Origin: Acidobacteriota bacterium
Lineage (GTDB): Bacteria > Acidobacteriota > UBA6911 > RPQK01 > JAJDTT01
Length of the DNA: 64,000 nucleotides
Assembly (NCBI GenBank): GCA_965263035.1
Contig: OZ253580.1
Coordinates: 1,024,001-1,088,000, forward strand
Direction: 5' to 3'
Numbering within the stretch: the stretch's first letter is position 1; each line of letters begins with the position of its first letter. A model generated the notes under the pieces. The model had not been told where the DNA came from. It did no database searches and saw nothing but the letters and a program-made list of their open reading frames with translations. Of the stretch, positions 1 through 64,000 are shown in pieces. Made by a program: the position numbers and the translations under genes.

Positions 1-201
1 TTTCCAGGGCAGTTGAAAATGGAATCGCGTGTACGTCGGGAGACGGGTGTAGAGTTGGAGCAGTTGGGTCACCGAGTCAGGTGGTGGCCGGACTGGAGCT
101 GGCGGGCCGGCGGGGTTTGCACGATCATGGTCGATCAAGCCAGGGGCGTTCTACAGGGCGGAGCCGACCCGAGACGACCGGGATATGCCGTGGGCTGGTA
201 G
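1..201 (+). CDS. ggt: gamma-glutamyltransferase family protein, C-terminal part (runs off window start)
   Basis: Frame is open from base 1 and ends ...LQGGADPRRPGYAVGW, the typical GGT C-terminus (GADPRR). Confidence 0.85.
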   Translation, partial: FPGQLKMESRVRRETGVELEQLGHRVRWWPDWSWRAGGVCTIMVDQARGVLQGGADPRRPGYAVGW

Positions 202-442
202 TGATTATACGTATGACATCGCCGCGGACCTTAAACCGGCCGCCGTATGGGATTCAGGAGGAGGGAACTCTGATCGTAAAATCGCTGACTCCTGAACTCT
301 CCTATTGAAGGATTATATTCGAATAAATGAATTATAGTGGATTACAAGATGGGCGTGATTTCACAGGGTCACGTGCACTGCAACTCAACGACTCGACAGA
401 CGTTGGAGGTTTCCTTCAGCGGATTTACAGGGTAACTCCAGG

Positions 443-1450
443 TTAGCATTCGTCCAGCCGGCTCAAGTCAATCGGATTGGACCAGGCATAGCCATCCTCC
501 CCGTCCCATGACTCGACGCGCACATAGTGGCCGACTGTCTTACCCTTCTTCAAATAACCACGCTGGATGAATCTCTGGTTCATGGCCGAAACGCCCTCAG
601 GACTGGCCAACCCAAACAATGGCGCCCGGGCCTGCGTTAGTTTTTCGCCCGGTGCTGCAATTCGGCGCACACCGAGGTAGGGAACAGACGCGAACCAGAT
701 CCACCGTACGGGCGAAGTCTCCACACGGATCTCCCCGTCTACAACGGCAAGGTCCTTGATCCGCGGACCCGTCGTCGAATAGAACTGCCCGCGGCGCATG
801 GCGTCAAGAATAGCCGGTGCAGTGCACGACTCGGCCCGGACCATCACCCAAGCTTCGTACTGGTCGCGAAATGGCTGCTTTCCGAGGGGCAGGAAAGTCA
901 GCTCCGGCTTCCGGCCACTGTGTCGATCGTCACTGGCCACACCCCAGAGCAGGTGGCCGTTGGCAAGCAGTTCGTCCCATTGAGCGGTCGAGCGACCGCG
1001 GCGCCCGGTCCAGTAGTTGGGTGCGTTGAAGATCTCGATTCCGACCAGTCCGTTGAGCTGTGATATGGCGCTTGCATTGGCACCACTGAGGGACGGATGC
1101 GAGAGGAACGGAAGTCCCCCCTGCGCCAAAACATCATCAATAACCCGCTGCGGGGCGACCTTATGATTCTTGACCCGTTCTATACCAAGGGCCAGCACCT
1201 CCGCCGGGAAGGTTTCCTCCCAGTCCACGCGAATCTCGGCGCCGGGCATGACCAGAATCTCGGGTGAGCGGCTCTTGCTCACATCCGTCACCACGTTGTG
1301 GTCAGTGACGAACAGAAAATCGTAGCCATTGCGATCATAGCAAGCGGCCAATTCGGCAACGCTGAACTGACCATCGGAATTCGTTGTGTGGCTGTGAACA
1401 TTGCCCCTGTACCACTGGCCCGAACCGGCAAATGGGTTACCCGAAACCAT
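443..1450 (-). CDS. PHP-domain metallohydrolase (CehA/McbA-like)
   Basis: Motifs GNVHSHTTNSDG, FVTDHN, SHP, IEIFN, ASDDRH and C-terminal AWSNPI. Confidence 0.85.
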   Translation of the reverse strand: MVSGNPFAGSGQWYRGNVHSHTTNSDGQFSVAELAACYDRNGYDFLFVTDHNVVTDVSKSRSPEILVMPGAEIRVDWEETFPAEVLALGIERVKNHKVAPQRVIDDVLAQGGLPFLSHPSLSGANASAISQLNGLVGIEIFNAPNYWTGRRGRSTAQWDELLANGHLLWGVASDDRHSGRKPELTFLPLGKQPFRDQYEAWVMVRAESCTAPAILDAMRRGQFYSTTGPRIKDLAVVDGEIRVETSPVRWIWFASVPYLGVRRIAAPGEKLTQARAPLFGLASPEGVSAMNQRFIQRGYLKKGKTVGHYVRVESWDGEDGYAWSNPIDLSRLDEC

Positions 1451-1492
1451 AATGTACGTTCCTTGATTCCCTGGCGTGGTTTCCGTCCAAGA

Positions 1493-2917
1493 TCAAGCCC
1501 GACCTCCGATGGGCAAGAGTTCGACGCCTTCTCCCTCCTCGGGTTTCTTGATGCGAAACCGGACCGAGGTCACTTCGGCTCCGTGGGGACCGAATCTGTT
1601 TTTGAAGCCTTCCCGCTGGCCCACCATGAAGATAGAGCCGTCCTCCAGAACGCAGGCGCTCGGATAGTAGGACTTGGGATCACACGTGTAGCCACGTCCC
1701 GGCGCCGGTTTCACCCAGGTCCTCCCACTGTCGCGGCTGTAGATCACCTCCCCGTTGTTCGCCACCAGATGGGTATCGCTGCCGAGTTTGTGTCGGCCTC
1801 CAAATACGACGACGGCGACTCCGTCGGGTGTCACGACCACGTCCCCTTTTCTGTACAGCTTGGGCCCGCGATACTCGCTTCCAAAGTTGGGGTCTTCGAC
1901 AATGGGGTCGGTCAGGAGCAGACGTGGCGGGGACCAGGTCCGACCGTCGTCGTACGACTGATACCAAGCCGAGGTCGGCCTGCAAGGGAAACCCAGGCTG
2001 CCATCCGGCAAGTAGGCGGCCGTGCCCTCATCCGCATCGAAGTCATTGCTCCCAATCACCGACACGGTCGACCACGTGCGGCCCTTATCCTCAGAGCGCA
2101 TGAGTAACATGAGCCAGCGAGGGTCTTCGCTGGGCCAGCCTTTGCCCCCGGGAATGGGTGAGCCGGCGGCCAATATCATCAGCGCGCCGTCCTTAGCCTC
2201 AAACATACTGTGGGGAGCGTCCATGAACAAGGGCCCCACGAAGCGGGTCACCTCCTTCCACGTGTAACCGTTATCATCGCTTCGAAAGATAAGGGTTTTC
2301 GACTGCCTATTGGCCGCAATCCGGGCAAATTCAAGGGGTGTCGCGGGCATCCGCCTCCAGTATCCCCAATGGGCTTCCAGCCGCGCACCTGCAAATATCG
2401 TTCCGTCCCTCAGCTGCACCACGTGATTCATTACATAAGCGCCACGCACCACCGGAAAGGAACGGGGCCGGCTCCAGGTTTTCCCCTCGTCCCGGCTGCG
2501 GATCCACATCATTCTTCCGCCGTCGGGCGCATCCCAGTCCAAGAGCCAGGACTGGTCCGGCCGTTTCCAGCGCTCCATCGCCTCAGGAGGAATGTCCCAG
2601 GGGGTGGGCCAGGAAGCGTGCCAATAACCGGCTGAGAAGGTCACGAACAGGTCGCCGTTCTGCAGCCGGCACACCGTCGGCCACCCACAGTAACCGCCAA
2701 ACCCGCGGAAAGGTTCCGGCGGGTTGACGTCGGGCGAGACGATGATCCGTCGATACTTCTCGAAATCCATCGCGCGTTCATCGCCCGTAATCAGAGCGTC
2801 AACAGGTGGAATGGAAGCCGCGGGCGACTTCTTTGTACCTGCTCTGACGAGACTGGTTGTTGCCAAAGCGGTTGCTGCAGCGGACAGATATTCCCGGCGG
2901 GTCAATTGGACGGCCAT
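1493..2917 (-). CDS. Tat-exported BNR/Asp-box sialidase-like beta-propeller protein
   Basis: TRREYL twin-arginine leader; Asp-boxes SRDEGKTW, SDDNGYTW, SEDKGRTW, SYDDGRTW, SRDSGRTW. ATG 2917 chosen for its purine-rich RBS. Confidence 0.8.
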   Translation of the reverse strand: MAVQLTRREYLSAAATALATTSLVRAGTKKSPAASIPPVDALITGDERAMDFEKYRRIIVSPDVNPPEPFRGFGGYCGWPTVCRLQNGDLFVTFSAGYWHASWPTPWDIPPEAMERWKRPDQSWLLDWDAPDGGRMMWIRSRDEGKTWSRPRSFPVVRGAYVMNHVVQLRDGTIFAGARLEAHWGYWRRMPATPLEFARIAANRQSKTLIFRSDDNGYTWKEVTRFVGPLFMDAPHSMFEAKDGALMILAAGSPIPGGKGWPSEDPRWLMLLMRSEDKGRTWSTVSVIGSNDFDADEGTAAYLPDGSLGFPCRPTSAWYQSYDDGRTWSPPRLLLTDPIVEDPNFGSEYRGPKLYRKGDVVVTPDGVAVVVFGGRHKLGSDTHLVANNGEVIYSRDSGRTWVKPAPGRGYTCDPKSYYPSACVLEDGSIFMVGQREGFKNRFGPHGAEVTSVRFRIKKPEEGEGVELLPIGGRA

Positions 2918-3631
2918 CTCTTTGCCCCCTCGTTTTGCTGAATTGAAATATAAAGACCTCGGCATGAGAAAATCTCAGTGACTGCTATTTTTTTATAACA
3001 TATAAAGTTTCGCCTGACGATTACGTGTGCCATCAACCGATCTGCTCGTGCCATCAGGACTTCCAGGATCTCCCACCGGTCTCCTCGTGGGTCCATCACC
3101 AGCGGCGTCTCGGACTCCACCCGACGGAGGGGCGGCCATCTCCAGCAGATTATCCCTTAACCACTCTCTCAGACCTTTCGATTCATCTGTCGACTCCACC
3201 GTTCCACGGCTTTTTTCACTCCAAACCCCTCTTCCAACGTTGGGATCATCTCACCAAGCCGGGCCGAGGCTCGATCCTGAACCCTGTAAATCACCTTCCA
3301 GACCAATCAAGCCCCAGTCTGAGGCACTCCCGCGGAAACACTTCCCGAATACTTCCAAATAACTCGCCTGCCGGTCAGGAGCCCACGCTTTTCGAAGCCG
3401 ACAGTTTCCTTATTCTTGGAGAATTCCGACCCTTTCTACTTCTCCGATCTCATTGCCCTACAGGTATTAACTTCTTGAGGCAATACTGCCTTAATATTTA
3501 GAAAAAATCGTGTCGTCCCAAAACCGTAGATTGATATCGCTAACGTAAAAGTGACCCACCCCAATCAGACCTTGGTTCTAGGCTGTTGGTGACAAACAAG
3601 CAGTCAGAACGGAGGTCGGAAGTTGATTGGG

Positions 3632-5152
3632 ATGGGTCAGTACGAGCTTATCAGAACGGCGCACCGCGTATACGGCAAGAGTATCCGTCAGATCCAACGG
3701 GAGACGGGGCATCACCGGGTGACGATTCGCAAGGCGTTGAGGGGATTGGAGCCGAAGTACCGGCGAGTCAAGCCGGTCCCCCATCCGGTGATGGGTCCGG
3801 TGACGGAGACGGTCAAGCGGTGGTTGCAGGAAGATCGGGAGCGGCCGGTCAAGCAGCGGCACACAGCGCGGCGGATCTACACCCGGCTGGTGGAAGAAGA
3901 GGGCTTTCAGGGGAGTGAGACGACGGTGCGGCGCTCTCGTGCGGGAATGGAAAGCGGCCCAGGGCTGGGGGCGGAAGGAGGCGGTGGTGCCGTGGGATCC
4001 GGAGGCCGCCCGCGATGCCGAGGTGGATTGGGGGACGGCCTGGGGGCGGATGGCCGGACAGCGGCGGCGAATCAAGCTCTTCGCGATGCGTTCCCGGTAT
4101 TCGGGCAAGGCGTTCGTCCGAGCCTACCCGTGGGAGCGAGACCGAGATGTTCTTCGATGCCCACATGCAGGCCTTCGAGTACTTCGGAGGCGTCTTTCCG
4201 GAACTGCTCTACGACAACCTGAGCCTGTCGGTTCGGCGGATTCTGCGAGGCAAGCAGCGGACCGAGCAGGAGCGCTTCGTCTGCTTTCGAAGTTACTACA
4301 CGTACCGGGCCCGGTTCTGCACCCCGGGTCAAGGACGGGAGAAGGGGGGGGGAGGGGCTCATCGGCTTTGCCCGCCGGAACTTCTTGGTGCCGGTGCCTG
4401 AAGTGGCCGACTTCCAGGAGCTCAACGAGCAGTTGCTCGGACGCTGTCAGGAGCAGGGCAGCCGAAGGATCCGGGGTCGGGAGGATGCCCGCAGCATCGA
4501 GGAGCGCTTCGAGGCGGAGCGAGCGTCGCTGCTGCCGCTGCCGGAGTCTCCCTTCGAGAACACGAAGGTTCTGCGGGTCCGAGTGGACCGGTACCAGACG
4601 GTGAACGTGGACCGCAATCGCTACTCGGTGCCGGGGGCCTACGTGGGACGGTGGCTCCGGGCCCATGTGGGCTGCGAGAAGGTCGAAGTCTACGCCCAGG
4701 AACGGAAGCTGGTCGAGCACGAGCGGATCTTCGCCAACAGCAAGTGGCAGATCGACCCCCGGCACTACCTGGATCTGATCCAACAACGGGTGGGGGCCTT
4801 CGAGAGGGCCCGGCCGATCCTCCAGTGGCGGGCTCGCTGGCCCCAGAGTTACGAAGTGCTGCTGCAGACCCTGCGCCAGAAACGGGGCGAGAACGCCGGC
4901 ACCCGGGAGTTCGTCCGGATCTTGAAGCTGCACCGAGAGCATGAATCTCCGCTGGTGGAGCGAGCCGTCGCGACAGCGCTCGAGCACCACTGTCCCGGAT
5001 ACGAGTCGATCCGCCACCTGATCGGACTGGAATCGAGCCCGCTGCGGGTGCTGGCGCCGCTGCCCCAGGACCGGATACCCGGGGTGACGGACCAAGCGGT
5101 GAGTCGGACCCGGGTCGAGGCCTTCAACGCCTTGCTGGCGGAGGCGCCATGA
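3632..5152 (+). pseudogene. istA: IS21 transposase IstA, about three frameshifts
   Basis: N-terminal HTH (SIRQIQRETGHHRVTIRKAL), QRHTARRIYTRL, EVDWG, YDNL, EKG, VDRNRYSVP spread over ORFs 3623, 3915, 4015 and 4385. Frameshifts could be real or sequencing errors. Confidence 0.9.
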
Positions 5153-5477
5153 ACCGGGCCAGTGAGCGCGTCCTGTTGGAGGATTGTCTGAAGCAACTGC
5201 GCCTGCCGGCCATGCTCCGAGAGTATCCGGCCTGTGCCCGCCAAGCGCGAGAATCGGGTCAGAGATACGAGGGCTTCTTGTTGGACCTGCCCCACCGGGA
5301 GTTGGAACAACGTCTGGCCAACCGGCTCAAGCACCGGCTCAAGGAAGCCCGGTTTCCGATGCTGAAGACGTTGGAGAAGACCGATCTCACGCGGTGGCCC
5401 TCGCTGGACGGTAGGGAGATCCGGGAGTTGGCCGCAGGAGACTGGATCAAGCAGCACGAGAATCTCGTCTTGCTGGG
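5149..5477 (+). pseudogene. istB: IS21 helper ATPase IstB, 5' part (interrupted)
   Basis: ATGA overlap with istA; LKQLRLPAM...RLKEARFP...ENLVLLG, cut at the start of Walker A. Confidence 0.92.
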
Positions 5478-5511
5478 CCGTCCCGATCCAGTGACATACT
5501 GCACCACCTTT
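5474..5511 (-). promoter_or_regulatory. Orphan RBS plus ATG at the element end (first 8 codons MSLDRDGP of a split gene)
   Basis: Minus strand reads TAG(recombinase stop)-AAAGGTGGTGCAGT-ATG at 5497; in frame with the start-less ORF at the other end after circularisation. Confidence 0.7.
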
Positions 5512-7597
5512 CTACATCGTTGATGTCATGAGACTTAACTGTGACGCGTTGGCACCTCGCGGAACTCTTCTGCCGCTTCGAATGGCCTCGGCGGCTCGTT
5601 GGACTGCTTCAGATCGCAAGTCCGAGTACCGAATCTAACAGGGTGCCATGGCCACCACCTGCCGTGCTGGCAGGAGTTTGCGGCCAACCAGCTTGCGTAC
5701 GGAACTGGGGCTGATGCCCGGTTGCGAAGCCGCTTCTTCCATGTTGCAGAACTCGTGAAGGCGTTGCGAGAAGGCCGGGATGCGCCGATAGTTGCGCAAG
5801 CTGCGAACACGAGTCTCGTTCCAGCTGTGCCCTCGTCCCGTCTTCTTGCCCATTCGGTTCAGGATCCGGGCGATCTGATCGTCACTCACCTGCCGGGCCA
5901 ACTGGCGAACCAACTTCACCACGTCCTCCTCGGTGCAGTAGCGATGGCGACCGGTGGAGTTCTTTCGTACCTGCAGCCGCGTGTGTTTGCCCCCGCGCCA
6001 GCGGATGATCAACTCCACCTGCCGCCTACCCTGATCCCCGCTCGCAATGATCTCTTCAATCAACCTGCGTGCGATCCGCTTCTTGATCCGATTGTCGGTG
6101 ACGGCATCGGACCAGAGCGCTGGAAACTGCTCGGCTAGCCGTAGCAGTTCCACTCGATACGGTCCCAGCGAACTCGACTGTTCCTGCTCGATCTGCTCCA
6201 GCCGGGACTGCACTTGGCGAACTCTCTTCAGGGCTTCGTTCCACTTCCGCTCCAGCGTCGCAGCCACCAGCCGGTTCTCTGGGTCGACCGCATCGTACTG
6301 TCGCTCTCGTCCGTCTTGCCTGGTAGCGCAATTGCTCGAGTTCGCGCTCCAGGAGTTCTCGTTTCAACCGGTCTCGCTCGGAGGCTTCCTCTTCCACTCG
6401 CAGAGCCGCCTCGATCGCTCCTGGGGACACCACTCGCACGATCTCCCGCCCAACGGCCTGGTCGACCTTGCGTCCACCAAACGAGATGCAACCGGCGACT
6501 CCGTGGTTGATCTGCCCCCCTCGACAATGGTAGCGGGGGATCCGTCCCCCAACCCCAGCGTAGGCCACGTGCAGCCGACGACCGCAGTGCCCACACAACA
6601 GCAGGCCCGCCAGCAAACTCTTTCCCGAACGAACGGCTCCCTTCGCCATTTTGCCTCGCATCTGAGCGTTGTCGGCCAAGAGGCGTTGATTCCCTTCAAA
6701 GCGCTTCCAGTCGATGTAGCCTGGGTGATGTTCCTGGAGCCAGACCGTCCACTGTTCCGGGTGGGCCCGGGACCGAATCCGTTTGCGAGCTTGACCGTCC
6801 TTCAAGTAGGTCTCGGTCCAGGTGCGCCCCCAGGCGTAGGCTCCCGTGTACAGGGGGTTCTTCAACAACCTCAACACCGTGCTGTAGACGGGCAGCTTCC
6901 ACACGGTCTCCCAACCCCATGCGCTGTGCCGTTTCACGGGCAACTGGATCCTTTCTTGCCGATACCAGAGCAGGGTCTGACGGGCGCTGCCCGTCTCGGA
7001 GAATTTAGCAAACACTCCCTGAATACTTTCCTGCACCCGGCGGTCCGGATCCTTCTCCAGACGCCCGTTCGGGGTCAGGACGAAACCCACGGGCAAAGAG
7101 GTGTACAGCTCTCCCCGAGCCGCTTTGCTCAGCAGTCCCTGTTGGGCGCGCTGCCGGAGCAGGCTCAGCTCCGCCTCGCTCAGCGTTCCCTTCAACCCGA
7201 GAAGCAGTCGGTCGTTGCTGAGACGCGGATCGTAGACGTCCTCGCTGTCGACGATCAGGGTACGCGTCAGCGAGCACAGGTCCTGCAATCGGTACCCGTC
7301 GGCATTGTTGCGAGCCAGTCGAGAGGCGTCCAGGCTAAAGATGGCTCCACTTCGTCCCAGGCTGACCTCGGTGGTCAAGCGTTGAAAGCCCACCCGATCG
7401 ACCGTGGAGGCGCCCGAGCGCCCCTGATCCTCGTCGATGACCTCGGCTTGGCTCCATCCGAAGTCTTTGGCTTGGCCACCAGCTGGTACTGCACAGTCGG
7501 CGGCCTCCTGGTGGCAACGGACTTGCTGCAGGCTCGACTGGCGCACGTACACGTAGGCTTTGCGTCTCAGATGATCCTCAGTGATCTTCCCTCTCAT
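5512..7597 (-). pseudogene. Large serine recombinase (resolvase + recombinase + Zn-ribbon + C-terminal HTH), frameshifted
   Basis: KITEDHLRRKAYVYVRQSS catalytic motif, DEDQGRSG, SRLARN, DRLLLGLKGTLSEAEL, NPLYTGAY, CGHCGRRL Zn ribbon. Frameshift near 6300, premature TAG at 5635-5637, and the same frame continues to TAG at 5512. Confidence 0.9.
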
Positions 7598-7736
7598 CGG
7601 CGTCCTCCTTTCGCCCTCGCCAGGCCTGCTCGAGTAGCTGAGCCATCAGACGCAGCAGTTTCTTCCGGGTCGAAGGGGGGAGCTGGTGCCACTCGGGCTG
7701 GTTGGGGGTTGCAAACGCGAGCTCCTTTTGCTTCAT
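7578..7736 (-). CDS. 52-aa accessory protein upstream of the recombinase (below ORF-track cutoff)
   Basis: GGAGGA RBS; MKQKELAFATPNQPEWHQLPPSTRKKLLRLMAQLLEQAWRGRKEDADEREDH; overlaps the recombinase start. Confidence 0.6.
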   Translation of the reverse strand: MKQKELAFATPNQPEWHQLPPSTRKKLLRLMAQLLEQAWRGRKEDADEREDH

Positions 7737-8052
7737 GCCGTCCTCCCGGGGGAAGGTTGCCCCGGGCGGTCTGACAATCCGACTTCGACCCGAAGGTCTC
7801 GATCAGGTCCTGGAGTTCTTGCAAGGCGCAGACGCTGCAACGCGGCTGGTCGTCGACCCGACCCACTGCCGCAGCTTCGGGCTGGCAAATCCAGCGTGGG
7901 ATCTTCGCGTGAGTGCCGTCCGGGAGCCGGCAGGTGAACCACTCACCCCACTGTCCGTGACGAGGATGTGCGGCCAGTTCAAGGTCTCGTCCTGCTAAGG
8001 GGTGAATGGGGTAGTGGATTCTAACGGAGGTCCCAATGTGAGCATTGTGTCG
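7594..8052 (-). CDS. Start-less accessory ORF (Y4bD/DUF5372-like by recollection of its HP-HPL-G / LPDG-IP-W motifs)
   Basis: RHNAHIGTSVRIHYPIHPLAGRD...CRLPDGTHAKIPRW...CSVCALQELQDLIE; no ATG inside the element before the conserved part; stop overlaps the recombinase ATG (ATGA). Confidence 0.6.
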   Translation of the reverse strand, partial: RHNAHIGTSVRIHYPIHPLAGRDLELAAHPRHGQWGEWFTCRLPDGTHAKIPRWICQPEAAAVGRVDDQPRCSVCALQELQDLIETFGSKSDCQTARGNLPPGGRHEAKGARVCNPQPARVAPAPPFDPEETAASDGSATRAGLARAKGGRR

Positions 8053-8056
8053 TGGG

Positions 8057-8564
8057 TCCGTCCGGCACGGGCAAGACCCATGCGGCGATCGCCCTGGGTG
8101 TGGAGGGCTGCCGTCGCGGTTACCGGGTGTTGTTCTCGACGGCGGCCCAGCTGGTGAACCAACTGGTGGAAGCGCGGGAGGAGCGGACCCTGGAACGACT
8201 GCAGCGGCGCCTCGACCGCTTTTCGCTTCTGATCGTGGACGAGCTCGGCTACATCCCCTTCTCTCAGGAAGGGGCGCAGCTCCTGTTCCAGGTCTTTGCC
8301 AACCGCTACGAGAGGGCTTCGCTGCTGGTGACCTCGAACCTGGCCTTTGCGGAGTGGATCCAGGTGTTCCTGGATGCTCCCCTGACGGCGGCATTGCTGG
8401 ACCGTTTGACGCATCATTGGCACATTCATGAGTTCGACTGGGAGAGTCTCCGCTTGGCCGAGAGCTTGAAACGGCAGCAGAAGAAACGGCGCCCAACCGC
8501 CGGATGGCCGCCGGACCTCCCGGTGACCGTGGGGAAGGAAACCCATCCCGAGGAGGGTCGGTAG
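8057..8564 (+). pseudogene. istB: IS21 helper ATPase IstB, 3' part
   Basis: PSGTGKTH Walker A, LLIVDELGY Walker B, TSNL, AALLDRLTHH, GES-like WESLRL. Confidence 0.93.
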
Positions 8565-9169
8565 TGTCCTCGGGGCTGGCCTCTGTCGGGGAGCCCAGGG
8601 CTCGCTGTTCAAGACCCCCGTCGGGTCCCAGTCGTCGGGATACCAACAGGAAGAATAGAAAATCTCTGGAGTTTTGGACTTATTTTTTTGCCCTGTGGTG
8701 GGTCACTTTTGCGTGATCACGCCGGGTCACTTTTGCATTGACGTTTCCAGTAGATAGACTGTCTAGTTACAGATTAGTCTTTCAGGAGTAGGACTTGCTT
8801 GCCTTGGACCTGCAGAATTCGTGTGATTCAGACTCTTACTTCCGCGGAAGGCACTCTGGATGATATCTTGGGAATTATCCGCTGGTATTGGGGCCATTTT
8901 CTCTGCTGGATGAATCCTGTACACCAACCTGCCGGAGAAGCTCCACGTCGCTGAGTCCGCTAGAACGGTCCCAGAGTGACGTCCGGTCACGAGTAGGAGC
9001 TGCTGGAAGTCACATGATGTTGGAAAGGCGTCGTCGTCGAGTCGTGCGCCTGCTTGCAAGACGAACCAGAAAAACCCGATGTTACGAAGCGTGAGATTAG
9101 AAGGAGGCCGACTCAAGTCTCGGTTTTGTTGCTCCCCCTCCTTCGCAGTGGCTGGCATTTGAATCAAGC

Positions 9170-9530
9170 TCCCTTCTTCTTTGAGGACCATTATGAGCGT
9201 TCAGGTGTCTCGTTCCGGTGTAATAGATCGGCCACAGGTGAGAAATACCTGATTGAAACCATGGGTGGGGGAGTCGGGCTGCTGGACTACGACTTCGATG
9301 GCATCCTCGACATTTTGTTGCGAACGGTTCTCACCTGCCCCAGGGATTAGTGGATACCAAGGAGGGCAAATATTCGAATCGTCTCTATCGCGGTCTCGGC
9401 AATGGAAAATTTGAGGACACCACTCGAGTGGCGGGATTGGCGGCGAGCACATAAGCCATGGGTGTGGCCACGGGTGACTACAACAACGACGGCTACCCTG
9501 GGAACCATCCACCTTTCGACGGGGAATCTC
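9170..9530 (+). pseudogene. CRTAC1/ASPIC-UnbV FG-GAP protein fragment
   Basis: KYLIETMGGGVGLLDYDFDG and, in a shifted frame, MGVATGDYNNDGYP; frameshifted and truncated. Confidence 0.75.
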
Positions 9531-9569
9531 TAATGGGAGATTCGTCGTAACGACGAAGCGCTGTCAGCG

Positions 9570-9830
9570 TTGCAAAAAGGCATCGAAAAGGACTCGCATA
9601 AACCGCTCTCCCTTTATCAGATCGGGGATATACTGTTGCTCCGAGGCAAGTTGGAACAGGCAGAGGTATACCTGTCTCGAGCGCTGGGCCTGGACCCGGA
9701 GACGATAGAGGCTCTTTTGGCCATGGCAGGCGTCTGTAGCTTGAAACGTGACTGCGAGGAATCCGTGAAGCATTTGAAAGCAGCCGCGAAGCTGCGCCCG
9801 AATGACCCTCAGTTTCATTTTCGGTTATAG
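9570..9830 (+). pseudogene. TPR-repeat protein fragment
   Basis: LYQIGDILLLRGKLEQAEVYLSRALGLDP and HLKAAAKLRPNDP; no credible start or full length. Confidence 0.6.
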
Positions 9831-10063
9831 GAAACCTATCGAAATCTGGCCCCCCTCCGGACGCCCAGAGCGAATTAAACCTTTGCCGAGAGTTGAACGC
9901 CGCACAGGAAAAGCCGTGACTTTCCTTTCGCGAAAAAGACGGCCTTGAAACCGTCGACAGGGAGCTGATGCCAAGGTAACCCAAAAGCCGATAGGCTTCG
10001 CTTCCATTGGAATCGGGCAGACCACAATTTGGGTCAAGATCGATCGCTCAATTGTAGACTTCC

Positions 10064-11053
10064 ATGAAGAGACGCTCTCTCACGTTGCTCGTCAACGCAC
10101 CCTTGGAGGAAGACCAGCGGAAGCGCATTCGAGACCTGGGAGTGCACTTGTTGGATGGGCTTTCGGAAGAGAGTCTGAGGGCAGCTGAGGTCATTTATAC
10201 GACGCGCATCCCCTTTGAGCCTCGCCAAGCGCCTCGGCTTCGCTGGATTCAACTCAATACGGTGGCCGTCGACCACATCTTGACCGGCGCTGTGGCAACA
10301 ATGGGAGTGCGGATAGCCAACGTTCGGGGTGCCTACAGCGTAGCCGTGGCTGAGTTGGCGGTGGGAGCGATGGTGGCGCTGAGTCGCCGTTTCCGGAGTG
10401 CTCATTCTCTACAGCTTCAAAATCGGTGGCCCGATGACTTCACCCCGCTTAGGGGCGAGAATTCCTACGGCAAAACATTGTCCATTGTCGGGTATGGGAG
10501 CATCGGGCGTCATCTGGCTCGAATCGTCACGGGCATGGGGATGAGAGTGCTCGCCTGCAAGCGGCACCCTGAACAGAAAAAGGACGAAGGTTTCTATCTG
10601 CCCAATACAGGGGATCCCGAAGGGCTCCTTCCCGACAAATGGTTTGGGCTCAGAAATATCGGTGAGATGTTGTCTGTCAGCGACGTCCTCGTAATCTGCC
10701 TTCCGTTGACCCCGGATACCAGGAGTGTAATCGGACAGTTGGAACTGGCCAGGCTACCCCGCAACGCCTATCTGATCAACGTGGGTCGGGGTGAAGTGGT
10801 CGCGGAAGAAGCCTTATTGGACGTGTTGAGAACGCACCGCATTGCCGGAGCGGCATTTGATGTCTTTCCTGAAGAGCCCCTGCCTGCAGGTAGCCCCTTC
10901 TGGGGACTACCCAACACGATTATCCTACCCCATATCGGCTCGTTCACTCGCGAGCAGGGGCACTTGGCCGGCGAAGTCCTGATTGAGAACTTGACCAGGG
11001 ACCTTTCCCAGGCGCCGCTGTTAAACCTGATTGATCCCCAACGGGGTTACTAG
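10064..11053 (+). CDS. D-2-hydroxyacid dehydrogenase family protein
   Basis: GYGSIG Rossmann motif, LPLTPDT, INVGRG, FDVFPEEP, PHIG. Confidence 0.92.
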   Translation: MKRRSLTLLVNAPLEEDQRKRIRDLGVHLLDGLSEESLRAAEVIYTTRIPFEPRQAPRLRWIQLNTVAVDHILTGAVATMGVRIANVRGAYSVAVAELAVGAMVALSRRFRSAHSLQLQNRWPDDFTPLRGENSYGKTLSIVGYGSIGRHLARIVTGMGMRVLACKRHPEQKKDEGFYLPNTGDPEGLLPDKWFGLRNIGEMLSVSDVLVICLPLTPDTRSVIGQLELARLPRNAYLINVGRGEVVAEEALLDVLRTHRIAGAAFDVFPEEPLPAGSPFWGLPNTIILPHIGSFTREQGHLAGEVLIENLTRDLSQAPLLNLIDPQRGY

Positions 11054-11146
11054 AATCGGAGTCCTTGACGTGGGGCATTACGGCGGCAGTTTCCGACTCC
11101 TAGTTCAATCCTTTACGGTTTCTTGTATTCAGTTCTCCGTCGCTAG

Positions 11147-13179
11147 CCGGAACTTCACTTCCGAAATTCGTCTAATCGTTTGTATGTCAGGAAGATAGAC
11201 GAAATCAACCTGCCCAATTACTGGCACCAAATCGGGTCGGGTTGACGTCGAGCAGCTCGAAAGCCTTCGCCTGCAGCGGCGTCGGCTTGGCGAACATCGG
11301 AAACGGATGCTCCGGCGCGTCCGGCAGGGTCACCTGGTTCAGGGTGAGCGTACCGAGATCGGCCAGCAGCGTCCGGAGGCTATGCACGGGGAGCCCGTCA
11401 GCCGTCCGTTTGCGTCCGGCCTTGGTCTTCGTGCGCTCGGAGACCTGCGCCTTTTCCACCGGTGAGGTCCGCAATGCTCGCGCCCCGGACCGATCCTCCT
11501 CCTCGAACAGCAGCGGCGCCAGACGCTGCTTCAGGTGCCATTGCAGGTAGTACGCCAGCAGACACAGAAAGACGTGCCCGCGCACATGATCCTCGCTGTA
11601 GACGAAGACCGGGCGCAGGGCCAACTGCGCCGTCTTGAGCAAACGAAACGCCCGCTCCACCTGGGAGAGGCTCTTGTACGCCTCCACCGCCTCCGCAGCC
11701 CCGATGTCGGAGGCCTCCAGGCTAGTGCGAATGATGTAGATGCCATCCAGTTGGGCCTCCGCATCGATCTTCTCCTGGCGCCTGGACCAGCGGATGTCAT
11801 CGTCGGTCACCTCGATCAAGAAGTGTTTGTCCACCTTCTTGCGGCTGACGTCCCGGCCCACCCGGCGGTTGATCGCCTCCCGGCCGCGTAGCCGAGCGTG
11901 GGGGGAGCGCACGGCGCTGGCGATGGTCTCCAGGATCTTCTCGGTCGCGCACAGCAGGTCCTCGCGCTTGCGGGCCCGTTCCTGACGCAGGCGGGGATTG
12001 AGGCAGACCAGCAACCGTTCGCCGGGAAACTCCGGGCTCAGGATCTCCGCGATCCCGTCCGGAACCAACTCGCCCGGTCGTAGCGGAGCCGGTTCCTCGC
12101 CCTTCCCACCCGATTTGGGCGGCCGCATCAGCTTGCGGATGGCGTCCGTTCTCAAGGCCGAGATCCAGGCCAGACCGGCCGGATCGAGGTCTTTGCGCAG
12201 CCGCGCCGTGGTGAGCATGCCGCGGTCCCCGACCAAAGCGATGGATTCGATGCCGAAGCGCCCCTGGATCTTCTTGCCCTGCGCCGCCACCGTGCTGGGA
12301 TCCCCGGTGTTGCCCGGGAACACCTCCACGGACAGCGGGCAACCGTCCCCGGCGCAGAGCAGGCCGAAGACGATCTGCTTCTTACCTTTCTTTCCGTCGC
12401 GGTTGTGGCCGAATGCAGCCAGGGAACAGCAGCGCCCCTCGAGATAGCTGGAGGAGACGTCATAAAGCAAAAGTGTCCGGCCCTCCAGGTGCCGTCGCGC
12501 CAGGCTCTTCTCGATCCAGACCTGGCGGCGCAGCAACCAGTCGAGCATCGCCAGCATCTCGTTGCCGCGGACCGGACCGAGGCCGAGGAGAGGACCGAGG
12601 CTGCTGGTGGCGGTCTCAGGAGACAGGCTCCGGGCGGTGGCGAGCTTGGAGGCGGGTTGGAACACCCGGGCGACGATGGCGGCGAGGGCGAGGTCGCGGT
12701 TGCGGCTGCGTTTCCGGTGCAGGAGGCGTTCCAGACCGAGTTGGCGGCCGAGACCGAGGAGGGCGGCGACATGGCCATGGGGCAGAGCGCGGCGAATGGA
12801 GAGGGACTCGTCCAGGGGACGATAGACTTGGCCCCCCTTGAGCAGGGCGCGGATACCGTCGACGATCTCCGGGGGGAGTTTGGAGAGGTTGGCGAGGGTG
12901 GTGCGGCGGATGCGCTTGCCCTCGCGTTTGGCGTGGCGGAAGAGGATGGCGGGTGGGCTGTTGCGGTTGGGGATGACATCGACGTGGTAGGACATGGTGC
13001 AGTGGACTATTACATGGAAACACTAACGATCACTGATATCCCTACAATACAGGGATATACTGACATTATACAGGAACAAATACATGGAAACAGAAATCCA
13101 GTTGGAGACTGGGCTTAGGGAGCCGTAAACGGCGCCATTTCAATGATTTGCTATGGCTTGAGGGACAGTGAAGTTCCGG
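11147..13179 (-). mobile_element. IS1634-type insertion sequence
   Basis: Inverted ends CCGGAACTTCACT / AGTGAAGTTCCGG flanked by CTAG on both sides (11143-11146, 13180-13183). CTAG may be a TSD or part of the IR. Confidence 0.9.
11205..12995 (-). CDS. IS1634-family DDE transposase (intact, 596 aa)
   Basis: LYDVSSSYLEG, FGHNRDGK, FPGNTGD, LVGDRGM, YKSLSQVERAFRLLK, PTPLQAKAFELL. Confidence 0.9.
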   Translation of the reverse strand: MSYHVDVIPNRNSPPAILFRHAKREGKRIRRTTLANLSKLPPEIVDGIRALLKGGQVYRPLDESLSIRRALPHGHVAALLGLGRQLGLERLLHRKRSRNRDLALAAIVARVFQPASKLATARSLSPETATSSLGPLLGLGPVRGNEMLAMLDWLLRRQVWIEKSLARRHLEGRTLLLYDVSSSYLEGRCCSLAAFGHNRDGKKGKKQIVFGLLCAGDGCPLSVEVFPGNTGDPSTVAAQGKKIQGRFGIESIALVGDRGMLTTARLRKDLDPAGLAWISALRTDAIRKLMRPPKSGGKGEEPAPLRPGELVPDGIAEILSPEFPGERLLVCLNPRLRQERARKREDLLCATEKILETIASAVRSPHARLRGREAINRRVGRDVSRKKVDKHFLIEVTDDDIRWSRRQEKIDAEAQLDGIYIIRTSLEASDIGAAEAVEAYKSLSQVERAFRLLKTAQLALRPVFVYSEDHVRGHVFLCLLAYYLQWHLKQRLAPLLFEEEDRSGARALRTSPVEKAQVSERTKTKAGRKRTADGLPVHSLRTLLADLGTLTLNQVTLPDAPEHPFPMFAKPTPLQAKAFELLDVNPTRFGASNWAG

Positions 13180-13220
13180 CTAGCGCACACGGCCGTGTTT
13201 CACGATCTTCGGCAAAGGGC

Positions 13221-13609
13221 TCAGGAATCCGATAGATCCATATTACTCAGGCTTCTCTCCAAGGATCTCTGAACGTTAAACCGGATGGCCTTTGGAAGGT
13301 CTTTCCGGTTCTCCTGGCGGCAGGCCTCCAAAATGTCCCTATGCTCCCTGAGTTCTTCTTTAACTCGTTGGGCGTCGTGAGTTTGCATGGTGCGATAGCG
13401 GGTGCTACGGTCCCACAGATCATTAAGCAGTTCCAATAGTAGCGGTCGCCGACAGGCTTGGTAGACCTTAAAGTGAAATCTACGGTTGAGGTTAAAGAGC
13501 GAGCGAAAATCATGCCGTTCGGTGGCAGACTTCATCCGAGCAAACAGGGTCTCCATCGTCTTGACATCTCTTTGAGTCAGTCGTTTCGACGCCAATTGTG
13601 CGGCTAGTC
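13221..13609 (-). pseudogene. GntR/FCD regulator, 3' part (split by IS4-family element)
   Basis: FCD motifs NRRFH and EHRDILEA; joins in frame to the 16075-16344 part as ELEGLAAQLA. Confidence 0.9.
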
Positions 13610-16074
13610 CTGCCCTATACCCACAAATAGTGCTGGACAAACAAGAATGCCTGTCGTAGTCTCCACGACATGGCAGTTCAGAACCAGATCAAGCGCACCT
13701 TGAGCCGAGAGTTGGATCGTTTGCACGCCGTGATGAGGCGGGAGAAGTTCGCCCACCGGACGGCGCTGGCGGACCGGGTCTGCTCGGAGTTTGGATTTCA
13801 CGATGCCCGAGGGCGGGCGCAACGGAGCGGCTGCCTGAAGGCGCTCCGGGAGCTGGAGGCGGGCGGACGGATTCGTCTGCCGACGCCGCGACGGCGGGTG
13901 AAACATTGCGGGCCCCGAGGACTGGGCCGTGCGGTGCCGGAGCCGGTGGAAGTGCCCGAGACGGTGGACGGCGTGCGGGAGCTGGAGTTGATTCTGGTGG
14001 AGACGGGTCCGCAACGAGCGCTCTGGAACGAGTTGATGGCGCGAGAGCATCCACGGGGCGCGGGGCCGTTGGTGGGTGCTCAACTACGCTATCTGGTGGG
14101 CTCGGCGCACGGCTGGCTGGGGGGCTTGGGGTTCGGGGCGGCGGCGTTGCGGTTGCGGGACCGGGACCGCTGGATCGGATGGGATGAGGAACAACGCCGG
14201 GCGCACCTGCACCGGGTGGTGGGGCTGAGCCGGTTTCTGATCCGTCCGTCAGTGAGGTGTCGTAATCTGGCCTCCCGGGTGCTGGGGGAGGTGTTGCGGC
14301 GGCTGGGTCCGGAGTTCCAGGCGCGCTACGGCTACCGTCCCTGGCTGGTGGAGACCTTCGTGGAGACGGCTCGCCACGATGGGGCCAGTTTGCGCGCCAC
14401 GAACTGGAGGGTTCTGGGGCAGACGCAGGGTCGAGGCCGGCAAGATCGGGCGCACCGGGGTGCGGAGACGAGCAAGGCGATCTATGGGTATGAGTTGTGC
14501 CGGGATTGGCGTCGGCGGTTGGGGGTGGGACCGGCGCCGAGGCGGGGAGTGGAACCGATGTCGGAGGGCGAGGGACTGGAGGGAGAGGGCTGGGCTCAGC
14601 AGGAGTTGGGCGGGGCGCCGCTGGGAGACCGGCGCTTGAGTCGGCGACTGGTGGAGAGTGCGCACCGTCAGGCGCAGGAGCCGGGGCGGGCGTTCACGGG
14701 AGTGGCGCGGGGCGATCCGGCGGCGGTCAAGGGATACTACCGGCTGATCGACCAGCCGGAAGCCTCGGCGGTGACGGTGTCCAACATCCTGGCCCCGCAC
14801 CGGGAGCGGACCCGGCAGCGGATGCAGGGGCAGCGGACGGTGCTGTGCATCCAGGACGGGAGCGATCTGAACTTCACGCGGCACGGCCGGTGTGAGGGAC
14901 TGGGGGTGATCGGGCGCAACCAGACGGGAGCGACGGCGCGGGGACTGCATCTGCACGCGACGCTGGTGGTGAGTGAGACGGGGCTGCCGCTGGGGGTGTT
15001 GCGGGCGAAGCTGGACGCGCCGAAGCCGGGACCGGTGGCCACGCGGAAAAAGAAGAAGACGTATCGCTGGATCGAGGGACTTCGGGACTGCGCCGAGGTG
15101 TCGCGGTCCCTCGACGGGGTGCGGGTGGTCAGCGTGGTGGACCGGGAGGCGGATTTTTTCGCACTGTTCGCCGAGCAACGAGCGTCTCCGGAGGTGGAGT
15201 TGCTGGTGCGTGCGAAGCAGGATCGGGTGCTGAAGCGGAAGACCCGGGCGAAGGCGGCCGGGAAAAGCGGGGATCCGGACCAGGAGCAGAAGCGGAAGCT
15301 GTTCGGGCGCCTGCGATCGGCGCCGGTGCGGGCCCGGATGCTGCTGGAGGTGAAGCGTCAGAGTGCGCGGATCAAGGCCAGCAAGCAGGCGGCCCGCCCG
15401 CGGCGGCTGGCGCGGGTGGCACGGATGGAACTGCGCTACGAGACCCTGACGATTCCGGCGCCGCGCGGGAACCCAACCGGCATCCCGTCGCTGAGACTGT
15501 CGGTGGTGCACGCGCGGGAGGTCGCGCCGCCGGCGCAGGGGAAGCGCCTGGAATGGTTCCTGCTCACCACCCTGCCGGTGACCGATGTCGAGACGGCGCA
15601 GCAACTGCTGAGATGGTATGCCCTGCGCTGGCGGGTGGAGGATTATTTCCGGGTGCTCAAGACCGGATGCCGGGTGCAACAGCTCCAGCACCAAACCGCC
15701 GAACGTCTGAAACGGGCCATCGCCATGCACGCCGTCATCGCCTGGCGGATCATGCTGATGACGCTGTTGGGGCGAGAGGACCCGGATCTGCCGGCGCAGT
15801 TGCTGTTTTCCGATCTGGAAATCCGGGTCCTGGGGGCGTTTGCCGCGTCGCGACGATACCCACCGCCGGAAGACCTGGGGGCGGCCGTGCTCGTGCTGGC
15901 CCGCCTGGGAGGATATCTGGCTCGTAAACACGACCCCCCACCCGGGCATCAACTGCTGTGGCAGGGCTACGTCACGCTTTACGGCATGTGTCTGGGCTTC
16001 GCTTTACGAGAAGAAACATGAACGAAACCAGACCCAGGCTAATGTGCCCTGTGCAATATGTGGGTAAAGGGCAG
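13610..16074 (+). mobile_element. IS4-family element carrying a DUF4338-fused transposase
   Basis: Imperfect IRs CTGCCCTATACCCACAAATAGTGC / GCAATATGTGGGTAAAGGGCAG; 8-bp TSD GGCTAGTC at 13602-13609 and 16075-16082. Confidence 0.93.
13670..16021 (+). CDS. DUF4338 (DruA-like) domain fused to an IS4/IS50-type DDE transposase
   Basis: N-half RDRWIGW, SRFLI, NLASRVL, YGYRPWLVETFV, GQTQGRG; C-half LGDRRL, IQDGSDL, VDREAD, WFLLTT, YALRWRVEDYFRVLK, ARLGGYL. Confidence 0.88.
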   Translation: MAVQNQIKRTLSRELDRLHAVMRREKFAHRTALADRVCSEFGFHDARGRAQRSGCLKALRELEAGGRIRLPTPRRRVKHCGPRGLGRAVPEPVEVPETVDGVRELELILVETGPQRALWNELMAREHPRGAGPLVGAQLRYLVGSAHGWLGGLGFGAAALRLRDRDRWIGWDEEQRRAHLHRVVGLSRFLIRPSVRCRNLASRVLGEVLRRLGPEFQARYGYRPWLVETFVETARHDGASLRATNWRVLGQTQGRGRQDRAHRGAETSKAIYGYELCRDWRRRLGVGPAPRRGVEPMSEGEGLEGEGWAQQELGGAPLGDRRLSRRLVESAHRQAQEPGRAFTGVARGDPAAVKGYYRLIDQPEASAVTVSNILAPHRERTRQRMQGQRTVLCIQDGSDLNFTRHGRCEGLGVIGRNQTGATARGLHLHATLVVSETGLPLGVLRAKLDAPKPGPVATRKKKKTYRWIEGLRDCAEVSRSLDGVRVVSVVDREADFFALFAEQRASPEVELLVRAKQDRVLKRKTRAKAAGKSGDPDQEQKRKLFGRLRSAPVRARMLLEVKRQSARIKASKQAARPRRLARVARMELRYETLTIPAPRGNPTGIPSLRLSVVHAREVAPPAQGKRLEWFLLTTLPVTDVETAQQLLRWYALRWRVEDYFRVLKTGCRVQQLQHQTAERLKRAIAMHAVIAWRIMLMTLLGREDPDLPAQLLFSDLEIRVLGAFAASRRYPPPEDLGAAVLVLARLGGYLARKHDPPPGHQLLWQGYVTLYGMCLGFALREET

Positions 16075-16344
16075 GGCTAGTCCCTCCAACTCGACGCGAA
16101 TTAGATAAACATCCTCGATTTCCTGAAGAGACAATTCGTTCACATAGGCACCACGATGCGGAATGATACTGATGAACCCTTCCGCCTGTAATTGCTTAAA
16201 CGCTTCACGCAAAGGAATAATACTGATCCCCAATTCCTCGGTTAGCTGCTTCTGGTTTATACGTTCTCCCGGCCTGAACTTTCCGGAGAGAATTGCCTGA
16301 CGAATCTCGTTGAAAGCAATCTCGCTGATCGTCGTGTAATTCAT
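16075..16344 (-). pseudogene. GntR regulator, 5' wHTH part
   Basis: IRQAILSGKFRPGERI, LGISIIPLREA, PHRGAYV. Confidence 0.92.
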
Positions 16345-16631
16345 CTGTTCACCTTTTTATTCAAAGCCAAAAAATTCTACACAAAACCGAATTCTTTATT
16401 CAGTCATGACATGATACCAGCCTGTTCACCACCGCGTGGTCCATGCCCACTACCCGATTCTCCTCCATGGCTCTGACCCCTTGCAGCCACAGCACCGTCA
16501 TCTCCGGCTCCGCGGCGCGCGGAGGATTTAGCTCCCTCCCCGTTTCCTCCCTTTCGGGGGAAAATACTCATCCAGCCCTCCCCCTGAAGACCGGGCACTT
16601 CACGTGCTAACGACACCGGCAGGTGACCACG

Positions 16632-16660
16632 TTGACATACTCTTCGGGTCTTTCTAGACT
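16632..16660 (+). promoter_or_regulatory. sigma70-type promoter for the C45 peptidase gene
   Basis: TTGACA, 17 bp spacer, TAGACT; ATG lies 9 nt after the -10 and no SD is visible. Confidence 0.6.
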
Positions 16661-16669
16661 CTCTCCTCA

Positions 16670-17791
16670 ATGACTGGATCTTTATACTTTATTAGACTCG
16701 CAGGAAATAGTAGACAGCGCGGCCTCCAACACGGGCGCCTTTTGCGTGAGCCCATTCAGACCGCGATCGACTTTTACAGGGAGCTGTTCAACAGACATCT
16801 GGGCATCGACTCAGTCGAAATCCGAAGGAGATCCGCGCGCTTCATCGAACCCACTGCCCGGACCAGTCCCGAGCTCTTGGCCGAGTATGAAGGAATTGCT
16901 GAGGGATCGGGCCAGACTCTGGAAGACATTTTTGCACTCTCTGGCCGTTACGAAATCACTTATGAATCGATTCGACTTGGAGAATGCTCGAACGTATTCG
17001 TAGGTCCTCAGTGCATGGCCCACGGACACACGCTGCTCGGTCAGAATTGGGAGTGGAGGCCGGAGGTGATGGCTTTTCGAGCCGTGATCATCGCCCGCTG
17101 CGACGACCTCCCGGATCACATCATGGTGACCGAATGCGGACAGCCTGGGAAATACGGCCTAAACGAATATGGACTTGGAGTGGCTGAAACCGGCCTTTCC
17201 TGCGCCAGCCAGAGGAGCGTTGGGGACAACCTGTTCGTGGTTGTGATGCGAAAGATGCTGGCTTGCCGGGATCTGGCCCAGGCCCGGCAGATGGTTCATC
17301 GGTATCCTCCGGAAGCCACCATCAGCTTTTTTGCCGCCGACAGTCGAGGTCACGGATTCAATCTGGAGGCTCTCCCCTCCGGGATTGTGGAACGAGAGTT
17401 TTCTGCGGACGAAATCGACTGGCACACGAATCACTCCCGCTTGACGGAGGAGCCGTGTCTGTTTGGAGATAGCTTGATTCGGGGCCGCCGTTGGGAGGAG
17501 TTGATCGATGCCGCGCGTCCTGTCACCGTACCCCTTTTGGGAAGGTGGCTGGCAGACTCAGCGAACGGATACAATTCGATTTGTCGAGCACCCGATCCGG
17601 GGCGAGCCCAGACCCCAACGTTTCTGCAGACGCTCTGCTCAATTGTGCTTGACCTGACGACTCGCGAGATGTGGATCAGCGACGGCCTGTCTTCCCAAAT
17701 GCCTTACCAGCGTGTCGGGTTTGATGAGGAAGAGCGACGTTCATCCTTCTTGGCTAATGACCAGAAAAACATGACCCCAACCGCCACCTGA
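16670..17791 (+). CDS. C45 family autoproteolytic acyltransferase/peptidase (Ntn hydrolase)
   Basis: RGLQHG, EYEGIAEG, GECS cleavage site, GQNWEW, GLNEYG, HTNH. Confidence 0.85.
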   Translation: MTGSLYFIRLAGNSRQRGLQHGRLLREPIQTAIDFYRELFNRHLGIDSVEIRRRSARFIEPTARTSPELLAEYEGIAEGSGQTLEDIFALSGRYEITYESIRLGECSNVFVGPQCMAHGHTLLGQNWEWRPEVMAFRAVIIARCDDLPDHIMVTECGQPGKYGLNEYGLGVAETGLSCASQRSVGDNLFVVVMRKMLACRDLAQARQMVHRYPPEATISFFAADSRGHGFNLEALPSGIVEREFSADEIDWHTNHSRLTEEPCLFGDSLIRGRRWEELIDAARPVTVPLLGRWLADSANGYNSICRAPDPGRAQTPTFLQTLCSIVLDLTTREMWISDGLSSQMPYQRVGFDEEERRSSFLANDQKNMTPTAT

Positions 17792-17901
17792 TCACATTCG
17801 CCACCGAGCGTCGATGGGCTGAGCCTGTTGCTCTTCTCCTTCCTTCGTTCCGTTGCTCGTTCACGCACGCTCGGAATATGTGCATCCGAGGAGTAGAGGC
17901 G

Positions 17902-19149
17902 ATGAGAATCACCGATCTTCGTTGTATGCGCCTGCTGGGTCCGCGACCCCATGGGGGTGGCGGAAAAGCCGGTACTTTTTCCAAGCTCCTGGTCAGAATC
18001 GATACCGACGAGGGCAGCTACGGCCTGGGAGAGGCCGAGAACATGATGGGAGTGAGGGAGGGCATTGAGTATTTGAGGGCTTGGCTGATCGGCCGGGATC
18101 CATTTTCTGTTCGTCCCTTTTTCTCTGAAATGCTTTATGGGACCGTACCTCCCCATCCTAAATTTCGGGTCTATGAACCCATCCGTTTCGAGAAGACATT
18201 TCGCCCGTCCCTGATCTGCTCCCCGACGGCGACACCGACCGGTCCCGTGATCTGGGCCCTTGGCGGAGTGGAGATGGCCTTGCTTGACCTCGTCGGCAAG
18301 ATCCTGAATACCCCGGTCTACAATCTGCTGGGTGGAAAGTACCGGGATCGGATTCGCATCTACCTCGATAGGAGCGCTCCGGAAGCGGTCGACGATCTCG
18401 ACGCTTGGAAGAAAATGGCCGAGGACTCGGTCAGGGACGGTTTTACCCAGTTGAAGTTCGACATCGACTATACGGCCTCTGACCTCGTCGAAGACTTCTG
18501 GAACCGCTCCATCCCCCTTCGACAAATGAACGGGATGGTCCGAAGGCTGAAGACCGTTCGCCAGACGGTCGGGCACAACGTCGAACTATGTGTCGATTGT
18601 CATATGCAATACAACGTAGTCGACGCGGTGAGGCTGGCCCAGGAACTGGCCTTTCTCAAGCTGATGTGGCTTGAGGATCCTACGCCCATAATCAATCCCC
18701 AGGCCTGTGCCGCGGTCCGGGCAAAGAGTCCGATTGCTATCTGCATCGGAGAAATGTTCATCGCCGAGCAGTTCCGGCTCTTCATCGATGCCAAAGCCTG
18801 TGACATCATCCATCCCGATGTCCTTTTCTGTGGGGGGCTGCAGGAAGGCAGGCGGATTGCGGACTACGCCGAGTTGCACTACCTCCCCATGGCCATGCAC
18901 GGAAACGGAGGTTGCCTGGCAACCATAGCCGCAGCGCACCTTGCCGCGGCCTCCCGCAATTTTCTGGGTCTCGAATACCATTTTTGGGAGGCAAAATGGG
19001 TTGGCCGATACGTGAGCCGCGAAGGGGCTCCCCTCTTCAAAGATGGATATCTTCCCCTCACCGATGCCCCCGGTCTCGGAGTCGAACTCGATGTGGAGGT
19101 CTGCCTCGAGCACTTGGCGCCAGGGGAATCTTTGTTCTCCGAGAAATGA
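17902..19149 (+). CDS. Mandelate racemase/muconate lactonizing enzyme family (probable sugar-acid dehydratase)
   Basis: VRIDTDEGSYGLGE, EMALLDLVGK, PVYNLLGG, LKFD, VDCH, WLEDP, GE, PGLGVELD. Confidence 0.9.
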   Translation: MRITDLRCMRLLGPRPHGGGGKAGTFSKLLVRIDTDEGSYGLGEAENMMGVREGIEYLRAWLIGRDPFSVRPFFSEMLYGTVPPHPKFRVYEPIRFEKTFRPSLICSPTATPTGPVIWALGGVEMALLDLVGKILNTPVYNLLGGKYRDRIRIYLDRSAPEAVDDLDAWKKMAEDSVRDGFTQLKFDIDYTASDLVEDFWNRSIPLRQMNGMVRRLKTVRQTVGHNVELCVDCHMQYNVVDAVRLAQELAFLKLMWLEDPTPIINPQACAAVRAKSPIAICIGEMFIAEQFRLFIDAKACDIIHPDVLFCGGLQEGRRIADYAELHYLPMAMHGNGGCLATIAAAHLAAASRNFLGLEYHFWEAKWVGRYVSREGAPLFKDGYLPLTDAPGLGVELDVEVCLEHLAPGESLFSEK

Positions 19150-19307
19150 CCGCCTATCTGGGAAAAATGTGTTTCAGATCGGGAGATTACAGCTGTGCCG
19201 CCGCTGCTTACGGAGCAGCGTCCGAGCTGGCACCGGATAACCGATTCTATCGGATGAATCTGGACAGTGCGTTTCGCCGACTGGCGCCATACGAGAACAA
19301 CGAGTGA
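19146..19307 (+). pseudogene. single TPR-repeat fragment
   Basis: YLGKMCFRSGDYSCAAAAYGAASELAPDNRFYRMNL. Confidence 0.45.
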
Positions 19308-19347
19308 TCGAATTCAGCCTGTGAACCGGAAAAATGTCCTGTATTTG

Positions 19348-20286
19348 TCATTCGGGAACCGGTTCCAACCAGTGCGGCAGTTCGTCCTGCATTCGGTTCC
19401 GGTAGATGGCGAATGCTTCCTCACTAGCCCCCAGATAAGGTGGCAGCAGCCGGAGGGGAAACCCGGGGTGATGGAGCTTAAAAATCAGCTTATCGTAGGT
19501 GCCGTCCATGTGGCTTCCATTCATCGGCAGGTCTCGCAAGATACTCGAATGATGATGCAGGTCCTTGAGGAGCTGCCTTAAGCGCCCTTTGTCCCTGCCT
19601 GTCTGTCCTAACTCGAATAGTTCGTTGGCCAGCAGGCGATTCGAAGCGGCAATGGCTATCAGCTGACCACATTTGAGGCCCCTCAGGCTCGCTTCCGCAT
19701 ACCCGATGTCGCCGACGAAATGGCAGAGCTGGGGAGCCCGTTCAACGGCAGACCGGATCGTGGACATTCCAACTCGTCCGGCCCATTTGACCGCGACTAG
19801 ATTCGGATGACGTTCTGCCAGTACGGATAGTTCCCCGGGGTTCAACCAGCGCAACCCCCTGGGAACGTTATAGAAAAGAAAGGAACAGTCAGGATTTCGC
19901 CCGCAGGTCGCTTCGAAGAACAGGTCCCTTTCGAGATCATTCAGTTCTCCCCAAGAAGGAAACGACAGCTGAAAGCTGGCGAAACCGAGTGCCCGGCCCA
20001 CCTCAATCCGTTCCTGGATCTGTGGAATAGCAAGGGCGATAATGCCCAGTTGTCTCAGGCTGGTCTTGCCTTCGGTTTCTTCGGCAAAAACACGGGAGAT
20101 GCTTTCAAACTGATTCAGGGTCAGCGCGTAGCCTTCCCCCGCCGTACCGTACAAATAGATGCTCGGGTGGCCCTTGGCTAGCTGGCCGCGAACGACATCT
20201 CGAAACAGGGATTCATCCAATTCGAAACGGTCGGTCCAGGGAAGTGTACAACTACACAGGATACGGGGACTCAGTCTGGGTCTCAT
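19348..20286 (-). CDS. Dihydrodipicolinate synthase/class I aldolase family protein
   Basis: GTAGEGYAL, FYNVP, NLVAVK (Schiff-base Lys). Confidence 0.8.
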   Translation of the reverse strand: MRPRLSPRILCSCTLPWTDRFELDESLFRDVVRGQLAKGHPSIYLYGTAGEGYALTLNQFESISRVFAEETEGKTSLRQLGIIALAIPQIQERIEVGRALGFASFQLSFPSWGELNDLERDLFFEATCGRNPDCSFLFYNVPRGLRWLNPGELSVLAERHPNLVAVKWAGRVGMSTIRSAVERAPQLCHFVGDIGYAEASLRGLKCGQLIAIAASNRLLANELFELGQTGRDKGRLRQLLKDLHHHSSILRDLPMNGSHMDGTYDKLIFKLHHPGFPLRLLPPYLGASEEAFAIYRNRMQDELPHWLEPVPE

Positions 20287-20870
20287 GTAAACGCTCGACA
20301 AGGGTATTGTATGATTTCTCTTGAAACCGGACAACGAAGAAGCCGGCGATAGTGTCCTTCCTGAAACCGGGCGAGCTGAACTTCCACAATCTTCCGAGGC
20401 TACTCACGGGACGAGGACGTACATACGCCTGCAAATTTCCGTCGTCGCATCTCTTATAGGACTCTTTCCCCCGGTATTCGGTTCTGTTTCCCCCTTCGAG
20501 CATCAGAGACGGTCTGCCGCTGAAAGTGATTCCTTCAAACCTGTCTTCACCGAGGTTCGGCTTCCTTGGGCATTCAATTCCGGTATCACAATTTACCGAC
20601 TCCTTTCAAGTACGTGGTCGAAACGATAGGTTTCGAGTGTGCGTTCTTGGACTACAACCGAGATGATTATCTGGATATTTTTCGGGTTATTGGGGGTCGG
20701 CTTCCTGCCGGCGAGAAAGGCGCACCCCTGGATCACGCTCTCTACGAAACCGAGGAGACGGGACTTTTGTAGAAGTCGGAAAGGAGTCGGGGATCAAACG
20801 AAACCGTGCCTTCGGTCAGGGAGTTGCAGGGGGAGACTACGACAACGACGGATTCGACGATCTGTTCCTC

Positions 20871-22866
20871 CCCGGATTATTCATCACGCAAACATAAAAT
20901 GAGCAAGCGTGCCCGTCATGTCGAGTCGGATCAGAGGGTTACCGGATACCCACAGAAAACGGCTGGGACCCGACCTGGGTGAAACTCTATATTAGTTTTC
21001 AACGTCGGTTTAAACTCAGGATTCAAGGGGGGCCGAAACCCAAGTATTTCCACGGTTTGCGTCCCCTCCAAGGGTGGCAAAAAGAGGTGGCGTGCCCGTC
21101 ATTTGTGGTATAGTTATAGTGCTAAGAAACAACCACAAAGAACGGAGCACGCCATGCCTGAGACGATACCGCAGATCCGGCCCTCATTCAACCGATCCCT
21201 CCGCCTCGAGACCCGCCCCGAGTTGCTCAGTGCGGACACGGGAGCCCTGGTGCAGCGGGAGCTGATGGATCGCAGCGGCCTCATCGACTGGTTGACCGGG
21301 CGGTTGCACGATCCGCGACACCCGAGTTCGATCCGCTATCCGCTGTCGGATCTGCTGCGGACTCGACTCCTGCTGCTGGGGCAGGGCTGGCGCGACCAGT
21401 CCGACGCCGACCGCCTGCGTCAGGATCCGAGCTTGCGGGTGGCGAGCGAGACTCGTCGGGGCACGGCGGCCTTGGAGGAGGGCCAGGGGCTGGCGTCGCA
21501 GCCGACCTTGTCCCGACTGCTGGACACGCTCAGCCGGGAGGAGAACCTTCCGGTCCTGCACCAGGCGGTGACGGAGCTGGCGTGCCGTCGGATCGAGATG
21601 ATCGAAGGCCAGCGGCGAAAACGGGGGAAAAAGACCCCACGGAAGAAGAGACGGAAAAAGACGATGGTCCTGGACGTGGACGGTCTCCCGGTCGAGGTCC
21701 ATGGGCATCCCCCGGGAAGCGAATGGAACGGATACTATCGCCAGCGGATGTACCACGGGTTGGTGGCGAGTTGTGCCGAGACGGGGGACCTGATCGACGG
21801 GGAGATTTTTCCGGGAGCCAGCTACCTGGGGAAAAAGGCGCTGAAGTTGACGCTACGGGTGGTGGACCACTGTCGCGGGCGTCTGTGCGGCTCGATGATC
21901 GTGCGGATGGATGCGGGGTTCCCGGAGCCGGGGCTGCTGAAGGGGCTGGAGTCGAGAAGCGTGCCCTATATCGCTCGAATCCGCAAGAATGAGGTCCTGA
22001 ACCGGATGGCGAAGCCCTACTTGACCCAGCCGGCGGGGCGGTCCCCGAAAGCACCACCGAGGCTCTGGTTCCATGAGCTGACCTACCAGGCGGAGAGTTG
22101 GGATCGGGCGCGCCGGGTGGTGCTGGTGGTGCGGGAGCGACCGGGGGAGTTGTATCCGGATCATTTCTGGTTGCTGACGAGCCTGAGCCGGAAGCGTTAT
22201 GAGGCGGAAGCGTTGCTGGCGCGGTACCGCAAACGGGGGAAGGCGGAAGGCCACATGGGGGAGTTCATGGACGTGCTCGATCCGGCCTTGTCCTCCGCGA
22301 GCCGGCCCAAGACGCACTATCGGGGCAAACCGCTGAAGCCGGGAGCGAAGCCGGAAGCGACGACGGAGGCCGGAGTTCGACCCCACAACGAAGTCTTGTT
22401 CCTGCTGAATCTGCTGGGGTACGAGATCCTGCACCTGGGTCGGGTGCTGATGGAGCAGGCGACGCGTCGGGGCTGGAGTCTGCGTCGTTTTCGCGAGCGG
22501 GTGTTGCGAGTGGCGAGTCGGGCGCTACGTCAGGGGAGGCGATTGATTTTCGTCATCAGTCAAGGGGCGACGGACTGGAAGCGGTTGTGGCAGAGACTGG
22601 CGCGGGTGTCCTGGGCGCCGGGATAGGGGACGGCGGAGGCATCGGGCCCGTGGAAGGGACCGAAACGGTGGGGATTTCTCACCGGAAAGTCAACCTGTCG
22701 GCGGGTGACGGCCCCCTTGGCCGTTAAACGGTTTATGACTGGTTCAATCGTCCTGTTTTCGAGCCGATTCAGTCGAATCGACAGAGGTTCAAGAGAAACC
22801 GGGCTGCGACCGCACGAAAACGCCGGGTTGGAAGCCCTTATCAACATGTCCCATGAATAATCTGGG
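20871..22866 (+). mobile_element. IS1380-family element, copy 1
   Basis: IRs CCCGGATTATTCAT / ATGAATAATCTGGG; 5-bp TSD TCCTC (20866-20870, 22867-22871). Confidence 0.95.
21154..22626 (+). CDS. IS1380-family transposase
   Basis: LSADTG, DPR, LASQPTLSR, LDVD, RMDAGF, YRKRGKAEGHMGE. Confidence 0.92.
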   Translation: MPETIPQIRPSFNRSLRLETRPELLSADTGALVQRELMDRSGLIDWLTGRLHDPRHPSSIRYPLSDLLRTRLLLLGQGWRDQSDADRLRQDPSLRVASETRRGTAALEEGQGLASQPTLSRLLDTLSREENLPVLHQAVTELACRRIEMIEGQRRKRGKKTPRKKRRKKTMVLDVDGLPVEVHGHPPGSEWNGYYRQRMYHGLVASCAETGDLIDGEIFPGASYLGKKALKLTLRVVDHCRGRLCGSMIVRMDAGFPEPGLLKGLESRSVPYIARIRKNEVLNRMAKPYLTQPAGRSPKAPPRLWFHELTYQAESWDRARRVVLVVRERPGELYPDHFWLLTSLSRKRYEAEALLARYRKRGKAEGHMGEFMDVLDPALSSASRPKTHYRGKPLKPGAKPEATTEAGVRPHNEVLFLLNLLGYEILHLGRVLMEQATRRGWSLRRFRERVLRVASRALRQGRRLIFVISQGATDWKRLWQRLARVSWAPG

Positions 22867-23081
22867 TCCTCACCAATTTCAACGGACCGAACCTGCTCTA
22901 CTGTAACCAGAGAAATGGGGCATTTGTGGAAGTGGCTGAAAAAGATCTGAGATTCGGTCGCCAAGGGAGATCCTCTTGTTGTGGTGCATTCCGAGAAATT
23001 CGTCCAAGAGGTGGAGGCACGGGAGGAGAGAGTCCTGCACAACATCCTGGTCCAAGAAGGAGAAGAGGCGAGACCTGTCTC

Positions 23082-25078
23082 CCCAGATTATTCACCACGC
23101 AAACATAAAATGAGCAAGCGTGCCCGTCATGTCGAGTCGGATCAGAGGGTTACCGGATACCCACAGAAAACGGCTGAGACCCGACCTGGGTGAAACGCTA
23201 TCTTTGTTTTCAACGTCGGTTTAAACTCAGGATTCAAGGGGGGCCGAAAGCCAAGAAATTCCACGGTTTTCGTCCCCTCCAAGGGCGGCATAAAGAGGCG
23301 GCGTGCCCGTCATTTGTGGTATAGTTATGGTGTTACAAAAACAACCACAATAAACGGAGCACGCCATGCCTGAGACGATACCGCAGATCCGGCCCTCATT
23401 CAACCGATCCCTCCGCCTCGAGACCCGCCCCGAGTTGCTCAGTGCGGACACGGGAGCCCTGGTGCAACGGGAGATGATGGATCGTAGCGGCCTCATCGAC
23501 TGGTTGACCGGGCGGTTGCACGATCCGCGACACCCGAGTTCGATCCGCTATCCGCTGTCGGATCTGCTGCGGACTCGACTCCTGCTGCTGGGTCAGGGCT
23601 GGCGCGACCAGTCCGACGCCGACCGCCTGCGTCAGGATCCGAGCTTGCGGGTGGCGAGCCGGACCCGTCGGGGCACGGCGGCCTTGGAGGAGGGCCAGGG
23701 GCTGGCGTCGCAGCCGACCTTGTCCCGACTGCTGGACACGCTCAGCCGGGAGGAGAACCTTCCGGTCCTGCACCAGGCGGTGACGGAGCTGGCGTGCCGT
23801 CGGATCGAGATGATCGAAGGCCGGCGGCGAAAACGGAGGGAAAAGACCCCACGGAAGAAGAGACGGAAAAAGACGATGGTCCTGGACGTGGACGGTCTCC
23901 CGGTCGAGGTCCATGGGCATCCCCCGGGAAGCGAATGGAACGGATACTATCGCCAGCGGATGTACCACGGGTTGGTGGCGAGTTGTGCCGAGACGGGGGA
24001 CCTGATCGACGGGGAGATTTTTCCGGGAGCCAGCTACCTGGGGAAAAAGGCGCTGAAGTTGACGCTCCGGGTGGTGGACCACTGTCGCGGGCGTCTGTGC
24101 GGCTCGATGATCGTGCGGATGGATGCGGGGTTCCCGGAGCCGGGGCTGCTGAAGGGGCTGGAGTCGAGAAGCGTGCCCTATATCGCTCGAATCCGCAAGA
24201 ATGAGGTCCTGAACCGGATGGCGAAGCCCTACTTGACCCAACCGGCGGGGCGATCCCCGGATGCACCACCGAGGCTCTGGTTCCATGAGCTGACCTATCA
24301 GGCGGAGAGTTGGGATCGGGCGCGCCGGGTGGTGCTGGTGGTGCGGGAGCGACCGGAGGAGTTGTATCCGGATCATTTCTGGTTGCTGACGAGCCTGAGC
24401 CGGAAACGATACCAGGCTCAGGAGTTGCTGGCACAGTATCGAAAGCGGGGGAAGGCGGAAGGGCACATGGGGGAGTTGATGGACGTGCTCGATCCGGCCT
24501 TGTCCTCCGCGAGCCGGCCCAAGACGCACTATCGGGGCCAACCGCTGAAGTCGGAAGCCAAGCCGGAAGCGAGGACGGAGGCCGGGGTTCGACCCCACAA
24601 CGAAGTCTTGTTCCTGCTGAATCTTCTGGGGTACGAGATCCTGCACCTGGGTCGGGTGCTGATGGAGCAGGCGACGCGTCGGGGCTGGAGTCTGCGTCGT
24701 TTTCGCGAGCGGGTGTTGCGAGTGGCGAGTCGGGCGCTACGTCAGGGGAGGCGATTGATTTTCGTCATCAGTCAAGGGGCGACGGACTGGAAGGAGTTGT
24801 GGCAGAGACTGGCGCGGGTGTCCTGGGCGCCGGGATAGTGGACGGAGGAGGCATCGGGCCCGTGGAAGGGACCGAAACGGTGGGGATTTCTCACCGGAAA
24901 GTCAACCTGTTGGCGGGTGACGGTCCCCCTGGCCGGAAAACGGTTAATGACTGGTTCAATCGTCCTGTTTTCGAGCCGATTCAGTCGAATCGACAGAGGT
25001 TCAAGAGAAACCGGGCTCCGACCGCACGAAAACGCCGGGTTGGAAGCCCTTATCAACATGTCCCATGAATAATCTGGG
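23082..25078 (+). mobile_element. IS1380-family element, copy 2
   Basis: Same IRs; TSD GTCTC (23077-23081, 25079-25083). Confidence 0.95.
23366..24838 (+). CDS. IS1380-family transposase
   Basis: 490 aa, near-identical to copy 1. Confidence 0.92.
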   Translation: MPETIPQIRPSFNRSLRLETRPELLSADTGALVQREMMDRSGLIDWLTGRLHDPRHPSSIRYPLSDLLRTRLLLLGQGWRDQSDADRLRQDPSLRVASRTRRGTAALEEGQGLASQPTLSRLLDTLSREENLPVLHQAVTELACRRIEMIEGRRRKRREKTPRKKRRKKTMVLDVDGLPVEVHGHPPGSEWNGYYRQRMYHGLVASCAETGDLIDGEIFPGASYLGKKALKLTLRVVDHCRGRLCGSMIVRMDAGFPEPGLLKGLESRSVPYIARIRKNEVLNRMAKPYLTQPAGRSPDAPPRLWFHELTYQAESWDRARRVVLVVRERPEELYPDHFWLLTSLSRKRYQAQELLAQYRKRGKAEGHMGELMDVLDPALSSASRPKTHYRGQPLKSEAKPEARTEAGVRPHNEVLFLLNLLGYEILHLGRVLMEQATRRGWSLRRFRERVLRVASRALRQGRRLIFVISQGATDWKELWQRLARVSWAPG

Positions 25079-25692
25079 GTCTCCCCGATAGGTCTGGTGG
25101 TTTGAAGGTGCCCTTCACGAGCCCCTTGCTTTTCTGGAATACTCTTCTGCAACGACCCGGCTGAATTTGCACGTTCTCTCTCCGGATGAGACTGTGACTC
25201 CAGAGAGAGGTGAAAAGAGGGAAAGTAGTTACTCCTCCGGCCGCTAAACGGCTGGCGAGAGAGAAACCTGACCCTGACGCTCGACAGCCCGCGCGGCCTG
25301 CTGACACTAGTCTTGCACGAAGCTGTCGGGAAAGAACGTTTCAAACTAGCGCGGGCCAGAACACAGCTCGCGGGGAAGGTTCTACACGGCAAATGCACAC
25401 ATGAGGATTTGTGTGGCGGCACCTTTACAGTGACCAATCTGGACCCTGTTGGCATCGATTCGTTTTCTCCCATCATCAACCCGCCCCAGGTTGCTACCCT
25501 GGGAATCGGCCGGGTCCAGGCGAAAGCGGTTCAAGATAATGGAGGTTCCGTATCATTCAGGCCTTATGTGTTTTTCAGCGTCAGTCTGGACCACTGGGTC
25601 CTGGATGGAGCCGACGGATCCCGTTTTTTGAAAACGTTCGAAGCCTGCGTATCGGCTGGTTGACACTTAAAGCAGTAAGGAACTCCGAATTG

Positions 25693-26444
25693 ATGAAGAA
25701 ACCCCTGACCCGACGTTTTTTTCTGAAAGGAGCCGGGATGGCTTCGGCTACAAGCTGGACCGCACCCGTACTTGGGTCCCCTCTCCACTACACACAGACC
25801 GTTCCTTCGCCCCCAGACAGGCCCTTTTTGTTGAGCGCTACCGTCGCATTTCCAGACGACTGTTCGGAGGTCGTTTTCACCAAGGTTCTTCTGGAGCACC
25901 TCCTGGAACGCATGAAGTGGATGGGGGTGCGGCGCATTTACTGGGAGTACTACGGGGACATGTCCAGGGGATACTGGGCGACTGCCATCCGGCGTCCGGC
26001 CCAAGGCGGAGTGACAGGAGTGAACGTCCCCGGTATCCACCCGATCAAGCAGACCCTGCTCAACTTTGGCGAGCCCCCCATCAACGTCGGCGCCCGACTT
26101 GCTCGTCAATTGGGACTGGAATTCTATGCCATTATTAAGCCCTACGAGGCCGGACACTCCACCTCCGAGCCATTGGGTAGTCCGCGCCGTCGAGAAATTA
26201 CGGGCCTTCCCAGGATTGGAGGAGTCTCAGATCGTTCTTATCCCTGGACGGTCCGGCATCCGGAATTGCGGCTGCGCGCCCGGCAAAGTGACCTTCCCCG
26301 GGGCATGGATGGGATTATCGTCGAAGCTATCCAGCTTCGGAAGTTGAACTATTCAGCCCACTCTCTGCGTGGAGAGCAACTTGAAATCTGGACCAGCACC
26401 GACAATTACAAATACAGAAAGAGGAACATCCGGTTTACGGTCAA
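25693..26444 (+). pseudogene. Tat-exported glycoside-hydrolase-like protein, 5' part (split by IS1380 copy 3)
   Basis: TRRFFLK leader; GVRRIYW; joins in frame as RFTVKESVE to 28446-29646. Confidence 0.75.
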
Positions 26445-28440
26445 CCCAGATTATTCATGGGACATGTTGATAAGGGCTTCCAACCCGGCGTTTTCGTGCG
26501 GTCGCAGCCCGGTTTCTCTTGAAGCTCTGTCGATTCGACTGAATCGGCTCGAAAACAGGACGATTGAACCAGTCATAAACCGTTTTCCGGCCAGGGGGAC
26601 CGTCACCCGCCGACAGATTGACTCTCCGGTGAGAAATCCCCACCGTTTCGGTCCCTTCCACGGGCCCGATTCCTCCTCCGTCCGCTATCCCGGCGCCCAG
26701 GACACCCGCGCCAGTCTCTTCCACAACCGCTTCCAGTCCGTCGCCCCTTGACTGATGACGAAAATCAATCGCCTCCCCTGGCGCAGCGCCCGAGACGCCA
26801 CTCGCAACATCCGCTCGCGAAAACGACGCAGACTCCAGCCCCGACGCGTCGCCTGCTCCATCAGCACCCGACCCAGGTGCAGGATCTCGTACCCCAGCAG
26901 ATTCAGCAGGAACAAGACTTCGTTGTGGGGTCGAACGCCGGCCTCCGTCGTCGCTTCCGGCTTCGCTCCCGGCTTCAGCGGCTTCCCCCGGTAGTGCGTC
27001 TTGGGCCGGCTCGCGGAGGACAAGGCCGGATCGAGCACGTCCATCAACTCCCCCATGTGCCCTTCCGCCTTCCCCCGCTTTCGATACTGTGTCAGCAGCG
27101 CTTCCGCCTCATAACGCTTCCGGCTCAGGCTCGTCAGCAACCAGAAATGATCCGGATACAACTCCCCCGGTCGCTCCCGCACCACCAGCACCACCCGGCG
27201 CGCCCGATCCCACGTCCCCGCCTGGTAGGTCAGCTCATGGAACCAGAGCTTCGGTGGTGCATCCGGGGATCGCCCCGCCGGCTGGGTCAAGTAGGGCTTC
27301 GCCATCCGGTTCAGGACCTCATTCTTGCGGATTCGAGCGATATAGGGCACGCTTCTCGACTCCAGCCCCTTCAGCAGCCCCGGCTCCGGGAACCCCGCAT
27401 CCATCCGCACGATCATCGAGCCGCACAGACGCCCCCGACAGCGGTCCACCACCCGCAGCGTCAACTTCAGCGCCTTTTTCCCCAGGTAGCTGGCTCCCGG
27501 AAAAATCTCCCCGTCGATCAGGTCCCCCGTCTCGGCACAACTCGCCACCAACCCGTGGTACATCCGCTGGCGATAGTATCCGTTCCATTCGCTTCCCGGG
27601 GGATGCCCATGGACCTCGACCGGGAGACCGTCCACGTCCAGGTACATCGTCTTTTTCCGTCTCTTCTTCCGTGGGGTCTTTTTCCCCCGTTTTCGCCGCC
27701 GGCCTTCGATCATCTCGATCCGACGGCACGCCAGCTCCGTCACCGCCTGGTGCAGGACCGAAAGGTTCTCCTCCCGGCTGAGCGTGTCCAGCAGTCGGGA
27801 CAAGGTCGGCTGCGATGCCAGCCCCTGGCCCTCCTCCAAGGCCGCCGTGCCCCGACGGGTCTGGCTCGCCACCCGCAAGCTCGGATCCTGACGCAGGCGG
27901 TCGGCGTCGGACTGGTCGCGCCAGCCCTGACCCAGCAGCAGGAGTCGAGTCCGCAGCAGATCCGACAGCGGATAGCGGATCGAACTCGGGTGTCGCGGAT
28001 CGTGCAACCGCTCGGTCAACCAGTCGATGAGGCCGCTGCGCTCCATCAGCTCCCGTTGCACCAGGGCTCCCGTGTCCGCACTGAGCAACTCGGGGCGGGT
28101 CTCGAGGCGGAGGGATCGGTTGAATGAGGGCCGGATCTGCGGTATCGTCTCAGGCATGGCGTGCTCCGTTTATTGTGGTTGTTTCTTAGCACTATAATCA
28201 TACCACAAATGACGGGCACGCCGTCTCTTTATGCCGCCCTTGGAGGGGACGAAAACCGTGGAAATGCTTGGGTTTCGGCCCCACTTGAATCCTGGGGTTA
28301 AACCGACGTTGAAAACAAATATAGCGTTTCACCCAGGTCGGGTCTCAGCCGTTTTCTGTGGGTATCCGGTAACCCTCTGATCCGACTCGACATGACGGGC
28401 ACGCTTGCTCATTTTATGTTTGCGTGGTGAATAATCTGGG
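26445..28440 (-). mobile_element. IS1380-family element, copy 3 (inverted)
   Basis: Same IRs; TSD GTCAA (26440-26444, 28441-28445). Confidence 0.95.
26685..28157 (-). CDS. IS1380-family transposase
   Basis: 490 aa, near-identical to copies 1 and 2. Confidence 0.92.
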   Translation of the reverse strand: MPETIPQIRPSFNRSLRLETRPELLSADTGALVQRELMERSGLIDWLTERLHDPRHPSSIRYPLSDLLRTRLLLLGQGWRDQSDADRLRQDPSLRVASQTRRGTAALEEGQGLASQPTLSRLLDTLSREENLSVLHQAVTELACRRIEMIEGRRRKRGKKTPRKKRRKKTMYLDVDGLPVEVHGHPPGSEWNGYYRQRMYHGLVASCAETGDLIDGEIFPGASYLGKKALKLTLRVVDRCRGRLCGSMIVRMDAGFPEPGLLKGLESRSVPYIARIRKNEVLNRMAKPYLTQPAGRSPDAPPKLWFHELTYQAGTWDRARRVVLVVRERPGELYPDHFWLLTSLSRKRYEAEALLTQYRKRGKAEGHMGELMDVLDPALSSASRPKTHYRGKPLKPGAKPEATTEAGVRPHNEVLFLLNLLGYEILHLGRVLMEQATRRGWSLRRFRERMLRVASRALRQGRRLIFVISQGATDWKRLWKRLARVSWAPG

Positions 28441-28445
28441 GTCAA

Positions 28446-29646
28446 GGAGAGTGTCGAAACCTGCCCTCGAGATGTTTTCGATATCAATGGCAAGCTCGTC
28501 ACCGCCAAAGGAGCAAAGGTAAGAGCCCTGACGCTGCAGGGGCTGAAACTGAGCGATCCTTTCATCGCAATCACGACAAACACCCTTAGCCGGAGAGGAA
28601 GTTTCCGAAACACCGCCCTTGAGTTAGTCAGAGCCTACGGGGTGAACGGAAAGGAAATCCCAATTGTGGTGGCCAGCCATCGTTCCGTCTGGGGGAGAGT
28701 CAGAGACTTTCGGACTGGGGGTCTGGAATTCGACGGCGGTATCGGCGCCATTCCGGTCACTCTGGATGTGGATAACCGGTTGCAGAACTGCACCACGTGT
28801 TTGCCTCAGCGACGGGCAGACTGTATGGGGGCCATAACCATCTACCCCGAATTCCCACTGTGCCGCGACGGCCTCATTGCTTTTGCACGTGGACGCAATG
28901 AGTACTATTCTGGAGGACTCTGCGAAGCCTATCCTGAAGTTCAGGGCTATTGGCTCGACTGGATCGGAGAGTGTCTTGCCGCTGGAGTCGACGGTCTGGA
29001 TATCCGCATTTCCAACCACAGCACTTGGTCGGACTATATGGACCTTTATGGCTTCAACGAGCCGGTGGCCGCGGAGTACGAACGACGCTATGGCATAGAT
29101 CCCAACCACGAACCCTACGATCCTCAACTGCTGGCGGATCTGCGCGGTGACTATTACGATCAGTTCCTGGCCAAAGCAAAGCAGAAACTGTCGGCGGCCG
29201 GGAAAAAGCTGCAACTCCACATCGAGGTCGAGTCCTTTCGGCCGGACGCTGCTCCCATGCGAGTCCGCACCAGGCCGGGAAACACCACCTTTCATTGGCG
29301 CCGCTGGGTCGATTCCGGTCTGGCCGACGAAACCACGCTCATGCCGGTGTCCTGGGGTCTGGACAGGGTGCTGAAAGACTCTTTGGCGGACGAAATTCTC
29401 AGTCGCTGCCGGAAAGCAGGAGTCCCTCTCTACGTCCGCAACTACATGTGGAATAGCCGTGACGGGCAAGTCCAGGGGAATCTACTGGAACGGGTTTTTC
29501 GGCATGGCGGCTATTCCGAGTATAACTTCTATGAGACGGCAAGTTTTTACGACCGTAAAAAGACCGCCGAACAGGGAAGGCTAGCTTTCTTTCCGGGGAT
29601 GGTAGAAGGCATTCGGAGCCGGGCCAGGCAATTGGGCTTGATTTAA
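28446..29646 (+). pseudogene. Glycoside-hydrolase-like TIM-barrel protein, 3' part
   Basis: YPEVQGYW...GVDGLDIR...YGFNEP...YGIDP...WRRWVDSGLAD resembles GHL10-like barrels. Confidence 0.65.
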
Positions 29647-29813
29647 CAGAGGATTCATTTCTGGCTCGTTTGCGGGGGGGAGATCCAGATCATCGTCCGA
29701 TCTTTAAAGGATGACAATTATTGCTTTCAGTAACTCCATGAGGGCATCGAAGTTTGCCGAGTTTGCACCGTCAGCTCTAGATGATTTGTAGAAGAGCCAC
29801 AGGGAGTGAAATT

Positions 29814-30635
29814 ATGTCCTTGACCTTCATTCACATCACCGACACCCATCTGGGAACCACTTGCGACGAGCTGGTTCACTTTTACGCTCCCGGGCAGGCC
29901 TTGATGGCGGTATTGAAGAAAATCGCAGCCGATGGTGCTTATGATGCCTCGTTTATCGCCGATACTGGAGATATGATTCGGCACTGGTCGTACCCTTCAG
30001 CCTATGAAACAGGTAAAAGGATCTACGGTTTTGAAGAGAGATCACCAGCTCCCGGACCTCTCAGGGTGCGTGCCGAAGGAATGGATCTACCCTGGTATTT
30101 TGTTCCGGGGAATGTCGACAACCGCCTCGAGTGCCGGAACAGGCTATTTACTCCAGATCCCGGAGTGGCACTCTTCAACTACACGTGGAAGGCGCAGGGG
30201 ATTCGCTTTCTCAGCCTGGACTGGGGAGCACACGAGACCAATCGTTACACGTTAGACCCCCAGTCCTATAACTGGTTAAAGCAGCAACTGGATCAGAGAT
30301 GCCCTACTATCATTCTCACTCATCACCCTCCCGTGTCCGTAGGCATTCCTATGTTTGACGAAATGACACCACCGGATCTGAACCGCCTTCATGAACTCAT
30401 TGCCGGTTCCCCGGTGCTGGCCATTTTTCACGGACACACCCATCATCCATGGGAGAATCGGATTGACGGGATCCCAGTTTTCGGAACCGGCTCGGTGACC
30501 TATAGGCGGTGTCTGCACCACGATTACGCGCAGGGCCTGGTGCTGGAGATCCATCCCCCACAGTATCGGGTCGTGACCATACACAGTGATGGCTCGGTGA
30601 CTGCCCCGATTCACGAAGTACCCTTGGAACCTTAG
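29814..30635 (+). CDS. Calcineurin-like metallophosphoesterase (CpdA-like)
   Basis: TDTH, TGD, PGNVD, HHPP, HGHTH motifs. Confidence 0.88.
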   Translation: MSLTFIHITDTHLGTTCDELVHFYAPGQALMAVLKKIAADGAYDASFIADTGDMIRHWSYPSAYETGKRIYGFEERSPAPGPLRVRAEGMDLPWYFVPGNVDNRLECRNRLFTPDPGVALFNYTWKAQGIRFLSLDWGAHETNRYTLDPQSYNWLKQQLDQRCPTIILTHHPPVSVGIPMFDEMTPPDLNRLHELIAGSPVLAIFHGHTHHPWENRIDGIPVFGTGSVTYRRCLHHDYAQGLVLEIHPPQYRVVTIHSDGSVTAPIHEVPLEP

Positions 30636-30689
30636 TCCTCCCTCGAGTAGCTCAGTGCCGCCAAAGACTCACACGAAATTTCCCACTCG

Positions 30690-31003
30690 GAGTGAGACCA
30701 TCGCCCGCGAGGCGCAACTGGACGGTTTTTCACCCTCCGGACCAGCGAGCCAGAGGACCGGTTGCCGACTGCCGCCATGGTGCGCAGCTACAAGATGCTG
30801 ACGACTGGCGAGCGGGCTTTCCGCTGTCTGAAGAGCATGGACCCGGACGGCCCTCGGTTGCAATGACTGACGGAGGCGACGCCGCTGCAGCGACGGGCGC
30901 TGGAGATGGTCCAGGCGTTCCCAGTGACGACCAATGCGGCTTCGTAACTTATCCTTTTATAATCAAGGAGTTATCTCGTCTCCGTGTCTGAAACTTCGGC
31001 CTA
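30690..31003 (+). pseudogene. Internally deleted IS1634-type transposase remnant with right end
   Basis: IAREAQLDG, VRSYKMLTTGERAFRCLKS and TEATPLQRRALEM match the intact copy; IHF-like AATCAAGGAGTTA at 30961; end GAAACTTCGGCCTAA resembles GAAGTTCCGGCTAG. Confidence 0.7.
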
Positions 31004-31060
31004 ATCTTGCCAGCAGGTTGGAAAAGGACGGCTCCAGGTTAATCCAGCCTCAGAGCACAT

Positions 31061-32899
31061 TTACGATTTTGAGGTTGAAAGCCGCACCTGAAGCAACTCT
31101 ACGGGCACCGACGGGTCACCTTGCTGAGCTGGTTGCACGCTCAACGCAAGAGAATTTGGTCCTTTCCTGATCAGGTTCCCGGGTACGTGCAGGCCGATCC
31201 ACGACTCCTGGCTACGCCGTGAATTTTCGACCCCCGAAGGGAAGCCGCTCTGGAGATCCATCCGCCCCCGGCCGTGTCCGGAAGACGTTCTGGGAACGGG
31301 AGTATCGTTGAGTGTCCAGCTCACGCGCCGCTGATCCACATCTCCCTTCCACTGGGTGAGGAGAACGGCTTGCTTTATGGAGTTCGGAGCATCTGAGACA
31401 TTCAGCGTAAACTCCACGCTTGCCACCCCGCTGACCGTGGTGAGCGCACGGGGAATTTGAGCAGGATAGCAGGCATCGGCCAGAGCCCCCTGCCCGGGCC
31501 GAACCGGAAAATCGGGGTCGACCTGATACAGCTTGTTTCCGTGAGCCAGCTCGGCGGGTTCTGCCAGCCTCGGCACTGTGCCAAAATCCTCTGGATCAGT
31601 GGGTCCGTGATGAGTGTGCCAGTCATAGAGGTAAATGCCATCGGCTCCTTCGTTCCAGAAACGGTAGGCGGCGGCGCGGACCGCATCATAGTTGGCAGGA
31701 TCGTCGTTGACGATGGCCGGGTCCCGGACATCGAACTTGGGCCGGCCGGTTCGGAACAAGGGGTGAATGCGGTCCAGGCAACCGTAAACGGGGACCTCGT
31801 TGCGTTGTCCCAATTCAACCCATTCGTCCATGGGAATGGAAAAGGGCATCAGACCCGAACCAGCCATCAACAAGTCGACCCATCCCCGTTCCGTCCAGGT
31901 TTCCGGATCCAGTCCTACCGCGAGACACAGCTCCAAGCTGTCCGGTACACGCACGGCAAGGAGAATCGGCCGGCCTTTCTGCTGAGCGTAGTGATCGAGC
32001 CGCTGGCGGACCTGGTGAACGAAATCATTCATGATGGGGATGTTTCGCCGCTGCTCGCCCAGCTTGAAGAACATGGGCATCCGGATCCAGTCCAGTTCGA
32101 CTCCGTCGACGTCATAGCGCTGGCAGATGCCTTCGACGACTTCCAGATAACGGGCCCGGGTTCCCTCCAGAGCGTAATTGTAAGCAGGCCACGACCAGAG
32201 ATCCCGGGATGCCAACCCTCTCCGGTCCAACACATCCTTGAGGGGATTCTCCTCGACGACTTGACGTCTCAGCTCGGACTCTGACGGGAGTACGTTGGAG
32301 GGCGTCTCGCCCTGCTGTGCCCTCTGTTCCTCCAACCGGATGAATTTCGTGACCCAGGGCAGATATTTTTTCTCCCAATGTTCTTGCGAGATGTAACCGA
32401 GTAGCAGCTCCGGGTGCTGGAGCCGAAACGGCACCCAGTATCCTCGATTGGGAGGGAAGTAGGCTGCATGGGTATCGTTCATTCGAATGGAATAAAAGAA
32501 CTCCATCCCGTTACGACGTGCGAAGTCGACGACGTGTTTGACCGGGTTGGGCGCCAGGACGGCGATCCTCTCGGTAGGAAACTCCCAATCAGGTTCGTTC
32601 GTGTGGCCGTTGTAGAAAATGGAGTTCACCTGAGTTCCTTCCAGGTACTTCATAGTGTAACTCAAGTATTGATCCACCGACTGGACCGGTGCAGGAAACG
32701 TTCCCCGCCCACGGGCAGTACTCTGGATGTCACTTCCATCGTTGTTCCACACCAGCCGACGATTACGGCGGCGGGCTGCAAGCCGGTCTCTTGGGATCGA
32801 TCTTGACCTCACGGCAGGACCTGCACTCTCCTGACTACAGGCCGTAGCCAGTGCAGTTACCGCTGTCAACTCTTTCAAAAAGACTCTTCGATTCTCCAA
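31061..32899 (-). CDS. Tat (lipo)protein, glycoside-hydrolase-like TIM barrel (GHL10-like)
   Basis: NRRVFLK...ATAC leader; WNNDG, SIRMNDTH, YDVDGVELDW, GADGIYLY; TTG 32899 follows GAGGAGGAG. Confidence 0.65.
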   Translation of the reverse strand: MENRRVFLKELTAVTALATACSQESAGPAVRSRSIPRDRLAARRRNRRLVWNNDGSDIQSTARGRGTFPAPVQSVDQYLSYTMKYLEGTQVNSIFYNGHTNEPDWEFPTERIAVLAPNPVKHVVDFARRNGMEFFYSIRMNDTHAAYFPPNRGYWVPFRLQHPELLLGYISQEHWEKKYLPWVTKFIRLEEQRAQQGETPSNVLPSESELRRQVVEENPLKDVLDRRGLASRDLWSWPAYNYALEGTRARYLEVVEGICQRYDVDGVELDWIRMPMFFKLGEQRRNIPIMNDFVHQVRQRLDHYAQQKGRPILLAVRVPDSLELCLAVGLDPETWTERGWVDLLMAGSGLMPFSIPMDEWVELGQRNEVPVYGCLDRIHPLFRTGRPKFDVRDPAIVNDDPANYDAVRAAAYRFWNEGADGIYLYDWHTHHGPTDPEDFGTVPRLAEPAELAHGNKLYQVDPDFPVRPGQGALADACYPAQIPRALTTVSGVASVEFTLNVSDAPNSIKQAVLLTQWKGDVDQRRVSWTLNDTPVPRTSSGHGRGRMDLQSGFPSGVENSRRSQESWIGLHVPGNLIRKGPNSLALSVQPAQQGDPSVPVELLQVRLSTSKS

Positions 32900-33290
32900 T
32901 TTACTCCTCCTCAAAATGTCCTTACTGTCAGCGTTTCTTCGCCCGCCCGCATCAAACTCCCGGTAAACGTCTTGTGGCGGCTTCCTGGAATGCGGAAGCT
33001 AGGAGCCTGCGCCGCAGAAATCGATCTACTGCGAAAGCGGTAGAATCGGTCCATATTTCCCCGATTTCTCGGCGAATAGAACAACTATGCACCTCCAAAT
33101 CGAGAAAATCTGGCCTCGATTCCCCACTTTCTCGCTACGATCATTTCTACCGCGCAGACTCCTAGTCCTCCGCTCTTCAACGAAGCATTCCAGGTTCCTT
33201 TCTGCAGCACCTGGCTGCTTCCCATTCGAGTCTGAGCCGCGACTCCTGACGGACGGTACTCAGATACAAATTCACCAATCCGAGCGAGTA

Positions 33291-34556
33291 CTAGACCCGC
33301 TCGATCTTGACTTCCAACAGATAGATTCGGCTGCGCTCGCCGGAGTTGGGAGGAACCGGCTCCCAGCCGAAAGGAGTTCGGTCGTAAACCAGAAAAACCC
33401 GGTTCGGAGAGACCTCGATCACATCGATGTACGCTGATGTTTGCTTTGCATTCATCTGAAAGGAACTTGGAGCCGTCCGATTGTGATAAGCTATAAGGTC
33501 GACGGATTCCCACTTCTGGCCACGGGAATCTCCGGAAATCCACAGAAAGAGTCCCGGCCGACCCGTCACGAGCGTCAAAGCACCATTGGCCAGCCGAAGC
33601 AGTTGGGGGGCCACACTGTAAGCCGGCAGCCGGTCCACCCGGGACCAACTCTTTCCCCCGTCACCGCTGTAGGCGCGCGCCAACTTCTGGTCTTCTCCGG
33701 AACCGACTCGGCTCACACACATCAAGTCTCCGTCTGCCAAACGCACCAGGCAGGGCTCATCGAAGCCTTCTTTGGCATCGGGTACGGAGTCGGGTCCGGC
33801 GATTGTGGACAAATAGCGCCAGTGACGCCCTCCATCGTCCGAGGCCACTGCAACGGTGCCCCACCGAGCGTCTCCGTCGAACCGCACGGAGATCGTAGCG
33901 ACGTATTGGTCCAATTCCAAAATATCGCTGAACCAGTTAATTCGGGCCCACCAAGTGCGGCTCTCCTGGGACCAGGGTTCGACATCACGCGGCAGTCCTT
34001 CCACTACAGCCCCCCACGGCTCTACCATATAGCGCTTCCCTCCCCGATCGTACGTCCATCGGTGTGCGGAGAAGCGGCGGAACTGTCCGGCGGGATCAGG
34101 TTTCAAGTAGGTCGACGTACCGATGATCCGGCCATCGCGCAGACTGATCCTGGGCTCGCCGCAGCCGTTGTGAAATCCATTCACATCGTAAGCAAAATCA
34201 AAGTTCAGTCCCTCGTCCGTGGAAACGTGAACCGCCTGAGTGTTGGTGAGATTGATATTGACATCCGCGTTCAGGGAATGATTGAGCATCAACTCACCGG
34301 TCGAAAACTTCTCCAGGCTCGGATACCAGCAGTGCCCGGACGTCGTTTCGGCCACGACCCGAGGTTGACCCAGCCGCAGTCGGAAGTCTCTGATCCGGAT
34401 CTCCTCTCGCACCGTGGTGAAGCTCCTGGTTGAGGTCGCAGACAGCCCCGCGACGCCAAGGGCTGCCAGATGCCTCGATCCAACCTGAATGAATTCGCGC
34501 CGGTTAGACTGTTCTTCCAGATTTCTCCGATACCGGTCCTTCCTTGTAGAGTCCAC
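33291..34556 (-). CDS. Tat-exported BNR/sialidase-like protein
   Basis: NRREFI leader; STDEG, SDDGGRHW, SGDGGKSW; FDEP. Confidence 0.8.
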   Translation of the reverse strand: MDSTRKDRYRRNLEEQSNRREFIQVGSRHLAALGVAGLSATSTRSFTTVREEIRIRDFRLRLGQPRVVAETTSGHCWYPSLEKFSTGELMLNHSLNADVNINLTNTQAVHVSTDEGLNFDFAYDVNGFHNGCGEPRISLRDGRIIGTSTYLKPDPAGQFRRFSAHRWTYDRGGKRYMVEPWGAVVEGLPRDVEPWSQESRTWWARINWFSDILELDQYVATISVRFDGDARWGTVAVASDDGGRHWRYLSTIAGPDSVPDAKEGFDEPCLVRLADGDLMCVSRVGSGEDQKLARAYSGDGGKSWSRVDRLPAYSVAPQLLRLANGALTLVTGRPGLFLWISGDSRGQKWESVDLIAYHNRTAPSSFQMNAKQTSAYIDVIEVSPNRVFLVYDRTPFGWEPVPPNSGERSRIYLLEVKIERV

Positions 34557-34704
34557 GGTTCCCTCCTATACGAAATTACGAAATATTCAAAGGCTCTTTG
34601 ATCATTTCGAATCAACTGGTGTGGAATCCCCTTTTCGGCCCCAAATCGGTGGCCATCTCCTGAAACAGACGCACCCGAGGACCCTCACTCAATGTCCCTC
34701 CTGG

Positions 34705-35811
34705 TCAGCGAAGCCGGAAGTGGCAGTAACGGCTACCGTGGATGTCCTTCTCGTGACACCAGTACCCAACGAAAAAAGATCCGTCGGAAAAGGTCGCAAT
34801 TCTGGGCTCTCCGAAGGCAAAGTCGGCCCAGTACATGGCCTCCGTATCCTCGTCCTCCTCCCGGAAACCGGCGACTGCCCTCCAGAGGATGTCTTCGAAC
34901 TCGAGATGAAAACCCTTTTCGTCAGGACGGGCGATGGCAAACCCCACACCGGGAGGATTGCCGTACCGACGGTTGAAAGCACAGGCTACCCGGCCATCCT
35001 GGAGTGCGTGAACGGCAGTCGTCTGGCCGATCAGCCCGGTGGATCGATTGGAGCAGAAGCTCTTGCCCCCGTCCCGGGAAATACTGTATTGGACAGGCAG
35101 ATCTTCACCCGCTTCCATATCTCGAGCATAGGCAATGCCGAGGACCCCGCCATCGGCCATCTCTTCCACCCATACCTCCTGGTAGGCAATTTTCCCGGAA
35201 GGATCATCCATGAATTCGGCGTAATCGGGCCAACTCTCTCCCTGATCATGGCTTATCATGACGGCCGCTTTGCCCTGATTGTCGTTCGCGCCGGTGTGAT
35301 CCAACCAGGGTGCAAAAGGAGCCAGCCAGCCTCCTTGCCGGGTGGCACAAATCACTCCGCCCACTTCGGGAGGCTCGGGATAGCACATGGGAATGGACCG
35401 GATAGGACTCCAGCTGACACCCTGGTCATCTGAGACAGAGAAAATCAGCTCGGTGTGGGAAGCGCCCCCGGTCTCGCGATCATAGTAGGTCTCGCCGGCA
35501 GCGGGAGTGTCCCAGAGCATCCCTAATCCCAGCAACTTTCCGTTCTGGGTCCGGCTCACATTGAGCCGCCCGCTCTTCCCGGACGAACGCCAGTCCCACA
35601 TCGGGCCCTGATCTTGCCAACTGCTTCCCCAATCGTCAGAGCGGAAGATTCGGCTATAACTGCGCCCGGTTCCGATTTCGAGGTGGAACCCGACGGACGC
35701 AACCAAAGTGTCGTCCGCCAAGCGGACGATCTGGCAGTGCCTGGGATAGGCTCCGTTTTCGTCCGGCTGGCTCAAGAAATAGCCCTCTGAAAATATTTCA
35801 ACTCTCTTCAC
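34705..35811 (-). CDS. BNR/sialidase-like protein (no obvious signal peptide)
   Basis: SDDWGSSW, SDDQGVSW, SHDQGESW, SRDGGKSF. Confidence 0.8.
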   Translation of the reverse strand: MKRVEIFSEGYFLSQPDENGAYPRHCQIVRLADDTLVASVGFHLEIGTGRSYSRIFRSDDWGSSWQDQGPMWDWRSSGKSGRLNVSRTQNGKLLGLGMLWDTPAAGETYYDRETGGASHTELIFSVSDDQGVSWSPIRSIPMCYPEPPEVGGVICATRQGGWLAPFAPWLDHTGANDNQGKAAVMISHDQGESWPDYAEFMDDPSGKIAYQEVWVEEMADGGVLGIAYARDMEAGEDLPVQYSISRDGGKSFCSNRSTGLIGQTTAVHALQDGRVACAFNRRYGNPPGVGFAIARPDEKGFHLEFEDILWRAVAGFREEDEDTEAMYWADFAFGEPRIATFSDGSFFVGYWCHEKDIHGSRYCHFRLR

Positions 35812-35982
35812 CGGTCGCCCTCCACGACTACGTGACAATTAAAGTTAGGATATGGCCCGACGATCTGCGACGGCTCTTCACGCCGAACCCCGCGGATTCG
35901 CCGAGTCGCCCAGGCCGACCATTTGACGGTGCTTTAGTCGAACAAGCTGAGCGCCTTGCTTTCCCGAATACGTCTCTGTTCT

Positions 35983-38460
35983 TCAATGTCCCACCACCAG
36001 GTAAGAAATCAGCAGCCAGGGCAGCAGGGCTAGACCGCCCCACATGAGATTTGTCTTCCAGCCTTTTTCGCGCGTCGGAAGCATGCTCAAGAGCGGGCCA
36101 AAAATCAGGCCCGCCAGTAAGGAGACGACGGCAATCCATTGAAAGCTCACACCGGGCTGGCCGGTCAACACGTCCCAGAAGACGATCAGAGCGCCTGCCA
36201 AAAAACTGTAAATGGCTCCAAACGCCGCCCCAAAAGGGGTGGCAAAGGATACGAACAGGGCCAAAAAGAAGAGAATGAACAGGGGGACCAGAAAGAGGTA
36301 GTTGGTCTTGACTGCCACCTCCTGGATGTTACCGGGCACCTTATCGATGACCGAACTGATCAAGACCACGGCTACTCCAATGCCCACAGTGAGATAGCGG
36401 GCTGTCGCCAGGTGATATCTTTCCGTGTCCTTCTTGGACCGGTTGAGAAAATCCACCATGATGACCGTAGAAACAGAGTTGATCCCAGAATCGAGACTGG
36501 ACATCACAGCGGCAAACATTGCCACAATCACTAATCCGGCCAAGCCGATAGGGAGATAGTTTGCAACGTAGTGTGGGAAAATATAGTCGGCATCTTCAAT
36601 CAGACTTTGACCGTCGGGAATGAGGTGCGGATTCACACTGAAAAAGCCAAGCAGCGCAAATCCGACTAACGCCAGGACCACGGTAATAAAGATGCCGGCC
36701 ACGGAGTTGACCAGGAAAGCGCGTCGTGCCGCCGTGGCGTCTCGGGTGGCCAGGTAGCGTTGAATCGCCAGTTGGTCGGAGCCGGCAGTACAAATCCAGT
36801 AGATCAGGCTGTTCAGAAAGGCGCCCACGACGGTGGCGCGCACTGCCGGGTCCAGGGAGAAAAAGGGCTGAACGTCCCAGTTGGGGGCCCAGGACGTCGG
36901 AAACCAAGCGTTAAAGCTTCCCAGTTCACGATTGATCATCACAATGGTGAGAACCGCTCCCCCGAAAAGAATAAAAAACTGTGTCACGTCGGTGATCACC
37001 ACGGCACGCAAGCCGCCCAGTGCCGTGTAAATCACGGTAACGAATCCAGCCACGATCACGATATAAGGGAGAGTTTCCAGAGGCCAACCCAATACCACCA
37101 CCATGACTCTTCCCGTGAGGTAAATCATCAGCGCCATCCATACCAGTCGGGTGACGATGAAAATGAACGAGCCCAGCAATCGGATCCGGGTTCCGAGCCG
37201 GCGTTCCAGGATCTCGTAGGCGCTGGTGATGGGCAGACGCACCAGATACGGAATCAGGCCGTAACCGACGATGACATAGATGAGCGGGATCATTGCCACA
37301 CTGGCGAGAACTACGGGGCCATGTTTGATCATCTCCCCGGGATGAGCCAGGTAGGAAACCGTACTGAGTAGAGTGGCGAAAAGGGATATGCCAATGGCAA
37401 AGGAATTCATTTGTCGTCCGCCCACAAAAAATTCCTCGGTACTTTCCATCTTGCGCGATAGAAACCATCCGACCCCCAAGACTGCAGTGCCGTAAAAGAG
37501 CATCACGGTCCAATCCAGCCAACTCAAACCCCGATGTTGCCGGCGTTCGATACGCAAAAGGGCGTGAGCCGCGCCGACGCGCACATCGATATCCTCGCTC
37601 CTCAGCAGTGCGTCCAGTACATCCTCATCTAGCCGATCTCCCGCAGTTCCCAGGGCACCGCACACTTCGACTTTCTGCGCCGTGTTCCCCGTTGTGAGGT
37701 ATTCCAACAACTCCTGCCGAGCCTTCGACCTTCGTTCTCCGGAGGAATGGACGAAAAAGGCGCCCAGGGCATAGACTCGGCTGCGGTCCTCGGAGGATAG
37801 GCTGAACGCGATTTGCTCTAGTCGAGCCAAGGAAGCGGGCTGGATCTTTTTCAAGTTCCGCAGTGCGTAACTGACGGTAGCGCGCCCGTCCGAAGAGTCC
37901 AGGAGCTTAGCCAGGGCCACTTCGTCGTCAGCGTCCCCTGAGTTGGCTAAGGCCCACCGGGCGAAGGCGCGAAAAGAGCCTTTATCCTCCCTCGCGACCC
38001 GTAGGAGTTCCGCTGGCCGCTCGGAGTAGCCCAGTTTGGCCAGCGCTTCCACGGCGTGCACTCGGTCCGCTCCTTGTACATCCAAAAAGGCCTGTCGGAT
38101 TTTTCCGGTATGCCGTTTGGCGGCCGCTTGATTGTTGCCTTGCGCTTTGGCCAACGCTCTCCACAGCCCGATGCGATAGAAGGGACCCGCGTTTGCCAAT
38201 TCCTCTTCCAGCGCTTCCTTGACTCCCGCGTAGTAGCCATTCCAGAGCAGTGCCTCGGCGGCTCGCACCTTGGTCCACTGGCGGCCTTCTTCCAATGCCT
38301 GACGCAGGATGAATACCGCCCGTTCCCGACGTTCACCCTGCTGAGTCAATGACGTTGTGGGCGCGGCACCAACCCACGCTATGGACAGGACGAAGCTCAG
38401 GCAGCTGACCCACAGCAGCAAGTAAACGGGCGCTATGCTGAAAACTGCGGAGAAGCGCAC
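35983..38460 (-). CDS. Sodium:solute symporter with N-terminal signal peptide and HEAT-repeat domain
   Basis: SSS motifs FFVGGR, SLFATLLSTVSYL, YTALGGLRAVVITD, DQLAIQRYL, AAVMSSLDSGINS; about 270 aa of HEAT-like repeats (KVRAAEAL, RVHAVEALAKL, VRVGAAHAL) precede them. Confidence 0.88.
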   Translation of the reverse strand: MRFSAVFSIAPVYLLLWVSCLSFVLSIAWVGAAPTTSLTQQGERRERAVFILRQALEEGRQWTKVRAAEALLWNGYYAGVKEALEEELANAGPFYRIGLWRALAKAQGNNQAAAKRHTGKIRQAFLDVQGADRVHAVEALAKLGYSERPAELLRVAREDKGSFRAFARWALANSGDADDEVALAKLLDSSDGRATVSYALRNLKKIQPASLARLEQIAFSLSSEDRSRVYALGAFFVHSSGERRSKARQELLEYLTTGNTAQKVEVCGALGTAGDRLDEDVLDALLRSEDIDVRVGAAHALLRIERRQHRGLSWLDWTVMLFYGTAVLGVGWFLSRKMESTEEFFVGGRQMNSFAIGISLFATLLSTVSYLAHPGEMIKHGPVVLASVAMIPLIYVIVGYGLIPYLVRLPITSAYEILERRLGTRIRLLGSFIFIVTRLVWMALMIYLTGRVMVVVLGWPLETLPYIVIVAGFVTVIYTALGGLRAVVITDVTQFFILFGGAVLTIVMINRELGSFNAWFPTSWAPNWDVQPFFSLDPAVRATVVGAFLNSLIYWICTAGSDQLAIQRYLATRDATAARRAFLVNSVAGIFITVVLALVGFALLGFFSVNPHLIPDGQSLIEDADYIFPHYVANYLPIGLAGLVIVAMFAAVMSSLDSGINSVSTVIMVDFLNRSKKDTERYHLATARYLTVGIGVAVVLISSVIDKVPGNIQEVAVKTNYLFLVPLFILFFLALFVSFATPFGAAFGAIYSFLAGALIVFWDVLTGQPGVSFQWIAVVSLLAGLIFGPLLSMLPTREKGWKTNLMWGGLALLPWLLISYLVVGH

Positions 38461-38996
38461 TCCTCCCGGGGACTTGGAAGTTCCGCCGTTCCTATCAGAG
38501 AGACGAGGCTGTATGAATATATGGAATCTTAGAAATTATAGATTAACTAATTACATATAGTTTGCAAGAATGATGTCCCAATGTCAAGGGTACGAGTCTT
38601 CGGAAGTTCCCCCATTTTGGGAAAAAACCGACCCATTTCACTTGTCTAGTCATCTTGTTCGCCTGTTATCAATCACTTGAGGCGATTCCACCTCAGTTTT
38701 TGTGGAAACTCCTTGTCTCGGTGGTCTTGACATATCGGTCTGGAATTCCCCTTTTTTTCTGACTCGCTTTACGGGACTGCTTCGGGAACACCCTCACCAA
38801 GACCCGTTGTTCCCTCATCATGAGTATTTTCGTTGGTGTCCTTCTCTAGCTCATTTCAGGTACTGTTCTTGATTGAGGCAACAATTCCATTTCGGGTGCT
38901 TACATGGTGAGGAAACTCGGACCTTTACCGGCGAGGAGATCGAAACTATCCTTGTCCAAAATGCGACCCGACTTCTAGCCTTCGTCTGAACCGACA

Positions 38997-40592
38997 ATGC
39001 CACCCGAACTGATCATCTCCAACGGAACCCTGCTGGACGGGACCGGCGCCCCGCCGAGAACCGGTGACGTGGCCGTCTCCCAGGGCAGAATCTCGGACGT
39101 CGGGAACCTCGGAGCCGTCGCGGATGTCCCCCGGATCGATGCCTCCGGCCTCTACGTGACACCCGGCTTCATCGACATCCACAGCCACTCCGACTATTCC
39201 CTGGTGGTGGACCCGCGGGCGGTCAGCGCCATCAGTCAGGGAGTGACCCTGGAGGTCATCGGAAATTGCGGCCACGGCTGCGCACCCGTGGAGAGTGTGG
39301 AGTTGGCGGCCAGCAACATCTACGGCTACCAGTCCTCGCTGGGCATCCCCTGGAAGACCATGGCCCAGTACCTGGAGCACCTGGAGTCCCTCGAACCGGC
39401 CCTCAACGTCGCCACGCTGGCCGCCAACGGCAACCTTCGCCTGGCCACGCTGGGCCTGGCGGATCGCCCCGCCGACCCGGGAGAGTTGAGACAGATGGAG
39501 AAGCGCCTCTCCCAGGCCCTGGAGGAAGGGGCGTTCGGATACTCCACGGGGCTGGAGTACAACTGCGAGCAGGGAGCCAGCGAAGAGGAGGTGGCGGCCC
39601 TGTGCCGCGTGGCCCGGAAGGCGGGCGGCTTCTACGCCACCCACACCCGAAACCGGGCGGGGGAGGCCCGGGAGACCATCGCCGAGGCGATCCGGACCGC
39701 CGCGGCGGCGCGGATCCCGCTGCAGATCTCGCACATCGCCACCGTGGCCCGGTTGGCGCCGGACAGCCACTGGGCGGTCCAGCAAGCTCTCGACCAGGTG
39801 GAGGAAGCTCGCGCCCGCGGTCAGGACGTCACCTTCGACCAGCACACCCGCATCTTCGGCACCACCAATCTCAGCACCATGCTCCCCCAATGGGCCTTGG
39901 AGGGAGGCCCCGGTGCCATTGCGGAACGGCTCAAGGACTCCCGCATCCGCAAGGAGATGAGCGAACACCACAGCATCATCGTCTCGCTGGCTCAGCGAGA
40001 CTGGAACCGGATCGTGGTCTTCCGCAGCCGGGCGCTGCCGGAGATCTCCCAGAAGAGCCTGGCCGAGATCGCCGAGACCTGGAACCTGGAGATCTTCGAC
40101 ACGGTCTGCGAAATCCTGCTGGCGGAGATCGACGATCTGCACGCCACCATGGTCATCTGCTTCGCCTACGAAGAAGCGGACCTCCACCTGCCCTTCGCCA
40201 GTCCCCACTGCATGCCCGGTTCCGACGCCATCGCGCTGGCGCCGGACGGCCCCCTGAAGAACGAGACCTTTCATGGAGCCTACACCTGGGCCGGCTACTT
40301 CTACCGCACCTTCGTCCGGGACAAGGGCCTGCTCACACCCCAGGAAGCCGTCCGCCGCATGACCTCATTCCCCGCTGCGCGCCTGGGTCTCACGGACCGG
40401 GGCACGATCCGGAAGGGCAACTGGGCCGACTTGGCCATTTTCGATCCCGAGTCCTTCGCCGACTGCGGAACGACTTTCGATCCGAACCGGGTCTGCCGGG
40501 GAATGGTCCACGTGCTGGTCAACGGAACGCCGGTCCTGGAGTCGGGACGGCTGACCGGGGCCAGACCGGGACAGGTGCTGCGCAGCGGTTAG
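38997..40592 (+). CDS. N-acyl-D-amino-acid deacylase (D-aminoacylase)
   Basis: PGFIDIHSHSD, QGVT, GNCG, STGLEY, SH, GSD, MTSFPA, ADLAIFDP. Confidence 0.92.
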   Translation: MPPELIISNGTLLDGTGAPPRTGDVAVSQGRISDVGNLGAVADVPRIDASGLYVTPGFIDIHSHSDYSLVVDPRAVSAISQGVTLEVIGNCGHGCAPVESVELAASNIYGYQSSLGIPWKTMAQYLEHLESLEPALNVATLAANGNLRLATLGLADRPADPGELRQMEKRLSQALEEGAFGYSTGLEYNCEQGASEEEVAALCRVARKAGGFYATHTRNRAGEARETIAEAIRTAAAARIPLQISHIATVARLAPDSHWAVQQALDQVEEARARGQDVTFDQHTRIFGTTNLSTMLPQWALEGGPGAIAERLKDSRIRKEMSEHHSIIVSLAQRDWNRIVVFRSRALPEISQKSLAEIAETWNLEIFDTVCEILLAEIDDLHATMVICFAYEEADLHLPFASPHCMPGSDAIALAPDGPLKNETFHGAYTWAGYFYRTFVRDKGLLTPQEAVRRMTSFPAARLGLTDRGTIRKGNWADLAIFDPESFADCGTTFDPNRVCRGMVHVLVNGTPVLESGRLTGARPGQVLRSG

Positions 40593-40630
40593 GGTCGACT
40601 CCAGCGCTTGGGCGGTCCCGGAAATCCGAT

Positions 40631-43153
40631 TCAGAACGACATGAACTCGGAACCGGGAAACGGCTCGATCAAATCGTCGGCGGCGGGTTCCGCGTGGTGG
40701 ATCTGGAAGGCGTAAAGGTCTCCCTGCCGGAGATAGAACCGAAGGCGCACGGGACGGCCGGCCAATTCTCCCAGGTCTCTGCGATGCCTCCAACGAACCG
40801 GCTCTTGGACGCCGTCGAAGCTGGCGAGAACGCAGTCCGACTGACTGTAACCCTCAAGGGGATTTCCCTCGGCATCCAACACCTCCACCTTCAGATCTCC
40901 TTGAGGCACCTGGGCGTTGACCGTGAGGAGCCGGCCCTGGAAGACGAGCGGATGGGTGGTCAGGACCCCTATATCGCGGCCGGCTCTCCGGGAGACGAAA
41001 CCGTTGGTCCGGAATTCAGCCAGACCGGGCCAGATCCGGAAGTCGGGGCTTTTGGAAAGGAACGACTCGGGCGTCTCTCCGGTATTGGCGGTCAGATCCG
41101 CCCAGAAGCGGGTTCTGGCATCGTCTACCGTGCCATGAGTTCCCCGTCTCCAGCTCCAACCTGAGGGCATCAGGGACCAGGAGAAGCCTCTGGTCGAGGG
41201 CGGCGCCAGATAGGGACGTTCCACGAAAGTCTCGTCGGAAACGAGATCTTGTGCGTCCTTCCCCCCCATGCCGCTGTACAGGCCCGAGAGCTTCTCGCGA
41301 ACCCAGGCGTGGAAGTGGAGGTAGTTGGCTCCGTGATAGAAAATCCGGGTTCGCCCGCCCTGCCGGTGCCAGCCGGTGGGCATGTAGACGACGCCCCAGT
41401 CGAACGATCCCGGCGGGCCGTTGGCCAGCCATGCCTCTTCTCCGCCCGGCTGCTCCCAGTGGACGCCGTTGCGGCTCACCCAGAGCTGCAGATCCAGGTG
41501 CTGGGTGCGGACGTTGTAGCGGGGAAAGAACCCCAGGTACGAGTCTCCGCTCTTCCGGACACGGAAGCCGTAGTTGTGGAGGTTGGGATCGGAGACCTCG
41601 GGAACCCAGAGGTAACGGGCTTCCCAGTTGATGCCGTCCCGGGTGGCGTGGCGGGCCAGGGTCCGGGCCTTGGTGGAGTTGTCGTACCGGATCCGGCCCC
41701 GCCCGCGGTTGGGGGGACCCGGCGAAGTGTAGGCCACGAACTCTCCGGTAGCGCCGTCGTAGCCCATGGCCGCCGAGGTGTCGCCGGATACGGTCATGGT
41801 TTCGGTGCCACCCTGTCCCAAGCCGAACACGGGCGTGGGGCTGGTGACGTAGCTCTTCCCGTCCTGGTCCCAGACCACCAGATAGTAGCCGCGGCGGAGG
41901 GCCCAGCGATCACTGGTCTGCCGACCGGTGAAGAGCCACAGCCGGGCCCGGTGCAGGTCCGGATTCCCCCGGCGCGCGTAGTCCCAGACACCGGCGAAGA
42001 CGGGAAAGAGATCCCCCGGTTTGGTCACGTCCATCCGGGCCAGGATGTTGTTTGCTCGTGAGCCGTCGTGCTCCACCCTGCCCAGATCCGGCTTCGTCCA
42101 AGTGCGAAGGTCCTCGGAGACGGCCAGCATGTGATAGCGGAACTGGTCGTAGTTGACGTGGCGGTAGGTCAGCTCGTAACGATTCTCCTCGGGATTGTAG
42201 CGGGCCGAGTTGTCCAACAGGATGGAGTGGCCTTCATAGGACCGGTCGGGGGAGAGGATGGGCCCGTCCGTCACTTTTCGCGCCGGGTGAAACACTTTCC
42301 GGAGACCGCGCGACTCGGCGACCAGGTAGTCGTCCACGAGGAGTTGCGGTCCATCGCCGATCTTGGCCGCATCGCGCACGCGCGGCGCCGGTCCGTTTCG
42401 AAACAGTTGGAGGGTTCTGGCCACCCCGTCCGCCGACACCTCCCCCGCCCCCGGGAAACGGACACGGGCCTGGTAGGTTCCCGGCAGTAGATCCTCCAGG
42501 GAGAAGGTCACGCGGGTGTTGCGCCGGGTCAGTGACACCCGAACCGGTTCGGCGACCCGTTGACCGGTCAGAGGCTCGACCAGGTCCACCACCGCCGGAA
42601 GTTCGTCTGCCAGGGCGCCCGGGAGCAGCTTCAGGTCCAGACCGGCCTGCGCATCGTCGATGTAGAGAAGCCGATCCAGGTCGGCCCAGATCCATTCCTG
42701 GGGCGGAAGGCGAAACAGGGTCTGGAAGAGGATCTTTTCCGTAACCGGATCCCGGCCTGAGATCCTGAGCGTGTACTCCCCGGGATAAAACTGCCGGGGC
42801 CGATGCACCCAGGGACCGTGTCCCAGTAGCGGACCGAGGCCGAAACTCACCGGGCGGGGATCGCCGGAGGCCTCAAGGTACCGCTCCTGGCGAGTCGATC
42901 CTCCGTTGGGAAAGGTGAGGTCGGCGCGAATCAGGAGCGCCGGAGACGGACCCAGTTGGAATTGCACCGCGTGGTCCAGACCCCCGTCGAACGCCAGGGT
43001 GAAGCCGGAGACGATCTCTGAAGGTGGAGCCGCGCCCTCCACGTAGGAATCGAGTGGCACGCCGGCTTCGGCAGTCGATATGGCGAAAGCCCCAAGCATC
43101 AACGAGAATGTCGATACCAAGTTCGAAATCCCAAAGCCCGAAGAAATTCTCAT
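40631..43153 (-). CDS. Secreted five-bladed beta-propeller glycosidase-like hypothetical protein
   Basis: Signal peptide; QLLVDD, SEDLRTWTKP, TRDGINW, SRNGVHW, FDWG and C-terminal G-LTT-PL...GRPVRLRFYL...LYAF typical of GH32/GH130-like hypotheticals. Confidence 0.6.
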   Translation of the reverse strand: MRISSGFGISNLVSTFSLMLGAFAISTAEAGVPLDSYVEGAAPPSEIVSGFTLAFDGGLDHAVQFQLGPSPALLIRADLTFPNGGSTRQERYLEASGDPRPVSFGLGPLLGHGPWVHRPRQFYPGEYTLRISGRDPVTEKILFQTLFRLPPQEWIWADLDRLLYIDDAQAGLDLKLLPGALADELPAVVDLVEPLTGQRVAEPVRVSLTRRNTRVTFSLEDLLPGTYQARVRFPGAGEVSADGVARTLQLFRNGPAPRVRDAAKIGDGPQLLVDDYLVAESRGLRKVFHPARKVTDGPILSPDRSYEGHSILLDNSARYNPEENRYELTYRHVNYDQFRYHMLAVSEDLRTWTKPDLGRVEHDGSRANNILARMDVTKPGDLFPVFAGVWDYARRGNPDLHRARLWLFTGRQTSDRWALRRGYYLVVWDQDGKSYVTSPTPVFGLGQGGTETMTVSGDTSAAMGYDGATGEFVAYTSPGPPNRGRGRIRYDNSTKARTLARHATRDGINWEARYLWVPEVSDPNLHNYGFRVRKSGDSYLGFFPRYNVRTQHLDLQLWVSRNGVHWEQPGGEEAWLANGPPGSFDWGVVYMPTGWHRQGGRTRIFYHGANYLHFHAWVREKLSGLYSGMGGKDAQDLVSDETFVERPYLAPPSTRGFSWSLMPSGWSWRRGTHGTVDDARTRFWADLTANTGETPESFLSKSPDFRIWPGLAEFRTNGFVSRRAGRDIGVLTTHPLVFQGRLLTVNAQVPQGDLKVEVLDAEGNPLEGYSQSDCVLASFDGVQEPVRWRHRRDLGELAGRPVRLRFYLRQGDLYAFQIHHAEPAADDLIEPFPGSEFMSF

Positions 43154-43281
43154 TATTCAAACCCCGATTTTCGATGCCAGTTTCCCGAATCCCCTGGTCC
43201 GCCGTCGCCACTGAAACCATTGAGCCGGTTACAATCCAGCGCGAGTTGTCCCGGATCAGGCACCAAACTACAATCCGGACC

Positions 43282-44442
43282 ATGCCAAGAGCAATCCTGG
43301 TACTCCTGACCATGATAGCCACCTGGGGTCATGCTGCTGCGGCAGTTGCACCCGAGCGCATCCACTACACCGGCAAGATCGGTCACATCGTCCAACTCCA
43401 GGACGGACGCCTGTTGACCCTCTACACGCTGGGAAGAGCAGGCGAGGACGGTTCGCTCAACGGACCCGAACAGCCGGCTTACGTTCGCTACTCCGGCGAC
43501 CAGGGACGAAATTGGTCGAAAGAGAAGATCGCTTTTTCATTCGCAGCCGGACGCGGGACGATGCCCACCTACAGGCAGTCGGCGGGTCCCTACCTTCTGC
43601 TGGACCGAAATGGAATCCTCCACCTGCTTTCCATCCGATACTATCGCGGCCCCAAACGAGGCGACCCGGCGGTGGTCGCGGTCTCAGAGCTTTTTCACAA
43701 CCTGTCACGCGACGGCGGCCAGACCTGGAACAAGCCGAAGAGGATCGACGTGGGCCATCACTGGTTTCCGCAAATCCAGTCCATGATCCAGCTTTCCAAT
43801 GGGCGTCTGCTGACCGCCGGAAACTATGCGAGCGACAACTACCTCTCTGACACGGGGGAATACGAGTATCGGATCATCGTGATTTTCTCGGATGACCAAG
43901 GTGAAACCTGGCAACTGGGACCGGACGACATCCGGATACCCATCGGTCCCTTCCGGGGGCATCCCGGCGCCATCGAGCCGGTCCTGGCCGAGCTGAGAGA
44001 CGGCCGGGTCTGGATGATCTTTCGCTCCCAGTACGGAGTCTTCTACCAGACCTTCTCGTCCGACGGCGGCAGCAACTGGGAACCCACATCGCCCACCACG
44101 ATCAAGGCGGCCAACGCACCCGCGGGAATATTGAGACTTGCGGACGGGAGGCTCATGCTCTCGTGGAACGATTGGGGCAACTACCCTGGTGGGCGGGTTC
44201 TGCGCCGGGGGCGACAATACCTTCACGTCGCGATTTCCAGCGATGACGGAAAGACCTGGAGTCCATCCAGACTGATCGCCGGACCCTCCACGCCTGATCC
44301 CGAAAACGCCCAGATGCGATACCCCTTCCTGTGCCGGACCAGCGACGGGTACGTGCTGCTCCGCTACCATCGCATCGAGCGAACCATCGGGATGAGTCGG
44401 CGTGATCTGCTCCGAATCGATCCCGACTGGATCGCCGAGTAG
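43282..44442 (+). CDS. Secreted BNR/sialidase-like protein
   Basis: Signal peptide MPRAILVLL...; SGDQGRNW, SRDGGQTW, SDDQGETW, SSDGGSNW, SSDDGKTW, RYP. Confidence 0.85.
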   Translation: MPRAILVLLTMIATWGHAAAAVAPERIHYTGKIGHIVQLQDGRLLTLYTLGRAGEDGSLNGPEQPAYVRYSGDQGRNWSKEKIAFSFAAGRGTMPTYRQSAGPYLLLDRNGILHLLSIRYYRGPKRGDPAVVAVSELFHNLSRDGGQTWNKPKRIDVGHHWFPQIQSMIQLSNGRLLTAGNYASDNYLSDTGEYEYRIIVIFSDDQGETWQLGPDDIRIPIGPFRGHPGAIEPVLAELRDGRVWMIFRSQYGVFYQTFSSDGGSNWEPTSPTTIKAANAPAGILRLADGRLMLSWNDWGNYPGGRVLRRGRQYLHVAISSDDGKTWSPSRLIAGPSTPDPENAQMRYPFLCRTSDGYVLLRYHRIERTIGMSRRDLLRIDPDWIAE

Positions 44443-44541
44443 AGCAAGAGTCTGATTCAGTTTCGCGCGGACGGTGTAGACCCCGATCGGGAGCAGACGG
44501 AATTCGTAGTAAACGACGTCGCTGCAAGGACGAATTGAACT

Positions 44542-45711
44542 ATGCAAGAAACAGCAGACGCGGTGGTAATCGGCGGTGGCATCATGGGAGCCAGCACGGC
44601 GCATTTCTTGGCCAAGAAGGGTGTCGGCAAGGTTGTATTGCTGGAGAAGCGGACTCTGGCTGCGGTGAGCACCGGCCATTCGGCGGCCAACATACGCTGT
44701 TCCTACTCCAATCCCGTCACCGTCCAACTCGCCTTGCGTTCCTTCGATATGTTCGAGAACGATCGTGAGGAAATGGGTGGAGACACCGGCTTCCGGCGAA
44801 CCGGCATGATTATCCTGCTCGAGAAAGAGCACGTCGCCGCCGGCAGAACGGTGCTTGAGTCCGAGAGAGAACACCACACCGAGACCCAGGAACTCGGACC
44901 GGACGAGATCAAGGAACTGGCACCCCAGTTCAACCTGGACGGAGTCGTCTGCGGAACGTACCAGCCGCGCGGCGGTTACGCGGACCCGGTACGGACCACA
45001 CGGACGCTGGTACGGGCGGCGGCAAAGTGGGGTCTGGTCGCGTACGAAGGTGTCAGCGCAAGGAGGATTCGAGTCGACGGCGACCGTGTCAGCGGTGTCG
45101 AGAGTGACCAAGGCGTCATTCAGACCGGGCTGGTGGTCAACGCCGCCGGACCCTGGGGGATCCACGTGGGGAGGTCAGCGGGCCGCCACTACTCCATTCG
45201 CTGGAGCCGGGAAGTCGATCTGGTCCTCCGGTTGCCGGAGGACTTCGGCCACTTTCCCATCATCGCCGATCCCGGGTGCCACATCTATTTTCGGCCTCAA
45301 CGGCAAGGGAAACTGCTGGCCGGCTTGGACTATCCCAAGGAAATCGAACCGCTGGACATCGACGACTACGATGCCAGCCTGGACGCCAACAGCCGCCGCC
45401 GAATCGAGCGGGGACTGTTCAGACGAATCCCGTCACTTCGAGACGCCGAGTTCGACCGCGGATGGGCGTCGATTTACACCATCACCGATGACTGGCATCC
45501 GGTGGTGGGTCCTGAGGGTGGCCCGGACGGCTACTATGCCTGTTTCGGCGGCAGCGGCCACGGATTCAAGTTGGGGCCACCCATCGGCGAGTCCTTGGCC
45601 AGCATCATGCTGGGCCAGGATCCCAGGATCGACCTCCACCCACTGCGGCCAAGCCGCTTCGAGGAGGGAGATACGTTCACTTCCGCGTGGGGCGCGGGAA
45701 ACCGGGCGTGA
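44542..45711 (+). CDS. FAD-dependent oxidoreductase (DAO/sarcosine oxidase beta-like)
   Basis: IGGGIMG, STGHSAA, NAAGPW, TDDWHPVVG, GSGHGFK. Confidence 0.9.
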   Translation: MQETADAVVIGGGIMGASTAHFLAKKGVGKVVLLEKRTLAAVSTGHSAANIRCSYSNPVTVQLALRSFDMFENDREEMGGDTGFRRTGMIILLEKEHVAAGRTVLESEREHHTETQELGPDEIKELAPQFNLDGVVCGTYQPRGGYADPVRTTRTLVRAAAKWGLVAYEGVSARRIRVDGDRVSGVESDQGVIQTGLVVNAAGPWGIHVGRSAGRHYSIRWSREVDLVLRLPEDFGHFPIIADPGCHIYFRPQRQGKLLAGLDYPKEIEPLDIDDYDASLDANSRRRIERGLFRRIPSLRDAEFDRGWASIYTITDDWHPVVGPEGGPDGYYACFGGSGHGFKLGPPIGESLASIMLGQDPRIDLHPLRPSRFEEGDTFTSAWGAGNRA

Positions 45712-45776
45712 CGCCGCAGCAAGCACCACCCCGAACGGTCCATTGGGGGCTTTCGCCCAGCGGCTATACTGGGGTC

Positions 45777-47399
45777 ATGGGCATGCGAAACCGGTTCGTC
45801 GTCACCACGTTCCTTCTGATTTGCCTGACTGCCGCTCAGGGCTGCACCGGGGAAACGCCCATCAGGCCGCCCAACATCGTCCTCATCCTGGCGGACGACA
45901 TGGGGTTTTCGGACCTGGGATGTTACGGAGGCGAAATCGAGACGCCCAACCTGGACGCGCTGGCCGCGGGGGGACTGCGCTTCACCCAGTTCTACAACAC
46001 GACCCGGTGTTGGCCCACAAGGGCGGCCCTCCTGACCGGATACTACGCCCAGCAGGTCCGGCGCGACGTGCTGCCCGGTCAATGCGGGGGCGGCGTCACC
46101 GTTCGTCCGGAGTGGGCCCGGTTGCTGCCGGACCTGCTGGGACCGGCAGGCTATCGCAGCTATCACAGCGGCAAGTGGCACATCGACGGCAAGGTGCTGG
46201 ACGGCGGCTTCCATCGCTCGTTGGACAGGAGGAACCAGGGCAACTTCTTCACCGCCGAGGGAAACTTCATTGACGACGCGCCGATCGAGCCGTCCGCGGA
46301 CGAGTCCGGATACTACGCCACCACCGCCACCGTCGACCACGCCCTCGACTGCCTCCGGGAGCATGCGGACGCCTATCCCGATCGGCCCTTCTTTCACTAC
46401 ATCGCGTTCATCGCGCCACACTTTCCCCTGCACGCTCTGCCTCAGGACATTGCACGCTACCGGGACCGGTACCTGGACGGCTGGGACGTCATGCGGCAAC
46501 GGCGTTACGCCCGGCAGCGGGAAATGGGGCTGGTCAATACGACCCTTTCGGAGCTTGAGCCCGAGGTCGGGCCCCCATATCACTTTTCCGTGGCCCTCAA
46601 GATACTGGGGCCCGGTGAAATCAACCGCCCGCTGCCGTGGAGCGAGCTGACGGAGGAGCAGCGGCGGTTCCAGGCGACGAAGATGGCGATCCACGCGGCG
46701 ATGGTGGATCGAATGGATCGTGAGATCGGCCGCGTTATCGAGCAACTCAAGGCCATGGGCGCTCTCCGGAACACGCTCATCTTCTTCGCCTCGGACAACG
46801 GCGCCAGTGCCGAGATCATGGTGCGCCACGGCGGTCATGACCCGGAGGCCCCTCCCGGCAGCGCGGCCACGTATCTCTGTCTCGGCCCCGGTTTCTCAAG
46901 CCCCTCCAACACGCCGTTTCGGCGTCACAAGACCTGGGTCCACGAAGGCGGCGTCAGCACTCCGCTGGTGGTGCATTGGCCCGAAGGGATTCGGGCCCGT
47001 GGCGAGCTCCGGCACACGCCGGGTCACGTGATCGACATCGTCCCCACCATCCTGGACGCCATCGGCATCGAGAAACCGGCGAGTTGGGGCGGCCAGCCTG
47101 TCCCCCAGGCTCCCGGCCGCAGCCTCCTGGGCGCGTTCGCCGAAGACCAGGTGATCGATCGCGAATTCCTCTGGTGGCTGCACGAGGGGAACCGAGCCGT
47201 TCGTACCGGCGATTGGAAGCTGGTCGCATCGAAGGGAGACCCGTGGGAGCTGTACGACCTGTCGACGGACCGTGCCGAATCACGAGACTTGGCACGGCTT
47301 CAACCGGACAGGGTCAAGGAACTGGAAGCGATCTGGCAGCGCGAGCTCGCCGCCATGAAACACCTCGCAGCCGAGGCTGCAGCAGACGAATCCAAGTGA
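45777..47399 (+). CDS. Arylsulfatase (Cys-type)
   Basis: PNIVLILADDMG, CWPTRAALLTG, GKWH, SDNG, ELYDL. Confidence 0.93.
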   Translation: MGMRNRFVVTTFLLICLTAAQGCTGETPIRPPNIVLILADDMGFSDLGCYGGEIETPNLDALAAGGLRFTQFYNTTRCWPTRAALLTGYYAQQVRRDVLPGQCGGGVTVRPEWARLLPDLLGPAGYRSYHSGKWHIDGKVLDGGFHRSLDRRNQGNFFTAEGNFIDDAPIEPSADESGYYATTATVDHALDCLREHADAYPDRPFFHYIAFIAPHFPLHALPQDIARYRDRYLDGWDVMRQRRYARQREMGLVNTTLSELEPEVGPPYHFSVALKILGPGEINRPLPWSELTEEQRRFQATKMAIHAAMVDRMDREIGRVIEQLKAMGALRNTLIFFASDNGASAEIMVRHGGHDPEAPPGSAATYLCLGPGFSSPSNTPFRRHKTWVHEGGVSTPLVVHWPEGIRARGELRHTPGHVIDIVPTILDAIGIEKPASWGGQPVPQAPGRSLLGAFAEDQVIDREFLWWLHEGNRAVRTGDWKLVASKGDPWELYDLSTDRAESRDLARLQPDRVKELEAIWQRELAAMKHLAAEAAADESK

Positions 47400-47504
47400 C
47401 GGGCGGAGCGCATCCCGGACTCTGGCCAGCCGATGACTTCCTTGGGTCGAGAATCCAGGTTCCGTCTCCACAGGCGTCCGGGGAAATAGGATTCTTGATG
47501 TACG

Positions 47505-50387
47505 TCAGAAGAGACGGTCCTGCTGTCGTGATCTGGGTCGCCGACGCAATGGAGTTCGCGCCGATTGCAAGGTCTTGTTGAGGTTTTTCTTTTCGGTGTC
47601 GTTCAGTCGAGCTTCCAGGCGCACGGGGCGCCGTGCAACCAGATCCTCCAGCTCTACGACCCACTGTAAATCGGCCTTCTCTTCGCCCTCTGCCAGCCGA
47701 ATGGCCCGATTGAATTTTCCGGATTCCCGCCAGTTGTGCAACGCGTCTCCAGGGAGCCCCGCCCGCTCGAATTCTTCGGCGGCCTCGAGTCTCCGGCCCA
47801 CATTCTCCAAGATCGTTCCGGCCATCTGCGGATCGGGAGAGTCCACCCGTGACAGCACACGACCAGCTTCCCTCCACTTGCCCGCCGTCGCCAATACACC
47901 GATCGCCTGGTTGCGCAATACCTCCGCCTCGGCAGCCATGTCGCCCGTATAGCCGATCAGATCGAGCCAGACCTCAACCTCGCCCGAATAGCGAGCTGCC
48001 CACGCCGGCTCGGCAGCGCAGCGGCGCAACGCGCTCAAGAGGGACTGGAGCAGGATCGGCAGAGCCGACTGCAGCCACCTGCGATCGTGTGATTCCAAGG
48101 CGAGCGTCGCCCGGATCAAAGCGAACGGCGCCTTTGCCCTCCCTCGCGTCCAGTGATTGAAACTGGCAAACGCCTTTCTCTGTGCGTCGTTGCCCCACAC
48201 CGAGGCCACTTTCCTGGCCGTGTTGACGATCTGGTTCCGTTCCCCATGCCCCAATGCAGCATCGACCATCCTGCGTGCGGCTACCAGGAGCACACTCGTG
48301 CAAACTTCTTGTCGAATTGCCTCATCGGCTTCGAAAGCGCCCACTTCCGGCTCGCCGAGCAGCCGCAGGGCTTGGCAGGCTCGCTGCCAGGCCCGTGCAG
48401 GAACCGTGTCCACCAGTGCCAATGCGTCACGACTTCTGACCAGAATCCGCTCGTCAAGAGGTCGATCGACATCCAGGAAGAACTCCGTCAGATCCTCAGT
48501 CGTGAATTCCTCGGGACTTTTCAGCAGGTCCTTGCTGATTCGCTTCTCGCTATCGTCAGGCTGAACGTCGACGAACACCAGATTCTCCGTCGCACGACTT
48601 ACGGCCACGCGCAGGCCATCGATGGCCGTGCGCCTTGCCTGAATCTCCAGCGGACCGTGGTTTTCCGTGTCGTGGCGGAGTTGCTTGACGAGCTTCCCGA
48701 CGTCCAGCACGCAGACCGAACCGTACTCGAGCCCTTTAACGGACTCAGGTGTGTGTATCACGTCGCGATGCTGGTGAGGCACCCATTCGGGAATCGTTTC
48801 TTTTGGGCTGACCACTGCTACATCGGCGACATCGTCCAGCTTCTCCACCAAGGAGCCCGCGCTCTCCCGGTCCGGTACGGAGACGTAGATGAGCCGGGCG
48901 ATGATCTCTTCCTCGACTTGTCTGCTTTTCTGGTTCTTCGGACGCCAGTCCTTGTCGATCAGCCTGTAGAGATTCGATGCTCGTTCGATGACGTCGGAAA
49001 TCAGACTCGGACTCCGAACGTTGTGATCGAGAGGAATCTCCCGGGGTTTTGTGAGCGTGCCGTTCAGCAGGGAGTTGAGGCGATTCGGGTCGAATCCGGA
49101 GGGCCTGACGGTCTGACCGTCATCAAAGGCCATCAGTAGCCACGGGGCATGACTTCGATTCAACGCCAGATCGCGGCAATACTCCACGACCACCGCCGAC
49201 TCGAGCAGCGAAAGGTCTTGAACCTCGTCCACCACGACACGGTCGTATGTCTGCAAGCTCGCGGGCAGGTTGCCCGTCCGCACTCGCTCCAAAGCTGTTC
49301 GGGCGGCGGCCAGTTCAGGGAAAACCTTTTCGTACCATTCCCGCCACCGAGATCGGCTGATGATCGCCAGCAGTGCCCGGGCGGCCTCGCGTCCGACTTG
49401 GCTGTTCGCCATGTACTGCTCGTCGGACAGGCGCCTGCCGTCGGCGGCGCATTCCATGAGACCCGGTACGGCACGTCCGAACAGGACCGCTCGCAGTTCG
49501 GCGTGGAGCGCGTTCAGTTTGTCGTGCCAGGGACCGAGGTGGTCCCTCAGTTTCCACCAGGCGAAAGCTTGTCTGAATTTCTCGCGGCTCGAGGCAAGGG
49601 TGAGCCTTGAAATGTCGGTTCCGCACAGACTGCCGATGAAGACCCGGAACTCTCGGGCATCCACTTGCGATTCGGGCGACGAAAACGCCGAAAAACGAGA
49701 TCGAGTGTCATCGATCAATGCACTCGACCAGGTGAGGTAGAGTGTCTTGCCCCCGCGCGATTCGACTGCCTTCCACAAGGCCATCGTCTTACCCGACCCG
49801 GGGTAGCCGTGGACCACTCTCACGGGCTCCTCGTTCTGCATGAACTCTCGCTGTGCCTCGGTCCAGGGGCTCTCGAATGTCCCGTTGGAATCTCCCGCGA
49901 GTTCACCCGCCGACAGTCCGAAATACTCGTCAAGGTTGCCCGCTTTCAAGACCCTATGTTGGTCATGGTGGCGTACCGTTCGCAAGAGGATCGCGCCTCT
50001 CGCCAAGCCATCGATTCCCTTCGATTGCGGGCTACCCTGCGGTGTCCACCAGAGGTAGTAGTGCATTCCGCCTTGACCACCAAGCGGGGTCCGGCGCCAC
50101 CCCCGGTTCGCCGCGTCGCCGCAGCCCTTGACGATGGTGGTTCGACCCAAGGCGGCGAGTTGTTGGACAGCGATTGCGAGCCGCTTACTGATCGCCGGAC
50201 GGCCTTGAATGTCGGCGAGGACGCTGCCGTGCAACCGAATGCGGTCACGCAGGCCTGCTCCCCCTCGCGGCTGACCATTCGTAGCGATGTCCGGACGAAA
50301 CGCCACTCGACTCCATTGCCGCAGGTGCTCAAATTGCTGAAGATTTCCAGTCACGGGAACGACCTTCCTTTCAACTCTGCACACCAC
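47505..50387 (-). CDS. SF1 UvrD-like helicase with RelE-like N-terminus and helical/TPR-like C-terminus
   Basis: GYPGSGKT, VVDEVQD, DDGQTV, NVRSP, KGLEY, VAVSRA. The N-domain ends ILLRTVRHHD; its RelE-like call is tentative. Confidence 0.8.
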   Translation of the reverse strand: MVCRVERKVVPVTGNLQQFEHLRQWSRVAFRPDIATNGQPRGGAGLRDRIRLHGSVLADIQGRPAISKRLAIAVQQLAALGRTTIVKGCGDAANRGWRRTPLGGQGGMHYYLWWTPQGSPQSKGIDGLARGAILLRTVRHHDQHRVLKAGNLDEYFGLSAGELAGDSNGTFESPWTEAQREFMQNEEPVRVVHGYPGSGKTMALWKAVESRGGKTLYLTWSSALIDDTRSRFSAFSSPESQVDAREFRVFIGSLCGTDISRLTLASSREKFRQAFAWWKLRDHLGPWHDKLNALHAELRAVLFGRAVPGLMECAADGRRLSDEQYMANSQVGREAARALLAIISRSRWREWYEKVFPELAAARTALERVRTGNLPASLQTYDRVVVDEVQDLSLLESAVVVEYCRDLALNRSHAPWLLMAFDDGQTVRPSGFDPNRLNSLLNGTLTKPREIPLDHNVRSPSLISDVIERASNLYRLIDKDWRPKNQKSRQVEEEIIARLIYVSVPDRESAGSLVEKLDDVADVAVVSPKETIPEWVPHQHRDVIHTPESVKGLEYGSVCVLDVGKLVKQLRHDTENHGPLEIQARRTAIDGLRVAVSRATENLVFVDVQPDDSEKRISKDLLKSPEEFTTEDLTEFFLDVDRPLDERILVRSRDALALVDTVPARAWQRACQALRLLGEPEVGAFEADEAIRQEVCTSVLLVAARRMVDAALGHGERNQIVNTARKVASVWGNDAQRKAFASFNHWTRGRAKAPFALIRATLALESHDRRWLQSALPILLQSLLSALRRCAAEPAWAARYSGEVEVWLDLIGYTGDMAAEAEVLRNQAIGVLATAGKWREAGRVLSRVDSPDPQMAGTILENVGRRLEAAEEFERAGLPGDALHNWRESGKFNRAIRLAEGEEKADLQWVVELEDLVARRPVRLEARLNDTEKKNLNKTLQSARTPLRRRPRSRQQDRLF

Positions 50388-50641
50388 TTCGATGGAGGAA
50401 TTATGGTGAAGACCACTGACTTGATCTCAGTGCTTACTCAAATGGACATAAAATGACGTTGTATGGCCATCTGTTCCCGCTTCAATGCCTTGGTGCGGCG
50501 TCTGACGAGTTTCGAGAGAGCGGCCCAGTGCGCCGGCTGAGGACAGGAAAAGGCTGGAAGCCTTCATGCGCCGTTGCGGAAGAAGCCCTGTCAAGCCGCC
50601 CTTGGCCTGAATGATCCTGTCCCGCTTGTAGCCGCATCACC

Positions 50642-52397
50642 TTATCGGCTTGGCACTTCTGAATCAGTCGCGGTCGCCGCGACTGCCACGGACGCCATGG
50701 CATCCAGCTTTGCGCCAATCTCCGAGTCGATCTCGGAATCGGGGATGTGTTCCACCAACTGGTAGAAGTTCCTCTTGGGCATCAGATTCGGCAGGTTCAG
50801 CTTTTTTGGGTAGTAGGCGCGGAACAGAGGGTCCAGGAAGTCATCGCTGGCCTTGATGTCGGGACTCCAAGGAGAGCCCTTTCCGAGTGTCTTCAGAGCC
50901 GACTGAATCTCCGCAATCGCTTCGCGCATAGCACCCAGACGCCGGTCGCACTCAACCGAAGTGAAAAGATTCTCCGGTTCCGCCTCCCTTGCCGATGCTG
51001 TTGCAAACGCTTCCAGCGCAGCTCGCGAGCAGACGTAGTTCTCGATTTCTCGACGCTTCCAGACCAGGCACTCGACCGGGTCGATGCCCTGCGGTTCATT
51101 TTCAACGTGATCGAAGAGAACGACTCCATGCAGCGACGGGAGTGCCTCTCTCAGGCCATGAAAGTGTCTTCGAACCTCTCGGGCATTGTTCCCCACGTAG
51201 CGTACGAACGGTCGCTCCAGCACTCGAAGCGCGGATTCATGACCCAGTCGCCTGGCAAATGCCTGCAACATCGACAGGTCCGTCGACCCTTCAAGGTAGA
51301 GCACCCACCCCGTCTGCTCCGCTTGCTAATATTGCTCGAGCCCAATCTCTTTTAGCGCTTTCAACACCTGACTGTGGTGGTCGTCAATACGGTGAGGCGG
51401 GCCGACGAACGCTATGACGACGTCTCGACCCGCCGCCTCGTTGAGCAGTACTTCGGAATGGCTGGCGGCGATAATTTGACTGCCGCTCTGGTTGGCCACA
51501 TCGGTGAGCAGTCGGTAGATCTGACGCTGGCGCAGGATCTCCAAGTGTGCATCAGGCTCCTCCAGGAGCAGAACTGAACCAGGATTCGCGTACATGTACG
51601 CCAAGAGAAGAAGCGTCTGTTGGAGACCCCTCCCGGCTGATGACAGGTCAAGCTTGACCCCCCGTTCTCCATAGGTCATCACGATCTCGCCACGCTCGGG
51701 GATATAGCGTGGCGGATGCAACTCAGACCCGAACAAATTTTCGATCTGCTCTACCAGACTGGTCCACCGTAACGGCCGTTCTTCGTGGATCCGAAAACAG
51801 AGATTGCGCAATACTTCGACGGTACGTCCCTCTCCTATACGCACACTGACGGCACCGTAATCCAGACGTGTTTCCGTGGCCGCCAAACCCGACATCGGTG
51901 GCAGAAACGCGATCCGGGCTCTTCCCGCTTCGTCCGGCACCGGCATTCGGTCGGGGGTCTTGCCTTCGGACGAACGAAGCGGCCGACAATAGAGGGATTC
52001 TTCATTGGCATAGTCGAACTCCAGTCCGCAGACCCAGTGCCGGTCGTTGGCCACTCCCTCGACGATGAGATCGATACGGATGTTACTTGTGCGGAGCCGG
52101 CCGTCCTCCTTATCGTACGTCTCGCACGCGCAAACCGAGCCAAAGAAGGTTTGCCTCCGGAACAGGAATTGCAACGAGGTCCCTGCGGTTGACTGTTACT
52201 CCAGGGCGCTTTTCGGGGGTTCTTTTGCCGGATCGCTTCTCGTTCCAGCGCCTGAGCCCAATGTGCCAGAGCGCGAGAGCCTGTATTGCCGATGTTTTCC
52301 CGGAATTGTTGGGACCGATAAAGACAACCGGATTCCCGAGTTCGATCTCGACATCCTCAAATCGCTTGAAGTTGCGTATGGTCAGCTTGGTCAACAT
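50642..52397 (-). pseudogene. ABC-type ATPase + TOPRIM (OLD-like) protein with one frameshift and one in-frame stop
   Basis: IRNFKRF, GPNNSGKT, LSSAGRG, LEEPDAHL, ASHS, YLEGSTD, REIENY; frameshift near 52110, TAG at 51326-51328. Confidence 0.8.
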
Positions 52398-52525
52398 AAA
52401 CTGTCGATGAGCCAGCGACGAGTGTTACCAAGGCGCCAGACCCGTGCGCCCACCTCAGTGGTTCCCTCTTTGAGATTTGCATTTTCTTATCCGTTACGAC
52501 ACGGCCCAATCCCCGTATCCGGATT

Positions 52526-53713
52526 TCAGAAGCCTCGGGCCGGAACCATTTCGTAGACACTCTGGTGGTTCACGATCACAGCCTCTTCGAATCCTCCCCG
52601 GTGAATGACGAGGCGGTGGCGCAGATCCAGGGGCTGGCCGCGGGGAAGATCCACCGGGTGACGGCCCGGAAAGGCGACGTTCTGCATCCCGTAGTGGCGC
52701 AGGAGCCATCTTGGCGGGAACTCGGGATAACTGGGATGGGTCAGCATTCCAACACCCGAAATCATGCCGCCCTGCCCGAACGTCCCGCTGTAGTCGGCCC
52801 AGGGGCTGGACTCTCCGACCCGGTCCTCTTTCTGGATTCCCGACAGGTCATGGATGCGACCGTCCGGGGAGGCCTGGACGCGGACCGTGAAGCCGGAATA
52901 TCCCCGCGGATTCTCCGAACCACCGATTCGGATTCCATCCACGAGGGCTCGGAGCCGGATGTGGAAATCGATGACCTGAGAGTCTGGAGTGGAACGGAAG
53001 ACCTGGATCCGGACCCGCTCCCGCACCAGCGGTAACAATTCGCCGGCGCCGTCCTTCTGCAGAGGAGAGGTCCAGAGTGCGGACGCCTCCAGAACGGAGA
53101 ACAGAGGACCGTCGTGGACTCGGACGTTCTCCACCTCGGTCAGGAAGTCCTCCGTCAGCCACGGGTCGCCGGCCCGTTCGTCGCCGACCCAGAGTTGGTG
53201 CCAGGCCCAGAAGATTCCCCGGTGATGAAAATGGTCCTCAGGAAAGTCATGGGTCAGCACCCGTCCATCGAGGCCGTACAGGGGATGAACGTAACCGGCT
53301 CGCGTGTATCGCCCGTCAAGAGATCGGGGCGCCGACTGGTAGAAGAATACGGGGCGCTCTCCCTCGGAGACGAGATATCCCTGGGCATCCGCGGTGACTT
53401 GGAACGCCCCCTCCACGACTTCCGGCTCCGTCTTCACCGAGTGAACACCGGCCGCCGGCAGATCGCCCATCAGCCACAGAATCCCAGTCTCGGGATCCAA
53501 CTGGGCCAGGTTCCCGTTTCGGTTGGCGGACAGTACGGCAAAGACCCGACCCTGGGGCACCCGGCCCTCGAAGGTCGCCGCCACCGGCGAGGACCAGCCT
53601 TCGGGAATTCCGGGGGGTATGCGCACTGTGGCGCCTGAAGGAAGCTCCTGCCCCGACCCCGCGCAACCGGCCAACGGCCAGAGCAGGATGGCCAGTCCGG
53701 CCACCCGGTTCAC
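52526..53713 (-). CDS. Lipoprotein, DUF6807/PmoA-like
   Basis: LAGC lipobox; YVHPL...DFPEDHFHHRGIFWAW; GYSGF. Start uncertain. Confidence 0.75.
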   Translation of the reverse strand: MNRVAGLAILLWPLAGCAGSGQELPSGATVRIPPGIPEGWSSPVAATFEGRVPQGRVFAVLSANRNGNLAQLDPETGILWLMGDLPAAGVHSVKTEPEVVEGAFQVTADAQGYLVSEGERPVFFYQSAPRSLDGRYTRAGYVHPLYGLDGRVLTHDFPEDHFHHRGIFWAWHQLWVGDERAGDPWLTEDFLTEVENVRVHDGPLFSVLEASALWTSPLQKDGAGELLPLVRERVRIQVFRSTPDSQVIDFHIRLRALVDGIRIGGSENPRGYSGFTVRVQASPDGRIHDLSGIQKEDRVGESSPWADYSGTFGQGGMISGVGMLTHPSYPEFPPRWLLRHYGMQNVAFPGRHPVDLPRGQPLDLRHRLVIHRGGFEEAVIVNHQSVYEMVPARGF

Positions 53714-53888
53714 ACTCTGTCTCAGACTCTCGAATCCGCTCACGACGATTCCCACGGTAACGGCCCCGGACTGCGGCGGCAAGACAGGCCCTCACACTTC
53801 CATAAGAATCTTCTCCTCTGAGAGAATAGGTGGCCTCAAACGTCGTCGGAATATCAACCGAAATGTCCCTGGAGAAGAGATCGATAGC

Positions 53889-54941
53889 ATGAACAACGAG
53901 AATTCCGTCATTCGAGTCGGCCTCGTGGGCGCCGGCGCCAACACTCGCAGAAGACACATCCCCGGTTTCCAGGCCTGTCCCGGCGTGGAAGTCGTTACGG
54001 TGGCCAATCGGAGTCTCGAATCCTCCCGTAGCGTGGCTCGAGACTTCGGCATTCCCAGGACCAGCGATTCCTGGCAGGAGGTGGTTCAGGACCCGGACGT
54101 GGACGCCGTCTGTATCGGCACCTGGCCCTACCTGCACCGGGAGGTTACCTGTGCCGCATTGGAGGCGGGAAAGCATGTCCTCTGCGAGGCCCGCATGGCA
54201 ATGGACCTGGGCGAGGCTCGGGCGATGCTCCAAGCTTCCCGTGAGCATCCCAACCTGGTGACCCAAGTGGTTCCCACTCCCCTCGGCCTGCCCTACCACC
54301 GGGCCGTCCGGGAGTTCCTCGACTCCGGCGGGCTGGGGAGAATGCTCGCCGTCGAGGTCCGAGACGTCTTCTCCGACCTGACCGACCCGTCCGCCCCCAT
54401 AAAGTGGAGACAGCGTTTGGAACTGGCCGGATACAACTACGTGAGTCTGGGACAGTGGTGGGAAACGCTGCTGCTCTGGGTGGGACCCGTCTCCTGGTTG
54501 GATGTGTCGGCCCGCATCGTCGTCGACTCCAAGGAGGATCCGGAGACAGGGGAGACGGTGCAGGTCCGGCTTCCGGACCACATCGTTGTCCTGGCCGAAT
54601 TCGAAAACGGAGCCGTGGGGAACATTCTGTCCAGCGCCGTCACCGGCAACGTTCCCGAGTCCACGCTACTCGTTCACGGCGACCAAGGCACACTCAAGTA
54701 CGAGGCTCTCTCGGACACCCTCTGGTGGAGCGAGAGCCGGAGCGGCAGCTACGCCGAAATGCCCTTGGATGCGGAGATCGTCGGAGGCTGGAGAGCTGAA
54801 GAGGAATTCATCAACGCGGTGAGGGGCCGGGAGCGAGTCCGGTACATCGATTTCGAAACCGGAGTTCGCTACATGGAACTGAGCCAAGCGGCGCACATCA
54901 GTTGGGCCGAAGGACGGCGGGTCAGCCTGCCCCTGCCCTGA
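53889..54941 (+). CDS. Gfo/Idh/MocA family oxidoreductase
   Basis: VGLVGAG, DVDAVCIGTWPYLH, GKHVLCEARMA. Confidence 0.92.
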   Translation: MNNENSVIRVGLVGAGANTRRRHIPGFQACPGVEVVTVANRSLESSRSVARDFGIPRTSDSWQEVVQDPDVDAVCIGTWPYLHREVTCAALEAGKHVLCEARMAMDLGEARAMLQASREHPNLVTQVVPTPLGLPYHRAVREFLDSGGLGRMLAVEVRDVFSDLTDPSAPIKWRQRLELAGYNYVSLGQWWETLLLWVGPVSWLDVSARIVVDSKEDPETGETVQVRLPDHIVVLAEFENGAVGNILSSAVTGNVPESTLLVHGDQGTLKYEALSDTLWWSESRSGSYAEMPLDAEIVGGWRAEEEFINAVRGRERVRYIDFETGVRYMELSQAAHISWAEGRRVSLPLP

Positions 54942-54962
54942 GTTGCCTGCATCAACCCTGCG

Positions 54963-56216
54963 TCACGCCCGGATCAATTCTTGCAGCGCGGAGAGGGCCC
55001 GGTCGATCTCGACTTGAGTGTTGAAGAAGTGGGTGGCGATCCGGACCGCGTCGTGTCCGTCGCGGACATGGTCATCCACACCGATGCCCCGTTCTTGAAA
55101 TCCGGCTCTCAACTCCATCCCGCGGTGCCCCGGAACCTCGAAGATGGTGATGCCCGGTGAGGAAAGACGGGGCGACCGGGAACTGATCAATCGGACACGG
55201 GGCAGACTTGCCAGCCTCTCCTTCAGGTAGTCGGACAACTGGCGGTTCCGTGCGCCGATCCGTTCCAAGCCTATATTCCGGAGAAAGGCAACGGCGTCGC
55301 CGATGCTGGCGCGCGTGGAATACCCGAAGGTCCCGGGCATCTGGAAACGGCGGGCGTCAGTCGGCTCTTCCAGTGCGAGCCCCGGAGAGAATTCGTTCTG
55401 GACTCCCCGACGGACATAGAGCACGCCGGTTCCTGCCGGAGCCAGAACCCACTTGTGGAGGCTGGCTGCAAAGAAATCGCATCTCAGGTCCCGGAGATCG
55501 ACCGGCATCATCCCCACCGCCTGGGCTCCATCCACCGCCGAGAGCACGCCTCTCTCCCGGGCCAGGGCACAGAGTTCCTTGACGGGATTGAGCAAGCCAC
55601 CGCGCGTGACCTGACAGAAGAACAGGACCCGGGTCCGGGAAGTCATGCGAGCACTGATCCGCTCCAGAATTTCTTCCTTGGGGGGGAGCGGACTGGGCAT
55701 GGGGACCTCGTACACCACGATCCCTTCCAGTTGGGCCCGGCGCCTCCAGGGCCGAATCCCGGCCGGGTGCTCGTGGCTCGTGGTCAGCACCTCGTCTCCC
55801 CGTTTCAGGGGAATCCCGGCGGCGATGCTCTGCAGACCCTGGCTGGCGTTCTGGGTGAAGGCCAATTCTCGGGGGTCCACACCGAGAAAGCCGGCCAGAG
55901 AGGGACGGACCTGCTCGATGATCCGGCAGCTCAGACGCCCCTTGGCGCCGACCGGGTCCACGGCCATGGATCGCCGGTTACGGGTCAGCGCGTCCACCAC
56001 AGGCGCCGGAGGAACCCCGATGCTGGCGCAATTCAGGTAGCTCGCGCCCGGCTTTAAGAGGAACTGTTCCCGAATCTGAGACCAGCCTGCCCCGGAACCG
56101 GTTTGGGAGCCGCTCCCAGCCAGAACCGAACTCCCGGCCAGCGCCGCCACCGTCCCTTCCAGGAACCGTCGCCGGTTGGATGTGCCGGTGTGAGCCGAAC
56201 GCCGATCCTTCCCCAC
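54963..56216 (-). CDS. Class V PLP aminotransferase (cysteine desulfurase/isopenicillin-N epimerase-like) with Tat-like leader
   Basis: NRRRFL; YLNCAS, EHP, VDGAQ, SLHKW, RIATHFFNT. GTG 56216 follows GGAGGT. Confidence 0.85.
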   Translation of the reverse strand: MGKDRRSAHTGTSNRRRFLEGTVAALAGSSVLAGSGSQTGSGAGWSQIREQFLLKPGASYLNCASIGVPPAPVVDALTRNRRSMAVDPVGAKGRLSCRIIEQVRPSLAGFLGVDPRELAFTQNASQGLQSIAAGIPLKRGDEVLTTSHEHPAGIRPWRRRAQLEGIVVYEVPMPSPLPPKEEILERISARMTSRTRVLFFCQVTRGGLLNPVKELCALARERGVLSAVDGAQAVGMMPVDLRDLRCDFFAASLHKWVLAPAGTGVLYVRRGVQNEFSPGLALEEPTDARRFQMPGTFGYSTRASIGDAVAFLRNIGLERIGARNRQLSDYLKERLASLPRVRLISSRSPRLSSPGITIFEVPGHRGMELRAGFQERGIGVDDHVRDGHDAVRIATHFFNTQVEIDRALSALQELIRA

Positions 56217-56254
56217 TCCCACCTCCGTCGACCCGAACGGGTCGATTCGGCCGC

Positions 56255-56671
56255 TCAGCTCTCGACCTTCAGGAGTTTGATCTCCAGGACTTCCCGGTTC
56301 AGCTCCAGAAACTTCACCTCGATCTGGAAGCCCGGCTTCAGGTCCTGCCACGACGTCTTCTTCTTTCCCAGTGCTTTCCGGACCTTTCTGGAGGCCTTCA
56401 CCTTGGCGCTTTCAGGGAAAAAGAGCGCAAAGGACGTGCCCTTCTTGCGGTCCAGCACGGTGAGACTCATCCGTTCATGGCTGATCCCGAGCAACATGCC
56501 TTTGACCGTGCGGGTGGGATTGAAATCGGAGCGGCGCTCAGCCCGGTAGGGTGGAGGGACCGGCGATCCCACATCTTGGGCCAAGACCCATTCCGAGCCG
56601 GCGCAGACCATGCACAGGCCGGCGCCGAATACGAGCCGCCACCACCGGGAATTACCAGTAAGCCATCGCAT
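56255..56671 (-). CDS. Small secreted hypothetical protein (beta-rich)
   Basis: Signal-like N-terminus; TVKG...DLKPGFQIEVKF; co-oriented within the operon. Confidence 0.5.
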   Translation of the reverse strand: MRWLTGNSRWWRLVFGAGLCMVCAGSEWVLAQDVGSPVPPPYRAERRSDFNPTRTVKGMLLGISHERMSLTVLDRKKGTSFALFFPESAKVKASRKVRKALGKKKTSWQDLKPGFQIEVKFLELNREVLEIKLLKVES

Positions 56672-57929
56672 CTTCATACATTCGGGCCAGTTCCTCCTCA
56701 CCGGCAGGGCGAGGAGAGAGTTTCGTCACACGGTGCTGGGGCAGCGTCCCCTGCACCAACCCGGGGATGTCTCCCGAATCATACCCGATTTCGGCGAGGC
56801 CGCTGGGCATCTTCAGGCGCCGCATCATGCGAATGATCTCATCCGCCAGGATTTCACCCGCGTCTTCCTCACTGGCGCCGGACGCGCGCGCTCCCAGGAT
56901 CCGGGCAACCTCCAGATGGCGTCGAGGACAGGCGGGGGCGGTGAAACGGAACACCGCCGGAGCATTCAGGATGACGGACATCCCATGGGGAACCATGGGA
57001 TGTCCGGGTCCGTAACCCTCCGGGCGGAAGCTCTCGACCATGCCTGAAACGGGGTACGACATGCCATGTGGCAGATGCACGCCGGCGTTTCCGAAACCGA
57101 TACCGGCGTAGGTGGCTGCCAGCAACATCTGGGAACGCGCTTCATCGTCCGCAGGATCCTCGACGGCGCGGACCAGATAACGGGAGACGATCTTGAGGCT
57201 CTGACGGGCCCAGATGTCGCTGATGGGATTGGAGCCCTGATAGGCGGGCCTTTCCAAGGGCCGTGCGGGAAGGGGCCGTTGGCCGAAGGGGATGGCCGTA
57301 AAGGACTCGAGAGCGTGGCTCAAGACGTCCAGACCCGTGGAGGCGGCCACCACCGGCGGCAGGGTCCGGGTGTTCTCGGGATCGATGATGCCCAACGTGG
57401 GCCTCAATCTCCGGTGGGCAATCCCCGTCTTGGCCTTCATTCTATGCAGATCGAAGATGGCCACGCCGGTGGTCTCGCTCCCGGTGCCGGCCGTGGTGGG
57501 AACGGCAATCAATGGTTTGAGCGGACCCGGAACCGGCCGGCCCCGGCCGATGGGATGGTTCACATATTCCAGGAATTCCGCGGGGTACGTGGAGTAGAGG
57601 TTGGCCGCCTTGGCCGTATCCATGGTGGAGCCGCCGCCCACGGCGACGAAGGCGTCGAATCCGCCTTCCGTCGCGAAATCGATGGCCTGTTGAAACGAGG
57701 CGTCGGTGGGTTCCACGCGGACCGCGTCGAAAAGAGAGAATTCCACGTTTTCGCGTGAGAGGGACTCCAGGGCCGACTCGACGGGAGGGCTCTCCACCAG
57801 GTTCGGGTCTGAGAGAACCATGACCCGCTTGGCGCCGAGATCGGCCAGGTCCATCCCCACTTCCCGGGTGGCGCCGCTTCCGAAGCGGATGTTGGACGCC
57901 GACATCTCGAACGCGAAATCCCGTTTCAT
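56652..57929 (-). CDS. Hydroxyacid-oxoacid transhydrogenase (iron-containing ADH family)
   Basis: NIRFG, VEPTD, GGGSTMDTAK, PTTAGTGSE, RPAYQGSNPISD, GNAGVHLPHGMSYPV. Confidence 0.93.
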   Translation of the reverse strand: MKRDFAFEMSASNIRFGSGATREVGMDLADLGAKRVMVLSDPNLVESPPVESALESLSRENVEFSLFDAVRVEPTDASFQQAIDFATEGGFDAFVAVGGGSTMDTAKAANLYSTYPAEFLEYVNHPIGRGRPVPGPLKPLIAVPTTAGTGSETTGVAIFDLHRMKAKTGIAHRRLRPTLGIIDPENTRTLPPVVAASTGLDVLSHALESFTAIPFGQRPLPARPLERPAYQGSNPISDIWARQSLKIVSRYLVRAVEDPADDEARSQMLLAATYAGIGFGNAGVHLPHGMSYPVSGMVESFRPEGYGPGHPMVPHGMSVILNAPAVFRFTAPACPRRHLEVARILGARASGASEEDAGEILADEIIRMMRRLKMPSGLAEIGYDSGDIPGLVQGTLPQHRVTKLSPRPAGEEELARMYEDAMAYW

Positions 57930-58060
57930 GGAGCCTGTCTCTCAAGACGATCCACCCGGCCCGGGAGGAGAGGACACGACCTCAACTCGCCCGGACGTTA
58001 TGGTACTTGAAGGGTCGGAAAAGTCGCAAATTCAGGGCTGACTCCTTCCTCCCACAAGCC

Positions 58061-58090
58061 TTGACACCCTTCCGGTCCAATCCCTACAAT
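58061..58090 (+). promoter_or_regulatory. sigma70-type promoter for the aldo/keto reductase gene
   Basis: TTGACA, 18 bp spacer, TACAAT. Confidence 0.6.
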
Positions 58091-58114
58091 CCGGCTTCCC
58101 AGGGGGACCGACTG

Positions 58115-59047
58115 ATGGACTACCGACGCTTCGGCAGCACTGAACTTCGAGTGAGCCAGATCGCCTTCGGAGGAGCCACATTCGGCCGGGAAACCGACCA
58201 ACCGACCGCTTGGCGTCTCTTGGACCGCGCCGTGGAACGGGGCATCAACCTCATCGACACGGCCGAGGCCTACAGCAATCGCGAATCGGAACGGATCATC
58301 GGCCGCTGGTTCGCCGACCGGAAGGTCCGCCAGGAACTCGTCCTGGCCACCAAATGCTACGGGAAGCTGGACGGGGCCATCATCACGGAGAAAATCGATC
58401 AGAGTCTGGAATGCCTGCAGACCGATTGGATCGACCTGTTCCAGATCCACCACTTTCCCCATGAGGGGGACCCCTTGGACGAGATCCTGGAAAGTCTGGA
58501 TCGGGCCGTTCAGGCGGGAAAGGTCCGCCACCTGGGGCTGAGCAACTGCGCCGCATGGCAATTCTGCAAGGCGCTCTGGCGCCAGGACCGGAGCGGATGG
58601 GCCCGCTTCGAATCGATGCAGCCTTCCTACAGCCTGGTCGAACGCAGCATCGAATCGGAGATGCTCCCGCTGTGCAAGGACCAGGACGTGGCCATCATTT
58701 CCTACGCTCCCATCGCCTCGGGATTCCTGGCCGGCAAGTACTCCAAGGGAGGACCCATCCCCGCCGGCACCCGGTTCGACGTGGCTCCCGGCCACCAGGA
58801 CGTCTTCTTCAGCAATCGGAACTTCGCGTGTGTGGACCGGGTCAAGGCCATTGCCGCGGAAGCAGGACGCTCACTGGTGGACCTGGCGCTGGCCTGGGCC
58901 TTTTTTCAGCCCGGCATCACCTGCGTTCTCATCGGAGGGAGAAAGCTCTCCCACGTGGATCAGGCCTTCGAGACCCTGGGACGGGGTTTGGATCCGGAGT
59001 TGAGGGAGCGCCTGGACCAAGCCTCGCAGCCTGACACCTTCGGTTGA
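58115..59047 (+). CDS. Aldo/keto reductase
   Basis: DTAEAY, LATK, DLFQIH, GKVRHLGLSN, YAPIASG. Confidence 0.93.
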   Translation: MDYRRFGSTELRVSQIAFGGATFGRETDQPTAWRLLDRAVERGINLIDTAEAYSNRESERIIGRWFADRKVRQELVLATKCYGKLDGAIITEKIDQSLECLQTDWIDLFQIHHFPHEGDPLDEILESLDRAVQAGKVRHLGLSNCAAWQFCKALWRQDRSGWARFESMQPSYSLVERSIESEMLPLCKDQDVAIISYAPIASGFLAGKYSKGGPIPAGTRFDVAPGHQDVFFSNRNFACVDRVKAIAAEAGRSLVDLALAWAFFQPGITCVLIGGRKLSHVDQAFETLGRGLDPELRERLDQASQPDTFG

Positions 59048-59087
59048 CCGAACCGCCGGATTCGATCTCCGGCTTCGGCGACGGCGA

Positions 59088-59654
59088 TCAGCGGGTCCAC
59101 TTCTTGATGTGCTCGTGGAGAAGCTCCGCCGTGTACTTCAGGCCGATGTCCATGCCGCGGTCCTGCAGCCAGACCGTCGGTTCGGGGCCGCTCTTTTGCC
59201 ATGCCAGGTGAGGCTTGTAAAGGACGAAGATGTCCCAAGCCGCATCGGAGCTGGGATATTCAAGCTGTTTGGCGTAATTCTGGCGTCCGAAGTTCCAGAG
59301 GTCCCAGAAATGTTCCGCGCGCGGGTCCCGAAGATAAGCGGTCGCCTGCTGCGTCGCCCTTCGAGAATCCTTACCCAGGATGGGCGCCCAGAGCACCAGG
59401 ACCTTGATTCTGGCACCGGATTCCTTACTGAGAATGTTCTGGATGTCGGCGGCTCCCCGAAGACAGTGGCCGCACGTGGGCGAAAAAACCGTCACCAGAC
59501 GGGTCCGGTCCGAGGCAGCGTTGAATACGTTTATGAACTCCCGTCCGTCGGGGGAGACGGCGCTGACCCCGGGGCTGGGGCCCTGCAACGCGACTACGGC
59601 GCCAGCATGGATCGGAACCAGAAGAAGGGACAGCAGAATTCTTCTCATAACCAT
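59088..59654 (-). CDS. Secreted thioredoxin-fold protein (CxxC)
   Basis: Signal peptide; RLVTVFSPTCGHC; HFWD; AWD. Confidence 0.7.
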   Translation of the reverse strand: MVMRRILLSLLLVPIHAGAVVALQGPSPGVSAVSPDGREFINVFNAASDRTRLVTVFSPTCGHCLRGAADIQNILSKESGARIKVLVLWAPILGKDSRRATQQATAYLRDPRAEHFWDLWNFGRQNYAKQLEYPSSDAAWDIFVLYKPHLAWQKSGPEPTVWLQDRGMDIGLKYTAELLHEHIKKWTR

Positions 59655-59707
59655 TGCAGGGTAATGAATCCGTCGTCCGGGAGGCAAGTGCAGGCGGGAT
59701 GCCGGAA

Positions 59708-60874
59708 TCATCGGGCCCCTTCCCCAGCCCGGATCCGGTTGGCAATCTCCTCCGCCTGGTGGAGGATTCTGAGAGTATTTTCCCCCAGGATCCGCCTGAT
59801 CTGGCTCTCGTCATAACCCCGTTTCAGAAGCTCTCGGGTGATCTTGGGGAGAAAACTGACATCCTCCATCCCACGAGGCATATCCGCGCCGTCGAAATCG
59901 GAGCCGAGACCCACGTGGTCCACTCCCGCCACCTGGACGGCGTGATCGATATGGTCCACGATCCTCTCCCAATTCACCGGCGGGATCGGCTCCCGGTCCG
60001 TTTCCGCCTCCCCGCCTGAAGACACCTTTTCGATCGAGGCCTCCCGAGCCGCATGATGCTCCACGTCCAGAAACTGATCCACGAAAGTGATCTGGATCAC
60101 TCCTCCCTGTTTGGCCAGGCCCCGAATCATCTCGTCGTTCATGTTCCGGGGATGATTCGACAGGTCCCGGCAGGAGGAGTGACTCGCCACCACCGGAGCT
60201 TCACTGACCTCCAGAACGTCCCAGAAGGTCTCGTCCGAGACATGTGAGACATCCACCAGCACCCCCAGGCGGTTCAACTCCTTCACCACGCTTACGCCCA
60301 ACTCGTTCAGTCCTCCGTAGACGCGCGAATCAGCCACCGAGTCGGCCCAGTCGGTGTTCACGTTATGGGTCAGCGTCAGATAGCGGATCCCAAGCCGAGC
60401 ATACATCCGGAGAACGGGGAGGCTGTTGTGGATCATGTGCCCACCTTCCATCCCCATGAGCACGGCGAATTTGCCCGATCGTTGGGCCCGGCGAACATCG
60501 GAGGCGCTGGCGCACAATTCCAAGGAATCCCCGTACAGTTCCACCAGACGATGAACCGAGGCAATGGTTATCAAGGAGTCGCTGACGGCCTTGGGTCCGG
60601 TGACGGTCCCGGGCATGTAGATGGAGAAGAAGGCGCCGTCCAACCCACCTCGCTTCAGACGCGGCAGGTCCACGTGCCCCGATTCGTGCTCCTGGCCGAA
60701 GTCCCAGTTCGGGTCCTTCATCTGCAACGGGGTGTCGATATGAGTGTCCAGCACCAACGAAGAAAAATGCAGCCGGCGCGCCCTGGCAGCATCGTCGCCG
60801 CTGACTCCCACAGCCAGCCAGGCACTGGCCGCCGCCATGGCTACGAGCGCCAGCACGAGATTCCATCGTTTCAT
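59708..60874 (-). CDS. Membrane dipeptidase (M19)
   Basis: DTHID, MEGG, TLTHN, DVSH, SHS, DHIDH, GSDFDG, GEN. Confidence 0.93.
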   Translation of the reverse strand: MKRWNLVLALVAMAAASAWLAVGVSGDDAARARRLHFSSLVLDTHIDTPLQMKDPNWDFGQEHESGHVDLPRLKRGGLDGAFFSIYMPGTVTGPKAVSDSLITIASVHRLVELYGDSLELCASASDVRRAQRSGKFAVLMGMEGGHMIHNSLPVLRMYARLGIRYLTLTHNVNTDWADSVADSRVYGGLNELGVSVVKELNRLGVLVDVSHVSDETFWDVLEVSEAPVVASHSSCRDLSNHPRNMNDEMIRGLAKQGGVIQITFVDQFLDVEHHAAREASIEKVSSGGEAETDREPIPPVNWERIVDHIDHAVQVAGVDHVGLGSDFDGADMPRGMEDVSFLPKITRELLKRGYDESQIRRILGENTLRILHQAEEIANRIRAGEGAR

Positions 60875-60964
60875 GGTTGCTCCTGGTTTCCGGTTCGTCT
60901 CCTGTTTTGCGGGATCCAAGGTCAGTTCGTCCGCGAGTATACACGCGGGAGTTGGACGACAATC

Positions 60965-60990
60965 ATAGGGGCAACCCTTGTGGTTGCCCT
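60965..60990 (+). repeat. REP-like palindrome
   Basis: ATAG-GGGCAACC-CTTGT-GGTTGCCC-T; intergenic; related copy at 62831. Confidence 0.65.
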
Positions 60991-60994
60991 CCAC

Positions 60995-61657
60995 TCACTT
61001 GACGTCTGAAACCGAGGAGTAGTCCCAACGGGGACAGGCTTGGCCGTCGGGCAGAATGCATGCGGGGCGGACCGGATCCGATTCCATCCCGAACCGGGCC
61101 AGGAGCCGGGCCAGTTCACATAGAGGAAGGCCGACGATGTTGAAATAGCATCCCGAGAAGGATTCCACCAACTCCGCTCCGGCCGTCTGAATCCCGTAGG
61201 AGCCTGCCTTGTCCAGCGCATCGCCCGAGTTCAGATAGCGGCTCAATACGGACTGCCCGAAGCGGCGCATGCGCACCTGGGAAGTCACCACCGCCGTCTC
61301 TTCCCTTCCCGATGGAGCCTCGATCACGGCCACGGCCGTGATCACGTCGTGGATCCGGCCCCGGAGCGACCAGAGCATCTGCCGGGCATCGGCACGATCG
61401 GACGGTTTGCCCAGAATCCTGCGGTTCAGGCATACCAGAGTGTCGCACCCGATGACGAGGCGCCGGCGCGCGCCGAAGGCGACCTCCCGGGCCTTCATCC
61501 GAGCCAGCTTGGCGGCCAGCATCGACGGTTCGGGCGCTTCCACCAGATCCTCGTCCAGACCACTCTGACGACAGACAAAGGGGAAACCCAGGCGGGGAAC
61601 CAGTTCTCGCCGGCGGGGAGATCCCGAGGCCAGGATCAGTCTCGGCTCATCGGACAT
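60995..61657 (-). CDS. maf: Maf family nucleotide pyrophosphatase
   Basis: LILASGSPRRRE, GCDT, ILGKP, DKAGSYGIQ, NIVGLP. Confidence 0.93.
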   Translation of the reverse strand: MSDEPRLILASGSPRRRELVPRLGFPFVCRQSGLDEDLVEAPEPSMLAAKLARMKAREVAFGARRRLVIGCDTLVCLNRRILGKPSDRADARQMLWSLRGRIHDVITAVAVIEAPSGREETAVVTSQVRMRRFGQSVLSRYLNSGDALDKAGSYGIQTAGAELVESFSGCYFNIVGLPLCELARLLARFGMESDPVRPACILPDGQACPRWDYSSVSDVK

Positions 61658-61777
61658 GACGCACCGCCCGCGAACCCCCTCGGACCATCGGAGGAAGGCA
61701 CTCTATCCGACGGCGTTGTGCCACCAGCGTACCACCGGACCTTCCGTTCGCCCCCGCGTCTCACAGCCGGACGGGAA

Positions 61778-62788
61778 TCAACGGGCGATCTGGCCGGACC
61801 GCAAGGGGCGCTGCAAAGTCCTGGGCTCGTCCGGATAGAGAGCGGCCACGTATTTTTCGTAACCGTTGAACAGGGGGGTCGGGAACTCCTTCTCGGTGTC
61901 GAGCCAGTACGACTCGTTCTGCGGCCACCGGGGATGGGGAATGTAGGGATTGACGTTGGACAGAAAGCCGTACTCGTGCGCCTGGATCTGCCAGAAAGTC
62001 TTGGGCTGCTTCTCGACCAGTTCGATCTTCACGATGGACTTGGGACTCTTGTAGCCATACTTCCAGGGGACGACGAGCCTCACCGGGGCGCCGTGCTGCT
62101 TGAGGAGCGGCTCGCCGTACACTCCGGTCGCCAGCAGCGTCAGCTCGTTCATGGCCTCGTCCATGCGCAGGGCTTCGTGGTAGGGCCACGGATAGAGGCG
62201 GGCTTGCCGGACCCCGGGCATCTGACTGGGCTTCAAGGCGCTCAGAAAGCGGACGAAGCGGGCCGAAGCCTTCGGTTTCACGCGGTCCAGGAGCTTGCTC
62301 AGGGGAAAGCCACTCCAGGGAACGTTCATGGCCCAACGCTCCACGCAACGGAAGTGATAGACCCTCTCCTCATGCTCGAAACCGAACAGATCGTCCAGAT
62401 CCAAGGTCTGAGGCTCGTGGCACTCGCCGCTGACGACGACCTTCCACGGATCCACCTTGAAATCCTCGACGTGCTCCCAGACCGGGCCCCCGCGGCCGGG
62501 AATGAATTCGTAGAAATTATTGTGCACTGCGGCAGTCGCCCGGGGAGTCATGCGGGGGGCCACGTCCGCCGGAAGCGAGTAGGCCTGGTTTCGGTCCGGC
62601 GGAAATACGCCGGGCCGCTTGAAGGGAGCCTCCAACATTGTGTTCGAACTCGCTGCTCTTCCACAGAGCAGATTGCCGGCAGCCATTGCGGCGACGGAGA
62701 GCCCGCCGAGAAACCGGCGCCTGGAGAAGAAGACCTGGGGCACGGTTATGGAGTGGGATGAGATGTCGGCGATGCAATTCTTGTACAT
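61778..62788 (-). CDS. msrP: Protein-methionine-sulfoxide reductase catalytic subunit
   Basis: SRRRFL Tat leader; NNFYEF, FRCVERW, LRMDEAM, GAPVRLVVPWKYGYKS, NVNP, HPRW, FNGY. Confidence 0.93.
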   Translation of the reverse strand: MYKNCIADISSHSITVPQVFFSRRRFLGGLSVAAMAAGNLLCGRAASSNTMLEAPFKRPGVFPPDRNQAYSLPADVAPRMTPRATAAVHNNFYEFIPGRGGPVWEHVEDFKVDPWKVVVSGECHEPQTLDLDDLFGFEHEERVYHFRCVERWAMNVPWSGFPLSKLLDRVKPKASARFVRFLSALKPSQMPGVRQARLYPWPYHEALRMDEAMNELTLLATGVYGEPLLKQHGAPVRLVVPWKYGYKSPKSIVKIELVEKQPKTFWQIQAHEYGFLSNVNPYIPHPRWPQNESYWLDTEKEFPTPLFNGYEKYVAALYPDEPRTLQRPLRSGQIAR

Positions 62789-62830
62789 GGAGCCTCCTCG
62801 ATCACTACTTCAAGATATCAAAGATGAGTC

Positions 62831-62922
62831 GTAGGGAGCGCCCCTTGTGGGCGCCCTCTTCGGTCCAAGGCGGAGCAGGACGCGGCCCGCTGAAGAGTCG
62901 CCGGCTGAAAAGCCGTCGCTAC
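62831..62922. repeat. Pair of inward-facing GTAG REP-like palindromes
   Basis: GTAGGGAGCGCCCCTTGTGGGCGCCCT on + (62831-62857) and GTAGCGACGGCTTTTCAGCCGGCGAC on - (62897-62922). Confidence 0.6.
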
Positions 62923-62998
62923 GGCGAAGATCCATTGGTTCCGGCCACGCCGGGATGGGGACTTTTCGCATTCGGGTGCTATATTCTGAAACTCGATC

Positions 62999-64000
62999 AT
63001 GCCGGAAAAACGGCCCAACGTGCTGCTCATCTGCGCGGACCGCTGGTCCGGACTCTTCACTCGTCCGGCCGGACATCCGGTGGTGATGACTCCCACGATC
63101 GCCCAGATGGCCCGCAACGGCGTCCACTTCGACCGTGCCTACTCCGCCTGTCCCATCTGTATTCCCGCACGTCGAAGCTTGATGACGGGCCTTTCGCCGC
63201 GAAACCACGGGGACCGGGTCTTCAACGAGTATTTGGAGATGCCGGACCCGGAAGAGGTTCCGACGCTCCCCGGGCTCTTCCGGGAGGCCGGTTATCAAGC
63301 TCATGCCGTCGGCAAGCTCCATGTCTATCCCCAGCGCGACCGCATCGGCTTCGACGAAGTGATCCTCAACGAGGAAGGGCGGCATCACCTCGATAACGGG
63401 TACGCCGACGACTGGGAGCTCTACCTGGCCGATCAGGGCTATCCGGGACAGGAGTACGCCGGCGGCCTCAGCAACAACGACTACCTCACCCGGTCCTGGC
63501 ACTTGCCCGACCATTGTCACCCCACCAACTGGGCGGCGGCGCAGATGTGCCGCACCATCCGGCGCCGCGATCACCGGAAGCCCGGTTTCTGGTACCTCTC
63601 CTTCGTGGGACCGCACCCACCGGTCTGGCCGCCGGCCGCGTATCTCGATCTCTACCGCAATCTGGAACTCGACCCCATGGTCTGCGGCGACTGGTCCCAA
63701 TCGTTCGAAGACCTGCCCTACAGCGTCAAGCCGTACATGGACCAATTCTGCATGCGCATGGCCATTCCAGGCGAGATCGACCGGGCGAGAAGGGCTTTCT
63801 ACGCCACCATCACCCACATCGATCACCAGATCCGGATGGTTCTGGGAACGCTGCGTGAAGAGGGGCTGTCGGAGAACACCATCGTCGCCTTCACGGCGGA
63901 TCACGGCGACATGCTGGGAGACCACCAGATGTGGGCCAAGGGGGTCATGTACGAGAAGTCCGCCCGGGTGCCCCTCATCATCGTGCCGGCGGCGGGTGAC
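62999..64000 (+). CDS. Sulfatase (Cys-type), runs off window end
   Basis: MPEKRPNVLLICAD, CIPARRSLMTG, GKLH, PHPP, TADHGDMLGDH; absent from the ORF track because it has no stop in the window. Confidence 0.92.
   Translation, partial: MPEKRPNVLLICADRWSGLFTRPAGHPVVMTPTIAQMARNGVHFDRAYSACPICIPARRSLMTGLSPRNHGDRVFNEYLEMPDPEEVPTLPGLFREAGYQAHAVGKLHVYPQRDRIGFDEVILNEEGRHHLDNGYADDWELYLADQGYPGQEYAGGLSNNDYLTRSWHLPDHCHPTNWAAAQMCRTIRRRDHRKPGFWYLSFVGPHPPVWPPAAYLDLYRNLELDPMVCGDWSQSFEDLPYSVKPYMDQFCMRMAIPGEIDRARRAFYATITHIDHQIRMVLGTLREEGLSENTIVAFTADHGDMLGDHQMWAKGVMYEKSARVPLIIVPAAGD

What the first reader, a model, noticed from the sequence alone, without database searches (positions are those of the whole stretch)
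5474..8056. Recombinase element with a gene that is assembled only on the excised circle
Seen: the element is bounded by a TGGG core (5474-5477, 8053-8056). On the minus strand the recombinase stop is followed by AAAGGTGGTGCAGT-ATG (5497). In the integrated state this ATG gives only a 16-aa dead-end peptide (MSLDRDGPARRDSRAA) antisense to istB. The other end holds an ORF with no start. Joining the ends at TGGG gives ATG TCA CTG GAT CGG GAC GGC CCA CGA CAC AAT GCT..., i.e. MSLDRDGPRHNAHIGTSVRIHYPIHPLAG..., a 160-aa ORF whose stop overlaps the recombinase ATG. The same crossover also restores istB in frame, so two independent frames agree on the junction. The 2,579-bp circle is then almost entirely coding, head to tail (160-aa ORF, 52-aa ORF, recombinase). 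Established: large serine recombinases recombine at short cores and need directionality factors; attachment sites inside genes act as switches in some temperate phages. Inference: this is a state-dependent switch in which a targeting, integration or directionality factor is made only after excision. I do not know of this being described for this IS-like family.
Basis: partly seen in the sequence, partly recalled or inferred. Interest (0 to 1): 0.9.

Follow-up and report, generated by a model that had tools for sequence, protein, structure and literature searches.

The report
Circle-assembled gene in recombinase element
A small mobile element keeps the start of one gene at one end and its body at the other, so the gene is whole only when the element has cut itself out as a circle; this layout recurs across a large, undescribed family that inserts into other mobile elements' genes.

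Summary
Window 5478-8056 is a 2.58-kb element with a large serine recombinase, inserted in IS21 istB. Joining its ends gives a 160-aa ORF. The window copy is dead (frameshifts and a stop). Two intact sister copies exist among 4 in the genome.

An empty site seen in contigs of two public runs skips exactly 2578 bp. A database protein (P0002) is identical over 160 residues to the predicted joined ORF, so the joined DNA exists somewhere.

In 19 of 19 testable loci from three phyla, the ATG after the recombinase stop is in frame with the start-less ORF across the rebuilt junction. Another 19 loci could not be tested.

The ORF is DUF5372 (Y4bD/Y4pK). It is predicted to bind the recombinase where directionality factors bind (score 0.69, best control 0.01).

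Every mapped insertion sits at a conserved motif, nearly all in genes of other mobile elements. My searches found nothing in print on this family. The function remains inferred.

The parts
3623..5152 (+). istA of the host IS21-family element, in at least two ORF pieces (3623-4222, 4385-5152)
   Evidence: ORF list. Pfam HTH_32 (weak) and Mu-transpos_C_2.
5149..5484 (+). 5' part of istB, the target gene, up to the Walker A codons (..LVLLG RP)
   Evidence: Pfam IstB_IS21 E 1.3e-18, profile positions 3-101. Sequence.
5483..5484 (.). Inferred crossover dinucleotide CC at attL.
   Evidence: By homology with the empty site of copy L002, where 6 shared letters bound a 2578-bp skip. The in-register CCG is shared with 8062-8064. 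Not decided for this copy.
5485..8063 (-). The element, 2579 bp. Genes lie on the minus strand.
   Evidence: 4 copies in the genome at 93-100% identity. Ends aligned. Empty site for a sister copy.
5495..5512 (-). Ribosome-binding-like AAAGGTGGTG (5503-5512) and the ATG (5497-5495) of the junction ORF. The leader codons run to the element's end.
   Evidence: Sequence. A GGTG-type motif before the start codon recurs in most of the 19 loci ('up' strings).
5635..7597 (-). Large serine recombinase, pseudogene in this copy (ORFs 6056-7597 and 5635-6267). It would end at 5513 if intact.
   Evidence: Pfam Resolvase, Recombinase, Zn_ribbon_recom. Intact 694-aa form in L002/L003. Indels listed.
7578..7736 (-). 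52-aa ORF (MKQKE..LLRLMAQLLEQAW), conserved, no known family
   Evidence: ORF list. pN/pS 0.16-0.20 in three pairs. No Pfam or NCBIfam hit. I read a look-alike ORF in L066 by eye.
7594..8056 (-). Start-less body of the junction ORF. The DUF5372-like domain is at about 7735-8010. The tail overlaps the 52-aa ORF and the stop overlaps the recombinase ATG.
   Evidence: DUF5372: P0002 16.2 bits, below the cut-off of 25; relative L059 60.5 bits; 29 of 30 Atlas neighbours. pN/pS 0.35-0.58 for the domain.
8062..8063 (.). Inferred crossover dinucleotide CC at attR
   Evidence: As for 5483-5484.
8064..8564 (+). 3' part of istB (GTGKTH... onward)
   Evidence: Pfam IstB_IS21 E 7.7e-50, profile positions 98-236.

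Best explanation
This is a decayed copy of an IS-like element of about 2.6 kb. The element moves by a large serine recombinase: it cuts out precisely as a circle and re-inserts at a short site that mimics a conserved coding motif, here the Walker A codons of istB.

The first gene, a DUF5372 (Y4bD/Y4pK) protein, is split by the attachment site. Its ribosome-binding site, ATG and 2-13 leader codons lie just after the recombinase stop at one end. Its body lies at the other end. Only the joined form (circle, or a head-to-tail tandem) can make the protein from a normal start.

In most lineages the gene's stop overlaps or abuts the recombinase start, so translating it should also raise recombinase synthesis. 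The protein most likely binds the recombinase at the junction of the zinc domain and the coiled coil, where directionality factors act. It would set the direction or efficiency of recombination while the element is free. Integration splits the gene again and resets the switch.

Shown: the anatomy, precise excision, existence of the joined reading frame, and family-wide conservation. Inferred: translation from the junction, binding, and which reaction the protein favours.
For: - Anatomy in the window and in intact sister copies.
- Precise excision: contigs in runs X6 and X7 join L002 position 1492 to 4071, skipping 2578 bp with 6 shared letters. This gives ...VFLGPPGVGKT....
- The joined frame exists: P0002 (160 aa, on one 95-kb contig) is identical to the junction ORF predicted from L002 and L003 with that crossover.
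- Conservation: 19 of 19 testable loci are in frame when the register is set by restoring the target protein motif.
- Codon-wise indels: the distance from the start codon to the invariant His ranges from 24 to 34 codons, so many indels occurred and all were multiples of three.
- No own start: 16 of 19 loci have no ATG, GTG or TTG in frame between the boundary and the domain.
- Purifying selection on the domain: pN/pS 0.35-0.58.
- Family: DUF5372. 4123 representative clusters at E<=1e-3.
- Binding model: ipSAE 0.69 against a best control of 0.01. That mark was reached by 58 of 80 solved complexes and 2 of 110 mismatched pairs. Runs agree in at least 72% of contacts and the partner's pLDDT is at least 66. 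My own alignments were used, so those counts hold only roughly.
- Interface: recombinase 334-341, 361, 385-402, 480-517 and 530-540 with DUF5372 24-27, 51-62 and 71-95. I read 24-27 as the conserved FHPL.
- That region matches the hotspot at the zinc-domain/coiled-coil junction described in PMC11795197 (passages read).
- No terminator-like site in the element.
Against: - No circle junction ('go back' joint) was reported in the four runs laid. These were contigs, which drop rare forms.
- The contig behind P0002 could not be fetched. The joined DNA may be a tandem copy rather than a circle.
- The registers were chosen by me from target motifs. For L066 the target is unknown, and for L075 the target frame is only weakly open.
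- The 19 loci share ancestry, so they are not 19 independent trials. Another 19 of the 38 loci could not be tested.
- Three loci have an internal ATG or GTG near the domain (L059, L073, L078). 22 of 138 representative proteins were called from a start right at the domain. An integrated-state product is therefore possible in some lineages.
- A classical directionality factor promotes excision. A factor made only after excision fits that role poorly, so the direction of its effect is open.
- The ATG and the first codons lie inside the presumed recombinase-binding arms (my reading of an imperfect inverted repeat). Part of their conservation may be DNA-level.
- The fold search gave only weak matches to small barrels.
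- There is no expression evidence.
Confidence: 0.6

Rival explanations
1. The junction ORF matters mainly as a translational coupler. Its translation from the junction ATG opens the overlapping recombinase start, giving a burst of recombinase on the circle. This would be a translational counterpart of junction promoters. The peptide itself has little function.
For: In my reading, the stop of the DUF5372 frame overlaps or abuts the recombinase start in L002, L003, L020, L016, L018, L065, L050, L051, L071, L073, L074 and L075. The tail of the 160-aa frame is unconstrained. A promoter formed on the circle for the recombinase is on record for Tn4451/Tn4453 (only the reference title was seen, in PMC13023037).
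Against: The domain is conserved at the protein level across three phyla with pN/pS below 1. It has a confidently predicted fold core and a strong predicted interface with the recombinase. Lineages with a middle helix-turn-helix gene (L055, L059, L077, L078) separate it from the recombinase by about 1 kb yet keep the junction frame.
Confidence: 0.15
2. DUF5372 is an ordinary excision factor that is made in the integrated state from non-canonical or flank-borne starts. The junction ATG is an extra, or a by-product of the attachment-site sequence.
For: The predicted interface is at the hotspot for directionality factors. The frame stays open into the flank in integrated copies (open frames of 99-361 aa). 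RefSeq annotates L073's gene from an ATG that lies in the flank. 22 of 138 representatives start at the domain. The ATG lies within an imperfect inverted repeat of the arms (my reading).
Against: 16 of 19 loci have no canonical start in frame inside the element. In L002 and L003 there is none in the short open stretch of flank either. A ribosome-binding-like motif precedes the junction start in most loci. The spacing from the start codon to the domain varies by whole codons, which argues for selection on the reading frame rather than on DNA spacing alone.
Confidence: 0.15
3. The in-frame ATG is a frozen accident. Attachment-site geometry forbids indels, so a chance in-frame state in the ancestor has simply been inherited and is not used.
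For: All loci descend from one family. The ends carry conserved words (GCAGTATG; the codons for RH.AH) that could be recombinase-binding sequence.
Against: Leader length (2.3 to 12.7 codons taken from the tail end) and the position of the domain's invariant His (residue 24 to 34) differ among lineages, so indels did occur and all kept the frame. Leaders differ in sequence with the target. P0002 shows the frame is called as a gene on real joined DNA.
Confidence: 0.07

Closest known systems
Tn4451/Tn4453 of clostridia (large resolvase TnpX)
   Same: A large serine recombinase excises the element as a non-replicating circle. Joining the ends switches on expression needed for the next step. Basis: the title of Lyras and Rood 2000 as listed in PMC13023037; the rest is recalled.
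   Different: There, a promoter is assembled for the recombinase. Here, a ribosome-binding site, start codon and leader codons are joined to the body of a separate protein gene. This element is 2.1-3.5 kb with no cargo, and it homes to conserved coding motifs.
Junction promoters of IS circles (IS3/IS911, IS30, IS21, IS110/IS1111 families)
   Same: State-dependent expression is created by circularisation of an insertion sequence. Basis: recalled. The listings of PMC3219604, PMC11187229 and PMC11208158 mention circles.
   Different: Those elements use DDE or DEDD transposases and assemble -35/-10 boxes. Here the enzyme is a large serine recombinase and what is assembled is an open reading frame. 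No promoter-like site was found in the element. The junction itself was not scanned.
Integration-dependent immunity of mycobacteriophage BPs and relatives
   Same: The attachment site lies inside a gene of the element, so the free and integrated forms encode different products (abstract start of PMC4557955).
   Different: There, a tyrosine integrase is used and integration truncates the repressor gene; that this removes a 3' degradation tag is recalled. Here, integration removes the 5' end (ribosome-binding site, ATG and leader), so no normal product is expected in the integrated state. The enzyme is a serine recombinase and the element is IS-sized.
Recombination directionality factors of large serine integrases (phiC31 gp3, Bxb1 gp47, TG1, SPbeta SprB)
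   Same: A small partner with no common fold is predicted to bind at the junction of the zinc domain (DBD2) and the coiled coil (PMC11795197 passages; PMC5814800 title). The DUF5372 model contacts that same region.
   Different: Known factors are whole genes switched on by transcription in the prophage, and they promote excision. This one is physically split in the integrated state. Its activity and direction are untested.
Integrase clade that targets prophage late genes (helper-embedded satellites)
   Same: A mobile element that repeatedly homes into genes of other mobile elements (search listing of PMC10111431).
   Different: Those are satellites with a different integrase clade. Here the elements are IS-sized. 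Their targets are transposase, IstB, TnpB, tyrosine-recombinase and group II intron reverse-transcriptase genes.

Membership tests
Large serine recombinase | N-terminal resolvase catalytic domain with the conserved R-Q-S serine motif | tested here: met
   PF00239 at 69.4 bits in L002 and 57.4 in the window ORF. Y17, R19, Q20 and S21 are invariant in 8 recombinases. Catalysis was not assayed.
Large serine recombinase | Recombinase domain plus zinc ribbon domain with an embedded coiled coil | tested here: met
   PF07508 at 63.5 bits and PF13408 at 35.9 bits. The coiled coil at about 395-500 is my reading of the sequence, not a tool result. There is an extra C-terminal HTH_17-like stretch at 22.4 bits, below the cut-off.
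Large serine recombinase | Conservative recombination at a 2-bp crossover, with no target duplication | tested here: inconclusive
   The empty site shows a precise 2578-bp excision with 6 shared letters. The dinucleotide CC is inferred from copy L003, where only GG (antisense) is shared.
DUF5372 (PF17342; Y4bD/Y4pK family) | Match to the Pfam model above its gathering score | tested here: inconclusive
   The window lineage (P0002) scores 16.2 bits against a cut-off of 25. The relative in L059 scores 60.5 bits. A profile of 9 rows including the window's finds proteins that carry PF17342. 29 of 30 Atlas neighbours are DUF5372 clusters.
Recombination directionality factor | Binds the integrase at the junction of the zinc domain and the coiled coil | tested here: inconclusive
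   The model supports binding there (0.69 against a best control of 0.01). It is a prediction only.
Recombination directionality factor | Stimulates attL x attR and inhibits attP x attB | not testable with these tools
   Needs recombination assays.
Insertion sequence (in the ISfinder sense) | Short, multi-copy, and carries only genes for its own movement | tested here: met
   4 copies in this genome. Element lengths run 2149-3461 bp, plus one internally deleted copy of 1015 bp (L015). Genes are DUF5372, a small ORF or a helix-turn-helix gene, and the recombinase. tblastn of the recombinase finds 1023 places in 498 plasmid records. No ISfinder look-up was possible.
Circle-junction promoter (Pjunc type) | -35 and -10 boxes brought together by joining the ends | not tested
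   The scan of L002 found 0 promoter-like sites. The joined junction could not be given to that tool.
Integration-dependent immunity | Tyrosine integrase with the attachment site inside a repressor gene whose 3' end is removed on integration | tested here: not met
   The enzyme is a serine recombinase. The 5' end is what is removed. No repressor-like family was found for the ORF.

The most novel reading that the evidence does not exclude
DUF5372 is a directionality or commitment cofactor of a large serine recombinase, and its gene is physically split by integration and rebuilt by excision. The DNA state itself, not a transcriptional circuit, would then set the direction of recombination and reset it after each hop. 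This device would drive a very large, undescribed family of IS-like elements (thousands of protein clusters, at least three phyla). These elements home to conserved catalytic or nucleotide-binding motifs, nearly all in genes of other mobile elements.
Probability: 0.45. Interest if true: 0.9.

Novelty: new variant of a known kind. Interest (0 to 1): 0.82.

Why it matters
- It would be a clear case of a protein gene that exists only on the excised form of a transposable element. That is a simple physical memory of whether the element is free or integrated.
- It gives DUF5372 (Y4bD/Y4pK), a widespread family with no known role, a testable function as a partner of large serine recombinases.
- It points to compact recombinase-plus-cofactor pairs whose attachment sites have repeatedly been retargeted to new short coding motifs. 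That bears on how serine integrases change specificity and direction, a live question for genome engineering.
- It describes a class of elements that parasitise other mobile elements (IS21, IS66, IS91-type, rve-type transposases, tyrosine recombinases, group II introns). These may limit or shape insertion-sequence loads in rhizobial plasmids and soil bacteria.

Tried and rejected
Searches that found nothing or could not run:
- Empty sites were sought in the window's own genome by blastn of the flanks. No uninterrupted paralogue was found.
- The same was tried in 8 same-genus genomes with two flank queries. No hit.
Whether P0002 comes from a circle, a tandem copy or something else is unknown.
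- Read laying reported no 'go back' joint in the four runs laid. All four were contigs, so this says little.
- The promoter and terminator scan of L002 found nothing.
- Foldseek against the PDB gave no match at E<=0.001. The best rows were Tudor, SH3 and KOW-like barrels at E of about 0.1-0.5, which I take as a fold class only.
- NCBIfam gave only far-below-cut-off matches of the recombinase to XisF and CcrA/B.

Methods and readings I abandoned:
- Automatic detection of the crossover by best local similarity was unreliable. I replaced it with registers set by restoring the target protein motif.
- My first reading of L055 as out of frame (note) was an error of target frame. It was corrected.
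Three different targets would all have to carry TTCGCC after GGG. P0002 has Asn where that model predicts Asp. The empty site reads GGT CCG CCC.

Loci left out of the 19/19 count (19 of the 38 examined):
- L051: the tail abuts another transposase-like gene. This was read by eye.
- L074: the tail is missing.
- L054: the register is unclear.
- L061 and L062: degenerate.
- L072, L079, L080: no DUF5372 frame found upstream.
- L056: the recombinase is truncated.
- L017, L064, L057, L052, L063: no recombinase downstream.
- L049, L053, L034, L060, L026: the contig ends inside the element.

Literature: nine searches found nothing on this family, on DUF5372 or on Y4bD.
Full report
**What is in the window**

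Positions 3623-8564 hold an IS21-family element whose istB gene is interrupted (Pfam IstB_IS21 on both halves). The insert is 2579 bp. On the minus strand it carries three things:
- a start-less ORF at the right end (7594-8052/8056);
- a 52-aa ORF (7578-7736);
- a large serine recombinase with Resolvase, Recombinase and Zn_ribbon_recom domains.

After the place where an intact recombinase would stop (5513-5515) come AAAGGTGGTGCAGT and an ATG at 5497-5495. In the integrated state this ATG reads only a short dead-end peptide.

It also restores istB in frame.

The window copy, however, is dead:
- the recombinase is split into two ORFs;
- against an intact sister copy it has indels at about 7504, 7497 and 7473, and +1 at about 6308;
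- it has an early stop at 5635-5637.

**Sister copies and the true crossover**

The genome (one 6.2-Mb contig; a same-genus genome is titled a MAG of Acidobacteriota) holds four copies. L002 and L003 are intact, with a 694-aa recombinase. L004 is truncated.

All four sit in Walker A coding DNA. Three are in istB-like genes. One (L003) is in a P-loop gene with a weak AAA_19 match. A fifth copy in a same-genus genome is again in istB.

No empty paralogue was found in this genome or in 8 relatives. Laying public contigs on L002 did find one: in two runs from two studies a contig joins position 1492 to 4071. It skips exactly 2578 bp, and 6 letters fit both sides. The empty site reads ...GTC TTC CTG GGT CCG CCC GGA GTG GGG AAG..., that is VFLGPPGVGKT.

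In L003 only a dinucleotide (CC on the target's sense strand) is shared. An imperfect inverted repeat flanks it; this is my reading.

Because the register is unchanged, both frames survive the correction. For the window copy the crossover cannot be decided. In register it shares CCG at 5483-5485 and 8062-8064.

**The joined frame exists**

A search of the public protein collection returned one protein, P0002 (160 aa, on one 95-kb contig, source not shown). It is identical over all 160 residues to the junction ORF predicted from L002 and L003 with the corrected crossover. It differs from the TGGG prediction at one residue: Asn against Asp.

Joined DNA therefore exists in some assembly. I could not fetch that contig, so a circle and a head-to-tail tandem cannot be told apart. 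No circle joint appeared in the four runs laid, but those were contigs.

**Conservation of the layout**

A profile of the small ORF found relatives in 21 of 401 genomes of the phylum (7 of 61 relatives). tblastn of the recombinase found 498 plasmid records with 1023 places. These were mostly Rhizobium, Sinorhizobium and Bradyrhizobium, with some Paraburkholderia, Pseudomonas, Streptomyces, Rhodococcus and a cyanobacterium.

I examined 38 loci: 27 from Acidobacteriota and 11 from plasmids. In 19 of them both ends and both flanks were readable.

For each of the 19 I set the register by the requirement that the joined flanks restore the target protein's conserved motif. I then asked whether the start codon after the recombinase stop is in frame with the DUF5372 body. 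It was in 19 of 19. The window copy makes a twentieth.

The 19 fall into about 16 lineages by my grouping, and they share ancestry. Even so, the start codon lies 2.3 to 12.7 codons from the junction, and the invariant His of the domain sits at residue 24 to 34 of the joined protein. Many indels have therefore happened between the ATG and the domain, and all kept the frame. That is the mark of a translated sequence, not of fixed DNA spacing.

Sixteen of 19 have no ATG, GTG or TTG in frame between the boundary and the domain. The exceptions are L059, L073 and L078. A GGTG-type ribosome-binding motif precedes the start in most loci.

The other 19 loci could not be tested. They had contig ends, missing tails or heads, an unclear register, or decay; they are listed under Tried and rejected.

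**Targets**

Restored sites read as follows:
- FLG|PPGVGKTH and LGP|SGTGKTH: IstB. Pfam confirms this for the window and for L065.
- QGP|PGTGKSH: AAA_19.
- CPQC|G: Y2_Tnp, 56.5 bits.
- LFAGSD|GG and LFAGH|DEGG: DDE_Tnp_IS66 at 191.9 bits for L081; RefSeq annotation for L073.
- WAI|WYKRLE: TnpB_IS66, 71.2 bits.
- SPH|ALRH: Phage_integrase, 41.4 bits.
- IRSF|FD and KFLD|RVDH: RVT_1 at 34.3 bits for L058.
- FIR|WYN, RPRD|KAKVE and RSP|KDKTHIE: rve at 24-25 bits, below the cut-off.
- WE|KGSVE: no family.

Six of the 10 flanks tested pass Pfam's cut-offs. Calling some of these IS91-like, IstA or group II intron is my own reading. Almost all mapped insertions are in genes of other mobile elements, at conserved motifs.

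**The genes**

The small ORF is DUF5372:
- L059's copy scores 60.5 bits;
- the window lineage scores 16.2 bits, below the cut-off of 25;
- 29 of 30 Atlas neighbours are DUF5372;
- sources name relatives 'DUF5372' or 'Y4bD/Y4pK family protein'.

A profile search finds 4123 representative clusters at E<=1e-3.

Between the window-lineage copies, pN/pS is 0.35-0.58 for the domain and 0.8-4.8 for the last ~55 codons of the 160-aa frame. It is 0.16-0.20 for the overlapping 52-aa ORF. Counts are small. The 52-aa ORF is therefore a real gene, and the long tail of the 160-aa frame is probably incidental.

Some lineages carry a helix-turn-helix gene (HTH_28 and HTH_23) instead of the 52-aa ORF.

The predicted structure has a confident core at residues 17-70 (pLDDT about 86-95). 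It has five strands followed by a helix at 82-97. Only weak matches to Tudor, SH3 and KOW-type barrels were found.

**Predicted partner**

Folding the L002 recombinase with residues 1-105 of P0002 gave ipSAE 0.69 in three runs, against 0.01 for the best of three controls. That mark was reached by 58 of 80 solved complexes and 2 of 110 mismatched pairs. Contact agreement was at least 72% and the partner's pLDDT at least 66. My own alignments were used, so the counts hold only roughly.

The interface joins DUF5372 residues 24-27 (the conserved FHPL), 51-62 and 71-95 to recombinase residues 334-341, 361, 385-402, 480-517 and 530-540. In my reading these are the zinc ribbon and the two ends of the coiled coil.

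PMC11795197 (passages read) states that directionality factors of very different folds are all predicted to bind at the junction of the zinc domain and the coiled coil, and that mutations there affect directionality. PMC5814800's title says the same for phiC31 gp3 (listing). The model supports binding but does not show it.

**Mechanism proposed**

Shown: a precise, conservative excision site; a gene whose start and body lie at opposite ends; the existence of the joined frame; and conservation of the frame.

Inferred: on the free form, transcripts that run past the recombinase stop carry the ribosome-binding site and ATG into the DUF5372 body (no terminator-like site was found). The protein binds the recombinase at the directionality hotspot. 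In the many lineages where its stop overlaps the recombinase start, its translation also raises recombinase synthesis. Integration splits the gene and resets the state.

Which reaction the protein favours is open. A classical excision factor made only after excision is hard to rationalise. An integration-promoting or commitment role, or burst-like trans-activation of other copies, would fit better.

**Comparison and novelty**

The closest known devices are these:
- The promoter formed on the Tn4451/Tn4453 circle for TnpX. Only the reference title was seen, in PMC13023037.
- Junction promoters of DDE and DEDD insertion sequences (recalled).
- Integration-dependent immunity, where the attachment site lies inside a phage repressor gene (abstract start of PMC4557955).
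- Directionality factors of serine integrases.

None of these combines a serine recombinase with a protein gene whose 5' end is supplied by circularisation. Nine literature searches found nothing on this family or on DUF5372 or Y4bD. Subscription journals, ISfinder and supplements were not searchable.

I rate it a new variant of known kinds, with high interest, and I stress that the function is untested.

Noticed in passing
window 13610-13869 (genome C1:1037610-1037869) and 13 other places in the genome: The truncated fourth copy (L004) is cut off by another repeat. The 260 bases beside it recur at 14 further places in the genome at 98-99% identity, one of them inside this window. This is probably a high-copy insertion sequence.
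   Followed up: no
window 3623-5152: The host IS21 copy's istA reads as at least two ORFs (3623-4222 and 4385-5152). The host element may have been defective apart from the insertion.
   Followed up: no
L003 (G000:C1:4250529-4256102): One intact copy sits in the Walker A codons of a long non-IS ORF rather than in istB. The ORF is open for more than 400 codons on each side, with weak AAA_19 and AAA_11 matches. The site rule is therefore the motif's DNA, not the IS.
   Followed up: partly
L055, L056, L059, L060, L077, L078: A sub-family carries a roughly 160-170-aa helix-turn-helix gene (HTH_28, HTH_23) between DUF5372 and the recombinase. These elements are 3.3-3.5 kb long.
   Followed up: partly
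proteins P0004, P0041, P0060, P0094, P0150 and others: Many representative DUF5372 proteins begin with a short Met-leader a few residues before an HNAH-like motif. P0004's leader resembles the window lineage's. These may be further joined-form ORFs in public assemblies. Their contigs could not be fetched.
   Followed up: no
L002 4042-4099, runs X1 and X6: Contigs share the element's last ~60 bases (stop, ribosome-binding site, ATG, leader) but differ upstream of position 4042. This suggests related elements with another recombinase end, or rearranged copies (tables 7 and 8).
   Followed up: no
L073 (Bradyrhizobium barranii plasmid pBb323S2a) 1995-2498: RefSeq annotates the DUF5372 gene from an ATG that lies in the flanking IS66 transposase DNA (antisense), 5 codons outside the element's boundary. 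This shows how gene callers mask the split gene.
   Followed up: yes
L072 (Nitrobacter hamburgensis X14 plasmid 2): A related recombinase with the same tail (ATG and an istB Walker A flank) has a LuxR-family gene, not DUF5372, directly upstream.
   Followed up: no
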